A DNA stretch of 64,000 bases from Dimorphilus gyrociliatus (Eukaryota; Animalia; Annelida). Both the position numbers and the translations under genes were made by a program. The notes below the pieces were generated by a model, which saw only the letters and a program-made list of their open reading frames with translations, did no database searches and had not been told where the DNA came from. Of this stretch, positions 1 through 64,000 are shown one piece after another (the stretch's first letter is position 1; each line of letters begins with the position of its first letter). Where the stretch lies: the NCBI GenBank assembly GCA_904063045.1, contig CAJFCJ010000002.1, positions 1,944,422-2,008,421 on the forward strand. The letters run 5' to 3'.

Positions 1-360
1 AGAAAAATGACATCATTAAAGTCCTTGCTGCATAAGAAAAGTATTTTTAATAAGTGTATGAATTCTAGCGACAAAGATTTGTCTAAGCACAATATCACCA
101 ACTCTTTTTATCGCTGGTTGAATGTTTTCCTTCAGTTAGTTAATAAAATTCTATGTTATACATTTTGTTACAAAAATGTATAAAATATATAATTTTCCAG
201 TAAATCTGGAGACTATTTTGAAAATACTGAAAGTCTTCTACAAAGTGTTGAAAGTCAAACGGATGGCTTTGAGCAGGATTTTGAGGACGCCCCATTTGAT
301 CCAATATTTGCAAGTAAAATCAGGATTTAGATTTAATTTTTCAGTAAGGAAGTAATATTC

Positions 361-1215
361 GTGTATCTATCATTAGATCGAAAAACATCTGATTGTAAAG
401 ATTTGAAGAATAGTGGAGAAGTTACTATTGATGATACTGCATGGGTTACGAATGACCAGTACAAATTATTCAGTTATCATAAGGAAATTCTCATAAAGCG
501 AAGCGAATTGACAGCAGACGTTATTAATTATGGAATGGGATTGATAAAAAAGCAATTTCCAAATGCAGCTGGGTTATTTAATATTGAGCACGTGTATAAA
601 TTAGATTTTCCACGTTGTTCTGATAGATTTATTCAGATTCTTCATTGTGGATCACGGAACCATTGGATTGTAGCTTCAAATTATCATAAATTCGGCAAAA
701 ATCTTATTCATATTTATGATAGTCAACATGATCAAATAAATGAAGATCTAAAGACGCAAATTTGCAATATTTTACATTCAAATTTAAAAACTGTATATTT
801 TCAATGCTGTTCTGTCCAACAACAGGTAAACTCTACAACTTGCGGTTTATTCTCTTTAGCTTTTACTGTGGATTTGCTAAGAGGAGAGGATGTTATTGAA
901 ATTGAATATGATGAAAGCGATATGTTTAATCACTTGATTCATTGCCTTAATTTGGGGAAAATTTGCGAATTTCCTAGAAAAACGGGAAAATCGTCTCGAC
1001 CAAAACCGATTCTTTCTGAAGTAAATGTTATTTGCAAGTGTCGGATGCCAAGTAATCGTTACCTAACTTTTAGAGAATCAAATGACGAAGAAAAAGGACT
1101 TGTTGCATGCTTAAAATGTAAAGAACATTTTCATATGGAGTGCGTGGATATCTCAAATGAGAATTTTAAATGTTACTTTTGTGCATTCGATAGATTTAAG
1201 ATTATTAAAGCATAG
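361..1215 (+). CDS. Ulp1/SENP-like (C48) cysteine protease followed by a PHD finger; probably the last exon of a gene that starts upstream; possibly transposon-derived
   Basis: Protease motifs HWIV (His), IYDS (Asp) and QQQVNSTTCG (Gln/Cys). C-terminal CKC..CLKC-x4-H-x2-C..CYFC is a C4HC3 PHD finger. The ORF begins at GTG just after an acceptor-like tttcag (341-344), and an open exon-like stretch lies at about 200-313. Confidence 0.8.
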   Translation: MYLSLDRKTSDCKDLKNSGEVTIDDTAWVTNDQYKLFSYHKEILIKRSELTADVINYGMGLIKKQFPNAAGLFNIEHVYKLDFPRCSDRFIQILHCGSRNHWIVASNYHKFGKNLIHIYDSQHDQINEDLKTQICNILHSNLKTVYFQCCSVQQQVNSTTCGLFSLAFTVDLLRGEDVIEIEYDESDMFNHLIHCLNLGKICEFPRKTGKSSRPKPILSEVNVICKCRMPSNRYLTFRESNDEEKGLVACLKCKEHFHMECVDISNENFKCYFCAFDRFKIIKA

Positions 1216-1370
1216 TTTGAAATAAGTTTTAACTACTTTTTACACGTTAACCTATAATAATATTATCGAAAACTACACAGGCTCTCTTATTTCAAGCATT
1301 CTTGAACTAAAACAACTCAAAATATCTAGTAGAAAAGGTAAAGGTTGGTGCACGCCATTATTTAGTAAGT

Positions 1371-1387
1371 CCAATCAGCGCATGCGC
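1371..1387. promoter_or_regulatory. CCAAT box (NF-Y) next to a perfect NRF1 palindrome, about 200 bp upstream of the ZC3H13 ATG
   Basis: ccaatcag at 1371 overlaps GCGCATGCGC at 1378-1387. Both match established consensus motifs and sit in a locally GC-enriched patch. Confidence 0.5.
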
Positions 1388-1587
1388 TCCTGTCTTATGG
1401 GGCTGCTATATTTTACATCTTAAAGCTTTATCTTTTTTTATTGTTTTTCTGGGTACTAAACGCTGCTTAAAGCAGCAAGGTTGGTAATAATAAATGTTTT
1501 AAGAATCGATTCACTCAAGATTTCGATTGTAAACATTATACTTACGTAAAACAGAAAAGCAAACATAGAGGGCGATAATAGGACGTA

Positions 1588-4498
1588 ATGAGCACTAAAC
1601 GCCAAATCTCAGCCGAAGAAGGAAAAGCCAGACAAAGCGTTTTTGCCCGTTTAGGTCCGGGAGCCCCAAATCGAGTAAAAGAAATTGAGGTATAGACGTA
1701 ATATGTTAAAATTTGGTAATATCGCAGATTTTTTTTTAGCAAACAAGGTGGGAAAAAGCAATACGAAAAGACGAGAAGAAAGTTAAACTATCGTCCCCCA
1801 GTGCATCTTCCTCATCTCCTAGTCCAAAGGTATGTTCCGTTATTCTGTGATTGCTAATACCATATTATTTAGTAGTTTGAAGCAATTCAATTCTTGCTTT
1901 GCTTGAAAAAGATTGATTATAAATCATATTTCCTTAATGCAACTGTTGACATAAAAGAGTGGAGATTTTAATATAGCACGAGGATTTAATTTTTTCTAAA
2001 AAGAAATTTATCATTTATTGGCAATGTCATTCTAAAATTGCTGAAGCGTTTTATGTGAAATTTATCTATTGGTGTTACTGGAAGTTACTAATTTCCAATA
2101 TATTGTGTAAAAACATTGTTAAATATTTGAGACTAAAGAATCAAAAACAATCGTTAGTTTATAAATCATAGATTGTTTTTGTTTAAATTAGAGACGGAAC
2201 AAAAAAGTTCCGGAGTGCGAAGACGAGCATTTAAGGAATTTGGAAAAGCAGCGCCAACTCTTACTGGACCAGTTAGAGCGCGAATACAGTGAAAATAAAA
2301 GACCACCCGAGTCATCTGCTTCAAGTGAAGAAAATCTAACGGCAGAGTCTGATAGACAGCAATCGGAAGATCTTTCTTTAAACAAAAAAAGAAAGTTAAC
2401 AAACCGATCGCCATCTGTTGAGCTGACGAAAGAAGTGATTGACAAAAAATTAAAAATGTCACAAGCTAGGAATCCAACTAAACAGAAACCATCTCCTATC
2501 CGACCTCCTACACCACCCACTCCCGTAAAAATTGTGAAAACAATAACATCACCACCATCGAGGAGTATTAAAGTAGTAACTAGTCCTGGACATAGTTTGT
2601 CGGATTCTGACAATGAGGAAACTGAGAAAAAGTTAACTCCTACAGTTCACATCGTATGTTTTTATATAAAGTGTATTTTTAGTGATAGTTGTTTTCCAAT
2701 TAATTTTCCTAAACTAATACGAAATTATAATTGCCTCGATTTTTAAGATCAGCTTAGCAAGTCTAAAAATGAAATTATGGGTGAAGTAATCAATTTTTAT
2801 TTGTAGCAGAAGCCAAAATCCTCGTCAACGGAGCAAAGGAAACCTGTTGAAAAACAGAGTGATTCTAGAAGGAAAAAGCCGAGTACTTCAAAAGACACAT
2901 ACGAGCGCAAATCGACAGTAGATTCCGCTCAACTGAAACGACCGATGGAAGATCACGAGGTAACCAGGGAATCGAGCAGAGGCGGCTCGAATCATTCAAC
3001 TGATCGAAGTGAATCCCACGATAGCTATAAAAAACATAGTCATCACTCCGACCAATATAAGAGAAGTGGAGCAACCGATCATTCGGAGCCTCGTAGGAAA
3101 CATGCCACTTCCTCTGATCATTACTACAATGAGGATTACAGAAAACATGAACGCTCCTCAGAAAGATCTGTTGCTTCTTCAGTCGACTCAAGAAGACGCA
3201 GTGGAAGGTCGCCTGATCGAAGCGACGCTACTGAGTCCTATAAGCGGCACTCAGTTGAGCATCCAGATGAGCATAAAAGGAGCGGCTCTCGTTCAACCGA
3301 GGATAAAAAGTATATGTACCACTCGTCTTCGTCAAGTAAGGATAGAAAAGAGCGAAGAGATGATTGGGGACACAGGAGGAGTTTACCTAGTGAAAGAGGA
3401 GGGGCCTATGATTATTCCAGAGAAGAGTATGACTACAAACCAAAACGACGGGAAGATGAGTGGGGTAAAGACACAAGAGAAAGAGACCCAAGAGACAGAG
3501 ACCCCAGAGACTCAAGAGACTGGCATTCAAAAGATAAAGACTATCCGTCTAGAGATAGCAAAGATGGAAAAGATTCCTACTCATCAAGCAAAGATAAATA
3601 CTATTATGAAAAAGATTATTACAAGGAAAAGGACTATAAATATCATGCGAAAGATAAAGAAAAAGACTATTACTATTCTAGAGAGCATGATAAGAGAAAA
3701 CACAGAGATAAAACTGACTCTAAAGATTATAGAAAGGATATGTACGATCAGGATAAACGAAAGGAGAGAGATCATAGGAGAGACAGATCGAGGAGTGGCG
3801 CAAGAAGCTCTAGAGAGTCTTCAAGGGATCATAAAAGGGAGAAAGTCGTACCAAAGACAAGGACTAGAGAAAAATCAGAAATTGAGGAGGAACCTCGGAA
3901 GGAAAAACAGGAAAAACCGGAACCTCAGATAGATGTTATAGATTCGGACACTGTAAATGTTAGTTCAGTTGAAAAGCCCTCAGGTGAAAGCCTCTCAGGA
4001 GATGAACAATCGGTAACCTCTAAACGTTCAGTATACTCAGATATTTCTGAAGATGAATTAAAATCAGACTCTGGGATGCCTCAAACTGAGCATGAAGCTG
4101 CCATCGATAAACTTGATATTGAATGGTCTAACTTAAACGAACCTCTTCCCAGAAGTGGATCTGCCCAAGGTCGATCTATAATGGAAGTTATATATAAAAT
4201 TGGTTTAAGTAAACGATTTGTCGGGGAAAAATTGTTTAACGATATTGATTCGAAATGCACCGAAAAATTAGGAAAGCACTTGTTAAGTGGTGACGCTTGG
4301 ATGCATGCATCATTCGTAAGGAAGGATATGGAAAGAGAGAGACTACTTAAAGATATGGGAGGGTATTGCAGAGCTCTAACAGCCAGAAGAGACCTAGCCA
4401 TAAGAAGACACTTGTGTGAATATTCTCACCCTGCCCAATTAGCTGTTGATCAACTTTCTTACAAGCAAGCTGTCGAATTATTCATGTCTGATAATTAG
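1588..4498 (+). CDS. ZC3H13: ZC3H13/Flacc, m6A writer complex adaptor (multi-exon)
   Basis: Exon 1 MSTKRQISAEEGKARQSVFARLGP resembles the ZC3H13 N-terminus (SVFERLGP). Long R/D/S-rich low-complexity middle with RDPRD repeats. C-terminus IGLSKRFVGEKLF...ERLLKDMGGYCRALTARRDLAIRRHLC matches the conserved ZC3H13 C-terminal domain. Introns traced at 1690-1739 and 1830-2191, with more near 2650-2810. Confidence 0.85.
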
Positions 4499-4529
4499 AA
4501 TTTATATACTATATAAACATTTACTAAAT

Positions 4530-4545
4530 TATATATATATATAAA

Positions 4546-4589
<44 letters not shown>
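4530..4589. repeat. (TA)n microsatellite
   Basis: Nearly uninterrupted TA run just downstream of the ZC3H13 stop codon. Confidence 0.95.
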
Positions 4590-4592
<3 letters not shown>

Positions 4593-4882
4593 AATATTTA
4601 CCCATATACTTGTTTACTATATTTCAGCTTTTATCGGAGGAGAATGCATTATATATAAAACATTGTTCTTGACTTTTTGAATATTTAACCTTTTCCAGAG
4701 GATTGAAAACATGTTGTGCCTGGTAACTACATTGTCGTTCACTCATCTGAAACAGATTTGTTGTATAATATAATTTAAATATGAAAACAGTCTAATTTGA
4801 ATATTAAAAAAGGACTTTCGTAATGTAATACAAATATCAAATATAAGAATAATAATATTTAGGATTGATGTAGGACTACAAT

Positions 4883-7401
4883 ATGAAAAACAAAAAAAGT
4901 ATGTTGAAAGCAATTCTATTAGTTTTTCTTTTAAACTTATGTTTAACGAAAAATTCAAAAGTAATTCTGAAATCTTTGACTGAAATAAACTTTTTAACTT
5001 GTCAAAATCTTAAAAAGAGCATTAAAGGAACGCTCAAGATTATTAATTCTTATAAAAATGAGAGTAGAATTTACTTTTCAAGTTATCATATAAATAAATT
5101 GAAATATAATTCTTATCAACTGTTTAATTGTTATAAGAATTCTTCAATTTCTTATCAAATAGCTAAACATCGTCTACCTATCTTGAAAATCATTTATAAT
5201 ATACGAATTTACTCTATTAGTTGTTCAGAAGCCTCTATTAAAATCATTTTGGAACAAATACAATTGAAATCCTGTCTATTTGTAAGAGATGGTCAAATGG
5301 ACGATGTCGATGAACTGTTGATCTTTGAATCCTCTGAATGTTTCATAGATACTCGAACATCTATATGTAATTTATTGAAAATTGCAATCAATGGTAAGAA
5401 AGCTTTGCGGAAAGTATCTGTTTATCATTCTTTTCCGATAAGATGCTATGGAGAGTGCGAAGAATGGATTTATGATATAATCTTTGAACGCTTTAGCAAA
5501 TATTTGAAAATAATTATCACCGAACTACAAGATAAAAATAAGAAAAGAATTTCATTAGAAGCAGATGGATTCAATTCTTTTAAACAATGTCCGAAAAATC
5601 ACCAAATGATGTCACTATTTAGAAAAGGTCAAACAATCAGAACAATATATTGTCTTCAATGTGAAAAGTTAACGTTTTTAGACAGTAATCGGCGACCATT
5701 AAAAGATTTAAGACAGCCGTGTATTCTATGTCCCTTTAATGCTTTCTACAATGTGAATAGTAGAACATGTGAAATATGTCCAGGTCATAAACTCCACTCA
5801 GAAGATACTCCACCTTCGGGGAGTAATTCTGCTGTAGTTTGTTCAATATATGATGATATATCATCCATGAATCATTACGCAACCGTACTAACTAATAAAA
5901 GAAAGCCTACTTTTGAGTGTTGGCCTTGGTACATGAGAATTATGAAAAATAGCTACAATTTAATTGAGGTAAAATATACATATGGGGAAGAGATAACAGA
6001 AGTTTCGGAAAGCCTATCAATTTCTCTTGGATATTATCAACATATGGAAAACTTTAATTGCACAATGACACTAAAAGATTCATCTGGATTTAAATTTAAT
6101 ATTAGTATAGTTTATATTGTCCAAGAAGTTTATCCGGATGCTTTGGCAAATTACTTTGAAGAAGAAGTATCAATTTGTCCTGGGCGAAGCAGACTAAAAC
6201 AAATTGAATTATCAATAAGAAGAAAGTATTTTTATTACAGGTTTATTAGAAAGATTACAACAGCAAAAACCAATCCAGTCCATATCAAAATAGAATGCGG
6301 TAGAAGATTATATAAACTTGAATCTATACATAGAAATTTATCACAAATCGATGATAGACAATTATATGAATACGAACCAAAGAGTATTCTTAAAGAAAAT
6401 AAATATAGAATTCGAGTATGGATTATCTATCAATTACATTCATCAGTTGAGGTTCTTAATTCGGATTATTGCTTTGAACAATTACCAAGTTTAATTAGTC
6501 AGTATAGAAAGATATTTAAGAATTTAAATTCATTAGAATTGCTTGAAAGATTATTAAGAATATGCTATATGAATATTTGGACATCACTTCACTTTCATAG
6601 TATCATACATCCAACAAAAAAGTTTAGAAACGTCTTACGTAAAGTCTATAATCAAGTTAAATTTGACTTATCTGTAATAGTACTTATAATATAAATGAAT
6701 TTATGTTAACCGTTCCTTTAATAATTAACGAATCATTTATATTATAAAACTATTTAATTAAATAGATTAATAATATTAAAATTTCTTCAAGAAATGCTAA
6801 AAGAGATATTTGGAAGATTACTATATATAATGAATGTCCAGCTGGCTACGGTTTAGAGGATAATCCGTTTAATTTATTATGTGTTCGATGTCCCCAAAGT
6901 TATCATAGTCCTTCTGGAATTCATCGATGCGAAAAATGTGAGCTTTTCGGCATCTGTTCACATGAGGAAAATGACGATTTTTTCAATGATCAAGTAGATA
7001 TAGCCCTTGACACCACTGTAGGTTTTTTTTATACTTATATATATTATTTTGAGTTGGGACTATTAGGGATATTAATAATCTCATTAGTTTTAATTAATAT
7101 ATGGACAAGAAGAAAGGTTAAGAATAGACAAAAGGATACATATATGTTTTACTTTGCCGATCTATTTGATGAAGTTCCCAAAATGCCATATTGGTTTAAC
7201 TCTTCGTCGCATTTTGGATTGGCACTTTTAGTAAATGGAATAGAGCATTTTGCTTTAACAGATGGTTTTGAAGTTGTTGTATATCTTGGGAATGAATGGA
7301 TAAATATTAATCAATTACCGCCAATATACGAAATTGAATATATTGATACACAAGCGCTAATAAACCATCAAGGAGTTAGTCACTTCACTCTCGAAAATTA
7401 A
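4883..7401 (+). CDS. Orphan type I membrane protein: signal peptide, large ectodomain with Cys-rich ephrin-receptor-like (GCC2/GCC3-type) repeats, TM helix and cytoplasmic tail; two large exons
   Basis: Hydrophobic N-terminus LLVFLLNLCL and Cys clusters CILCPFNAFYNVNSRTCEICPG. A second open exon from about 6792 (ECPAGYGLEDNPFNLLCVRCPQSYHSPSGIHRCEKC) is in frame with ORF 7054-7401, which carries the TM LGLLGILIISLVLINIW followed by RRKVKNRQK. The exon 1 donor is not pinned down. Confidence 0.65.
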
Positions 7402-7433
7402 AGGATTTTAAATTCTAAACAATGGGCAACTTT

Positions 7434-7499
7434 TTTCCCGCCAAACAAAAATGGAACAGGAATCCATACAATCTAAGCCTATCGAGCGCTTAGCAACAG
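7434..7499. promoter_or_regulatory. E2F-like (TTTCCCGC) and RFX/X-box-like (GCTTAGCAACAG) motifs upstream of DYNLRB
   Basis: Motif matches at 7434-7441 and 7488-7499 within a 157-nt intergenic gap. Short motifs, so chance matches are possible. Confidence 0.3.
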
Positions 7500-7558
7500 T
7501 GAATATTTCGGTTTTGAAGTTTGCTACGTGAAAAGTTCAGGAACACTAACGCTTTAAG

Positions 7559-8014
7559 ATGGTTTGTTTGATATTTTTATCCTTTAATTTTAAGATATAT
7601 TTATATTTTAATGATTTAACTATCAATTTCCTTAAAATTACTGAAAAATAGTCGGAAGTTGAGGACCAATTGAAGAAGATGATGGCCCATAAAGGAGTCG
7701 TTGGTGTAATGATTGTTAATAGTGACGGGGTTCCAATAAGAACAACTCTAGATAACTCTACAACTGTACAACACGCAGCTCTTATCCAACAACTCGTTAC
7801 TAAGGCTAAATCCGTTATCAGAGATTTAGATCCTTCCAACGAATTATCCTGCTTAAGGGTTCGGTCAAGAAAGAACGAAATTATAATAACTCCTGGTAAA
7901 TTACAATCTAAATTACCTTTTCTAAAACAATCTATTAATCGGTTCTTCATCTTTTAACAAACAGAAAAGGATTACGTCCTAATTGTTGTACAAAATGCCA
8001 CGACCGAAACATAA
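7559..8014 (+). CDS. DYNLRB: Dynein light chain roadblock type
   Basis: ATG-only first coding exon (7559-7561), exon 7652-7895 and exon 7965-8014 give [39 protein letters not shown]...[24 protein letters not shown], a strong roadblock match. Confidence 0.95.
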
Positions 8015-8438
8015 AAAACTTTATAAATTTCTTATTGTATTGTTTATCACTTAAAACAGCAAACAAAGAAAGAAATTAAGAGGGGATTAACATTTATTTC
8101 ATTTCTCTTAGTCTTTTAATATACAAATATGAATATATTTTTTGAATATATTTAAAAAAAACATAGTTTAAAATCAATTTTTTCATTCTTTTATAAATAT
8201 AAAATTTTTTATGAAGAAAAAATCAATTATAAATTTTATATAAATATTTGAATTTATATAAAAAAGAAAGATTTTTTTTCATTCAGTTTAGTTTAGGTTT
8301 TAATAAGGATGACTTTTAAAATGCACTTTTAAACTAAAATTTTTATCGGCATCAAATAGAGGGCGTTGGTTGTTTCCTTTAATACAGGCCTACACTTCAT
8401 GTTTGGAAATAGTATACGCTCGTATATTATCGCTCAAC

Positions 8439-10192
8439 ATGTGGGCATGTAATATATGCGATGGGACAGAATTTGAAGAAATTGATGGGCTCTTTTTCTG
8501 TTTAGAGTGCCAAACGCAATCTCAACAGGTTGTAACTGAGAGTGACGTATACAATATATCAAAAGTTGGTAAAAGAAGTATTCGGATCAAAGAAGACAAG
8601 CCAAAAAAGCCTGATAAAAAAAGTGTAACCGGTAAGAAAAAAGTTGGAACGCGCCCTTGGCGAAGCTATGAAGCGTTAACAGTACTTTTAAAGAAACAGT
8701 TAGAAGAATGGAAAAAACTGGGAGTAGATGATATTACAACCAGCGTAGTTTTGAGATTGTGGGCCAAATGTTTGGGAAAATTGCACACAGCTTTTACAAA
8801 GGATATAGAGCTACCTTTTCGCTTTAGAGATCGATATCCAAATCTTTCGAGATCTGAAGCATCCATTCTATTCAGGCAATTTCGCTTGCGAACAAATTCA
8901 CAAAAGCAGAAAATAAGAAGATAGTAAGTTTCATTACGATTGGTAATTGGTGAATATGAATTATTTATTTTAAAACAGCTTAAATAATAAGAAAGAACTT
9001 CTTCAAGAAAAGTCTGGCAACAAGGAAGAAACTAGAAATTTCTACGAGAGTCTTTTGCTGATTTCTGCTATAAACGCTCAAGCCATTAGATTAGTTCATC
9101 CAACAATTACTATAGGTGAATTATACTCCCACTTAAAATCCGACAAGATTCCTTTAACTACAGCGACAAATTACCTACCTGAATGGATGAAGATAGATTC
9201 CGATGATCGGGCAATATTTAAAGTTGGATATTTTTCACTAAGAACATTTAAGCAATCTCTTTCAAAACTCGCCTCAATTATGAACGAAGAATTACTTTCA
9301 ATTAATCGAAATCAACTACAAGGTTTAATTACTCGTTATATTTTCATACTCAATTTACCTACGGAAATGATTCGTCTAGTACGAATATACTATACTGTTC
9401 ATGAGAAAAAAGTAATACATTCAAAAAGCACCATTCCTGAGTATTGGATTCTGTCGATTATAATTAAAGTTTTGGCGTTTTTATTTCGTATAGACGGAAC
9501 ACAAGAAAAGAAGCTCTCAGAAATAGGAGTTTTACTTTCCTCAAAATCACACGTAAAGTGTTTTTGTTATGATGAATGGAAAAGATGGCTAACAAAAGAA
9601 TCCTTAAAATACAATAAAGACGTTATACATTGTGGAGAAGAATTTAGGAAGTGGAAAAGCAACGATGGAGATAGTGGTAATACTTTTAAGTTTTCTGTAA
9701 AGGAAAAGATATAAAAATACATATATATCTTAATATATAGCTTGTACAGTATATTGTATATCTTTATTTCGTATTTCAGCTGATAGCAGAAGAATGTGGA
9801 GCAATGATTATACTTATAGTTTGGCAAGACCATTAAAAAGATTACGACGATCCATAGAAAAAACATATGATATTAAACAGCAAAACATAACATTTACAAA
9901 AACGACTGTTGATTATTTATTACAAGAATATTCGACTATTGAAACAAGAATTAATGAATTATCTATTCAAGATACTATCAAAGAAGAAATACTAACTAAT
10001 TTAAAAAGTATGTATAACTATAAAAGGATACCAAGTAGTCAGAAAAAAATTAATTTTGTTAAAGATATTCTGTTTCAACTCTGCAAAGAAACATGTACAA
10101 TAACGTATCAAGAAATTTATGTTGATAAAGTATTCGATTTAGTTTGCCAAGAGAGATATACTAATTTGCAAGCAAGTTTGTCTGTTATCTAA
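8439..10192 (+). CDS. TAF1B: TAF1B/RRN7, RNA polymerase I SL1 subunit (multi-exon)
   Basis: N-terminal zinc ribbon CNICDGTEFEEIDGLFFCLECQTQSQ, followed by helical cyclin-fold-like regions (EALTVLLKKQLEEW, VVLRLWAKCL, LYSHLKSDKIPL). Three ORF blocks in series on the same strand. Confidence 0.8.
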
Positions 10193-10797
10193 TGAAATTG
10201 AAAATAACTTTATTATAAATCTGCAGAGACAAGCTTTTTCTATATATTTTATATTTTATTTAATGAATTCTTAAAGAAAAATACTTTTTTAGGCTTTTTT
10301 TTACTTCTTTAATAAACAAAAGATGTTGTTTAAAAAACTGTTGCAAAATGATGAAAGGGGGGACAATTTCTTTGAAAACCTGTAAAGTTATGTATTTACT
10401 ATTGTCTTTTGTCTTAAATACTTGATTATTATATAATCGTTATAATTGAATTGTTAAGCATTACTAGGCTATACTGATAGATCTAATATGAGCCAGAGAA
10501 TTCGTAACTATAAACGTTGATATCCGATTATTATAAAGAAGTCCAAAAATTCAACTTTGATACGAAAGTTGTCGTTAAGATGTGTTGTTTTCACAGTTTT
10601 ACTACTAATAGAAAAAAGGCCCTTTCTTTACAAAAATCTGTATTGAAAATGATAAATAATGTTGTAAACTTAATGCTTCAAGGCTGAGAGTAGATTAACT
10701 TAGTCTGTGTTAAATATATTAGATGGTTACTCTATATATAGATACTGCATATATTTTCTTTCTCTGCACTGTTTTAGTCTCTTTTGTTTCCAATATT

Positions 10798-13504
10798 TTA
10801 AAACGTATAGAGTATGTCATTGTCAATATTTGCACCCTTATTTTCATATGAGTACTGGTCAATTTCCATTTTATCATTCTTCAGATCATTTTCTTGTACA
10901 GTTTCTTCTAAATTATCTTCTTTTCTATACTTGTATCCCCAGGATAGAAAGATAAAGATAAGCATTGCAACAATCATTAAACCAGCATATAAAAAGAATT
11001 GGATTGCAAAATTCGAAAATTTTACACTCTTTGATAAAATAACAACTAATAAATTACCAAAAGCATTTGTCCAGAACCACGATGCTTGAATCATTGCCTT
11101 CATACTTATTGGCGCTTGAGAATAGGCAAATGTTAAACCAGAAATGGAAAATAGGCATTCTGCCATACTTAAAAAAAAATATTGTGGAATCATAAAGAAA
11201 ATTCTTATTGTATGAGGTTTAATATCATCCGTTATAACGCTATAAATAATACCGTCATCATCCTTTGATGAAGATTGTATAACAACTGTACTAACTACTC
11301 CTGACCGAAATAGAAATCTTTCATTTATAGTTTTGTTATCAACACGAATGTCGAATTTTCCATGTCCATATTCGGTATAAGGAGTTGATACTTCGTTCTC
11401 AAGTTTGAGTAAATGTTGCTGATCCGAACTACCTTCACCATTAAATTGCAATTCTATTTTTCTGCCTATTAAATTAATAAATCTTGCTTTAAATTTTCCA
11501 TCAAAAACTCTCTCCAAACTTGTTTGTTCCAATTGCAAAGATTTTAATCCATTATTATTACTATCAGCATATAATAACCACGTGTTTCTTTGCTTCTCTT
11601 TACCCGTAATATTTATTACATTTACGTTATTAATTCCACAATTAGAAGCGTTAATTTTAGTCAAATAAGAATTTTGTGATTTAATTTTCGTTTTTTCTGT
11701 TATCTCCTTCCAATCTAATTTATAGTTAATATTATTAAATTCAATTCCTAACGAACAATTGTGAAAAGCATTTTGAAATTGAACTTCGGACCATTGACTA
11801 TTTATTTCTTGGGTTTGAGTTTTCTATAGCAAAAAAAATCTACCGTTAATGTATAATATATTAAACGATTATTTAAAATGTTGAATACATTAATTTGTAT
11901 TTGTAAAATTCCTCCCAGAACAAATGAAAGTGCGGCAAGAAACATCCCAAAACTCATTCTTTCAATAGGCCTGAAAAAGAATTAGTTTACTAGTTGAATA
12001 TTTATGTAAATATTAATTATATAGCAATCTTTTAGGGTGTTTATTACTTTTGGAGTATTGCGAGTTTATTCAATACAGGATATAGTACAAGTTCGATGAA
12101 AGGTATCAAGATAACGACGAAAAAAGGATTTAATGCTCCCATCATATCTGGTTCAATCATAAAGTTTCCCTTAAAATAAATCAAAAATTAATTAAAAGAA
12201 ATGTCTTGATCTTAGATAAACACTAACTATATATCCATTCAATTGGGATGCTTGAAATACCCACGAAGAACCCTATTAATGAATGAGAGAGACAGAGAGA
12301 AAGAGAGATAATAATGAACAGGAAGGGAAATGTTTCTTATATAAAAGTTTGTTTAAATTTAAAATTTCATACGATTTGATCAAAAAGTGCCCAAAACAAA
12401 GGAAGTGGCAGGAACAGTAAGAGAACTTTAAAAATAACTTTGGCGTCGTTTATGAATGAAAACTGTTAATAAAGATAAAACAATCGTGTTTTAGATAGTT
12501 ATATAATACTCATTATGTCCTAATTACAGTGTATTTATGTGCAGCTCTATCTAGCCAATGATCATAATCTCCTTTGGTGGTTCTATCAAGTTTATGTTTA
12601 ATAGCAGTCTGTTGAAAGTGATTAAAACAAATAATGGTGTTATCGATTATCAAGAAGATTAAAGAATAAGTATTAACTTACATAGATGCATCCAATAAGT
12701 TTAGATATTAAATCACCCGTTGGTGGTAATTTTTTATAATACTTTGAGAAGGAAAAATATATCGTAATACCAACAAACAGCATAGCAGTAGCTACTCCAA
12801 AAGCTAAAGGGAAACAATTATCTCCATAACATTTCCTTGATCTCATTATAGGAGTTGCGATTGTTGATATAAACGAACCAATATTAGTAGCCATATAGAA
12901 AAACGAAAAGAAAAGCTCTCTTTTCGATAACTGATCAGTCGTGAATTGATCAGCTCCCAATGAAGGTATCAAAGCTTTCGAACCAGCAGAACCAGTTCCA
13001 ATTACAAATATAGCAAAAAATACCCCAATTCTTTGGGGAAAAGAGAGATTAGTTGAAAGACAATAAAATCAATATGTTTATAGACTAACTTTCCCATTGT
13101 TACTGGAGGGAATGATGTAACGCAGAGAATTGTAAATCCTAATGCGAAGATGACAGAAAATATAGATAAAGTTTTAAATTTTCCCAACTTGGCATCTGAA
13201 AGCATTCCTCCTGGCACGGGCGTAAAAAAAACGAAAAAGTTGAAAAAATGGTAAATAGCTTGAGAAGAACTATTATCAAATTTTATCCATCTTTGTAAGT
13301 ATAAAGTTAGGATAGCTTTTAAAGGAATATTTAACAAGTTAATATGTTATTAAAATAGTAATTTATTTAAAAATAATTACAGGATACTCCATAGAAAGAG
13401 TAACTATTACAGAATTCCAAAACAAGTAGAGGAAATACTTGTTTAGGGTATTTCTTCGGTTTTTCATTAGATTTTTCTTCTATCTCCATTGATTCAACTT
13501 TCAT
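10798..13504 (-). CDS. SLC15A: SLC15/POT (PEPT1/2-like) oligopeptide transporter, multi-exon
   Basis: Motifs AIYHFF, LGKFKT, LGADQF, FFSFFYMATNIGS, PLPLFWALFDQ, IPQYFFLSMAECLFSISGLTFAYSQAPISMKAMIQA, plus a large extracellular loop between TM9 and TM10. Start ATG at 13504. Confidence 0.9.
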
Positions 13505-14060
13505 CTATGCTTATCCGATAAAGAATATTTGAAAATGGCGATTGTTATCAATATATCAAAAAATATCTATTGTATAGAGGCCTACAAGCATTTTTGGAAC
13601 AGATTAAAAGTAGATGGCTGTGTAATTAGAGAAATTTGAACTTGTTACGTTTTCATTCTGAATTACCAAATTATAGTTAGAGAAAGATAACAGACAGTGC
13701 ATTAATACTTGATATGAAGTAAATCTTATCATCTGCTCTACTTTTGTCACAAAGTAGACCATTGAGCTAGTGTGTTATATCCTTGCATTAATGATTATAA
13801 TAATAATAATGAAAATTATGGACAGTTGCTCAAAGCAGCTGTGCATTTCATTTTGAACGTTACAGATTTTCAAGAGCAGGGCTATATTTGACGAAAATGA
13901 ATACTAATACGATAAGATAAGGATCTAACTTCTACTTTTTTGTTTATATAAATATATTATAGAAAGCTGTATACGATATTTTTAATAAACAAATTAGTAA
14001 ATATTTATAAGAGACTTTTAATACTGATAGCATATATCAATATCTATAATTTATATCAGA

Positions 14061-14084
14061 ATATATATATATATATATATATAT
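14061..14084. repeat. (AT)n microsatellite
   Basis: Uninterrupted AT run in the divergent SLC15/SLC16 intergenic region. Confidence 0.9.
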
Positions 14085-14440
14085 AGTATATATATTTCTC
14101 ACTTTAACATCAATTATTATATACATAATTAATGATTCACTCTTTTTTAAAGAGTATTATGAAGTGTTTGCCAGCTGTTCCATAAAATATTGTAATTGAT
14201 TATTAACAGGAAGTGACATATTTTAAAATCTACTCTTTCATTTTCATTTTTTTCGTTTAACTTATAAAACAACGGAAAGAAAAAAAGTTTAAGCTGAGAA
14301 TTTCGTTATGCTTAAAGATTATCTACTGAAGACGACGGCGTACCATGTTTTACTAATGAAATGTTTGCTGTTTTTTATTTTTAAACTATATAAAATAAAT
14401 TAATAAAACTATTATTAGTATTTAGGAGAAAATATATAAT

Positions 14441-16001
14441 ATGAGCAATAAATTGAAATTATTAAAGAAAAAATGGAAAGAAAAAGAGTTTAGAGGATAT
14501 TTCATTTGTTTTACAAGTATATTTCAAATTGCTATTGGATTTGGCATTATTGCTTCATTTAGTGAATTTATTCCTATATTAATTAAAAAGTTAACTAGGA
14601 ATGAAGCCCTCTTAGGTAATTTTAATTCGCATTTAAATTAGATAATATATGTTTTATGATGAAAGAAATCTTTTCAACTAAAGGCTTTATTGGGTCAACA
14701 GCACTCTGTTTTTCATTAATTGCTACTCCAATATCTTCGTTTTTGACTAGAAAGTATTCAGCAAGAAAATCTCTGCTTTGTGGTACAGTCTTCTCTTCCA
14801 TTTGCTTAGCATCTGCCGGTTCACTTGATAATATTTGGTGGGTATTTGTATGCTTCGGAATTTTATACGGCACTGGAGTTTGTTTAATAACAAGTCCACA
14901 ATTTTATATTTGCAATGACTATTTTCCGTTTGATCATAAATATCATGTCATGGCTACCAGTATCATAACATGTGGATTCTCTTTGGGAGTTCTTATCTTT
15001 AATCCATTAACATACCTACTTATATCAAAGATTGGATGGAATTTTACATTTACCGTTCAAGCTGGAATAGTAGGTTTGGGAGTTGGTTTTACAAGCTTAA
15101 CTTTTGCCGATATATCAGAATTCGAGGAGGAAAGTACCGAAGGTTATGATGAAATAGTATTAATAGCTGTACATCCAAATGAGAATAATACAATAAAAAT
15201 ATCAACTAGAATAATAATTGGAATAATATGGTTTTTAGCGATTACACTAAAAAGTGCAGCCTATTCCGCTCCATTTATTTTTCTTGTAAATTTATACTAA
15301 TTCCAATAATAGAATATTTTTTATGATCTACTCTTCTGTTTTCTCTAGGTTGAACATATGACAAGTATTGGAATTTCTCAAGCCATAGCTAGTCTTGGCA
15401 TGGTTATTATATATATTGGCGAATTTTTATCAAGATTGCTTACTGCCTTACTCGGAGACAAACTAAAAGGAAAGTTTTTGCTCTTATATACGATACTCAC
15501 ATCTCTCTTAAGCATCATAAGCTTTTTCGGATCGTATACCTACAATTATACAACAGTAATTTTATACGCGTCAGGTTCATATTTGATAAAAAGTGCCATT
15601 TTAATTATTAACTATAGGGCTATTTATCTTGTTAGCAATAGGATTATTTGATGGACCTATTTTTGCTGCTATGATGACTTCCTGTTACGAGCTATATAAT
15701 GGGGAACATTTAAAAGAAACATCTCACATAATGAAAATGGGAATGGGTATAGGATATTTGATTGGTCCTCCTTTGGCAGGTAAAGATTATAATAAAAAAG
15801 AGAGAGACATTTTCTCATGTTCTAATACAATCTTCATTCCTTCGCTTTTCCATCAATTCTTTCTAATACCTTAAAGGTTTACTTCATGAAACCCGCGGAT
15901 CATTCAAACCTGTTTTCTATGGAGCAGCCATCCTTTACTTAGTTGCTAGTATCCTTTACGGTATTTGTCTTTGTCTCAAGAGTTTTAAGAAAATTCGATA
16001 G
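14441..16001 (+). CDS. MFS transporter, monocarboxylate transporter (SLC16)-like
   Basis: About 12 hydrophobic segments over 5 exons. TPISSFLTRKYSARKSLLCG resembles the MCT loop 2-3 motif. LIGPPLAGLLHETRGSFKPVFY resembles the MCT TM11-12 motif. Stop TAG at 15999-16001. Confidence 0.75.
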
Positions 16002-16174
16002 ACAATGGAAAATACGATCATGTTAGATTATCGTCATTTATCCACCCTTTTCTGTTTTGTTATATATGTAAAGAAAATTTACAACTATCAAATAGACTAA
16101 TACGAAATTCTAGTTATAATCAACTACGTTTATTCATAATCTTTCTTCTTTCCTCATCAATGTGACAGAGATTG

Positions 16175-18172
16175 TTAAGGTCTAGCGTATCTTCCTTCGT
16201 CGAATAGTTTCTGCCATTCTTTCCCAATAGGATATTCATTGTCCAGAAGAGAAGCTTCTTTCATTCTAGTGCTATAACCTGGTTCCTTTGGAACTTGATA
16301 GCAGCCCTTTCTAACTACCGTTGGATTATAAAAGTGTTCATGAAGATGATCTACATATTCAATGACTCTATCATCCATAGTTTTTGATACACAAATATAA
16401 TCGAATATAGATAAATGCTGAACTAGCTCGCATAGGCCTACTCCACCGGCATGTGGGCAAACTGGAACTGTTAGAATGAATAAAATTTTTAGAATGTAAC
16501 AATATTTTCCGGAAAAGATATACCATTGAACTTTTTAGCCATCAGATAAACACTTATTATCTCATTAGGCCCGCCAAGTCTACAGCTATCAATTTGACAA
16601 TATTGTAAACCGCCAGCTTGAAGAAATTGCTTAAATATAATTCTATTTTGACAATGTTCTCCTGTGGCAACTTTTATTCCATACGGTTTCAAACCCTGTG
16701 AGATTTTAGCATGTCCTAAAACATCATCAGGGCTTGTAGGTTCCTCAATCCAAAGAATGTTGTGCTTAGCTAAAGGTATCATCCAATCAATTGCTTGTTG
16801 TACATCCCATCTCTGATTTGCATCGGTCATCTAATCATCAGTAATCAAATGTATAGCAAATAATTGTATATAATTAGTTATACACTGCTTTTACTATTAC
16901 CAATAAATTGTCAGGTCCAATTAATGATCTTACTAAACCAACTCTATGAAGATCGTCTTCATGATTTTTCCCAACTTTTACCTTAAATCTTGTAAATCCC
17001 TCTTCTAAAGCTTCTTTGCAAAGCTGAAATGATAATTTATTGATTGATTAAAGTCATCTAAGACAAAGAATTAAGTAACAACTAACTCTGGATATTTTTT
17101 CATCGCTATATCCTAGCCAACCAGCGGATGTTGTATAAGCGGGATAACCCGAACTAATAACTTTATCTATTCTTTCTTGTTTAGAAATTTGTCCTTGTCG
17201 TAGGATATCTAATTAATTGCATATTGTCATTTATAATTGACATCGTCAACTTGTAAAGAATTTCAGCAACGCCTACCTAAAGCCTCCTCCTTTGTTAAAG
17301 CATCGGTTCTATAAAAATCATTGAAATAGAGAGATTATGTTAATAACAAAATTATGAATATTAGGCAGTTGAGTACCTACATATAAGAAAAATCTATGGT
17401 TGAAACCAATTCCTCCGGAGTCTAAAAGTATTTATATTTACCTAAAATCTTTAATTGGTGATCTTAAGAAATGAATTAATATATTACCATATCAGCTAAC
17501 AGTTTCCATAGTGGCTAAATAATTTTCAACGAATATTAATTATTAAAATTGTCTATTAAAACTTTCAGAATTCTATTCAACTAACTTTTCCTTCGATTCT
17601 TGCCCATAAATCCCAAATAGCATTAGTTATAGCCGCAGTTGCAAGATGTATAACACCCTTCTCTGGACCAAGCTAATTTTTTTTAAATAATAGCAATAGT
17701 TCTCTATAAATTTCATTTTATACTATTAAAAACTATATTTACCCATCTCATCTGCGTATCGCAGGTTAGTTTCCTCCAGAATACGGCAAAATTAGAGAAA
17801 ATAGTACTTAGTTCGGTATCCACAACGTGATTACTGAGAGCGTCTACTGCTGCTTTTACTATTGGAATAACTTGTTTATTTATAATAGAAAAATTATATA
17901 CAGTGTTACATTAACAACCTATTTCATTTCCTCGACCAACGGTAAAAGTTAAACCGTAGCCATAGTATCTTTCATCTTTTGTGTCAGTTTGTAAAATAAC
18001 GTAAACACAAGAATAGTCTGGCTCGTGCTAAATGTTGTAGAGAGTTTATAATCTATTGTAAGAAAATTAATGTATTTATATGTACAATTGCATCTGATCC
18101 ATCTCCAGACAGGGATGTTGGAAATCTAATATCCAAAGATTTTAGAGATGTAATTCTTGTTGGTTTATCCAT
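16175..18172 (-). CDS. ENOSF1: Mitochondrial enolase superfamily member 1 (L-fuconate dehydratase, rTS)
   Basis: [93 protein letters not shown]. Catalytic and metal-binding residues are present. Many short introns. Confidence 0.95.
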
Positions 18173-18473
18173 CTGTTTTAAATGAAAGACGTCCTAGTGT
18201 GTAACACTTCCTCCCACTTAATTGTCTGCAATAGCAGACGACGTAACATTTTTTTAAAAACAATTAATTTTGAGCCTATTTGATAATGTTGTAGCAATGT
18301 ATCGTTAAGCATCAAGATAGTATAAAACAAAACTTAACATTTACGTTGTAGTGAGTGTTTATTGGCAATTCTTGGTCAGTTAATTTTTATTTGAATAATC
18401 ACTAAAAAAGACAAATGACAAAAGTAAAAAGAAAACTCAAACACCATTGGAATTATGAAAATATCCAATAGAT

Positions 18474-21400
18474 TTAATTCAGGTTTGTTGACATTATTCG
18501 CAAGAGATCATCTTGAGTCATACGACCTACTGCCCTCTCTTTTGGTTTTCCATCTTTAAATAAAACAAACAAAGGATAACCTTTAATCTCTTGTTTAGCA
18601 CAAGTTGCTTTATTCTTTCCGACACATTTAACAGCCGCAATTCTATTGTTCCACAACTTCCCAAAAGCTTCACAGTCGCGTGCACTAAATACACACACTT
18701 GACAAGCAGGTATATAGAATAATACAATCGAATTTGGATGATCATTCAACCATTGGGTATAATTTTGATGAGATAGATGGGCAACTTGTGTATCCTCATT
18801 TAAAGACCATTTAGCCAGAGAATAAATTGGAGGAGATGGCAGAGGATATTTAATAAATTCAATGATATCTTCAACGTGCGTACCTAATTTATAAACTTCC
18901 TTTTGTTCGCCAAATAAATAGTAAATAACTGTTTAATATATTAAGAGAAAAATTACTTATTATCCAAAATAAAGAATAATTGAAAATATACTCTGAGTCT
19001 CCGTAATAGATCGATTTTTCATAACTTCAGGAAACAAATCTGCATTCATTACAGCTAAAGTTCCGAAAATATTTTCTTTCAGGAGTATTTGATTAGCTTC
19101 AGCAATGCTATCTTTCATAATATCAAACTTTTTAGACCCTAAAATGATAGAATGTAATTAATTAATTAATTTAATTAATTATATAAATAAACTAGAATAA
19201 ATTAAAATATTACATGGAAAGTAATAAAAGATTAAAACAGATGTATAATTATGAATTGTTTCATTTAGTGTTTCATTTGAAAGATGAGTTATTGATTCAT
19301 ATCCAGGTGATTTAGCCCAAAGTGAGTTTATATCTTCTTCAGGTAAAGATGTAAGATCAAAAGGACTTAATGGACTTTTAAAGAGTAGGGAAAAAAATAG
19401 TAATTATAATTTAGAAAATATAAATATCAATAAAATTTAAATACTCCAAGAGAAATCCATATATATCTTCATTGGCGAAGTTATTATTGTTTTCTGCTAC
19501 CTTCTTTCCATTTCTATTTAATTAAATACTTAATTAGTTAATATTTAAACATTAATTTAACTAAAAATTAGTTTGAAATTTACTCAATAAAAATTATAGT
19601 TGGGAATTTTCTTAATCTAAACTTCATTGGTAATCTCTTTTCGGTTGATACATCAACGGCGGTAAATTTATAATTGAACTCTTTCTATTAAATAACAACA
19701 TTTTTAATGGAATAACATACTTTTCCAATATACTTTAAATCATAGTATTAACCCTATACGATGCAATCATCTTGGCAACTTTTATAAAATTTGGTCGAAG
19801 AGCTTTAAAAGTCATTGTGCTCGGATCGTAAAATATAGCAATCACTTCGTCGTTTTTTTCAAAAATTTCCTTAGCGTTTTGCGAGGTTAAACTCTGAACT
19901 AATTTCGTTGGATCGTGACGTGACCAATACATATCGTGGTTATCTACAATTTCTGTAGGTTCATTTGCTTCAGGACTATTGAGAAAAGTATTATGAAATT
20001 TTTACTTATACTGTATTATTCTATATTAGCAACTTACTCTTTTAAAAAATTTAGCAGATCGAATGAAGTGTACAGCCTTATATCTCTAGTTCTCTTACCA
20101 TTTCTAATTGTTTAAAATAGGATAATTATAATTTATTTTATATACGAAATAACGATTTACTGACTCATAAAGGAATATTGAATTGCCCTCTTCATCGGCA
20201 CCTTCTTCCTTTCGTAAAACTTTTTGTGCTTGAATATCAACAGTTGCTAATTTAATTTTAAAGTCCATCCCTTTTGAAACCTTTGCTGTTTCAGCAAATT
20301 CTTCCATCATTATATCGCAAAATTCCTCCGTACAATCTAGATTTAAAAGGAACAACGAGACAAATTATTCATTTGGAACTTCAATTGAACATTGCCAATA
20401 TTTACTTGAATCGAAAAATAAGACAAGAGTTCTTTCATTCTTTGCTACAAAATCTTTAAAAGTAAATTGAATGAGATGATTGAGATGTTCACTTCCAGCA
20501 ATATTAATCCACTTCATTGCAGGATCAAAATCAGATTTCGGTATAAGTTTATCCGGATTGGACATAAATTCAATAATTTGACCATGGTTTTTTGTTAAAC
20601 GATATTCAAATTTCCTATCCATATTTCGGCTTAAATAGTAATCTACAAAATAGTATTGTTATGCAAATTAGTTTATCTAGGATTATTTTTTTCTATACTA
20701 ACATGTTGGTGCTTTTGAAACTTTAAATATATCTGCAATATCTGGATAAAAATCAATATTTAAAGAAAGAAGTTTAACTCGATGACCAGTTTTAGCTAAT
20801 ATTTCAGCTGCTTTTGCGAATTCTTTCTTTCTAAAATCGCATTCAGCGCACCCTTTATGAATTGAAATTAACAGATTTTTAGAATATTAATATTAATCCT
20901 AGAAATGGAATATTTACATGCAGACGTGAAAAATAAGAGAAGATGATTATTCGTTTGGGATTCTTGGTTAATTTCTAAATAAGAAGTGATTTTTTTAACA
21001 TGTTCCGATCCAGTTATATTTTCCCACCCTCCCTCTGGATTAAGAGCTTTGCTGGGATCCTTTAAAAATGAATAGAGACTCTCTTCATCATTATAACCCC
21101 TGTATTGCTTTCCGTTTTCATATTCAAAAAATATAAATGTGGGATATCCTTTAACTTTATATTGTTGACAAATTTCCTTTTCTATAATACAATTGACAGC
21201 ACCAAAAAAGTACTGCTTATTTTCTGAAAAATTTCCAGAAAGTTTCTCAAAAACAGGTTTCATCTTTTTACAATGACCACACCAGGGGGCGTAAAAGATA
21301 ATAAAACTTGATTTAAACTTTTTTAGAGTTTCACTGTTAGGATTAAAGATAGGTTTATAATGCATAAATTATCGTAGTTGACATCTTTTACGTGAAATTG

Positions 21401-24400
21401 GCGGAATTCAAATGAGAAATAGTGCTATTTTCACTAATTTCCCAACTATCCGGTATGTCTGATTTCCATTTTGTTGGATCTTTAAGAAATTGTAATAAAT
21501 CATCTGTTTTTCTTCCTCCGGTATAAGACTTCGAAAAGGAGCCATTTTCGTAATATAAAACTAATAATGAGTGAAATGGTTTACATCTTTAAATAGCTTT
21601 CCTTTGGTAACTTACTGGTTGGATAACCCCTAACACTAGCTTTTTGAGCTAGGGAAGGATGAACTGTAGCATCTACAGCTCCAAGTACTCCTGTATAATT
21701 TTTCTCTTTAGCCATCTTAGCAGCTGCCGCAAAATCAGGTTTCATAGCTTTGCAATGACCGCACCAGGGTGCATAGTACATAATCAAAGCACTTGGATAA
21801 GTCTGAATAAAAGCTTCAAAATTATCAACTGTTATGTGGTATACAGAATCGGATCCATCAAGTCCCTTCCAATCTTCTGCAGCTGGAGCTTTCTTAAACT
21901 CTTCCTTTTTAGGAGGAACTACCTTTGGTATCTTCATCTTAACAGGACTATGAAAAAAATTATATTTTTTTGTTCAAACAAAACTTGAGTTCTTTTATTC
22001 GATATTGTTCAATTCGTATATAATTTTGCAGTATGAAAAAAGGTAGACAATCGAAATATTTATATATTAGTTCAAGAAAAGATGAAGAATATTAAATAAG
22101 CTCAAATTTTCCAACTATATAACGTCTATTAGCACAAGTAAGCAATCTAACGGTGGACAAAATTCTGTATTTATTTTGTGCAATGCCAACCGGGAGATCA
22201 ATTAGGTATCTTTCTATAAATATATATAATTATTGCATATTTATATATATTTACTTTTACATATTTAACCTAACTATATACGGAATAATATCGTCTTTGG
22301 CACCGTAAACCAACTAGTCCACCACCCTGTTAAAAATTGTTCGGTATATTATAGCAATTTTTTTTATATTTTATAAAGTATATTCGATTCCATTCCATTC
22401 TTCATAAACGTTGAGCTAACTTTTTAAAGTTCGTTGTGTTTCTGGTGGATTTGGCTAAAAGTAAAAAGAAAAAGAGATAGTAAATCAAAGCACACCACTC
22501 TCAGAAATCAACTGTTAATCTTTAATTGAAAAGAGATAGAGTTTAATATAAATATCGAAAAGTTTTAATAAATCACTTCACATTGTGCTTTTTATACTAA
22601 AAGTATAAAGATTAATACTTACTTTTTCATAAAGTCCACCAAATCGGATGCTGTTCTGGAGCGATCGTATTCCATATTTTTGGCCCCATTTTTAAAGTGT
22701 ATTACTACAAAATCATATTAATTTGCTTTAGATAAAGTTATTCTTTCGATGTCTTCAGATAGTATTGAAAAATAAACTTACGCGTAGGATATCCTTTAAC
22801 TTCAAATTTCTTAGCGATTGAGTTGTGAATAGTTGCATCTACAGCAGCTATGTGACCTTCGATTTTCTCATCAACTAAAATTTTTGCGGCTTCAGCATAA
22901 GCCGGCTTCATATTCTTGCAATGGCCGCACCATGGTGCATAAAACATAACGAGAACACTTGAATGACTCTTAACAAAACTGTCAAATGATTCATCTGACA
23001 AATGATTTACATTACTAGCATGTGGAATTTCAGTCCAAGCATCTTCTGCCGATTCGGTTGGTGGAGGAGCTTGTACATTGGCTGCGCTATCGGGGTCACG
23101 GATAAACTTTAAGAAGTCAGCCTTTTCCCGTCCGCCAGCATATTTCGTTCCGGCTTTACCGTAATTGAAATATTTAAAAGTAGGATAGCCGTTTACATCG
23201 CTGCATAAGCTCTGATGCTTAATACAATTCACAGCTGCTAAACTCAATTTGGGATTATCTTGGATTTCCTCTGCAGCAGATGTGAATTCCGGTTTAGCCT
23301 TTTTGCAGTGTCCACACCAAGGGGCGTAAAACATTACTAAAGTGTGCTTCTTCTTTTTAATGAAACCTCTATAAGAGAGCAACTTGCTTAGAAAAGCAGA
23401 ATTTATTTAATATTTTATTTAACTTACTTGAAGTTATCGCTAGTCAAATGTTCAACAGCAGATTCAGATTCATCCCATTCAGGTTCTGGTGGGGGTGGAG
23501 GTTTAGGATCCTGGATAAATTCGATAATCTTTTCTTTCGTTCTTCCGTTAAATTCAAAATCTGCCAATTTACCATTTTCAAAATATTTGATAGTTGGGAA
23601 TCCCTTAACTTCAAATTTCTTGGAAACTTTTTCGTGCTTTGTAGCATCTACAGCAGCTAAAGAGCCCTCAATTTTCTCTTCCTTCATTTGAATTGCTGCA
23701 GCTTCATAATCAGGTTTCATGGCTTTGCAATGACCACACCATGGAGCGTAGAACATGACTATAACTTTAGAATTTTTAGCTATATGATCATCGAATGTTT
23801 CATCAGTCAAATGTTCAACTTCATTCTCTTCTTCAGCCCATTCCTTTTCCTTTTCTTTTGGTTTTGGAGGTTGAGGATCGTCCAACCAGCTGATAATCCC
23901 TTCTTTTGTATTCTCACCACCAAATGTCATATGTTTCTTTCCTCCTTTAGTAAAGTACAAAATAGTTGGAAATCCAGTTATATTATATACTTCTTTTACA
24001 TCTGAATTTTCTGGTTTATTAACGTCCATTGCGGCAATTACATATTTATTTTTAACTTCAGTAGCTGCTGCAGCATAGTCTGGTTTAATTTTTTTACAGA
24101 ATCCACACCATGGAGCGTAGAACATAAGAAGCGTGGGCCTTGGATCTTTTCTGAAAAGTTTGTTCATTGCGGCTTTGTTGTCCAGATGAACAACATCTGT
24201 TGCAGTAGGATCTTCGTCCCATGGAATATCACCGGTAGGATCATTTAAGAAAGCTGTCATGGAGCGTACCGTCATTTGTCTGTCATAGATTTTAGTAAAT
24301 TCTCCATCCTTATAATGGCGATACTCGTGATCAACTGGAGAAATTTTCATCTTTTTGCACAGCTTTTTAGAATCGCTAATGAAAATAGAATAATAATAGA

Positions 24401-25124
24401 ATGAATTCTTTTCACTTAAAAATCATATTATTACCCGCAATCAATTAATACAATTGATGCAATGCCTTTTATTTCTGAAGCAACATCGCCCAATAAAGTT
24501 AACCGACTCACCGGTAGGTTTCCGGATTTTGAAGCAACCATCAAAACATTTGTATTCGTCCTTAAGTACTTTTTAAGAGCTATAATACGAATAAACAATG
24601 AAATATAGAAAACATTAACAACGTATAATTACTATTCTAAGCAAAATAGAGTATATAATCAATAGACCGAAATACAAACCTTTAATATCATTGAATCTCT
24701 CTAATAACTTTAATTTATCTTTTCGAGTTGCTTCGGAAGAGGGTCGAATGAATTGCTATAAATTATTTGAGGGAAAAGATGTAAATTATAAATTTTATCG
24801 ATATCAATAAATCATAGAAACAATTCGTTAAGAAATAAAATCGAAATGTTTTAAAATTGAAAAAAAAATTGTTAGACAGTCATCACTCTTTTTTTTATTG
24901 TTATTCACACTACCTCCTTATTGGAATTGTCAATAATTGTTTCACCAGCTTCAATGACTTTTAGCTATCAATATTTAAAATATTTATATATTGCTGCCTA
25001 TATTTATTCTTGTAAGAAAATCAATTACAATTTCAACATTTCAAAAAATATCTATTGATTTGTTGAAATTATTTCAACTTACCGACACTGACAAAAGAAC
25101 TAGGAATATTAAATATCCCCTCAT
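18474..25124 (-). CDS. PDIA5: PDIA5/PDIR-type protein disulfide isomerase; long form has a signal peptide, a b domain and 11 a-type thioredoxin folds
   Basis: Signal peptide MRGYLIFLVLLSVS. PDIA5-type b domain (KKYLRTNTNVL..IDCGDSKKLCKKMK..YKDGEF..PWDEDP). Active-site motifs in order: CGFC, CGHC x5, CAEC, CTEEFC, none, none, CQVC. All introns traced with consistent phases to the stop at 18474. Confidence 0.9.
22424..22454 (-). CDS. PDIA5: Alternative terminal exon of PDIA5 encoding (N)QIHQKHNEL*, an ER-retention-like C-terminus
   Basis: Polypyrimidine tract plus TAG acceptor (ttctttttacttttag). It is phase-2 compatible with donor ATGAAAAA|gtaagt at 22623. In-frame TAA follows CAC AAC GAA CTT. 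A minus-strand AATAAA lies at 22170-22175. Confidence 0.8.
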
Positions 25125-25453
25125 GCTTCACCGGTAAATGAGAGGGCTTGTTCTAACTATGCGACACCATGATAAACAAAGTGTCTTTATACAAAAAAGT
25201 AACCAATCATGGTACTACAAATCAGCATGCCGGTTCGAACATGCATTGAAATCGCTCTTGTCAATCCATTTTTTCGAATTTTAGGTTAAATTAAACAATG
25301 TTTTAAAAATTTTAACTGACAGGTCGGTTCAAAAACTTATTCTCTACAACTTATAACTAAATATAATCGACTTTGATACTTACGGCAATAAATAAACACA
25401 AGAAAAACAAACTAATTGTTTTTCCTGCCATTTTGCATGCCACGTTTTTAACA

Positions 25454-25463
25454 CGCATGCGCA
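25454..25463. promoter_or_regulatory. NRF1-like motif in the divergent PDIA5/ADPRH intergenic region
   Basis: cgcatgcgca is near-consensus NRF1. A CCAAT motif lies at about 25203. Confidence 0.35.
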
Positions 25464-26726
25464 AATCCAGGGGTTTCGGTTACCGGTTTTTACTCAAAGA
25501 CTTAATAAAAAAGATAACACTAATTCTCAATCTTCAACTAATACAAAATATAACATTGTCTTACATTTATCTCAAACAACAGTTTTAGAGGGGTTTTTTT
25601 TTAGAGCTATTATCTCTATAATATATACGTAAACTTTTAAGTATTTTATTTAACCAAGCATAAGTTTTTTACTTTTACTTTCTTTTACCAAAATTCAACA
25701 ACATTTAATAAAACTAAAACCAACGAAATAGATTAAAATATTCGAATTTTTTTTTAAAAAAAATATAATTATTGATTTCAATAAGAAAAGAATAATTTTT
25801 AAAGTAATCAAGATAGATTAGATTTTTTTTTAAATTCAGCCTAGAAGAAAACTCTATATTTAACACAATCGCAACTCTATTATATTAATAGTTTGTAATA
25901 TATTTCAAATAGTTTGCTGCAGAAATGAATAAAGAATATTTTTGTTAAATATATAATAGCACGAGTTTTACGTTCGCCTATTTAAATAATCTCTTTCTTA
26001 GCGTGTTTTTAATGTAAGCCTTTTATTAAACTATTTCCTATTAAGATTAGATAAATAATTATTTAATGAGTGATATTGCAAGAATTTTCAACATGAATTT
26101 TATTTTCGTAGATGAACAAAACAAAAAGAAAATCTATAACATTTTCACTATTTATAATAATCATTTAAAAGATTGGCTTTATTTTCATCAACTATTCAAT
26201 TTCTAAGAAAAAGATGATTTAGTTGGTTTATATTATTTTCTCGGAAATGTGTAATTAAGACTTAAAAGAAAAGTTCCTTCAAAAGGTTACAGGATGTTGA
26301 ATTTAATTATTGATACATTCATAGAGATTCTTATAAGGTCACTAGAAAGATATTACATTTATTATATGAATTAATGCATAATTTATTACCCTAATATTTT
26401 TAATATTTCTATTTTAAAACCCAAATATTTCCATCAAGTATTCGCGTTTAACAACTTTGTCACCTTTATGCAGTAAATACGTTTGAAACATTCAAAATGA
26501 TTATGTAATTTAAATAAATATGTAGATATTAGTATACTTCTTATATATTTTACTGATTCGATATTACATAACTTTGTGAAATATTATATTTATTTATAAA
26601 TAGTTTTAAAAAAGGCGCTTAATTCCTTTTCCGAAAACGGTTAAGAAAAAGTGTAAAATATTCGTAAATATACCATTTTTCTTGTCAGTATATAAATATT
26701 ACTAATATTTATAATATAAGGAAATA

Positions 26727-28491
26727 ATGTCATATTTACAAAGGTTTAAAGCTTGTCTAGTTTTAAGGTGAAGTATAAAGATTTATAGAAAGTTATAATA
26801 TTCGTCAATTGAATTATTTTTTCTGATAGTGGAGTCGGTGATGCAATGGGATACTATAATGGGAAGTTCGAGTTTGAAAAATCAGGAAGTAGGATACATT
26901 CTAAAGTGAATAAGTTAGGCGGATTAGAGAATTTACAAATCAAATGTAATATGTGTTTTTTGATAAATAATGTGAAATAATTTATACAAATGCCTCTTAA
27001 TAGTACCAAGTTGGATGGTAAGCGATGATACCGTTATGCATATAGCAACTGCAAAAGGTTTATAACAATTTAATTGTTTCTTAACTTAAAGTTTACTTAA
27101 AGGTTCAACCTTTCAAAATATTTTACAAACTTACAATTAGATGTAGAAATTGTAATACATGTTTAATAATTTAATAATCAATGTTTTCTCTTCTTTATTA
27201 ACAATAGCTCTTATCGGGAATAAAGATATAACACCTTCTGAAAAGCTTTACTTAAAACTTGTTGAAGAATATGCAAACTGTATGTCAGATATGAATGGCA
27301 GAGCTCCTGGAAATACTTGCATGAGTGCATTGGTTTATTTGCAATCTCATAAAGGTTCTGGTTATAAAATTCCATTTAATCAGAGGTAAATTGAATTATG
27401 TGCTAAAAATATTCATATCCTACATTGTTTTCAAAGCAGTGTAGAGCGTCTAGTGTATATATGTTATACATTTTTTTTATTCACTGCCAGATAAGGTTAA
27501 TCATTCTAGTTGATTTTTTTTTAGAGGAGCTGGATGTGGCGCCGCTATGAGATCAATGTGCCTAGGATTAGTTTACCAGAAGTAAATTTCAAATTTACTT
27601 AAAATTTCATTATTTAATTATTTATATAATAAATTTATATAGGCCAGAACAACTAGATGATCTAATTAAAGTTTCAATAGAAGCTGGTCGAATAACTCAT
27701 AATCATCCCATAGGATACCTAGGATCTTTGGTATCAGCTTTATTTACTGCTTATGCCATTAATGGTAAAGTATATTCAATTGAAATGATAAGATATAAAA
27801 CAGAAATTTTAGATGTTCCAATAAAATCATGGGGTCATAATTTGTTGAAAGTCTTACCTATGGCACTTGAATATGTTAAAAGTGAAGGAAGAGATGTCGA
27901 AGAAAATACTCAAAAATGGTAGTGTCAAATTCTGCTTAGAACTTCCACAAAGACGCATTAACTTTCCTAATTCATAGGCATTCTTTCGAAGATTCCTGGA
28001 GAAGTTATTTGAAAACTCGTCAAATATTGGATGGTGAAAATGAACCTGTATTTCCAAACAATTATGATGTCGATGAAAGGGATGAGTTTTATACCTCCCT
28101 AAGTATTTCTGGTTGGGCCGGTAGCTGTGGTCATGATGCACCTATGATTGCGTTAGTATAGTAATAAATATTGAAAACATTTCGATAAATATATTTGTTA
28201 TACTATTAGATACGATGCCCTACTAAAATCAAAAGATAACTGGCTTGAACTCTGCTTATCTGGAGTTTTACACGGCGGGGATAACGATAGCACGGGAGCT
28301 ATAGCGGGTGCCTGGTACGGGGCTCTCTACGCCTACAAAGACGTGCCCAAAAACCATTACAAGGTTAATAGATTGAGTTCCATTTAGTAACCTGACCCAT
28401 ATTATACATTTATCATTCTTTACTATAGAATTTAGAATATCGCGACGTATTGAAAAGCTTGGCCACAAGTCTTTATAAATTACAAAACTAG
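26727..28491 (+). CDS. ADPRH: ADP-ribosylarginine hydrolase (ARH1), multi-exon
   Basis: [105 protein letters not shown]. Confidence 0.9.
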
Positions 28492-28763
28492 CAGAAGTCT
28501 CTTCATATAAACAAAATCTACTTTGACTTTTTTGTTAGAACACTTAGAACCTTACTAAAATGATAGAAATAGGTACAGGTACTCAGTGTTTTATATCATT
28601 CTATTCTTATGATGGTCAAAATATAGATCGTTAAAAAAATATTTATCTTATCGTTTTATTTATTGCGGCTTTCAATATATTTTGACTATATATACAAATG
28701 TGTTAAATATATTTTTGAATCAGACATCGAAGGGATAAGAAACTGATAACTCTAACGTAAAGC

Positions 28764-29932
28764 ATGTACCGTAAAGCGATTTTAGTCGAACCAAAAAAGC
28801 CTTTAGAATTCGTTGAAGAGCCAATTCCAGAAACACCTGATGATGGAGTTGTATTAGAATTGCTTTATTCAGGAGTTTGTCATAGTGATGTTCATATTCA
28901 AGCAGATTGTATGGATTTTGGAGGAGGAGTTTACGCCAGCCTGTTCGCTATCAACAAAGACCTATTTATAGGCAGAAATCTTGGTCACGAAATTTATGGC
29001 CGAATCATGTCTATGGGTCCAAATGCTAGCAAAAATTTTAAGGTCGGAGACGAGGTTGTTGCATACCCATGGGCTGGTTGTCGAAGCTGTGAATTTTGCA
29101 AAATTGATAGATCCAATTTTTGTAGCGATAATCAATTCGGCTTAAAAGATCTTGGTTTAGGTAGAAAAGGCGGATTTGCCACTCACATGGCTCTACCAGG
29201 TAAAGATCTTTAAAAATTCATAAGATTTGCTATAAAACGAAATATTTCAACTTTACAGAATGCGAAAAGTATCTTATCAAGAGAGGAAACATCGACCCTA
29301 AAGTCGCTCCTCTACTTTCTTGTAGCGCTCTGACAGCTTTTTCGGGACTGAGGCAAATTAAGGAAAGTTTAGATACCAGAGCAAGAGCTGGACTGACACA
29401 AAATATTTTGCTCATTGGAGCTGGGGGTCTTGGACAGTGGGCAGTTGCTTACAGTAAACACTTATATCCAGAATGCAATCTAACAGTAGCTGACATTTCG
29501 ACAGAGAAGCTTGAACAGCTAAGCGAAAGAGGTGTCGATAATACAGTTCTTTTCTCTAAGACATCAACTATTGCTGAAAAAGCCCAACAATTTCCACATA
29601 AAATGGATGGAATAATTGATTTTGTTGGCTCTTCCCAGACTGCTTCACTCGCAGCAAAATTATTGAGCAGAGGTGGAACTATGGTTGTCATTGGACTGAT
29701 TGGTGGTCAAATTGAAGCCTCGCTTTTAGGGCTAATTGACGGTACCCAAACTATTAAGGGTGTTCGAACTGGAAGCTTTGAGCTAATGAAAGAAATGATA
29801 AGATTAACAGAGGAAAAAAATATCCGTGGTCCTGAAATTTTCACCTACAAATTCGACCAAGTAAACGAAGCTTTGGATGCAATAAGAAATGGAACAATGA
29901 TGGGAAGAGCAGTTTTAGACATAAAAGCTTAA
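28764..29932 (+). CDS. Zn-dependent medium-chain alcohol dehydrogenase, microbial-type subfamily; one intron
   Basis: GVCHSD and GHE catalytic Zn ligands plus LSCSALT; structural Zn site CRSCEFC-x7-C; GAGGLG Rossmann motif; ADIS acidic residue indicating NAD preference; ends GRAVL. Intron at about 29200-29258. Confidence 0.95.
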
Positions 29933-30485
29933 ATATTTTCATTCAAGACGTTAAACAAGGACTTTCTATGAAAATTCATCAATAGTATCTATGTTACCTT
30001 CACCATTATCTGATAACATGTTTTTTGTGTTTTAGATTATCAACCTAACCATATATAACAATTGCACAACTTTTAAGCTACAATACAACTAAACTTCATC
30101 TGTAAACAGATTAGAATGTTTATAACACTGTTACATTAATTTCTACAACAGATATAGATTACATTACAATGTAATTGTATTACTTACTTGTTTGACAGAT
30201 GTTAAAACTTACATTTCGAGGAAGTTTACGAAGTAATATAAGTACCTTTTTTAAATGTAGGACTGTGAAGGAATATTAGTTTAAAAGAGCTCTGACCAAA
30301 ACTTTATTGTTAAAAGTTGTTAACAGACATACAATCACAGTTTTTTTAGAACTATACATATAAATATTACCATTCTTTTTTTTTACATAATTTCCTATAA
30401 CAATATACAAATAAGTGAATATTTTCGAATCAAGGGACAAGCAAATAAATTAAATTCTATTATCTGTTCACCTACTATCTTTTTA

Positions 30486-33400
30486 TCAGTGAAGATTATC
30501 TTTTCTATTGCTTATTTGGGCCTTTAGTTTTATATTTTGAGATTCTAACTCGTGATTTCTTCTTTCTAGACGATCCATTTTATCACCTTCGGTTTTACAA
30601 ACATCTTCAGTAATTTTAATGTCGTGTTGCATTTCACTAATAGTTTGTTTTAAAACGCCAATTTGTTCCTCTAATTTAATTATATCCCTTGTTTTGTTGT
30701 TCGATTGTTCGCGAGCTAGTTCAAGATCTTGAGATAACTTTTGAGCATTTTGGAAGAAAAGCATCCTTTCCTTTTCGTATAGAGCTAACTGGTTTCTTAG
30801 ATCCTTATCTAACTTTGTTTTAGACTCATTTGGCATAATTTGCAATTCAAATTTCCTCTTCAGACTTGAAACTTGACTCTGACTTTCAGCCAATTGTAAT
30901 TCCAAAGTTTGCATATGTGCTTCTTGAGTGTAAGAACTCGCTTGAGTCGCTTGTAATTGTTTTCTTAGTAGTAGAACTTCATCCTTTTCCGCCTGTAATT
31001 CTATTTGAAGTTTATTATAATTTATTACCAAGTCTTGACTATTGTAATCCTCTGGGTGATCAGTATTTTTCGTTAAATATTCATGTTGTTTCCTTAGGAC
31101 GTCTAGTTGTTGTTCTACAAGGCGTTTAGCAGTCATTTCTTGGTGTAAACGTCTCTTTAGAGCGTCAATAGTTTTTTCAAAATTTTTATTTGACGAATGG
31201 AGATTTTCCCTTACTTCTTGCAGAGCCAATAAAGAAGCTTCAGTAGCCAAAAGATCAGCGTTTGACTTATTTAAGCTGTCGCGTAATGAACGAATTTCTT
31301 CCTCTGAGCTTAGGGATATTTGTTGCAGTTCATGACTTAGCCTAAATACTTCTTTCGTATACTCTTCTTTGACTAATTTTAGCCCTTCTTTAAGTTGGTT
31401 AATATTTGTCAAAAGTTTGTCATTTTGTTGAGAGAGATGACTTTGCTTCTCTCTTTCAAGAATTAATTCCGAATGGATTGTTTCGACGATACCTTGAGCT
31501 TCTTTTAATTCCGTTTCAGCTTGGAATAATTGACATTCAAGCTCTTTTCTACCTCTGGCTTCAGAATCCATTTGTCCAATTGATTGATAACAGGATCTAA
31601 TTTGTAAATCTTTAGTTCTAATCTGCTCTTTTAGATCATTAATCTCTTCCCTAAATTTTGAAACCATTTCATTCATATTGCCTTTCTCTCTTTTTGCAAA
31701 ATCTAAGTCTGTGACAAAATCTTGTCTCATTTTTTCAACTACTTGTTTATACTTAGTTTGTTCAATTGAGAGTAACCTTTCAAAATTTTCAATTCTATCA
31801 TAAAGTACTTTTGTTTCTTCAATAACCTTTTCCTTCTCATATCTAGTTTGTTCGAATTGACTCCTCTCTTCGCGTAATTTTTGCTCCAATGTATTAACTT
31901 CCATTTCATAGCTCTTTATCCTTTCATTTAATTTCGATTGCTGTTGTTCCTCTAGAATATATTGTTCTCTAAGGGACATATGCAAATTTTGCTCTTTATC
32001 AAAAGCGGTTTGTAACAATTCAAGTTCGGATTTTAATTTTTCCTGAGCATCATTTAAAAATTTCAATTCACTCTTTCTCTCTGAAGAGATTCTTCTCTCC
32101 TCTTTTAGTATTTCTGCTCCAGCACTCATTTGTTGTTTAAGATTATTCATATTTTTAGATAATAGCTTATTTTGCTCAGCAAATTTCTGCAATCTTTGAC
32201 CAAGGCATTTCTTTTCGTCTTCGGCTGCTTGAAGTTGACTTTGAGCGTGTCTAAGATCAGCTTGAAGAGACAAAGTCATATCGTGACTGTTTTGATAGAG
32301 TTTTTCTGATTCCATAGCTTGATGCCGAGCGTCTCCCATTCTTCTTCCACTTTCAATTAGATCTTCTTTAATTCCATCGAGTTCGTCACTCAGCCTTTCG
32401 ACGTCTCTTTCCAACGAATACTTATCAGATAATAGCTTTTCTTTATCCTGCCTTGTTTTCTCAATTAATTCTTTAGTAGCGCAATTCTCTCTGTAAAATT
32501 AATTTTCAGGTAGAGTATTCCTAAAATAGGCTAACAATTAAATAATCTTTCACCCTCACCGAATTATTTTATCGTATTCCTGCATCACCCTATCAATTTC
32601 GGTTCTACTAGACAAATTTTCCTCTGTAATTACTTCTAATTTCCTATTTAAATCTTCTATTTCTAAATTAGCTACCGCTAATAAATTCTTAGTTTGATCC
32701 ATTTCACCTGTCCTAGCTTCCGAGAGTGCTTTAGCGCAAGCAACTTCAGTCATGAGCATATGATTGTCATCTTTCATTATGGCAATTGCCTGATCATATT
32801 CTGTTTTTATTTTCCTCATATCATTTTCAATTTTTGAAAGCTCTTCTTTAGCTTCTAATTCAACTTTACTTCTAAGTTCGTCAATTTTCAGTAGTTCTGC
32901 TTTAAAATTATCTCGTTCAGTTGTAAGACGATGAACTGTAGCCTCCAAATCTACTCTTGAAGCGGTTATTTGGGAAACGATTGACTTTTCAACAATTAGT
33001 TCCCTTGTAAATTCTTTTAGTTTCCTCATTAATTCTGTATTTTCTTTTACGACCGTTTGAAGTGCAACTTTCTTAGCATCAGCATCCTGTTTATGATTTT
33101 CTATCTCTATTTCTAATGCTCTTATTCGTATCTCCGCTTCAACAATTGATTGAGTAGTATCAATTTGACCATTTTCTATTAATGTTAAAACTCCTTCCTT
33201 CAATTCGAGATTTTTTTCATGAAGCATTGTAGTTAATTTTGACGCCTTTTCTTTCTGCTTTTCATATTCTATAGCTACAACACGTAATTGAGCAACAGCT
33301 TCATCTCTATCCTTTTCGACGGTACTTAATTGTCTTTGTAAATCGGAAAACTGTTCATTATTAACAGGATAAACTCCCTGAGATCCATCGGAACCCGAAA

Positions 33401-34738
33401 CTTCATCGCCGTCATTAAGATGATGAACATTTCCAACAGACGAACTTTTCGCTCTGCCAATAGCTCGGCAAATCCCTTGAGGGTCTTCATCACCGTCTAA
33501 AAAATTTGACTTAAATTCTGAATTATTACTACTAGCGTTAAATTTCATTAATTTATCGTTTATCCTCTCAAAACTGATTCTTTTAGTTTCGGCATCAATC
33601 TAATCACATTTATCATACATGTATCCGTTAAAATAATAATTATTTTGCGTATTATTTACACAAACCTTATTTAAATTATTTATTTCAGGGAATGTATTTA
33701 ATATATCATGAAAGTCTCTTCTTTCGTAATCTCCATTAAAGTTTTCGAATTCAATAGTTTCTCTCATTTTAGACTTGTAAGAATTAACATTTTTGTCTTT
33801 ATATAAAAAATGCATCAATTAAATATATATACAATATAAATTCTTATATGTATTAAGTAATAATATAATTGTACTTAAAGTATAGACTGCTCTCTTTGTC
33901 TCGTTTTCGAATAATTCCATTTCTGTCGAGTTGTACTTTAATACTGGTAAAGTTAGATGCGGAGTCATTTCTTTCGATCTAATAGTTTCTAATCGCCTTT
34001 GAGTTTCTGGAAGATTGATAAGATTATCGATAACTTCCGGTTGTTTGAGTAAAGTTGATATATAAGAGGGGTTTTTTTCCAATTTATCCCTAATATCCTT
34101 TTTCGTACTAATAAATATTTGTAGTGAAACATCATCTATGCAAGCTTGTTGTAGATCTTCATTCCTTTCGATTAACTTTAATAATTTGGGATTGAGAAGA
34201 GTACGAATGAAGAGATCATGACAAGGTATGTTCTGTATTGTTTTTTTGTTTTAATATATATCTATAGATTCATACAAGAAGCAAAAAAGTTATTTGATTT
34301 CTATAAACCTTTTTCAATTGAAGTAATTCTAAATGTTCCATAAATTCATGATTATGGTCTATGAAACACCTAATATCGTCAAAATTTCTTAATATCTCAC
34401 GACTCTCTTCCTCTAACCAGAGTTCTGCCAAGATTGAAGGGTTCGCTATTAAATAATGATGAAAATCTGGATCGCCTAATAGAAATCTCTTTGTACTATC
34501 ATCTTTTAATAAAACAGGCAAGGTCTCAATGAAATCATGATCGTAGGCGTTATTATTTATATTTGTCCTCTGGAAATTCAAAATATAGAAATAGATTAAA
34601 GAGTTTAAAAAAAAAAGAATTATTATCATGCATAGTTTATTCATTTTAATGAAAGTATTATACTTCATTTTCTTTGTGGCTTCCTGAAGCAGATTTATTG
34701 AAACAGTCATATTTTTTATTTATAATACTTTTTCTCAT
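30486..34738 (-). CDS. Large coiled-coil protein with a non-coiled helical N-terminal region (centrosomal/ciliary-type; not identified)
   Basis: ORFs 30486-32414 and 32556-33548 are heptad-rich and join through a phase-2 intron. Upstream exons join in frame (NLNK|IDAETKR). Probable ATG at 34738. The true 3' end may lie in further small exons below 30486. Confidence 0.7.
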
Positions 34739-35135
34739 CTTTTTAATTATACTTTTTCAAAGATATTTTCAATTTATTCGATGTTTTCTTCAAGTTTTTT
34801 TACTTTCGATGTTTTTTTTTTCAATCATAAATTGAATTTAATTAATTATTTAATTTATATTTTTAAAATAAACATAAAAATTTTAGGCCTAAACTATTAG
34901 AATAATTTAGATCTTTCAATCAAACCATGTATTACTAAATTTATGTGATATAAGATGACAAACAAAAAAATTAGGTTTTTAATACAAACTTTCAATAATA
35001 ATTATCCATAGTTTGGAAGAAAAACTTTTATCTTCTTCTACTTTGTTTAATCTGGATATGAATGATTATAAAACTTTGTACAATATATTTAAAAGAAAAA
35101 TTACATATATACATAGCATATCTATACATTAGTAT

Positions 35136-35963
35136 TTATTGTGAGTTAGGATATTGTAGTTTTTCAAAAACTTCCTCTACTAATGGCAATTTTGGAGAAA
35201 TTTCGTCTGGATGGAGTACTTCGTGTAAACTGATTCCTTGAGAATTTAACTGTGAGTACACGCATTCGCGTTTTGTACTCTCTCTCAACATAAAATTATT
35301 TTCTTGCTCATAATGAATTCTTGTCTCATATACCCTCACAATTACATCATCAACTCTCATATAAAATCTGCTGAGTATGAAGAATCCTGAGGGCATAACT
35401 CTTACTTTCACACCTAATTTGGCTTCCCCATTATCTCCTAGTTCATCTTCAAATAATAAAATGTCCGAATAAAAGAGAATTTTCTCTCGAATCTTTAAAA
35501 ATTTTTAAATGAAAATTACTTTGTAAAATTAGCAAACTATGTGTACCTTTAACTTTTCTAAATTGATCCTCTCTTTTGTTGGAATAACTTTTATACTTTC
35601 TAATTCTCCAGATATAAGACTTCCTTTATAATCTGTTGTATATGTCCAATCATGTGGCTGAACTACATTGTCTACTCCTTCTTGAGAAGTTCTCGACTCT
35701 TTCCATTCGTCTGCGTAAGCTACTTTTATAAGATCTCTATGAGCATCAACGCCCTTTAAAGCGTCTAAAGCGCAAAATTTAATTCCAAAACCATTTTTAT
35801 GAACAAATTCTAAAGAATTATCAGCGAAAAGCATTTCCGGCAAATGCGGTAGTTCTAAATTCTCTTCAAATTCTCGTCTCTTTTCACCTTCCGACTCTAA
35901 AATGTGAGATTTAGTCTCTGTAATTGTCCATAATCCGAATGAAAAACTTTTTGTTGTTGACAT
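35136..35963 (-). CDS. TIPRL: TIP41-like PP2A regulator; two exons
   Basis: LPHLPEMLFADN, ALDALK, PHDWTYTTDYKG, LFEDELGDNG, VKVRVMPSGFFILSRFYMRVDDVIVRVYETR. Confidence 0.95.
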
Positions 35964-36600
35964 GGCGAAGAAATTAAAAAACAAAAAATTTTGAGCGAAA
36001 ATAGAGTGCACTCTCCAGACAACAAATGTACTTGGCTATACTTTTCAGGAAGTTAGCGCCATCTTCATTCTCTATCCTATATAAAATTCTTACGAACAAT
36101 TCCTGTTACATTATTAAAAGAAATACAGAGATATAGTATTTTACATGATTAAAGTGTACTAAATAACCCTGCAGTATAATATAATAAATATAATAATGCT
36201 AAATGAAAATTAATCAGGTGTAGAGTTATTTTTATAATATTTTATAAAATTTATGAAATTAAGCCTATTTTTTAAGAAATTTAGAAAAAGATCAATTTTC
36301 TAAAATTACCCTGTAGAATAAATATGATATTAAATTTTAAATAATCCATAATGCATACTGCTTTTATAGTTTTCTAGGAATTTAAAATATCATTTTCATG
36401 AGAAAATAATAATAAAGGTTAATATACTTGAAATCGATTTAAATATGCTAATTAAAACATAAATCTATTAATGAAATTTACATGATGAAAAATTAGAGAT
36501 ATTCAAACGACTGTAGATGTCGCTAGCATCTTTTATGTCCCATTTTTCAATTATACCTTTAATTCGGATGCTCCAAATTTTTAACTAACTATCAAATACA

Positions 36601-38352
36601 ATGTTTGGCAGTATTTGGAACTTTTGTAAAAGGCATCGTAGAAAGTTTTTTTTCACGGGGATTCTTGTGGGAGGTAACAATGAAACCTTAATATGTCTTT
36701 ATGCTTAAAACTGGACAGTTTATTAAGTATGATCACATTGAATTATGCGATAACAGGTTCCTATGCGGCATTTCGTTTCGTATATTCAAAATATATGAAA
36801 AGTAGAAAAGAAGAATCCGAAAAAATGATGGAGAAAGTCAGAAAGAAGCATCTGTTTGAGTCAAATCAAAAAACATGCGATTTAACTGGTAAATGAACAT
36901 CTCTGTATAATAAAATATAATACTGTAGTTCGCCTTGAGTGCACTCGTATAGGAGAACTTGTTGAAAGCTAATCATATAATTTTTCAGTCCATTCTCTAA
37001 TACCGACATTAAGAAACGTATTGAACAACATCTTAGACTGCGAGGGAATACTTGAGAAGCTAAAATCAAAGTATTAAATTTTCTTAAAGAATATGAAAAG
37101 GAATTTAAAAGAATTATATATTTTAGAACTGATAATAAAGTTGCTTTATGGGAAGAGCTGAAAGTCAAAAGTATACTTTTACAAGAGAAATCTATATTGT
37201 GTCATAAAAAAAGAAAATTTGCTTTTTGCCCTTTCAGCATTTACTAGAACAATATCATCCATCTATGCAACTTCCCTGCTAATTGTCTACCTTAAAGTAC
37301 AACTAAATATTGTATCTGGTCTAATGTTCACAGAAATAGAAAAAGTAATATTCTAATAATTAAAGCAATTTGTAATTACTTATTGATTAATTTTGACCTA
37401 TATTCCCATTAGACTAACGAGGAGGGAAAGCGAATAACAAATGACGTTCAAAAGAAATATCTTTCAACAATCAATTATTTGTTAGAACATGGTATAGAAG
37501 GCTTGATACAAAAGATTAATATCGCTGTAAATGAATATATATCAGGGTATGGAAGAATAATTACGCCGTTCTTAGAACTGTAATAGTGTTCTTTTACTTT
37601 CCAATAATGACTTTTAGAATATCTTTGAAAGCAAATATCGCAATTAATTCTATCGAAGAGCTAACGAGGCAAATTCGCCACCGAGTAGAATGCCAACAAA
37701 CTGATGGCCATCACGAAACTAGTACCAAATCGTTACTGTCTTACATATTAAATAGTAATCAACTTGAAGCGAATGGAGAATTAAAAGAACTGTTAAATTT
37801 TACTAAGGACGTTACAGAGAGGTAAATTTGATTAGATGAAGATATTTGCTCATCTTCACCTTAAATTATTGTTGGAATAACTGTATTAGATGTATAACAT
37901 CATACTTTCTATCAATTAGTATTCTTATTTACGCAACAGTTCAGATTTCCATAAGGTTCTATCTGTGTGCTTGGAAAGCGGCTTTGCTCTTTTCTATGAT
38001 AATGTTGCAAATGAATTAAAGGAAGCCAATCCCTCCACAGTCAGGTTGTCTACAAAATATTATAGTTAATCATTAAGTATTAATTCAATTCGCATGTTTA
38101 ACAGCTTGGCTAATTCGTCTCTACCAATGGCAAAAGTTGTCCCAATAATAACCAATTTCTATGGAAAAGTTATGAAAGAAGGCCAAAATAATTACATACA
38201 AGTATTCAATATGAAATACTGCATAATATATTATTCATAACTAGTGCTTATTATAAATATTTCAGATGCTTCTGAGAAAAAACGTGCTGCAAGATTTTGC
38301 CGCAAACATATACGAAGCTTTTTCAAGTAACACTGAAATGCGTGCCGATTAA
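36601..38352 (+). CDS. PEX3: Peroxin-3, multi-exon; head-to-head with TIPRL
   Basis: MFGSIWNFCKRHRRKFFFTGILVGG, HLFESNQKTCDLT, WEELKV, QRSLRTCLLKCV-like core, PMAKVVPII, VLQDFAANIYEAFS. Confidence 0.9.
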
Positions 38353-39957
38353 ATAACGAGATTATTATATTTTCTTCGTCGTCGTCATCAGCGTTTTTTT
38401 TTTCTTTTGAATATTATTCTAAAAGGAATTTAATCAATTTCGTTCTAAATATTTCCATAAAATTTTTATTTAGGTCATTTATACCTTCTATTTTATAGGC
38501 TAAATTTACTTGAATTCTTTAGCCTAAAAGTTACGAATTATTAATCTACCAGTATATTTACCTTAACTAATTTCAATGCTATTATATTAAATTCTATCAA
38601 ACATTACTTTAATAAGAAATGTAAATAAGCTCGTGTCTGTGTACATTGCGACCCTAGATGGTGTCCTTGAACCAAAACCATTATGCAAGAGGAAGGTGAT
38701 AAAAAAGACGAATGAAAGATTAGTTTCCTAAGTAGAAACGAGAGAATGAGGTCACAGTGATAGAAAATGGAAACTATCGATCGAAACTAAGAATTAATTC
38801 TTAATAATACTATAAACGAGCAGAGATTATAAATACTCTATAATCTTAGTTAGAAGAAGCCGTTTCCGGACAATTGATAAATAAATTGCGAAAAGTCCTA
38901 AAAATTCAATGGGACAATTTCCAGATAACAATAAACTACATAGATAATAATTCATAATAAATTCTTAGTTATTTACAAAAAAAAGTAATACACATCTCGC
39001 CAAACACTTGCTATTCGTTGATTGATCTCAGTTATTCATTATATTTCATTCTACTTGAATAAAGAAAAAAGAATTACTTGAAGAGAAAGATATATTTAAG
39101 TAGAGAATTGTGAACAGAGAAGAGGGAATAAAATAATTCAATAAATCTTATTTATGCCCACCAACACCCTGTCTATCTCCTTCTCTATAACTATTCAATT
39201 GATTGATTATATATTTCACAATTTATGTAGTGTTTTTTTTCTCTCTGCATAAAAAGAAAAAAAGAAAAGGGGTGGAGGGAAAGCTGATTTTCTTCTGTAT
39301 AACTATATGATGTATTTAAACCTATTTTCTGTAATTATCAGTATCTATTACATATTTTTTATGTTACTTTTTCTTTTAAATAATACTTGTTACCCGATCT
39401 TACTTCAAAGGATAATTGTAAGCTTTTATAAGGTACAGATAGGGAAAACGGTTGTCTATATGCTATATATACTTTTAATTAATATAGAATAACGGTCACA
39501 TAATGCTCTATACTCATTACCATTTTTTAATATTTTATTTAATAGGACTTTTATAAGGCAACTGTTTTAAGAGAAACGTATAATTATAATTCAACATATC
39601 TCTCTCTCTCTCTCTTTGTTATATTCCTTCCTTCCTTTTTTATACAAGTTTCAAAGGAATAATCTTAAGATTTATGAAGGTTTAATATCTTATTTATTCT
39701 ATGCAAATTGTATATTCGAACGCTTTCTTCTCTTTCTGCCGAGAGAAAAAGGTATCGATTATGTTATAACTGAGTTAAACGATCAACCCTCTTCGTCATT
39801 TTTTCTAGGTAGCGCTGGCGCAGGGGTCCAGGTTTAGTGCTGCCACCTGAAGCTTACCTATGATTAGCACATTTTCAGGTGTACAAAAATAAATTTTTAG
39901 GGCAAAATAGCTGATTTTACTTGATTTTTTTATACTCAATAAAATACTCTATTAACT

Positions 39958-41103
39958 ATGGACACGAAACTGCTCACGATTGCAACGATTTGGGGAGTCA
40001 TAGGTCTTTTCTTTCTTACAGGTAACCAAAAAAACTATTTTACTCATTATCGCCCATTCCTTAAATGTGTTTTACCCCTGTAATATTGTAATTGAGATAA
40101 TCAATCTTTGACCATAATCTAATCGGTTTTATAAGGGGTTATCGATAAGTTGTTAGAAATAAGTATATCACGTTTATCTTTGACTAACAATCCTTATCAG
40201 TTCTTATCATTTTTTCCTTTAGGAACTTCCGGCTTACGATGCTACTACTGCAGTGGAATAACAAATTTAGCATATGATGCAGAGAGTTGCTTTTATCCGA
40301 ATCATAAAACAAGTATGCAAGAATGCAACCCGGGTGATCAATGCGAAGTACGTTCCATAATTTAATCAAAAGTAAACAAATAACAAGCTATAAATATAAA
40401 TTTTTGACAATCACGTAACATCCGCAACTTCTTATGAAGCTAGAGATAAAACACTTACCGAACAACACTGTTCATTGGAATAGCCTGGATACATACCTCT
40501 CATAATTCAACTTTTGCTCTCTTTTTTCTGTAACACTAACAAAAATTTTAAATCACCAATTAATCTTTAGTTTAGTACAATCCGCACCCTCATTAGTCAG
40601 TGCAGGGCACAGTTTTCTAGTTTAAAATGACTTTTCTTAGTAAATTCACAGAGGTTTAATTGTGTTTGATAAACTCTCTATAGGTGATAGATTTAGTAAA
40701 AATAACAAAGAGCTTATAGGATTATGAATATTTGCCCAAACTAATCATGTAATTAAATTAACTAATGTAAATTTAGGGCGGTTTTTTGTTTATTGAGTAG
40801 GATACACCCTAATAACGCCCTTCATTTATTTACTCCCTGATGAATGTTTAAAATATTTTTAGCATGCAAAGCCATATTAAACATTGTTCATAATAATCGA
40901 AACAGAAAAAAGTTCAAGCATTGGATAGAAAACAGGATAGAGTTTCCAGAGGTTGCAGTTCAAATTGTCAGAAGCCTTTAATGTGGACCATGGATTTTCG
41001 GGTACACTGCTGCGATTCTGACCTTTGCAACTCTGCCCCTCTACTTAAGATGAACTTTAATTTAGCTATTTTTATCATTTTAATCTACTTTACTATGGTT
41101 TGA
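39958..41103 (+). CDS. Ly6/uPAR (three-finger) GPI-anchored protein; three coding exons
   Basis: Signal peptide MDTKLLTIATIWGVIGLFFLT, then LRCYYC...C...C...CE, RGCSSNC, HCCDSDLCN (LU signature CCxxxxCN) and a hydrophobic C-terminal GPI signal. Confidence 0.85.
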
Positions 41104-41346
41104 AATTGTTTCTTTTTACCGAAAATACTATGTTTTTAAATGATATTCTTAACATTTGTAAAGTACATGTAAAGTATATATGTTTATTGATCAAACTTAT
41201 TATCTAAATATCTCTTTATCGTTATCTTTTTTTTTTTAAACTGTTTTATATCAATAAATTTATAAATCAAATTTTTCTAAATGTAAGCTCTAAAAAAAAT
41301 AACTGAAAAGAGGCCTATTCAAATTATAGGCTGAATCGGATGCTTC

Positions 41347-41356
41347 GTTGTCATGG
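41347..41356. promoter_or_regulatory. RFX/X-box half-site-like motif upstream of the ciliary gene FAM183
   Basis: GTTGTCATGG resembles GTTGCCATGG and lies about 140 bp upstream of the ATG. Confidence 0.3.
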
Positions 41357-41491
41357 AGTGTTCTTTGTTTATATTGACATTAGTGTGTGTATGCAGAAGA
41401 ACTAGTTTTTTTTAAATTTTACTTATTTCAAGAAATAAAACGATAGTTTTCTCTTTAAAATATTCAAGATTTTTTGGAAATTTAAAAAGAG

Positions 41492-42126
41492 ATGTCTAAA
41501 CAACCGAGTAAGGAACCTTCTAATATGGTCCATCAGAACGCGATTTTAGTAGAAACGATCAGAAAGGAAAATCGAACGCAAAAGCTCTTCACAAATTTTT
41601 CTATCAATCCTTTTACGCAATGTAAGTAATATAAAATGAAGGATTAAGTATAAAAAGAATGTATTTTATCTCTTCCATTAACCTCTGTAGCTTATGCTTT
41701 AACGGGAAAGGTAAATTCTATACATGACGCTCTCATGGAAGCTGGAGAGGAAGATGGTTTGTATTCTGTTTGCTTAAAAAAACTTGGAGGAAATCTTTAT
41801 ACTTTACAATAATTCACTTTCTTCTTTACATTTCTTGTTTAGAAACTATGAAAAGAGCTATAGCGCAATCAAGAGCTCCGCCAACAAGAAAATATATACG
41901 GCCGCAAACTGAATCTCAAGAAATAGGCTGGATTAGTCAACCGCTGGTAAGAAGTACAAGATACATTAAGTTGTTTACTTAATTGTTTAAATATATATTT
42001 TTAACTTAGTTAACGGATCAGGATCACAATGATCGTCGTCTCTTTCATAATCGGCAGAAGACAGAAATTGTAAAAATAAAAGAAAAAGAATGGGAATTAA
42101 ACCCCGCCGGCAGTAGTCGAAAATAG
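41492..42126 (+). CDS. FAM183: FAM183/CFAP144 ciliary microtubule inner protein; four exons
   Basis: HQNAILVETIRKENRTQKLFTNFSINP, PPTRKYIRPQTESQEIGWISQPL, DRRLFHNR. Confidence 0.85.
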
Positions 42127-42269
42127 TTAAGACGTTAGAAAAACACTCTTCAAGATCGTTAAGATATGTTAATCGAACAAAAAGAGAAAAATATACATTC
42201 AAAAATTATAAAAAAAAACAACAAAGCTTCTTTAATAACTGAATTCAACAGTAAATTTTGTATTCTCAC

Positions 42270-44990
42270 TTACAAAAACGCTGGATATTCCAATTTGACA
42301 TCTAACGATTTGTTATTGTACTTTAAAGAGTGATACCTGTAATATTCAACTAGTTCGTGCAAATTTGAAAAATTGAATGGATAAGAAAATCCAATACCAT
42401 CCGTCTGATTTTCGATAATGCAGTGTGCAATGAAAGTTTCTCGTTCACTACCCTCTACAGTCGCTACAATAGACAGGGCATGATTTATTTTCTTCTCATC
42501 TTCGCGCCTCCTAATAAGGAATGTTCCAGGTTTTTTATTTTTTAGGTGATCTATAGCCTGTGTTCTTGACATTTCACTTGTTAACCAGTCCTTTTCCTGC
42601 CATGAAGTTTCAACATGATCAGGCCTATTATCACTTTCCATAAAAATATGTCTGTAAAAATTTTTGATCGCCTCTTTAATCGAGTTTTGCTTTAACGGGG
42701 GGTCACGAATTTTTAAACTCTCGTAGTTTGATATTAAATAATCAATTTGATTCTTAACCAAACGCATATTTTGTACAAGCCAAGACGAATAGTTCCTCTT
42801 TAAAGCGAGATTCTTATTGATTTTCCCCTGTAAATTTTCCACTTCTTCTTGTAATTCGTTAACTTCATTTTTGATACTTTCTATTTCAACCTCAAAATTC
42901 GTTTTTAGAGTATCTAAATCCGAAATTCTTTGTTGAAGAATGTCAACGCACTTTTTAAATCTTGTTTCGTCGTTAGTGGAAAAAGGTTCATGAAGCTGAG
43001 AAAATCTTTTTAATTTTCTTTCTTGACTTTCAAAAATTTTACTTAGCTCTTTAAAGTCCTCTAAGGCAGTCTTTTTTAAAGATAAATCGTTCTCTAAGTC
43101 AACACTTTTTTCCCAATTTAATAAAACTCTACGTTCGTCAATCGAAATTTCATCGTGAACTTTTAAGAAGGCTTCTAAGATTTCCTTTTCATTCATGTTT
43201 TCCAAATCTTCACAGCCTCTTTCTATCGGATATAAGAGTTTAATGTTTAATTCGGGATTATAAGCAGCTAACGATGAGAATTTGAACGATTCAACAAGAT
43301 CAAAGACACTCTTAAATTCATAGTTAGGATGACAAAAACCAAACTTTCCATTTTTTTGGTAAATCTTTACCAAACGGCATTTCCCATCGCATTTTAAGGT
43401 TAATGTATAGTCCCCGGGTTTGTTAGATGAGTCTCTAACCAAAAAAGATCCATCTGGTTGTGATACTAGTAATTTTGCTGCCTTGTCTCTTGATAAGTTC
43501 GGCCAATACCAGTATTGTTCTTCTAAATTTCGACATGAAACACGTCTTGGAGGTGTTTCAGTAATACATTTGTTATCTACTTTAGCGAGACGATTTAAAA
43601 TCGTTTCGTGTTTTGTTAGATTTTTTTCAATATCTAGGATATTATTCCATCCAGGTCTTAAAAATAAAGTAGAAAAGAATCGAACTGGTATACGACTCTT
43701 AGAAATGTGGCTCAATAAACAGTCCATTGTCGATTTTTGCTGCATTGGCAAGGTTTCGTATAATTTGAACAGTTGCTCACTATTGGAAACTTTAATAAAT
43801 TCCTTGTAAAATGACACCGGTATCGGTGGATCAGGTAACTCCCTTAAGTACTGCAAAATTGCTGACGAGATAGAAGAAGGAGCTATCGAGTCGAGACAAA
43901 CGTTTCCTCCCTTCGAATTTAACACTTCCATCAGATTGTCATCTAAATTGCTGTCCTCATATAAGTGGGCAACTTCGGTCTTGTCTTCTTCAGCCCGACG
44001 CTCAAGATTTTCAATTAATAATTTTAAAAAACTCTCGCTCTGCGAAGATAAACCATAAAGGAATGAACTTTTTGTAGTCGAAACATTTCCAGTTGAAGAA
44101 TTAGAGCACTCTTTAACGCCGTTGTTTGCACATTCAATGTGGCAGTGAAGGTTACAATCTGTTAAAAAAGAAAAAAAAAATTTTCATTTATCATCCTTTT
44201 AAAAAATCAATATATCAACAAATAGACCGCATTATTCCAATTTATGGCCTTCTTACATAAATATTGGCTTACCTCGGCAGGTGTAACCATGACAGAGAAA
44301 ACCCCATATAAATTCGGCACATACGCAACATCTATTAACTGACGGATAATTGTGCTCGATAATTTTATGAGATGACAAATCGAATTGACAAGCACCTATA
44401 AAGAATAATAAATATGAAATATTTCGTTGTTTAACAAGTAATTTAAACTTTTAAGAATAACCTTCTGGTGTCGAATCGATATTTTCAGGAGGTAGCATTT
44501 GCGAATTAACCTAATAAGAAAAAATTTTTTTTATAAAATTTACATATTCTTTTCTCCGGTGAAAGACCTTTTAAAAGCTGAGACTTTAAAGTCTCAATGA
44601 TTCTAAAAATACTTACTGATTTATCTTCCTTGCAGATCGACAAGAATAATCCAGAACGTCGCAAGAGAGAATCAAAGGGTTTCTTCATACTCTAAAATGT
44701 AATATGTAAAGAGAATAAAATATTTTTTCTGATAAGTTTCTAATATATAAACCATATAAACTAAATTCTTTCACCAACCTGAAACTTTTCGCTATCATCT
44801 TCGTTCACATGGAAACTCTCTTTTCGTCGATAGAAGTTACAAACTGCAGCCATTCACTCGGCCAAATATTAAGTACACTGCAGTGCACGAATAAATAATT
44901 AGTTCGACCTAGATATCTTTGTTAATTTACCTTGATGTACCGAATGGAAACGGAACAAAGAAAATCGATAACAGTCCCAGGGTATGACAT
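42270..44990 (-). CDS. PIK3R: Class IA PI3K regulatory subunit (p85-type): C1, RhoGAP/BH, nSH2, iSH2 coiled coil, cSH2; 5' end uncertain
   Basis: Two SH2 domains (WYWPNLSR..GSFLVRDSS; GTFLIRR) flank a coiled coil. Upstream RhoGAP-like helices (ILQYLRELPDPPIP). A C1 domain is encoded across exons 44273-44395 and from 44158 down. Candidate ATG at 44990, but the first exons could not be joined unambiguously. Confidence 0.9.
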
Positions 44991-45625
44991 ATTAAAGCTT
45001 ATGTATAAATAAGTAAACAAGATGACCTAAAAACCTTAAGGAGTTGTCACTTTAATACTTTTTTACTAGGTTTCCTAAAAATTTCCCTTTACAACAGATT
45101 TAATTACTATAATCAAAAATGAAAAATGAGGCCTACGGCGATTCATTCTAATTCAACAGATGGAGCGGCGATCACCCTAAGAACCAGAAAGAGCTATGTG
45201 ATCATACCGTTCTATTCTATACTTCAGTATTCTGTCACTAAAATCAGCTGACGGTCTATATGACCGCTAATTGAACTTTTAACAAAGACAGAATCAATAA
45301 TTGATAGATAAAGCGATAATTTAGCTCAAGACCAAATAACCCTTTCTGTAAATTATCGAAAAAACGAAGGATCTCTAAATTTTTAGATCGCCTAAAAAGA
45401 AGGCACAAAAAAAAATTATCGGACAAACCTGAAGGTTTTTCTCGGATATTTGCTTATAAATCCGTTATTCTTCATATATTCCTCTTATTTTACATTTGAT
45501 TTAAAGTTATTTCCAACGGCAGCTTTTTCACTATACGTTTTACAACAGCAAGAAATCGAAGAACTGAAGTGCCGAGTGAAAAATAATTTATTTCGCTGTT
45601 GGGTGCAGCGATCTCAATTTTATTC

Positions 45626-45639
45626 TGCGCATGTGCGCA
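45626..45639. promoter_or_regulatory. NRF1-like TGCGCATGTGCGCA upstream of PIK3R
   Basis: GC-rich near-palindrome in AT-rich surroundings. Confidence 0.3.
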
Positions 45640-46608
45640 CTATCGCAATTTTCTCTAACCTAAATACTTAGACCTATACACTTTGATATTCTATTGACAA
45701 TAGGCTGAAAAACCAATACTGTAAAAATATTGTCTTATTTCCGTGATATTTTTTATTATAAAATTACTAGTTAGTATCTACCTTGACCTAGTTAAAAATT
45801 TTCAGTGAATCAAATGAACAAACTATACTGATTGATATTAGCCTATGAGTATTCAGTGCATACAGATGAGGTCCATGACCGCCCAAGGCACGTATCAATT
45901 CAGAGAATTAGGGTAGATTTTTTTCACTAATAATTTTAAACGACCTTTGCATGAAAAAAGCATTTACACTTAATAGAAAAGCAGAAAAGTAAGAAGATAA
46001 AGTTACTAACAGGACGATTACCTCGAAGCTTAATTTGCATATACTAGTTACATACGTAGTTTTTCTTTTTTCAAGAATCGCTTATCAGATTAAGAATACG
46101 CCATAAAATATAATTAAAGATAATCTTATAAATACTACAAATCATTTAATCTTTTATCTTTTTAAAAGCTCCAGTTTCCTACTTATTTTATATAGATTAA
46201 CTGCTTTCGATGAATTTTACAGAGCGGGTAAAGCAAATAAAAAATATTACCGTACTATGTTGAATGAAAAGCATCAACAATAGTAGGTCATGGAACTTTT
46301 CATCGTAGGCCTCAACTTTTCGCAAATTGAATAGTGCAAATATGTGCAACATTGGTGCTTTTCTTCTCTGCTCTTTTATCCTATTGTAATAGTTGAGTTT
46401 TTTTTAAACTTTGAAAAGACTATACCAGTGACTACAATATGTTAAAACTAGGCTGATAAAAACAAAATCTTGCTAAAAGCTTCTATTTTTTCATAACCTG
46501 GACATATTTAGCCTAGTGGAGTGGATTTTTTATATCCTGTTGAAAGATAGACAGAGAGCGAGGAGAAGGAAGGAGAGAAATATATAAATATATAATATAC
46601 ATTAAGAA

Positions 46609-46611
<3 letters not shown>

Positions 46612-46665
<54 letters not shown>

Positions 46666-46668
46666 CAG
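46612..46668. repeat. (GA)n microsatellite
   Basis: Long GA run with a degenerate gacaga end. Confidence 0.95.
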
Positions 46669-47534
46669 AAAGGGAGAGAGAGGGAGAAAATAATTCATAT
46701 TACAAGAATAAAATAATAGTCTAATTATTAACATTATTTAATAGTTTCTGTTAACCTTTTATATAATAAAGTTGATTTCATATAAAAAATAAAAAAACAA
46801 ATTACAGTTAAGATGGATGAGAGCTGTCTAACCGTTGACAACAACCGACAAGGTAAATTCCTTAATGAGCATAATAAACGAGTAAAAGGAATAGATATTA
46901 TTACTTACATTACGTAGCCCTTCTGATATCTTCTATATCCATTATTAAAGGACAATTTTTTTCTGTAGCTCCTTTTAAATTAGGTCATATTTTATACTAT
47001 TTCACAAAGGAGAAGAAACTAATTTTAAAGCATTTAACACACTAGAAGGGAAAAAAATCACTTGCACTTACTAAATGTTTCACTACAGATGCTTCTGCCA
47101 GTAAAAAAAATTAATCAAATGCACATCTATTTATGCAGATTCAAATTTCTAGGAATTTTTTTATCTACCATACTCTGGGTATTTTCGTAATAATTGATCT
47201 TGAAAGCAGTTCTCTATACCCATTCGAACTAAGAAGATTTTAATTAAATTGTCGATATTTTTCTCTTTTCATTATCAATTGCTTGTAATTCTTTATATAA
47301 CTTTAATGTGAAAAAGTAATAGAAATAGGTCTCATAATGAAAAAGTTATTACAAGAAATAAAGGAGCGAGTAGAACGAATAGAAACAGATTCTTGTGACC
47401 TAAAAAAATTAATTCTCCTGGGTCACGTGCCCTAAAGGGAAGTGCTATAATTTCTTTATATAGAAATATGTACGTTCAAATAGGCTTAGGTGTAAAAAAG
47501 AGCTAGAAAGAGTGTATGCATGTATGTACGCATG

Positions 47535-47546
47535 TATATATATATG

Positions 47547-47582
<36 letters not shown>

Positions 47583-47614
47583 CGTGTATGTGTGCGAGAG
47601 AGAGAGAGAGAGAG
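47535..47614. repeat. Compound (TA)n/(TG)n/(GA)n microsatellite
   Basis: Seen directly in the sequence. Confidence 0.9.
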
Positions 47615-47791
47615 TATGAAAGTATGTCAGTGGCTTGACAGCAAGTATCAACTGTTACTGACAACGAAAGGAGTATTATTAAATGATATGAAAGGCTAAA
47701 TGTTGTATTTTAGTAAAGCTGCTTTCAAGAGTGGCCGCGAGACTGAATTATGTTGGGTATACAACATTCTATAGTCGTATATAGATCTATA

Positions 47792-47813
47792 AATATATAT
47801 ATATATATATATA
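47792..47813. repeat. (AT)n microsatellite
   Basis: Seen directly in the sequence. Confidence 0.9.
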
Positions 47814-48116
47814 TCTGCAGTGATATATGGCTTTTAGTGAATATTTATAGATATTTTTATGATCTTTTTAATTAACTTAAAAATCATTTCACTGTAAATC
47901 ATTATTCATTCGTGCCTTATTTTAAGATTAGTATTTCTTAGATTTAACTAAAGCCTGCTCACAGTAATTCGCATTTGTTAAAAACTGTAGGAGTATGTAA
48001 ACTGTCCTGGCTTTAGGTCAGGACTCGGATGGAAAGTCGATAGTATATTTACTGTGTAAACTTTAGGGAAAGGAGCCTCGCATGTGTGCGTCCTTGAAAA
48101 GCTTTGCTTTAGGCCT

Positions 48117-48119
<3 letters not shown>

Positions 48120-48155
<36 letters not shown>

Positions 48156-48168
48156 TATATATATATAT
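48120..48168. repeat. (AT)n microsatellite
   Basis: Seen directly in the sequence. Confidence 0.9.
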
Positions 48169-49244
48169 ACACACAATCTACTGCATATAGGAAAAATATA
48201 GGAAAAAATTCGGAAACGATAAAAAGGCCTAGATATAAGAAATCGATAAAAGATTAACATACGAAACCTTGACACACTTTCTTAAAAAGACAACCTTATC
48301 GCCAGATGTTTGCTTTGTAATACGGAATTTAACTAATTCAACCTTTGACCCCCATTGACCGTAATTTATAGTTCGATTGTAAAGTTAATAGTGTATTTCA
48401 GTCAAGTGATACGTTGTGTATTTTATTTATTAAATTAATAATTATATCTGAAATAAATTAAATGCATGATCACGTGTGCATGATATAAAGAACAAACAAA
48501 GATAAAGCAAGATCTTAAGATTTGAAGAGAAATCTTCCAACTGTCATGAACAGTAAGATTCTTTCTTATCAAAAATATCTTTTCTGTTATCTGCTAGAAA
48601 TAAGTTCAAATTTTCTGATTATACAGAGAAAAATATCGAAAGAGAAAAAGAGATAGAGGAGAAGAACACAAATTGACATAGGACAACAAATAAAATAACA
48701 AAGCGTTTAAGGCACGTTGTACGCCAGGAAAAAGGGAGAAAATTGATATATACCTATGCACATACCGATAATTTTCTTATTAAATCTAACATAAAATTGA
48801 TTATGCTCTCTGTACAATAACAATTTGAATACAACTTTAAAAATCTCCTTAACTCCTTTTTTTTCTAAAAAAAGAAAGAAAGAAGCTTTGTCGTTTAACA
48901 AAAATGATTAATCAAAGAATTGAATATGACGTAAGTATGATATTTTGTTGTTGTGAAAGATTATTGACTGCTCTTAGTCAATAACACCGACAAATATTAT
49001 TTTCTTCTATTATTATACAATGACAATGTAATTAAAACTTTTTTCTTTTCTTTTTTAAATGCAGTAGACATAAGATAAAATATAAAAATGATGTACAAAC
49101 GAAACGGAATGGACTTGTAATAAAGTTCTTAATATAGAATCTTTGTGATCCTCCCTTCGCACCGAAAAAGCTAAAACGATTTTAGAACGTAGATTAGAAA
49201 GAGGTGGAAATTACCAATGTGACGTAGGGATTTATAGTAATTTT

Positions 49245-52200
49245 TTATGGTTTATCATTCTTCCCCAAGGAGGTAGAACTATCTGATACTTTGTTTGATC
49301 TCTTCTTTAGTAGAGTTTCTAAATTTTGTCTCATCATTTTCAAATCTTCCCAAATCTTATTCAAATCTAATAGTACTATGAGTCCTATAGTTATGGAAAG
49401 TAAGATGACTGCTACAGTTCCGATGGATACGGCCTGGGGTGAATCGTATGACTTTCCTTTTAGATCGGCAGCTATGGACTCTAATTCTACACAGTCTTCA
49501 ATTTCTGGGTGCCACATTTTATCCGTTTCACAAATACTCACCCTTTTTTTTAGCCTATTTGTTTTAATATCTTTGAAGGCAAACTTATCTTTGCACTCAT
49601 AACTTATGACAGACTTAAATTCATTGCTTGTCGAGTTAAGATTCATATCTCCCCAGAGTGGTACAGGTGGACAATAAACGACTTCACAAGCTTGTGGACC
49701 TGTTGTCCAATTTCCATGCTCAGTGCATGTTACTTCGAACGATTTCGTCTTGTCAGGGAATTGATAACCTTGTAAGCAATTGTAGTTAACCCTAATTCCA
49801 TAGTGTGTATCATTAGATGATATTGTTGCGTTTCCGATACTTTCTAGGGGACTGCAATGGATGACTAAAAGAAAAAGAAATCACATTTTAGTCGAAATTA
49901 TTAAGTTTTATTCAACGCCATCTGTAAGATAACTGAACTGGATGCTTAAAACCGTCAGATGGCGTCGATTTTTTTATGATTTTAACAAAAATGTTCTATT
50001 ACTTTCGCATTTCCCAATGAACGGACTCCAATTAGCATCTTCATCACACCTTTGGGTCTTTTCCGTCGTATTATCAGAAAATTTGAAGCCAGTGTCACAA
50101 GTATAATTTACTTGACTATTATAAACGATAGAGTTTCCAGTGACAGTAGAGTTTGGCATCTTGTAAATGGCTGAACAGTTCTTTGCCGTACATGCAATTA
50201 AAGATCCTGGTGTTCTATGTTTCCATTTACCATCGTTGTTACAGTAAATGATATGTTGGGTTTTGTTATTAGGCCATTCATGTCCATCATTGCACGCATA
50301 TGTAACGTTAGTATACCAAGAAGTATTTTTTGTATCCGGGAAAGAATTATCGACAAAAGCAACTGGATCGCAACGATCTTTTCTACATGACAAATCTGTT
50401 TCATTCCAGTTTCCGGTATGATCACATAGCAGCGCTCTTTTTGTTTCACCGTCGATAAACTTAAAACCGCTATCGCAAGCGTAATTCAATATATCGTTGT
50501 AAACGCGTTGATTTGAATCTGATGGTCCAGTACCGTTTGTTATAGTAGGCGGAGGACTACACTTCTTAGGTACGCAACCTTGTAGGAGATATTGATCCGT
50601 TGTTCTATTCCAAGATTTATCAGCTATGCATTCAATGGTCTTGAAAGACAATTTATCTCCGAATTCGTGGCCTTTTTCGCAGTTATAGGTTAAGATGGTA
50701 CCATAAAGTCTATTAGTGGTATCAGGTTTAGCATTATTAACCGTCATTGGGGTGCCGCATAGTACAGGTTCGCAGGAAGGTAATATTGGTCGCCATTTAC
50801 CCGATTGTTTGCAAGTGGTTTTCTTTTTGGAAACAATTCCTGTTGACGAGAAGCTGTGGCCTTTATCACAAGTCAATTCAACCGAATGTCCCCAGGTGGC
50901 GTTTAGATCACTTGGCTCTGCGTTCGCGACGAATGGTAAAGGATAGCATCTTTCAAGTTCGCAGTCTGTAACATTGTCACTCCATTCCCATGTAGCATCA
51001 CACTTAATTATTTTATAAGTAGCACCATCCAGCATCCGCAACTGCTTACCCTCCGCATTCTTATGACATTGATAGTGAACGTATGAGCCGTAAACTGTTT
51101 GTGTGCTATTTCTTTGACCGTTCTTTATATCACCTAAATCAGGACATCTAACAGGTTCGCAAGGTGGTAAATCTGCCGTCCATTTGCCATTTTCTTGGCA
51201 TTTTATTGTTCTTGCTGTTGTGTTATCGTGTAAAGTATAGCCGATATCACACCAGAAAACAACTGTTGTATTATATTCAGTAATATTCCAATTGGTTTTA
51301 TTCTGATGAAGATGATTGGGGAGTGAAGGACAGTTAACAACTTCACATTTAAGCAAATCTTTCGCAGTGTTTGACCAATTTCCAGAGACTAGGCAGGTGG
51401 TATTAACAGTCGTTACATTATTGGGAAAGTGATAACCTGCTTTACAGGTATAGTTTACTGTTGTGCCGAATCTAGTGTAATCTGTGCTAGGGTCTGTGTT
51501 ATTTAAAAGAGGAACAGCTGAACAATGAGGCTCGCATACCATACTTTCTGTATATCCGCTCCACTTATTAGAGGAATCGCATGTTATCGTCTTGTTTACA
51601 GACATATCCTTAAATTTATAACCTTTTAAGCAATGATACGTGACCGTATCATCTAAATCATAACCAGTTATATTCGTAGTAGCGTTGGCAACTACAGGAA
51701 TTGCTTTCGGACATGCTATTTTGGTTTCACAGTGATCACCAAAGTAGGTGTCTAGACAATCACATTTGTAATCGTTTATAAGATCTTTACAGGTTCCTCC
51801 ATTTTGACAAGTAACATTAACGCATTCATTAATATTAATCTCGCAATTTATGCCAGTAAAACCCAATAAGCAATTGCAGGTGTACGCGTTATCACCATCC
51901 ACACATGTTGCATTATTGTGGCAAGGATCAGAGTGGCATTGGTCAATTATTAAACTACAATTAGTGCCTCCAAAAGCCGGTTTGCATGTACAGTTCCATC
52001 CTGGTATTGTATAGTCGTTTTGGCAAGTTCCGTCGTTAAAGCAAGGTGAGCTAGCGCAGTAATTAATCGCTATTTCGCAATTGGACCCGGTATAGCCGGG
52101 TTTGCAGTTGCATTTATAGGAGGTTAATTTGTTTTCACAGTGGGCCCCATTCTGGCACGGATTGCTGAGGCATTCATTATAAGCTGGTTTCAGATTGAAA

Positions 52201-54201
52201 TGATTAGAAAGAGCTTTATATTTACACAATAAAGTTTGCGAAACTAAAACAAACCCGAATAGCAGTGTTTAGTGATAACTTCGTTCGTTGGATCGATCGT
52301 GACGTTTCCGTAGGCGGCTGTTTGTGAAAAGAGTGTAAATTAATTATACGTTAGTCATATCTATTATTAATAAAGCAGAGAATAATAACATAAAGCTTTA
52401 AACCACTGGGTGTATAAAGTTTAGATATATAGATATATCTAATCTTAATGTGTCGTTAAATACTGCTTAGCTTTACTTACGTCTTTCGCAAACAACATAT
52501 AATGAATCGACCACTGGAACAAAGCCAGGTAGATCTTTAACAGTAAGATTATAAGGAGCCCAGGAATAATTCGCTGGCTTTTGTAAACAGCAGGACGTCC
52601 TATTGAAAGACCATTTACCATTTTCATACTTTTTTATATAAGCGCACTGTTCATCAGTTGATTCTTGGTCCACCCAACTAGCATTAAAAATACTTTCATT
52701 GAACACAAATGGTGTTCTAAGATATTCAAATTTTCTTGATAAGTTCGCTACACCAACGAAATAAGAAGTTGTCTGTCGAATAAAATAAATCGAACATATC
52801 AAATATAATCTTAAAACAAGAAACTGATGTTTACATTCTTTTCTACCTTGTCGATCTTACATGCAGTTCGTAGTTATTTTTTATATAGCTATACATACAA
52901 TGCATATAATACATATATCTATATATATATATATCAATATTTTATTATATGTACTCGCGGAGAATATATCCTTTTAACAGAGGTACAAAAAAAAAAATTC
53001 TGGCTGGAGTAGGACAAGCCTACATTGTTTTATGATAAGGAAAGCTTAATCCTTCTAAAGTTAATAGAAATGCTTTATTGCAAAGCAACGAGATAAATTG
53101 GATTTTTTTAGCTAGCAATCTAGGAAAATTGTAAAATATTAGCTTGGCATTAATAAATCAACGTGATATTTAGCCAATTATAGATTTTAAAGAGATATAA
53201 GATATGAATAAGCTCCTAAAATACGTTGATTATCTTTAGAGAAATGAGTGCGTCATACGTACATTTTCCCAGATCAACTCTTCGATAAAGTCTAATTGAT
53301 CGTTAGAACGGATAGCAACTAGATCGTGACCTTCTTTTAGACATTTTTGTCTAGCGTGATAGAAGCTACCCTCTGAACCTGGTAGTAAGCCGTAGCAAGT
53401 ATTTTCCTCTTTCAGCCAGTTGTCTGGACACCCTCCTGTACATTTTTCTGTCAAGTTTACATGAGCAACATTATTCTTTGAGACTTCATCTAAAAAAAAA
53501 AAAAATAGAAGACAATCATGAATTATTAATAGGAAACGCCGTTCGATCGCAGTTTCGAGTCTGTACATGCATAACTTACATTTTGAACAAGCCACCATCT
53601 TAATTTTCATTTTATTTACACAACATCTGGTTGAAATCCACGTCTTGCTCTCTGAATCTAACATAGCACATTTATTTGGTCCATTGGTTTTTGGTTCACC
53701 GGCACCCCATACTGTATATTCTTGAGAGTATGGTTGCGTCCAGTTCCAAGTTCCAGTATCATTTAATACAAGACCGATGTACATATAGTTTTGAAGATTT
53801 GAAATATTTCGACTTAGTTCTAGTGTCAAATTCAGTTCGGCTTCATTTTCGATTACGACTAAATCTGCATTACAATCTTCACAAACTTTTCTCGCGTCTA
53901 ATATATTTAAAAATTTTTCGGTGTTTGGGATGACAGTAAAGTTCTTATCACCAAGAAGCGTCCAATTTGATGCAGGACATTCTAAAAGGTAAGAATAAAT
54001 ATTTAAACTGGCAGAAAAGGAATAGAGATGTTTGTATTAAGTTAATAATTTTTTTAAATCATTTTCCGTATTATTTCCGCAAAAATGTTTACAAACAATA
54101 AACTGTTTAGTAAGTTTAAATTAAAAAGTAAACCTACCAGCTTTAATACTAATAAACCAGGAAATCAGAAAAAAAACTGCATTTCCAGTCTTTGCAGTCA
54201 T
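49245..54201 (-). CDS. Type I membrane protein: signal peptide, 2 C-type lectin domains, 4 EGF, 11 sushi/CCP, TM and short tail
   Basis: First exon MTAKTGNAVFFLISWFISIKA. CTL folds (CPASNW..YIGL..W..WGAGEP..C; CPDNW..CY..A..C). EGF repeats CLSNPCQNG, CASSPCFNDG, CHSDPCHNNA, CVNVTCQNGG. Eleven C..Y.C..G..C...W..C modules counted by hand. TM VSIGTVAVILLSITIGLIVLL. Confidence 0.85.
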
Positions 54202-54859
54202 TGCGCTATGTTAAACAAGTGACAAACGCTTGTCAGAGAATATTGAACACTTTATAGTTCAATAGTGTACAATGAATACTGTTGATAGCAACAGTGTGTT
54301 TGCAAACGATCTTTTATAAATCTTTTCAGCCTATGTTTTTTAATTTATATATTCAACATAGGATGTGACGGAAAACATAATCGACGTTTATTTTTCAAAG
54401 ACAGGAAAAAGAAGCATTATCTAAAACGTAATAAGATTAAAATATAAATACAATGTTAGACAAAAAGACTTAAAAAATAAAAAAAAAGAAATTCTCAAGT
54501 ATTCATTTTAAGAAGATGATAATCTTATCCAAAAATCAGAGTGTACCAAAATCTGTTAATAGCATCATTAATATTCAATAGTATGTTTAATCTAAATTTA
54601 TTCAATGCTTTAAGTGTTCTATAGATATCTTCAATAAGAGACATGTATTCATTAATATAATATCCCTACCTTAATTATTTTCTATTTAAACCATTTTTTT
54701 GTGTGCTTTCCTATTGATTTTCCACTTGTTCGATATCTATAGGAAATGCATTAAGGAAAACTAAAACAATATACTGTATATATATATATATATGTTTTAT
54801 ATACAGCATATATATATATATGCAGTATAAATTATATGTATATTATATATACTACAAAG

Positions 54860-57151
54860 TCAAGATGTATTGAGAATGCTGGCATCTATTTTACCCGAAG
54901 TTAATCCATTTATTAAGCTTGCCATTTGGGTATACTTTCCAAGTTGATCGCGTAGCTCTGTAATCATTGTTCCTGATTTATCTACTTCAATCTCCAGTGC
55001 TTTCTTTTTCTCGGTCGTCAATTTTAAAGACTCTTCTTTCTTGCCTAGCTCGGTTCTGAGATCAGATATAGCTGTTTCTAATCGATGATTTTCCTTAGAT
55101 GACTCGTTTAAAAGCTTTTCTTTTTTGTCAATTTGACCTTTTAGGTCTGTAATGGCGTGCTTAAGGCGTTTTATTTCACTGGAGTTTTCCTTCAACACCG
55201 TTTTGTACTCTGTTAATTCTTTATTAAGAGAAGCTTTTTCATTTTCAATATTCTGCTTTTGCTTTAGAATATTTGCTATATCATCGTTTAATTTGGCAAC
55301 TTCTTCTTCTTTTACTCTGAATTTTGTTCTATTCTCGTTTTCGAATTTTGAAATGATGGATAAAAGTTGCTTACGTTCGGCATCTGCCTCAGCCATACCT
55401 ATTTTATATCGATTAAGAAGTTTATCCGTTTCTGTCAAAGCCGAATTTCTTGATTCAAGGGCTTGTCTCGTCTGTTCTTCTCTAAGAGCCAGCTCTTCCA
55501 ATCGCTTTTCGTATATTGCTATTAAATCGTTGATTCTTGAATCAGCATCATCCTCTCTTAAACTTTCCAGATCGATCGGCATCTTTTGATGCTGAGACGG
55601 ATGCGTTCGCTGTAGATTTGAATTATTTAACGGCTGTTTTCCCAGTGTTTTTATCAGGAATTTGCGCTTTTTCAGTGTAGATGATAATTCCATACAAAGA
55701 CAAACAATCAAGGGATTTCTAGAATATATACATTGGCTTAAAATCTTCGATAGAATCTTATCAGTAACAAGTTCGTGTAAATTTTTTAATAAACTACTAG
55801 AAGTTGCACATAATCCTAGAAATAACTCTGCTTGTTCCTTATCAACTTCAAATACGTTCAAGTTGGCAATATTATCCACTATAAGCTCCCTTAAAGTTAT
55901 TAAGTCTAAATTTTCTTTCAATTTCAACACTATTATCTCATTTTTTAGTTTTGAGATTATGTAAAACACATTCTTAAACCAATTACTCTCTAAATCATCT
56001 TTTGGGAATCCAGTCTGTAATCCTTTTAATTTCAAATTCAATTGTTTACACATAAATTCTATTTTATCGATCAAATCTTCCTCACTTTCTGGTAAATCTT
56101 CCAGAAGTTTTATAATAAGAGATGAGCTCTGCAAAGCAAGAGAATCCACTTCGTTAAAAGTCCAGTAGACAATTGCAGATATTGGTTCTAAACTCCAATC
56201 GTTTGTCACTAATATTTCAGCAATATCCTTATTCCTTAAAGTTGTCGACTTAAAAACCTTCAAAACTTGCTTCGACAACGTGTCTACATCAAGAAAGTTA
56301 ATTAACAACGCTATAACACCTTCGGCACGATCCTTAATCGATAATACTTCTATTAGCTGCTTTATTGATTGTTCCAAGAAAGTAAAGTTACCAACTTCTG
56401 CAACAATATTGGAATATGATATAAGTTGGATAAACAGGTCAACAGCCAGTTTTCTTGCAGGAATGCTCGAGTTAAAAACAATCAAATTGAATAAAAATTC
56501 TATCGTTTGATTGATATTCGGTTTGTTATATACTGATAATCCAAAATCAGAGTGCATACAATATCTTTCTATCGCAAGAAATCCCAAAACTGCAGCGTAA
56601 TCGTCTGCATTTTGTAAACTTAAAACAAATCTTTTGCAAACCCTGTCGAAATCGCTATGATTTCTTAACAGTCGCCTGCAATTTTCGTTCTCAAAAGAGA
56701 CGGCAACAAGTGCTGAAACAGCGGAAGTGAATAAGCAGTCGTCGTTGTCATAAGACTTCAATATAATTTCTGTAGCTTCGTTTATAAATTTTTCTGCTAG
56801 GTTCTCAGCAAGATTTACGTCTAACTTATAGCATAGTTTTGAGAGGATATTTAAGCATTTCAATGTATATTTGGTACTATCTTTTGATGATAGAAAGTTG
56901 ATGAGAAGAGCAGGAAAGTCATACTGATTTAACTGTTGAGGAGATATCCTATTTTCTAAGGCTTTTTCCAAGAATTTTAATAATTCTGGTAGAAGTTCAA
57001 ATTTAGTGGCATTCTGAGAAAATACGCGGCAAATTTCATGAGTTGTTAAATGTGACAGACTAAAGTCGTACGTTTTCAAAGATTGTTTAAAATCTTCTAA
57101 ATCCATATCATTATAACTAGAATTTTGTAGCTTTATTATAAGCTGATTCAT
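54860..57151 (-). CDS. CIP2A: CIP2A (cellular inhibitor of PP2A); single coding exon
   Basis: ARM-like N-terminal ~520 aa, then SRINDLIAIYEKRLEELALREEQTRQALESRNSALTETDKLL, a coiled coil, and C-terminal QMASLINGLTSGKI, all matching recalled CIP2A features. Confidence 0.85.
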   Translation of the reverse strand: MNQLIIKLQNSSYNDMDLEDFKQSLKTYDFSLSHLTTHEICRVFSQNATKFELLPELLKFLEKALENRISPQQLNQYDFPALLINFLSSKDSTKYTLKCLNILSKLCYKLDVNLAENLAEKFINEATEIILKSYDNDDCLFTSAVSALVAVSFENENCRRLLRNHSDFDRVCKRFVLSLQNADDYAAVLGFLAIERYCMHSDFGLSVYNKPNINQTIEFLFNLIVFNSSIPARKLAVDLFIQLISYSNIVAEVGNFTFLEQSIKQLIEVLSIKDRAEGVIALLINFLDVDTLSKQVLKVFKSTTLRNKDIAEILVTNDWSLEPISAIVYWTFNEVDSLALQSSSLIIKLLEDLPESEEDLIDKIEFMCKQLNLKLKGLQTGFPKDDLESNWFKNVFYIISKLKNEIIVLKLKENLDLITLRELIVDNIANLNVFEVDKEQAELFLGLCATSSSLLKNLHELVTDKILSKILSQCIYSRNPLIVCLCMELSSTLKKRKFLIKTLGKQPLNNSNLQRTHPSQHQKMPIDLESLREDDADSRINDLIAIYEKRLEELALREEQTRQALESRNSALTETDKLLNRYKIGMAEADAERKQLLSIISKFENENRTKFRVKEEEVAKLNDDIANILKQKQNIENEKASLNKELTEYKTVLKENSSEIKRLKHAITDLKGQIDKKEKLLNESSKENHRLETAISDLRTELGKKEESLKLTTEKKKALEIEVDKSGTMITELRDQLGKYTQMASLINGLTSGKIDASILNTS

Positions 57152-57576
57152 GTTATAAAACTTATGTTTCTTTCTAGGAGGATCAATTATAGAAAGTTAT
57201 AGATAAAAGATTTCCGAGGGAAAATAGCTCAAGTTTTACGTAAAACATTCGCAATACGAAAACTTTGGTAACAGTTTTCAAAAATGTGGTTACCTGTTGC
57301 GTTAATTAAATATAAAACTTACTGAAGTTATAGCACCAGCTTTAATCGAAGAACTTAATAGTCTAAGAGACATAAGTGAAATACTAAAAATGAAAGATTA
57401 ATGTAAATCGGCATGTAAAAAGAGAAAAATTACGTTTCCAATATTCATATGGCGATAATTTTTAAAAAATTAAGATTAAATTTATAATCTACACGCCATG
57501 TTACAATTTTGAATTAAATTATTAAAAACAAACAATACAACAACGTACAAATGACTACTAAATACGATCAGTTGTT

Positions 57577-58464
57577 TCATTGTTTATGTTTTTGAGGTAA
57601 TAGGGAATAATCTTTAGTATTCTTTGTTATTCTGTTACTTCTTTTCTTAATAATCTTTGCCCTATATGGATTTTGATATCCAGGGGGTGGAGGACCATAA
57701 TAATACGGTAGAGGATTATAGCTCATTCTATCAGATTGACATTTATAATACTTTAATTGAATATTGTATGTATTCGGCTGAATTTCTTTTATACAACTTT
57801 CAGAGTTGTTCTCAACCTCGTCAGACTTGTCTTGCAATATCTATACAATTTAGTAATATAAATCTTAAAAGAATCATTACTTATATATAAATATATAAAT
57901 GCATATACCAACTAATATATTGGATTCATAATCGCTAATTTCATCATTTTTCTTTACCTTAATCAATAGAATAAACGAGTATTATTAATAAAACAAAACT
58001 ATAATAATATATTCATTGATTTTGTCCATTTCAACTTACATTGTCCTGAATATTTACGATCGATTCATCTAATTTAAAATTTTCTGTTCTCTTTTTTATA
58101 TATTGAATTAAAAATACACATTTTAATAAGTTATTTAATGCATAAAGACAATTTTATTTATTAAAAGAAAAACCTCAATTGAATGACTGGATGATAAATT
58201 ATTTTCATTTCTATATTTTATCGAAAATTCAGAATCAATTTTTGACGAAAGACTATCTTCAAACTCATTTTCATTAGCTTTTGTATCAATTTGTTCATTA
58301 TCCATTGAAAGTGTTAACCTTTTACTATCGTGTTGTATTATATAACCTTTCCGTATGCATCTCAGGATAATACTTATAATAATCCCTAGAGACATACAAC
58401 CTAAAACTATACCTAAAGTGATTAACGTTCCTTTTAATACTTCCTCTTGTTCCAGCTGCTCCAT
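57577..58464 (-). CDS. Small single-pass membrane protein with cytoplasmic PY motifs (LPYY, PPGY)
   Basis: TM GTLITLGIVLGCMSLGIIISIIL followed by RCIRK. An in-phase downstream exon (ILQDKSDE...) contains PLPYYYGPPPPGY. The start codon and a possible middle exon (about 58040-58068) are uncertain. Confidence 0.55.
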
Positions 58465-58637
58465 AGTTTGATTTAGATAAACTTGATAGGAAAACCTTAG
58501 AAATATTGTTAAAAAAATAATAATATAGCAATTATTTAATAAAGAATTGAATTTTTGAATTTGTCGTGGTATTAGTATTTACAAAGAATGAAATAATATA
58601 GATTATAACTATATATGATATTACGATTGACGTTTTA

Positions 58638-59574
58638 TCATTCTACGTCGTTTTCCGGTGGAATTTCACTTCCGTCTGAGTTTGAATTTTCGTAGGAAAA
58701 AGTGCCGTTATTTAACCTAATTATTCCGGAAGAATCTGTTGCAGTTTGTTGTTCAATACTTAATGAATTCTCAATTTCAAAACTAAGCTCCGTCTCAGAT
58801 GATTCGGTTGTATTACAATAATCTATCCAAGAAGGTAATTCGTTAGAAACTTGACCGTCAGGATTTAATTTATTAATGAAGTTTTTAAGGTGGAAATACT
58901 TAGTAATTTTTCTTGTCTTTAATATTAAAGTACTCTTTTCCCGATTATTGAAAAAGCTTAATGGCATTCTTATTTGTTTCTTAGATTTTTTCGACTCTAA
59001 ATCTGCTTCTGGAATCTTTAATAGGCTTTCAATGGCACAAGTTTGAAAACATTTTGGTCCTTCTTCTCGAATTCCAATAAAGTAAATAATATTTTTTATT
59101 CTTTGAATACAGACGGATTTTAAATTAGAATCTTCAAGTCTAAATTTTTCAGATATAAATTTAATATCAAAACGATGTCTTATAATTGATGATATTTCCT
59201 CCAAATCTAAAAGATCATAGTCGATACCCCCAAGAAGAGTGAGTGTTTTTTCTTTAAAGACAAGTGTCACATAAGCTCTTTTGTTATTTCTCTTGGCCCA
59301 GCCATCAATCAATCCATTAACATCTGCGTCTGAGAAAACTAAGGACCATAGAAGCTGGCTTCTATCAGTTATTTTAAGCTCATAACTTTTCTTTCTTCCG
59401 CCTTAATAATTATTATATGTACGTACAATATTTTAAAGCTTGATTAATGAAACTACCTGCTATTGGTATAGAAAATTACCTGAGATTTCTCTTAATATCA
59501 TTACAACATTCTCTTTCATAATACAACGTTCATCCATAAAATTTACTCTCCTAGTATGCTCCCAGACCATTTCC
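58638..59574 (-). CDS. Hypothetical protein (last two or more exons); no family recognised
   Basis: The 224-aa ORF extends upstream to an acceptor near 59400 and joins a further exon starting at 59574. The 5' end is unresolved. Confidence 0.5.
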
Positions 59575-60371
59575 CTAGATAAAATTCATTTGATCACAAT
59601 CTATAATAGTTGTACTTCCAGCTTAGTTCATCTCTTACTTCTCGTTTTAATCTGAACAGGACCAATTTTAAATTGTAAATGAAAAACCATACTGTCAACG
59701 TTGTGAAGGAAAGTTTTTCGCTTCATCTGTCCATCTCGTAACAATTGGAGATTACTACAAAATTTCTTTGTTTGTTTTAATGGAATTTTATACAAATAAT
59801 CTTTATTGTTACTTATTTAGGAAGAAAATAAATTAAAATGTCTCTTATCAACTCTAAAATGCAATATGGAGTTTGTCAAATATTTATTGTAAACATCTCG
59901 GCCAAGAAAGAGGATTATCTTACAATATAAAAATAGGTACGAAAGTTTATCATACTCTTCCTTTAGTCTTTTACCACGTTAAACCCTTTGTTTTGTTTTT
60001 GTATTTTTGTTTGTCTATTTTTGTTTGTTTTGGAGAAAAACAATAATAAAAGAGGAACAATTATAGGCTAAAAAAGAATGCTATTGCCTAGAAATAGCTA
60101 AATTCTAACTGTATTCCATTTCAATTTGCTTCCATTAATCTAAAACACCACAGCAAAAAAATAAAACTAAGTAATTGAATTTGTTGAAGAAACCAGTCAA
60201 TCAGTACAGTCGAAAGAAACGTTTTTTTGTACATCCTTCTTCATGGAAAACTTCAGAAGTAAAAACGTTGCAGAGTGCACATCATCCGGTTAATTTTTGC
60301 GAAAGAGAAAGAACGAAAAGAAAAAATTAACTACCGCTAATTACTCGTGAAATAGGAAATGGGGAATCATT

Positions 60372-63300
60372 TTAAGATTCCGAAGTCGTTCTGGTCGTCT
60401 TCGTCTTTACGGTGATACCACCACCCTGTATTTTATAAAATCAATTTAGATATACATTGTTGATATTTTATCCATTTTGTTTTTAATGATTCACTTACCG
60501 ATATGGTTTTGGTAGCAGAGACTGAGCTACGATTCTTAGCTCTAAGCTTAGCCAAAGTATTTTCAGCCATATCGGCTCTCTCTTCGGCATCTTCGAGTTC
60601 GTGTTGAACCTTTCTGTATTTTGCCAAATTAACGGCGGCAATCTCTTCGGCCTCTTCAACTTGTCTCTTGTATGTCTTGATTTTGTTTTGAAGTTTATCG
60701 ATAACATCTTGCATTCTTTCTTGACCCTTTCTGTCCTCGTCGCTCTGGAAAGCCAACTCCTTTAGTCTTCTCTCTTGTTTCCTCATGTTCTTGACGCTTT
60801 CGGCGTGTCGTCTTTGCTCGTTATCTAACTCAACTTCCAATTCTCTGACTCTTTGTTCCATCTTCTGGATCATTCTCTTTCCACCCTTCAAAGCTGATGC
60901 TTCGGCTTCATCAAGTCTAACTTGAAGTTCCTTGACCTGGGATTCTAGGCTTCTCCTCATCTTTTCGATTGAACCAGCATGATCTTGCTCTTGCCTGAGA
61001 TCCTCAGCTAATCTTGCGGCGTCGATCATTGCTTTCTTAGCTCTCTCTTCAGAGCTCTTTAATTCGTTCATTTGATCATCCAAGTCACTCTGCATAGCCT
61101 GAATATCAGTCTCATATTTTCTCTTTTGAGCAGCCAAAGAAGTATTAACAGTTTGGAGTTCAGATACTCTATCAGCAGCTTCGTGCAATTCGCTTTCAGC
61201 GGCCTTTCTAGCTCGTTCGGCAGCTTCCAATTGAGTTCTCAATTCTTCGATCTCACCAGCGAGGATATTAGCTCTTCTTTCAGAAGAGGCATATTGTTCT
61301 CTGGCTTCATCACGAGCTCTCTGTTCTTCATCAATAGTTTGTTGAACTTCTCTGATTTGTTGTTGGTATTTTTTGAGGTTCTTTTCAGCTTCGGCTCTGC
61401 CTCTGTTAGCACCATCAAGAGCAACTTCCAATTCGTTGATATCTTGCTCCAACTTCTTCTTGACTCTCATTGCCTCGCTCTTTCCTCTGCTTTCAGCTTC
61501 AAGAGAAGCCTGCATAGAATCAAGAGCTCTCTGGTGGTTACGTCTCGTGTTTTCGAATTCTTCATCCTTTTCTTGTAGCCTTCTCTCGATATCTTGACGA
61601 ACAGCCGAAATTTCAAGAGTGGCTCTCATAACTTTAGCCTCCTCTTGTTCGAGGGCGGCTTCGGCTTCTTCCAAGGCAGATTGTAATTCTTCCTTTTCCA
61701 TTTCTAATCTCTTTCTGGATTTTTCTAATTCGTGAACGCTTCGGCCTCCTTCTCCGAGTTGATCGGTAAGGTCGTGGATTTCATCGCTTAAGTTTTTGTT
61801 CTCTCTTCTCAAAGCTTCCATCATATCATGACTCTCCTCGATTTGAGTCTTAAGTTTGTAAACTTCAGCAGCATTTGTTCGGCTATCTCTTTGAGATTGT
61901 TCCAATTCGGATTGGATATCAGAAGCCTTCTTTTTCCATTCATCGATGGCTTTATCGAATTGTCTTTGCTTTTTCTCTGCTTGATTGGCGATGGCCTGAG
62001 ATCTTTCAACCTCAATCATGACATCTTCGAGTTCACCTTGGAGCCTGACCTTAGCTTTGTCCAAGCTGGAAACTTTAGCCTGAGCAGTCTCTAAAGCTTG
62101 TTCAGCCTCATTCAATTTGGCATTAAGTTTTCTCTTCATATCTTCCATCTCCTCGCTTCTAACACCACCTTCACCGGATTCGCACTTCCTTCTCCATTCA
62201 GCAACTTCATTCTGGGCCTTAGTAAGGTGTCTTTGTAAATCACTTCTACCTTCTTGTTCTTCTTCAAATTGTTCTCTGAGAGCGTCTAAGTCGGCTTGCA
62301 AGTTTCTAACCTCACCCTGCAATTTAGACTTAATTCTAGATTCATCTTCGAGATTAGCTTTGGTTTCTTCTAAGGTCTTGCTGAGGGTGGCTTTGGCTCG
62401 GGTCAATTGTTTTATCTGTGACAGGAGTGAAAAAATATTACTAAATCATTTATGTATTATGCTAATTCTTACTTGACTTTCAGCTTCTTCTAATTGTCTT
62501 AATAGTTCAGAAGATTCACTTTGTACACGGCTTTGTTGAGAGCTCATTTCGCTAATTTTTCTATCAGATTCTTCTAATTTAGCGTTGACTTCTCCCATTT
62601 GTCCTTCGAGTTGTTTGCCCAACTTCTCGGCGGCTGTCTTGCTCTTGCTGACATGTTCTAATTGAGATTGTAGGTCTTCACATTCGGAACGGAACTTATT
62701 TCTATCTTTCTCCATATTGGATTTAACCTTGGAAAGTTGATCTAATTGTTCAGTCAATTCATTAACGGCATCTTGTTGTTTCCTTCTAAGCTGAGCGGCG
62801 GTTTGCTCGTGTTGGATCTGTTGTTCTTCTAGATCTCTTCTTAACTTTTGCAATTCCATCTCTCTCTTTTTATTAAGGTCTACTTGGGCCTGAGTTGCAC
62901 CTCCAGCTTCATCCAAACGTTCAGACAATTCATCTAATTCCCTAGATAATTCGGCCCTCTGTTTTTCAACCTTGGACCTGGCAGCTCTCTCGGCTTCCAA
63001 CTCCTCTTCGAGTTCTTCAATTCTAGCTTGAAGAGCTTTGATTTTCTTTTGGAGTTGGGCAACAAGAGATTGCTCATCTTCTAACCTTGAGTTAAGGTTG
63101 GAGATCTCGCTATCCTTCTTTTTGATGTTTTCTTCTAAGGATCTCTTTACTCTGTCTAAGTCATCGACAGTTTCTTGGGTTTGTTTCAATTCGCCCTCTA
63201 GTTTTCTCTTAACCTTATCAACATCGGCTCTCATCTTCTTTTCTCGTTCTAGATTATCCTCGAGCTCATCAACTTGGTGCTCGAGCTTTTGTTTGAGCTT

Positions 63301-64000
63301 ATTCAGGTGGTTACATTTGTCTTCCTCCGCTGCTAGATCATCCTGAGTTTTCTTGAGGTTCTCATCTAGGTTCTTCTTCTCTTTATTCAGTTTAGCGATT
63401 TGCTCATCTTGAAGAGCCATCTCGTCATTCAAAGTTTTGATCTGATTATCCTTAGTTTGCTTATCTTGTTCGGCCTTTTGAAGATTCAATTCCAAATCTT
63501 CAACATCCTTTTTAAGATTTTCACACTCTTGCTCCATCTTTCTCTTTGTTTCTTCAAGAGCTTCGGCACCATCTTCCTCCTCTTGCAATCTTTCTTCCAT
63601 TTCTTTCAATTGGGACTCATGATCAGCCTTTTGGGTGATCAATTTTTGGATTGTCTCCTCTCTTTCTGTTAAAGTATCTTGCTCAGCTTGAAGTTGAAGG
63701 AAGAGATCATTCTTAGCTTGAAGTAGAGTTACGTTCTGTTCTTCCAACTCCTTCTTATGTTTTTCTAATTTCTCCAACAGCTCCTTAGCCTTTTCTAATT
63801 CTTCTTCCTTCTTCTTCATGTCATCTTCCTGTCTAGCAATAGACAACAAAGGCTTGACTCTTGTGTACAACTTCCACCATTGCCAATTTCTTAGAGTCAA
63901 CCACTTTCTGATGTTTCTCTGAATAACAGACAATCCAACACGTTGATCTTGGAGTTTCTTGTAATTCTTTCTCATCATATAACCACGGATGTGGGCTTGG
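60372..64000 (-). CDS. MYH: Muscle myosin II heavy chain (IQ region and rod); 5' part lies beyond the window
   Basis: QAHIRGYMMRKNYKKLQDQRVGLSVIQRNIRKWLTLRNWQWWKLYTRVKPLL, then a classic myosin rod ending KYRKVQHELEDAEERADMAENTLAKLRAK. One short intron near 62417-62471. Final exon GGGITVKTKTTRTTSES* ends at 60372. Confidence 0.97.

What the first reader, a model, noticed from the sequence alone, without database searches (positions are those of the whole stretch)
18474..22623. PDIA5 alternative-last-exon switch: ER-retained 4-domain enzyme versus an 11-thioredoxin form with no retention signal
Seen: the phase-2 donor after catalytic domain 4 (22623) can splice to a 31-nt exon ending NQIHQKHNEL* with a downstream AATAAA. 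It can also splice to the acceptor at 21947 (N-PVKMKIPK), which opens a fully in-frame 13-exon extension adding 7 thioredoxin folds (CGHC, CGHC, CAEC, CTEEFC, two without Cys, CQVC) and ending STNLN with no KDEL-like motif. The extension is rich in N-x-S/T sequons (NGS, NST, NFT, NFS, NIT, NET x2, NYT x2), while domains 1-4 have few. Known: vertebrate PDIA5 has 3 catalytic domains and a KDEL-type end. Inference: splicing or polyadenylation choice toggles between an ER-resident PDI and a giant secreted or surface redox scaffold, for example for cuticle or mucus disulfide cross-linking.
Basis: partly seen in the sequence, partly recalled or inferred. Interest (0 to 1): 0.78.

Follow-up and report, generated by a model that had tools for sequence, protein, structure and literature searches.

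The report
PDI gene with two alternative ends
A protein-folding enzyme gene of the tiny marine worm Dimorphilus gyrociliatus can end early with a "stay in the ER" tag. It probably can also skip that end and add seven more thioredoxin domains with no tag; a related species keeps both ends, but the RNA junction for the long form has not yet been seen.

Summary
On the minus strand, a PDIA5-like gene (25431..22623) ends at a phase-2 donor. That donor fits two acceptors.

- **Short end.** Acceptor 22454 gives NQIHQKHNEL*, with AATAAA at 22175-22170.
- **Long end.** Acceptor 21947 opens 13 in-frame GT-AG exons down to 18474. This adds 7 Trx-like folds and ends STNLN.
- **Organism.** The window is Dimorphilus gyrociliatus. 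It matches the public model DgyrCDS1382, a faulty model that also fuses the next gene, ENOSF1.
- **RNA contigs.** They show the 22623->22454 joint in two studies and a short mRNA ending at 22158. All 12 introns of the extension are spliced as predicted. The 22623->21947 joint is not seen. One contig reads straight through the 476-nt spacer. Contigs drop rare forms, so this does not settle the question.
- **Related species (contig L001).** It keeps the mini-exon (…KHNEL*) and its poly(A) region. It keeps all 13 extension exons (dN 0.31, dS saturated) and also ends without a KDEL-type motif. Its first extension exon has no Met before the active site, so it must be spliced from upstream. N-glycosylation sequons are enriched and conserved.

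Verdict: a conserved alternative-last-exon switch is likely (about 0.68). Secretion of the long form is inference. It is a new variant of a known kind.

The parts
25384..25431 (-). First coding exon 1a, MAGKTISLFFLCLFIA. It is a hydrophobic signal-peptide-like start, in phase 0.
   Evidence: Sequence and model.
25083..25124 (-). Alternative first coding exon 1b, MRGYLIFLVLLSVS. It also looks like a signal peptide and is the one used in the public model DgyrCDS1382.
   Evidence: Which first exon the RNA uses could not be read.
22623..24755 (-). Common exons 2-6: 24755-24680, 24579-24435, 24375-23428, 23368-22782 and 22704-22623. They encode the N-terminal non-catalytic domain and four catalytic Trx domains (CGFC, then CGHC three times). 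They end in the shared phase-2 donor AAAAA|GTAAGT.
   Evidence: Model. Pfam PF00085 hits at E 1e-46 to 1e-51. RNA joints 22704/22782 and 23368/23428 in X1 and X2.
22158..22454 (-). Proximal terminal exon. Its coding part is 22454-22424 (N)QIHQKHNEL-TAA, followed by a 3' UTR of about 266 nt that ends at the poly(A) site near 22158.
   Evidence: Joint 22623->22454 in X1 and X2, and the X1 contig ends at 22158. The orthologous exon in L001 at 903-933 encodes (N)QGKIKHNEL*.
22170..22175 (-). AATAAA poly(A) signal of the short form. The region around the cleavage site is conserved in L001.
22243..22362 (-). Non-coding block of about 120 nt, 80-92% identical to L001, although synonymous sites are saturated. 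It lies in the short form's 3' UTR, which is also the long form's intron. It is a candidate control element.
   Evidence: No Rfam match and no stable fold, z = 0.46.
21948..22157 (-). Spacer between the proximal poly(A) site and the distal acceptor. It is present in the X2 read-through contig. It lies inside a 300-nt stretch without ATG (22235-21936) that ends at the ATG at 21935.
21616..21947 (-). Extension exon 1. It encodes an inter-domain linker (N)PVKMKIPK...DWKGLDGSDSVYHIT followed by a CGHC domain. Its acceptor fits the phase-2 donor at 22623.
   Evidence: The L001 orthologue at 1517-1848 has the same length and phase and has no Met before MFYAPWC.
18474..21560 (-). Extension exons 2-13, with coordinates as in the observation check. 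They complete the first extension domain and encode six more Trx-like domains (CGHC, CAEC, CTEEFC, none, none, CQVC). The end is STNLN-TAA (stop 18476-18474), with ATTAAA at 18478-18473. The transcript contig ends at 18432.
   Evidence: All exons are conserved in L001. dN is 0.31 and dS at least 1.8.

Best explanation
This is one gene of Dimorphilus gyrociliatus with two alternative 3' ends. It descends from the invertebrate PDIA5-like family, whose usual layout is one non-catalytic domain, five or more CGHC domains and a KDEL-type end.

After the fourth catalytic domain, the phase-2 donor at 22623 meets two acceptors.

- **Proximal acceptor (22454).** It lies 168 nt downstream. It adds ten residues ending in HNEL, which fits the ER-retrieval pattern [KRHQSA][DENQ]EL. 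The transcript is then cut about 12 nt after the AATAAA at 22175-22170. The product is a 638-aa ER-resident oxidoreductase. This step is shown by RNA joints and by conservation.
- **Distal acceptor (21947).** If the proximal acceptor and poly(A) site are passed over, the same donor joins 21947. Thirteen more exons add seven Trx-like domains. Three keep CxxC in both species, one keeps a CxxxxC motif in both, two have no cysteine motif, and the last has CQVC here but SQIC in the relative. They carry many N-glycosylation sequons and no retrieval motif. The product is a 1527-aa luminal glycoprotein that the KDEL receptor should not retrieve, so it is probably exported. The fusion is inferred from comparative evidence. 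Export is inferred from the missing motif alone.

The choice would be a competition between splice site and poly(A) site, of the kind known from immunoglobulin mu. The conserved 120-nt block in the proximal 3' UTR is a candidate control element. That last point is speculation.
For: **Short end**
- The joint 22623->22454 appears in two studies. The X1 contig ends at 22158, just after the AATAAA.
- The mini-exon, its ...KHNEL* end, its 3' UTR blocks and its poly(A) region are conserved in the related species.

**The extension is real coding sequence**
- All 12 of its introns are spliced as predicted in X2, and three of those joints also in X1.
- All 13 exons are conserved in L001, 11 of them with identical length and all with the same phases. 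Identity is 58% over 896 codons. dN is 0.31 and dS at least 1.8.

**The extension needs the upstream exons**
- In L001 the first extension exon is open from the acceptor and has no Met for 55 codons. In D. gyrociliatus a stop lies 9 codons upstream of the acceptor, and in L001 the frame opens about 11 codons upstream.
- No ATG-bearing exon can hide in the D. gyrociliatus spacer.
- The junction restores the repeat motif F-x-x-[DN]-P. The intron sits at the position and phase that recur inside the repeat array.
- The first extension domain groups with domain 5 of the same gene. The second groups near the domain-4 and terminal-domain clade of other PDIA5-like proteins.

**The extension looks luminal**
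- It has 12 and 14 sequons in the two species against about 6.3 expected (P = 0.019 and 0.002). Eight lie at shared columns. There are none in domains 4-5.
- The Cys pairs AVNC...C and AVKC...C are conserved.

**No retrieval motif on the long end**
- The long form ends STNLN here and VTRYF in L001. The 16 multi-domain homologues read all end in a four-residue [KRHQ]-[DE]-E-L motif, except the one with no PDIA5-type N-terminus (P0071).
Against: - No RNA contig shows 22623->21947. The 5401-nt X2 contig uses the HNEL acceptor and is continuous from 22454 to 21616, so in that data set the direct joint is absent or minor.
- The 300 nt upstream of the in-frame ATG at 21935 hold no ATG. Only 2% of 300-nt windows here lack one. 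That is what a 5' UTR of a separate transcript would look like in D. gyrociliatus.
- The distal intron would be 675 nt, ten times the species median of 66. The species removes short introns best (PMC7854359).
- The public model that joins the two parts is ab initio and wrong elsewhere, so it does not count as support.
- Secretion, regulation and glycosylation are untested.
Confidence: 0.68

Rival explanations
1. There are two separate genes. The PDIA5-like gene always ends at HNEL. The downstream block is an independent transcript that starts in the spacer and is translated from the ATG at 21935 (MKIPK...). The product is a cytosolic 895-aa multi-thioredoxin protein with no signal peptide.
For: - No direct joint appears in the contigs, and the X2 contig is continuous across the spacer.
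- A 300-nt stretch without ATG lies before ATG 21935, which has A at position -3.
- The genome is compact, with short intergenic regions (PMC7854359).
Against: - The Met is not conserved. L001 has PVKAPKPKKKK..., with no Met until MFYAPWC inside the first domain, yet the frame is open and constrained from the acceptor onward.
- Sequons are enriched and conserved, and structural Cys pairs are conserved. Both point to the ER lumen.
- The exon begins in the middle of a linker motif, at a position where the repeat array has its introns.
Confidence: 0.08
2. The extension is not translated. It rides as a long spliced 3' UTR on read-through HNEL transcripts, or is a decaying relic of a once longer gene. 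Only the short protein is made.
For: The only full-length contig (X2) has the HNEL stop upstream of the extension. The extension evolves about three times faster than domains 4-5.
Against: - A 2.7-kb frame stays open in two species whose synonymous sites are saturated.
- Eleven of 13 exon lengths are identical.
- dN/dS is about 0.17 or less, and changes are biased to the third codon position (263/195/456 by position).
- The CxxC motifs of extension domains 1-3 are kept in both species.
Confidence: 0.04
3. The fused long protein is made, but it is not a secreted or surface product. It stays in the ER by other means, such as binding to partners that carry KDEL or simply its size and glycan-dependent quality control. 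It would serve as a larger-capacity luminal folding scaffold. The two ends may be a constitutive mixture rather than a regulated switch.
For: - All known relatives with 5 to 12 Trx domains are ER-tagged, so the ancestral workplace is the ER.
- The read-through and HNEL forms coexist in one data set.
- Nothing tested here bears on localisation.
Against: The lack of a retrieval motif on the long end holds in both species, while the HNEL end is kept on the short one. That is easiest to explain if the difference in retrieval matters. There is no transmembrane segment or other retention feature in the last exon.
Confidence: 0.2

Closest known systems
Vertebrate PDIA5 (PDIR)
   Same: It has a signal peptide and an N-terminal non-catalytic Trx-like domain with the ...LCKK...YKDG...DPTGD... 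signature. CGHC-type catalytic domains follow, joined by proline-rich linkers, and the end is KDEL-type (KEEL, from established knowledge). The short isoform here has this layout.
   Different: The short isoform has four catalytic domains instead of three and ends in HNEL. The same gene can probably continue into seven more domains.
Invertebrate expanded PDIA5-like proteins: annelids and molluscs with 5-7 CGHC domains, corals and Hydra with 7-8, amphioxus 'PDIA5' isoforms of 1307-1565 aa
   Same: They share the N-terminal domain and domains 2-5, which are orthologous in the domain tree. The number of tandem Trx domains varies, as here.
   Different: Each of them read here ends in a four-residue [KRHQ]-[DE]-E-L motif after the last domain. 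None was seen with an internal retrieval-tagged terminal exon. The D. gyrociliatus long end lacks the motif, and its last five domains are strongly degenerate.
Immunoglobulin mu secreted/membrane switch and other alternative-last-exon genes with a skipped terminal exon (established knowledge)
   Same: One donor faces a proximal terminal exon with its own poly(A) site and a distal acceptor. The outcome changes the C-terminus and so the destination of the protein.
   Different: Here the proximal end gives retention and the distal end gives its loss together with about 900 added residues. No regulator is known, and the distal joint is not yet seen in RNA.
QSOX1 long and short isoforms (established knowledge)
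   Same: It is a thiol-oxidoreductase of the secretory pathway whose alternative 3' processing decides between a retained or anchored form and a secreted form.
   Different: QSOX1 toggles a transmembrane anchor, not a KDEL-type motif, and it adds no catalytic domains.
ERdj5/DNAJC10 and TXNDC16 (ERp90), multi-thioredoxin ER proteins
   Same: They are long arrays mixing catalytic and non-catalytic Trx-like domains in the ER lumen.
   Different: They belong to different subfamilies (J domain; no PDIA5-type N-terminus). No homology beyond the Trx fold was found here.

Membership tests
PDI family, PDIA5-like subfamily | Catalytic thioredoxin domains with a CGHC-type motif | tested here: met
   Pfam PF00085 hits at E 1e-17 to 1e-51 on the exons of domains 2-7 and at 5e-11 on domain 12. 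The CGFC and CGHC motifs are listed.
PDI family, PDIA5-like subfamily | PDIA5-type N-terminal non-catalytic domain, and orthology of the following domains | tested here: met
   D. gyrociliatus domains 2-5 each group with the same-numbered domains of Capitella, Owenia, Lamellibrachia, Crassostrea, Haliotis, Gigantopelta and Lingula. The sources name many of these hits PDIA5-like.
PDI family, PDIA5-like subfamily | N-terminal signal peptide | tested here: inconclusive
   Both candidate first exons encode short hydrophobic N-termini. No signal-peptide predictor was available, and the first exon used in RNA could not be read.
PDI family, PDIA5-like subfamily | C-terminal ER-retrieval motif [KRHQSA][DENQ]EL | tested here: met
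   The short isoform ends HNEL here and HNEL in L001. The long isoform does not meet this feature: it ends STNLN or VTRYF.
Alternative last exon (skipped terminal exon type) | A proximal terminal exon that is used, with its own stop and poly(A) site | tested here: met
   The joint 22623->22454 appears in X1 and X2. The X1 contig ends at 22158, 12 nt after the AATAAA.
Alternative last exon (skipped terminal exon type) | The same donor joined to the distal acceptor in RNA | tested here: inconclusive
   Not seen in Logan contigs of two runs. Contigs drop minor paths, and raw reads were not available. A junction pattern found nothing in JGI metagenome contigs. Comparative evidence requires the joint.
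Alternative last exon (skipped terminal exon type) | Both ends maintained by selection | tested here: met
   The mini-exon, its 3' UTR and its poly(A) region are conserved, and so are all 13 distal exons with dN/dS of about 0.17 or less in L001.
Operon or SL trans-spliced downstream cistron | Spliced-leader trans-splicing in the species | tested here: not met
   The genome paper reports no spliced leaders in 5' UTRs and no operons in D. gyrociliatus (PMC7854359). This was read from the paper, not re-computed.

The most novel reading that the evidence does not exclude
A conserved and regulated switch turns an ER-resident disulfide isomerase into an exported, heavily glycosylated enzyme or scaffold of 12 thioredoxin-like domains. 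That product would work outside the ER, for example in cross-linking of cuticle, mucus or egg envelope. The choice would be set by factors that bind the ultra-conserved 120-nt block (22362-22243) and the poly(A) region of the proximal terminal exon.
Probability: 0.22. Interest if true: 0.75.

Novelty: new variant of a known kind. Interest (0 to 1): 0.55.

Why it matters
PDI-family enzymes are held in the ER by a C-terminal KDEL-type tag. How cells export some of them on purpose is an open question.

This locus would be a hard-wired, evolutionarily conserved answer. One gene would make a tagged four-domain enzyme or an untagged form with seven extra domains, depending only on 3'-end choice.

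It also shows how tandem thioredoxin arrays grow and degenerate, from catalytic CxxC domains to non-catalytic and better-conserved ones. It corrects a chimeric public gene model. And it offers a compact test system for competition between a splice site and a poly(A) site, since the introns are about 66 nt and the decision region is 675 nt.

If the long junction proves absent, the locus becomes a case of a conserved multi-thioredoxin ORF with no visible route to translation. That would be puzzling in its own way.

Tried and rejected
- **Placozoan origin.** I guessed this from the AT-richness, the tiny introns and the coral-tank sample. It was wrong. P0233 shows the window is Dimorphilus gyrociliatus.
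- **Operon or SL trans-splice acceptor at 21947.** Rejected, because the species has no spliced leaders or operons.
- **Stop-codon read-through from HNEL into the extension.** Both acceptors lie in the same genomic frame (507 nt apart), but 13 stops lie between them. Rejected.
- **A hidden signal-peptide exon in the spacer.** The only ATGs (22405, 22398, 22393, 22262, 22238) open ORFs of 13 codons or fewer, and the X2 contig is unspliced there. Rejected.
- **Orthologues of the last extension domain.** The representative search found only generic PDI matches of 25-35% identity. The word search over the extension found only the public model itself at high identity. So the distal domains appear confined to this lineage.
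- **Short ORF fragments bridging the junction in the protein collection.** None was found. That search did yield P0002, which led to the sister-species contig.
- **Junction pattern in JGI metagenome contigs.** No match.
- **The conserved 3' UTR block as a known or structured RNA.** No Rfam hit, a fold z-score of 0.46, and only one compensatory pair with two sequences.
- **The public model DgyrCDS1382 as support for the junction.** Rejected. It mis-splices extension exons 9-11 against the RNA joints and fuses ENOSF1.
- **Polymorphisms between X1 and the window.** There are 10 synonymous and 2 non-synonymous changes upstream, but only 1 and 1 in the extension. That is too few to use.


Full report
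**1. What is in the sequence**

The feature lies on the minus strand. A six-exon common part encodes a hydrophobic N-terminus and a PDIA5-type non-catalytic domain. Four catalytic thioredoxin domains follow (CGFC, then CGHC three times). The exons are 25431-25384, 24755-24680, 24579-24435, 24375-23428, 23368-22782 and 22704-22623.

The last common exon ends ...ATGAAAAA|GTAAGT, in phase 2. Two acceptors fit this donor.
- Acceptor 22454 gives N-QIHQKHNEL-stop.
- Acceptor 21947 gives N-PVKMKIPK and opens 13 further exons. All have AG/GT borders and all are in frame. They run down to a TAA at 18476-18474.

The short protein is 638 aa and the long one 1527 aa. A profile built from catalytic domains of relatives finds 12 full-length Trx-like units in the long form. 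The extension units carry CGHC, CGHC, CAEC, CTEEFC, none, none and CQVC.

**2. The organism and the public annotation**

A word search with an amphioxus relative returned P0233, 'DgyrCDS1382 [Dimorphilus gyrociliatus]', 1848 aa. It matches my model over almost its whole length. So the window is the miniature annelid D. gyrociliatus.

That public model uses a second signal-like first exon (MRGYLIFLVLLSVS, 25124-25083) and joins DFMK directly to NPVKMKIPK. However, it mis-splices extension exons 9-11 against the RNA joints and runs on into the next gene, ENOSF1. It is an ab initio chimera and I do not count it as evidence.

The genome paper gives a median intron of 66 bp and best removal of short introns. 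It reports no spliced leaders or operons (PMC7854359).

**3. RNA evidence**

Only assembled contigs of two runs could be laid.

- **X1, a coral-tank metatranscriptome.** It holds a 2135-nt contig with the joints 23428/23368, 22782/22704 and 22623/22454. The contig ends at 22158, 12 nt after the AATAAA at 22175-22170. This is the short mRNA with its poly(A) site. X1 also holds low-depth fragments of extension exons, with three of the predicted joints.
- **X2, organism A, 2017.** It holds a 5401-nt contig that carries every one of the 12 predicted extension introns spliced out, and it ends at 18432. It too uses 22623->22454. It is continuous from 22454 to 21616, so the 476-nt stretch between the HNEL stop and the distal acceptor is retained.
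- **The missing joint.** No contig shows 22623->21947.

Contig assembly removes short, low-coverage alternative paths, and a few read-through molecules suffice to bridge two transcripts. So this shows that the direct joint is not dominant in X2. It does not show that the joint is absent.

A pattern matching either junction found nothing in JGI metagenome contigs.

**4. The case for a separate downstream gene**

The first in-frame ATG of the extension is at 21935 (MKIPK...). It is preceded by 300 nt without any ATG. Only 2% of 300-nt windows in these 64 kb lack an ATG. That pattern fits a 5' UTR. The resulting protein would have no signal peptide.

**5. Comparative evidence that decides against it**

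A 77-aa hit (P0002) led to an 11.5-kb genomic Logan contig, L001, from run SRR23372229. It has 29% G+C. It holds the same locus in a related species, with ENOSF1 downstream as here.

- **The short end is conserved.** The donor context is identical. A mini-exon at 903-933 encodes (N)QGKIKHNEL-stop. The middle residues have changed, but KHNEL and the stop are kept. The first 18 nt after the stop, a block of about 120 nt (22362-22243, 80-92% identity) and the region around the AATAAA and cleavage site are conserved. Meanwhile synonymous sites are saturated.
- **All 13 extension exons are present.** They lie at L001 1517-4984 with canonical borders and the same phases. Eleven have identical lengths. 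There is no stop.
- **The extension is under selection.** Over 896 codons, amino-acid identity is 58%. Differences by codon position are 263/195/456. dN is 0.31 and dS at least 1.8. The common domains 4-5 have dN 0.11. The extension evolves faster but is clearly constrained. Its cysteine-free domains (62-63% identity) and the CxxxxC domain (71%) are better conserved than the CxxC domains before them (48-57%).
- **The Met is not conserved.** L001 reads PVKAPKPKKKKAPSKKF..., and its first Met lies in MFYAPWC, inside the first domain. Yet the frame is open from the acceptor onward in both species. A stop lies 9 codons upstream of the acceptor here, and in L001 the frame opens about 11 codons upstream. 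This exon therefore needs an upstream coding exon with a phase-2 donor. The end of domain 5 is the only candidate.
- **The spacer hides no start exon.** In D. gyrociliatus its few ATGs open ORFs of 13 codons or fewer.

**6. Independent signs that the extension enters the ER**

- Sequons number 12 and 14 in the two species against about 6.3 expected from composition (P = 0.019 and 0.002). Eight sit at the same alignment columns, several with changed middle or third residues (NETL/NSTL, NRSI/NFTI, NYTQ/NYSE). Domains 4-5 have none.
- The extra Cys pairs of PDIA5-type domains are kept in both species: AVNC...C in extension domain 2 and AVKC...C in the last domain.
- The junction recreates the repeat motif F-x-x-[DN]-P found before every linker. 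The intron at 22623 sits at the same position and phase as introns inside the array.

**7. Family context**

Lophotrochozoan PDIA5-like proteins have one non-catalytic and five CGHC domains. Haliotis has six, Gigantopelta seven, corals and Hydra seven to eight, and amphioxus nine to twelve. Apart from P0071, which has no PDIA5-type N-terminus, all sixteen read end in a retrieval motif of four residues: KEEL, KDEL, RDEL, REEL, HDEL or HQEL.

In a domain tree, D. gyrociliatus domains 2-5 fall with their orthologues. The first extension domain is sister to domain 5 of the same gene (support 92/57). The second sits at the base of the clade of domain 4 and the terminal domains (92/92). The last five are on very long branches. 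This suggests the extension grew out of the original C-terminal part of the same gene. The support is moderate.

No orthologue of the distal domains was found outside this lineage.

**8. Reading**

The best explanation is an alternative last exon of the 'skipped terminal exon' type.
- **Shown:** use of the proximal end, its poly(A) site, splicing of the extension, and selection on both ends.
- **Inferred:** the 22623->21947 joint and hence the 1527-aa protein, at about 0.7.
- **Inferred from the missing motif alone:** export of the long form. It lacks a retrieval motif in both species (STNLN and VTRYF).
- **Speculative:** regulation through the conserved 3' UTR block, which has no Rfam match and no stable fold, and any role in cuticle or mucus.

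The read-through HNEL transcript seen in X2 is what one expects when the poly(A) site is skipped but the strong, nearby proximal acceptor is not blocked. This is especially so in a species tuned to short introns.

**9. Novelty**

A full-text search for PDIA5 with alternative splicing, KDEL and secretion found nothing comparable. I rate it a new variant of a known kind: a PDI-family gene with lineage-specific domain expansion, and alternative 3'-end choice that changes protein destination.

Noticed in passing
window 25431-25384 and 25124-25083 (minus strand): Two candidate first coding exons each encode a short signal-peptide-like start (MAGKTISLFFLCLFIA and MRGYLIFLVLLSVS). Each ends in phase 0 with GTAAGT, and each can join exon 2 at 24755. 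The public model uses the second. The X2 contig extends 315 nt beyond exon 2, but those letters could not be read.
   Followed up: partly
window 22362-22243 (minus strand); L001 about 1040-1150: A non-coding block of about 120 nt is 80-92% identical between the two species, although synonymous sites are saturated. A second block of 18 identical nt follows the HNEL stop. There is no Rfam match and no significant fold.
   Followed up: partly
window 18172-16178 (minus strand); L001 6872-7529: An ENOSF1-like gene of the enolase superfamily (MR_MLE) starts about 260 nt after the end of the long PDI transcript, on the same strand. The synteny is conserved in the related species. The public model DgyrCDS1382 (named 'Mitochondrial enolase superfamily member 1' in UniRef) wrongly fuses the two genes.
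   Followed up: partly
window 19684-19214 (minus strand): The public gene model skips or mis-splices extension exons 9-11, giving ...MIASYRKWKEGSKKFDIM.... The X2 RNA joints 19753/19684, 19584/19513 and 19445/19374 support the exons given here.
   Followed up: yes
window 18928-18474 versus L001 4533-4984: The CQVC of the last domain is SQIC in the related species, so that domain is probably not redox-active. The second extension domain is CGHC here and CSHC there. The third is CAEC here and CPDC there.
   Followed up: yes
run X1 (coral metatranscriptome): D. gyrociliatus transcripts occur in a coral metatranscriptome, with 15 listed differences over about 2.7 kb of laid contig. The worm evidently lives in that coral tank or sample.
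   Followed up: no
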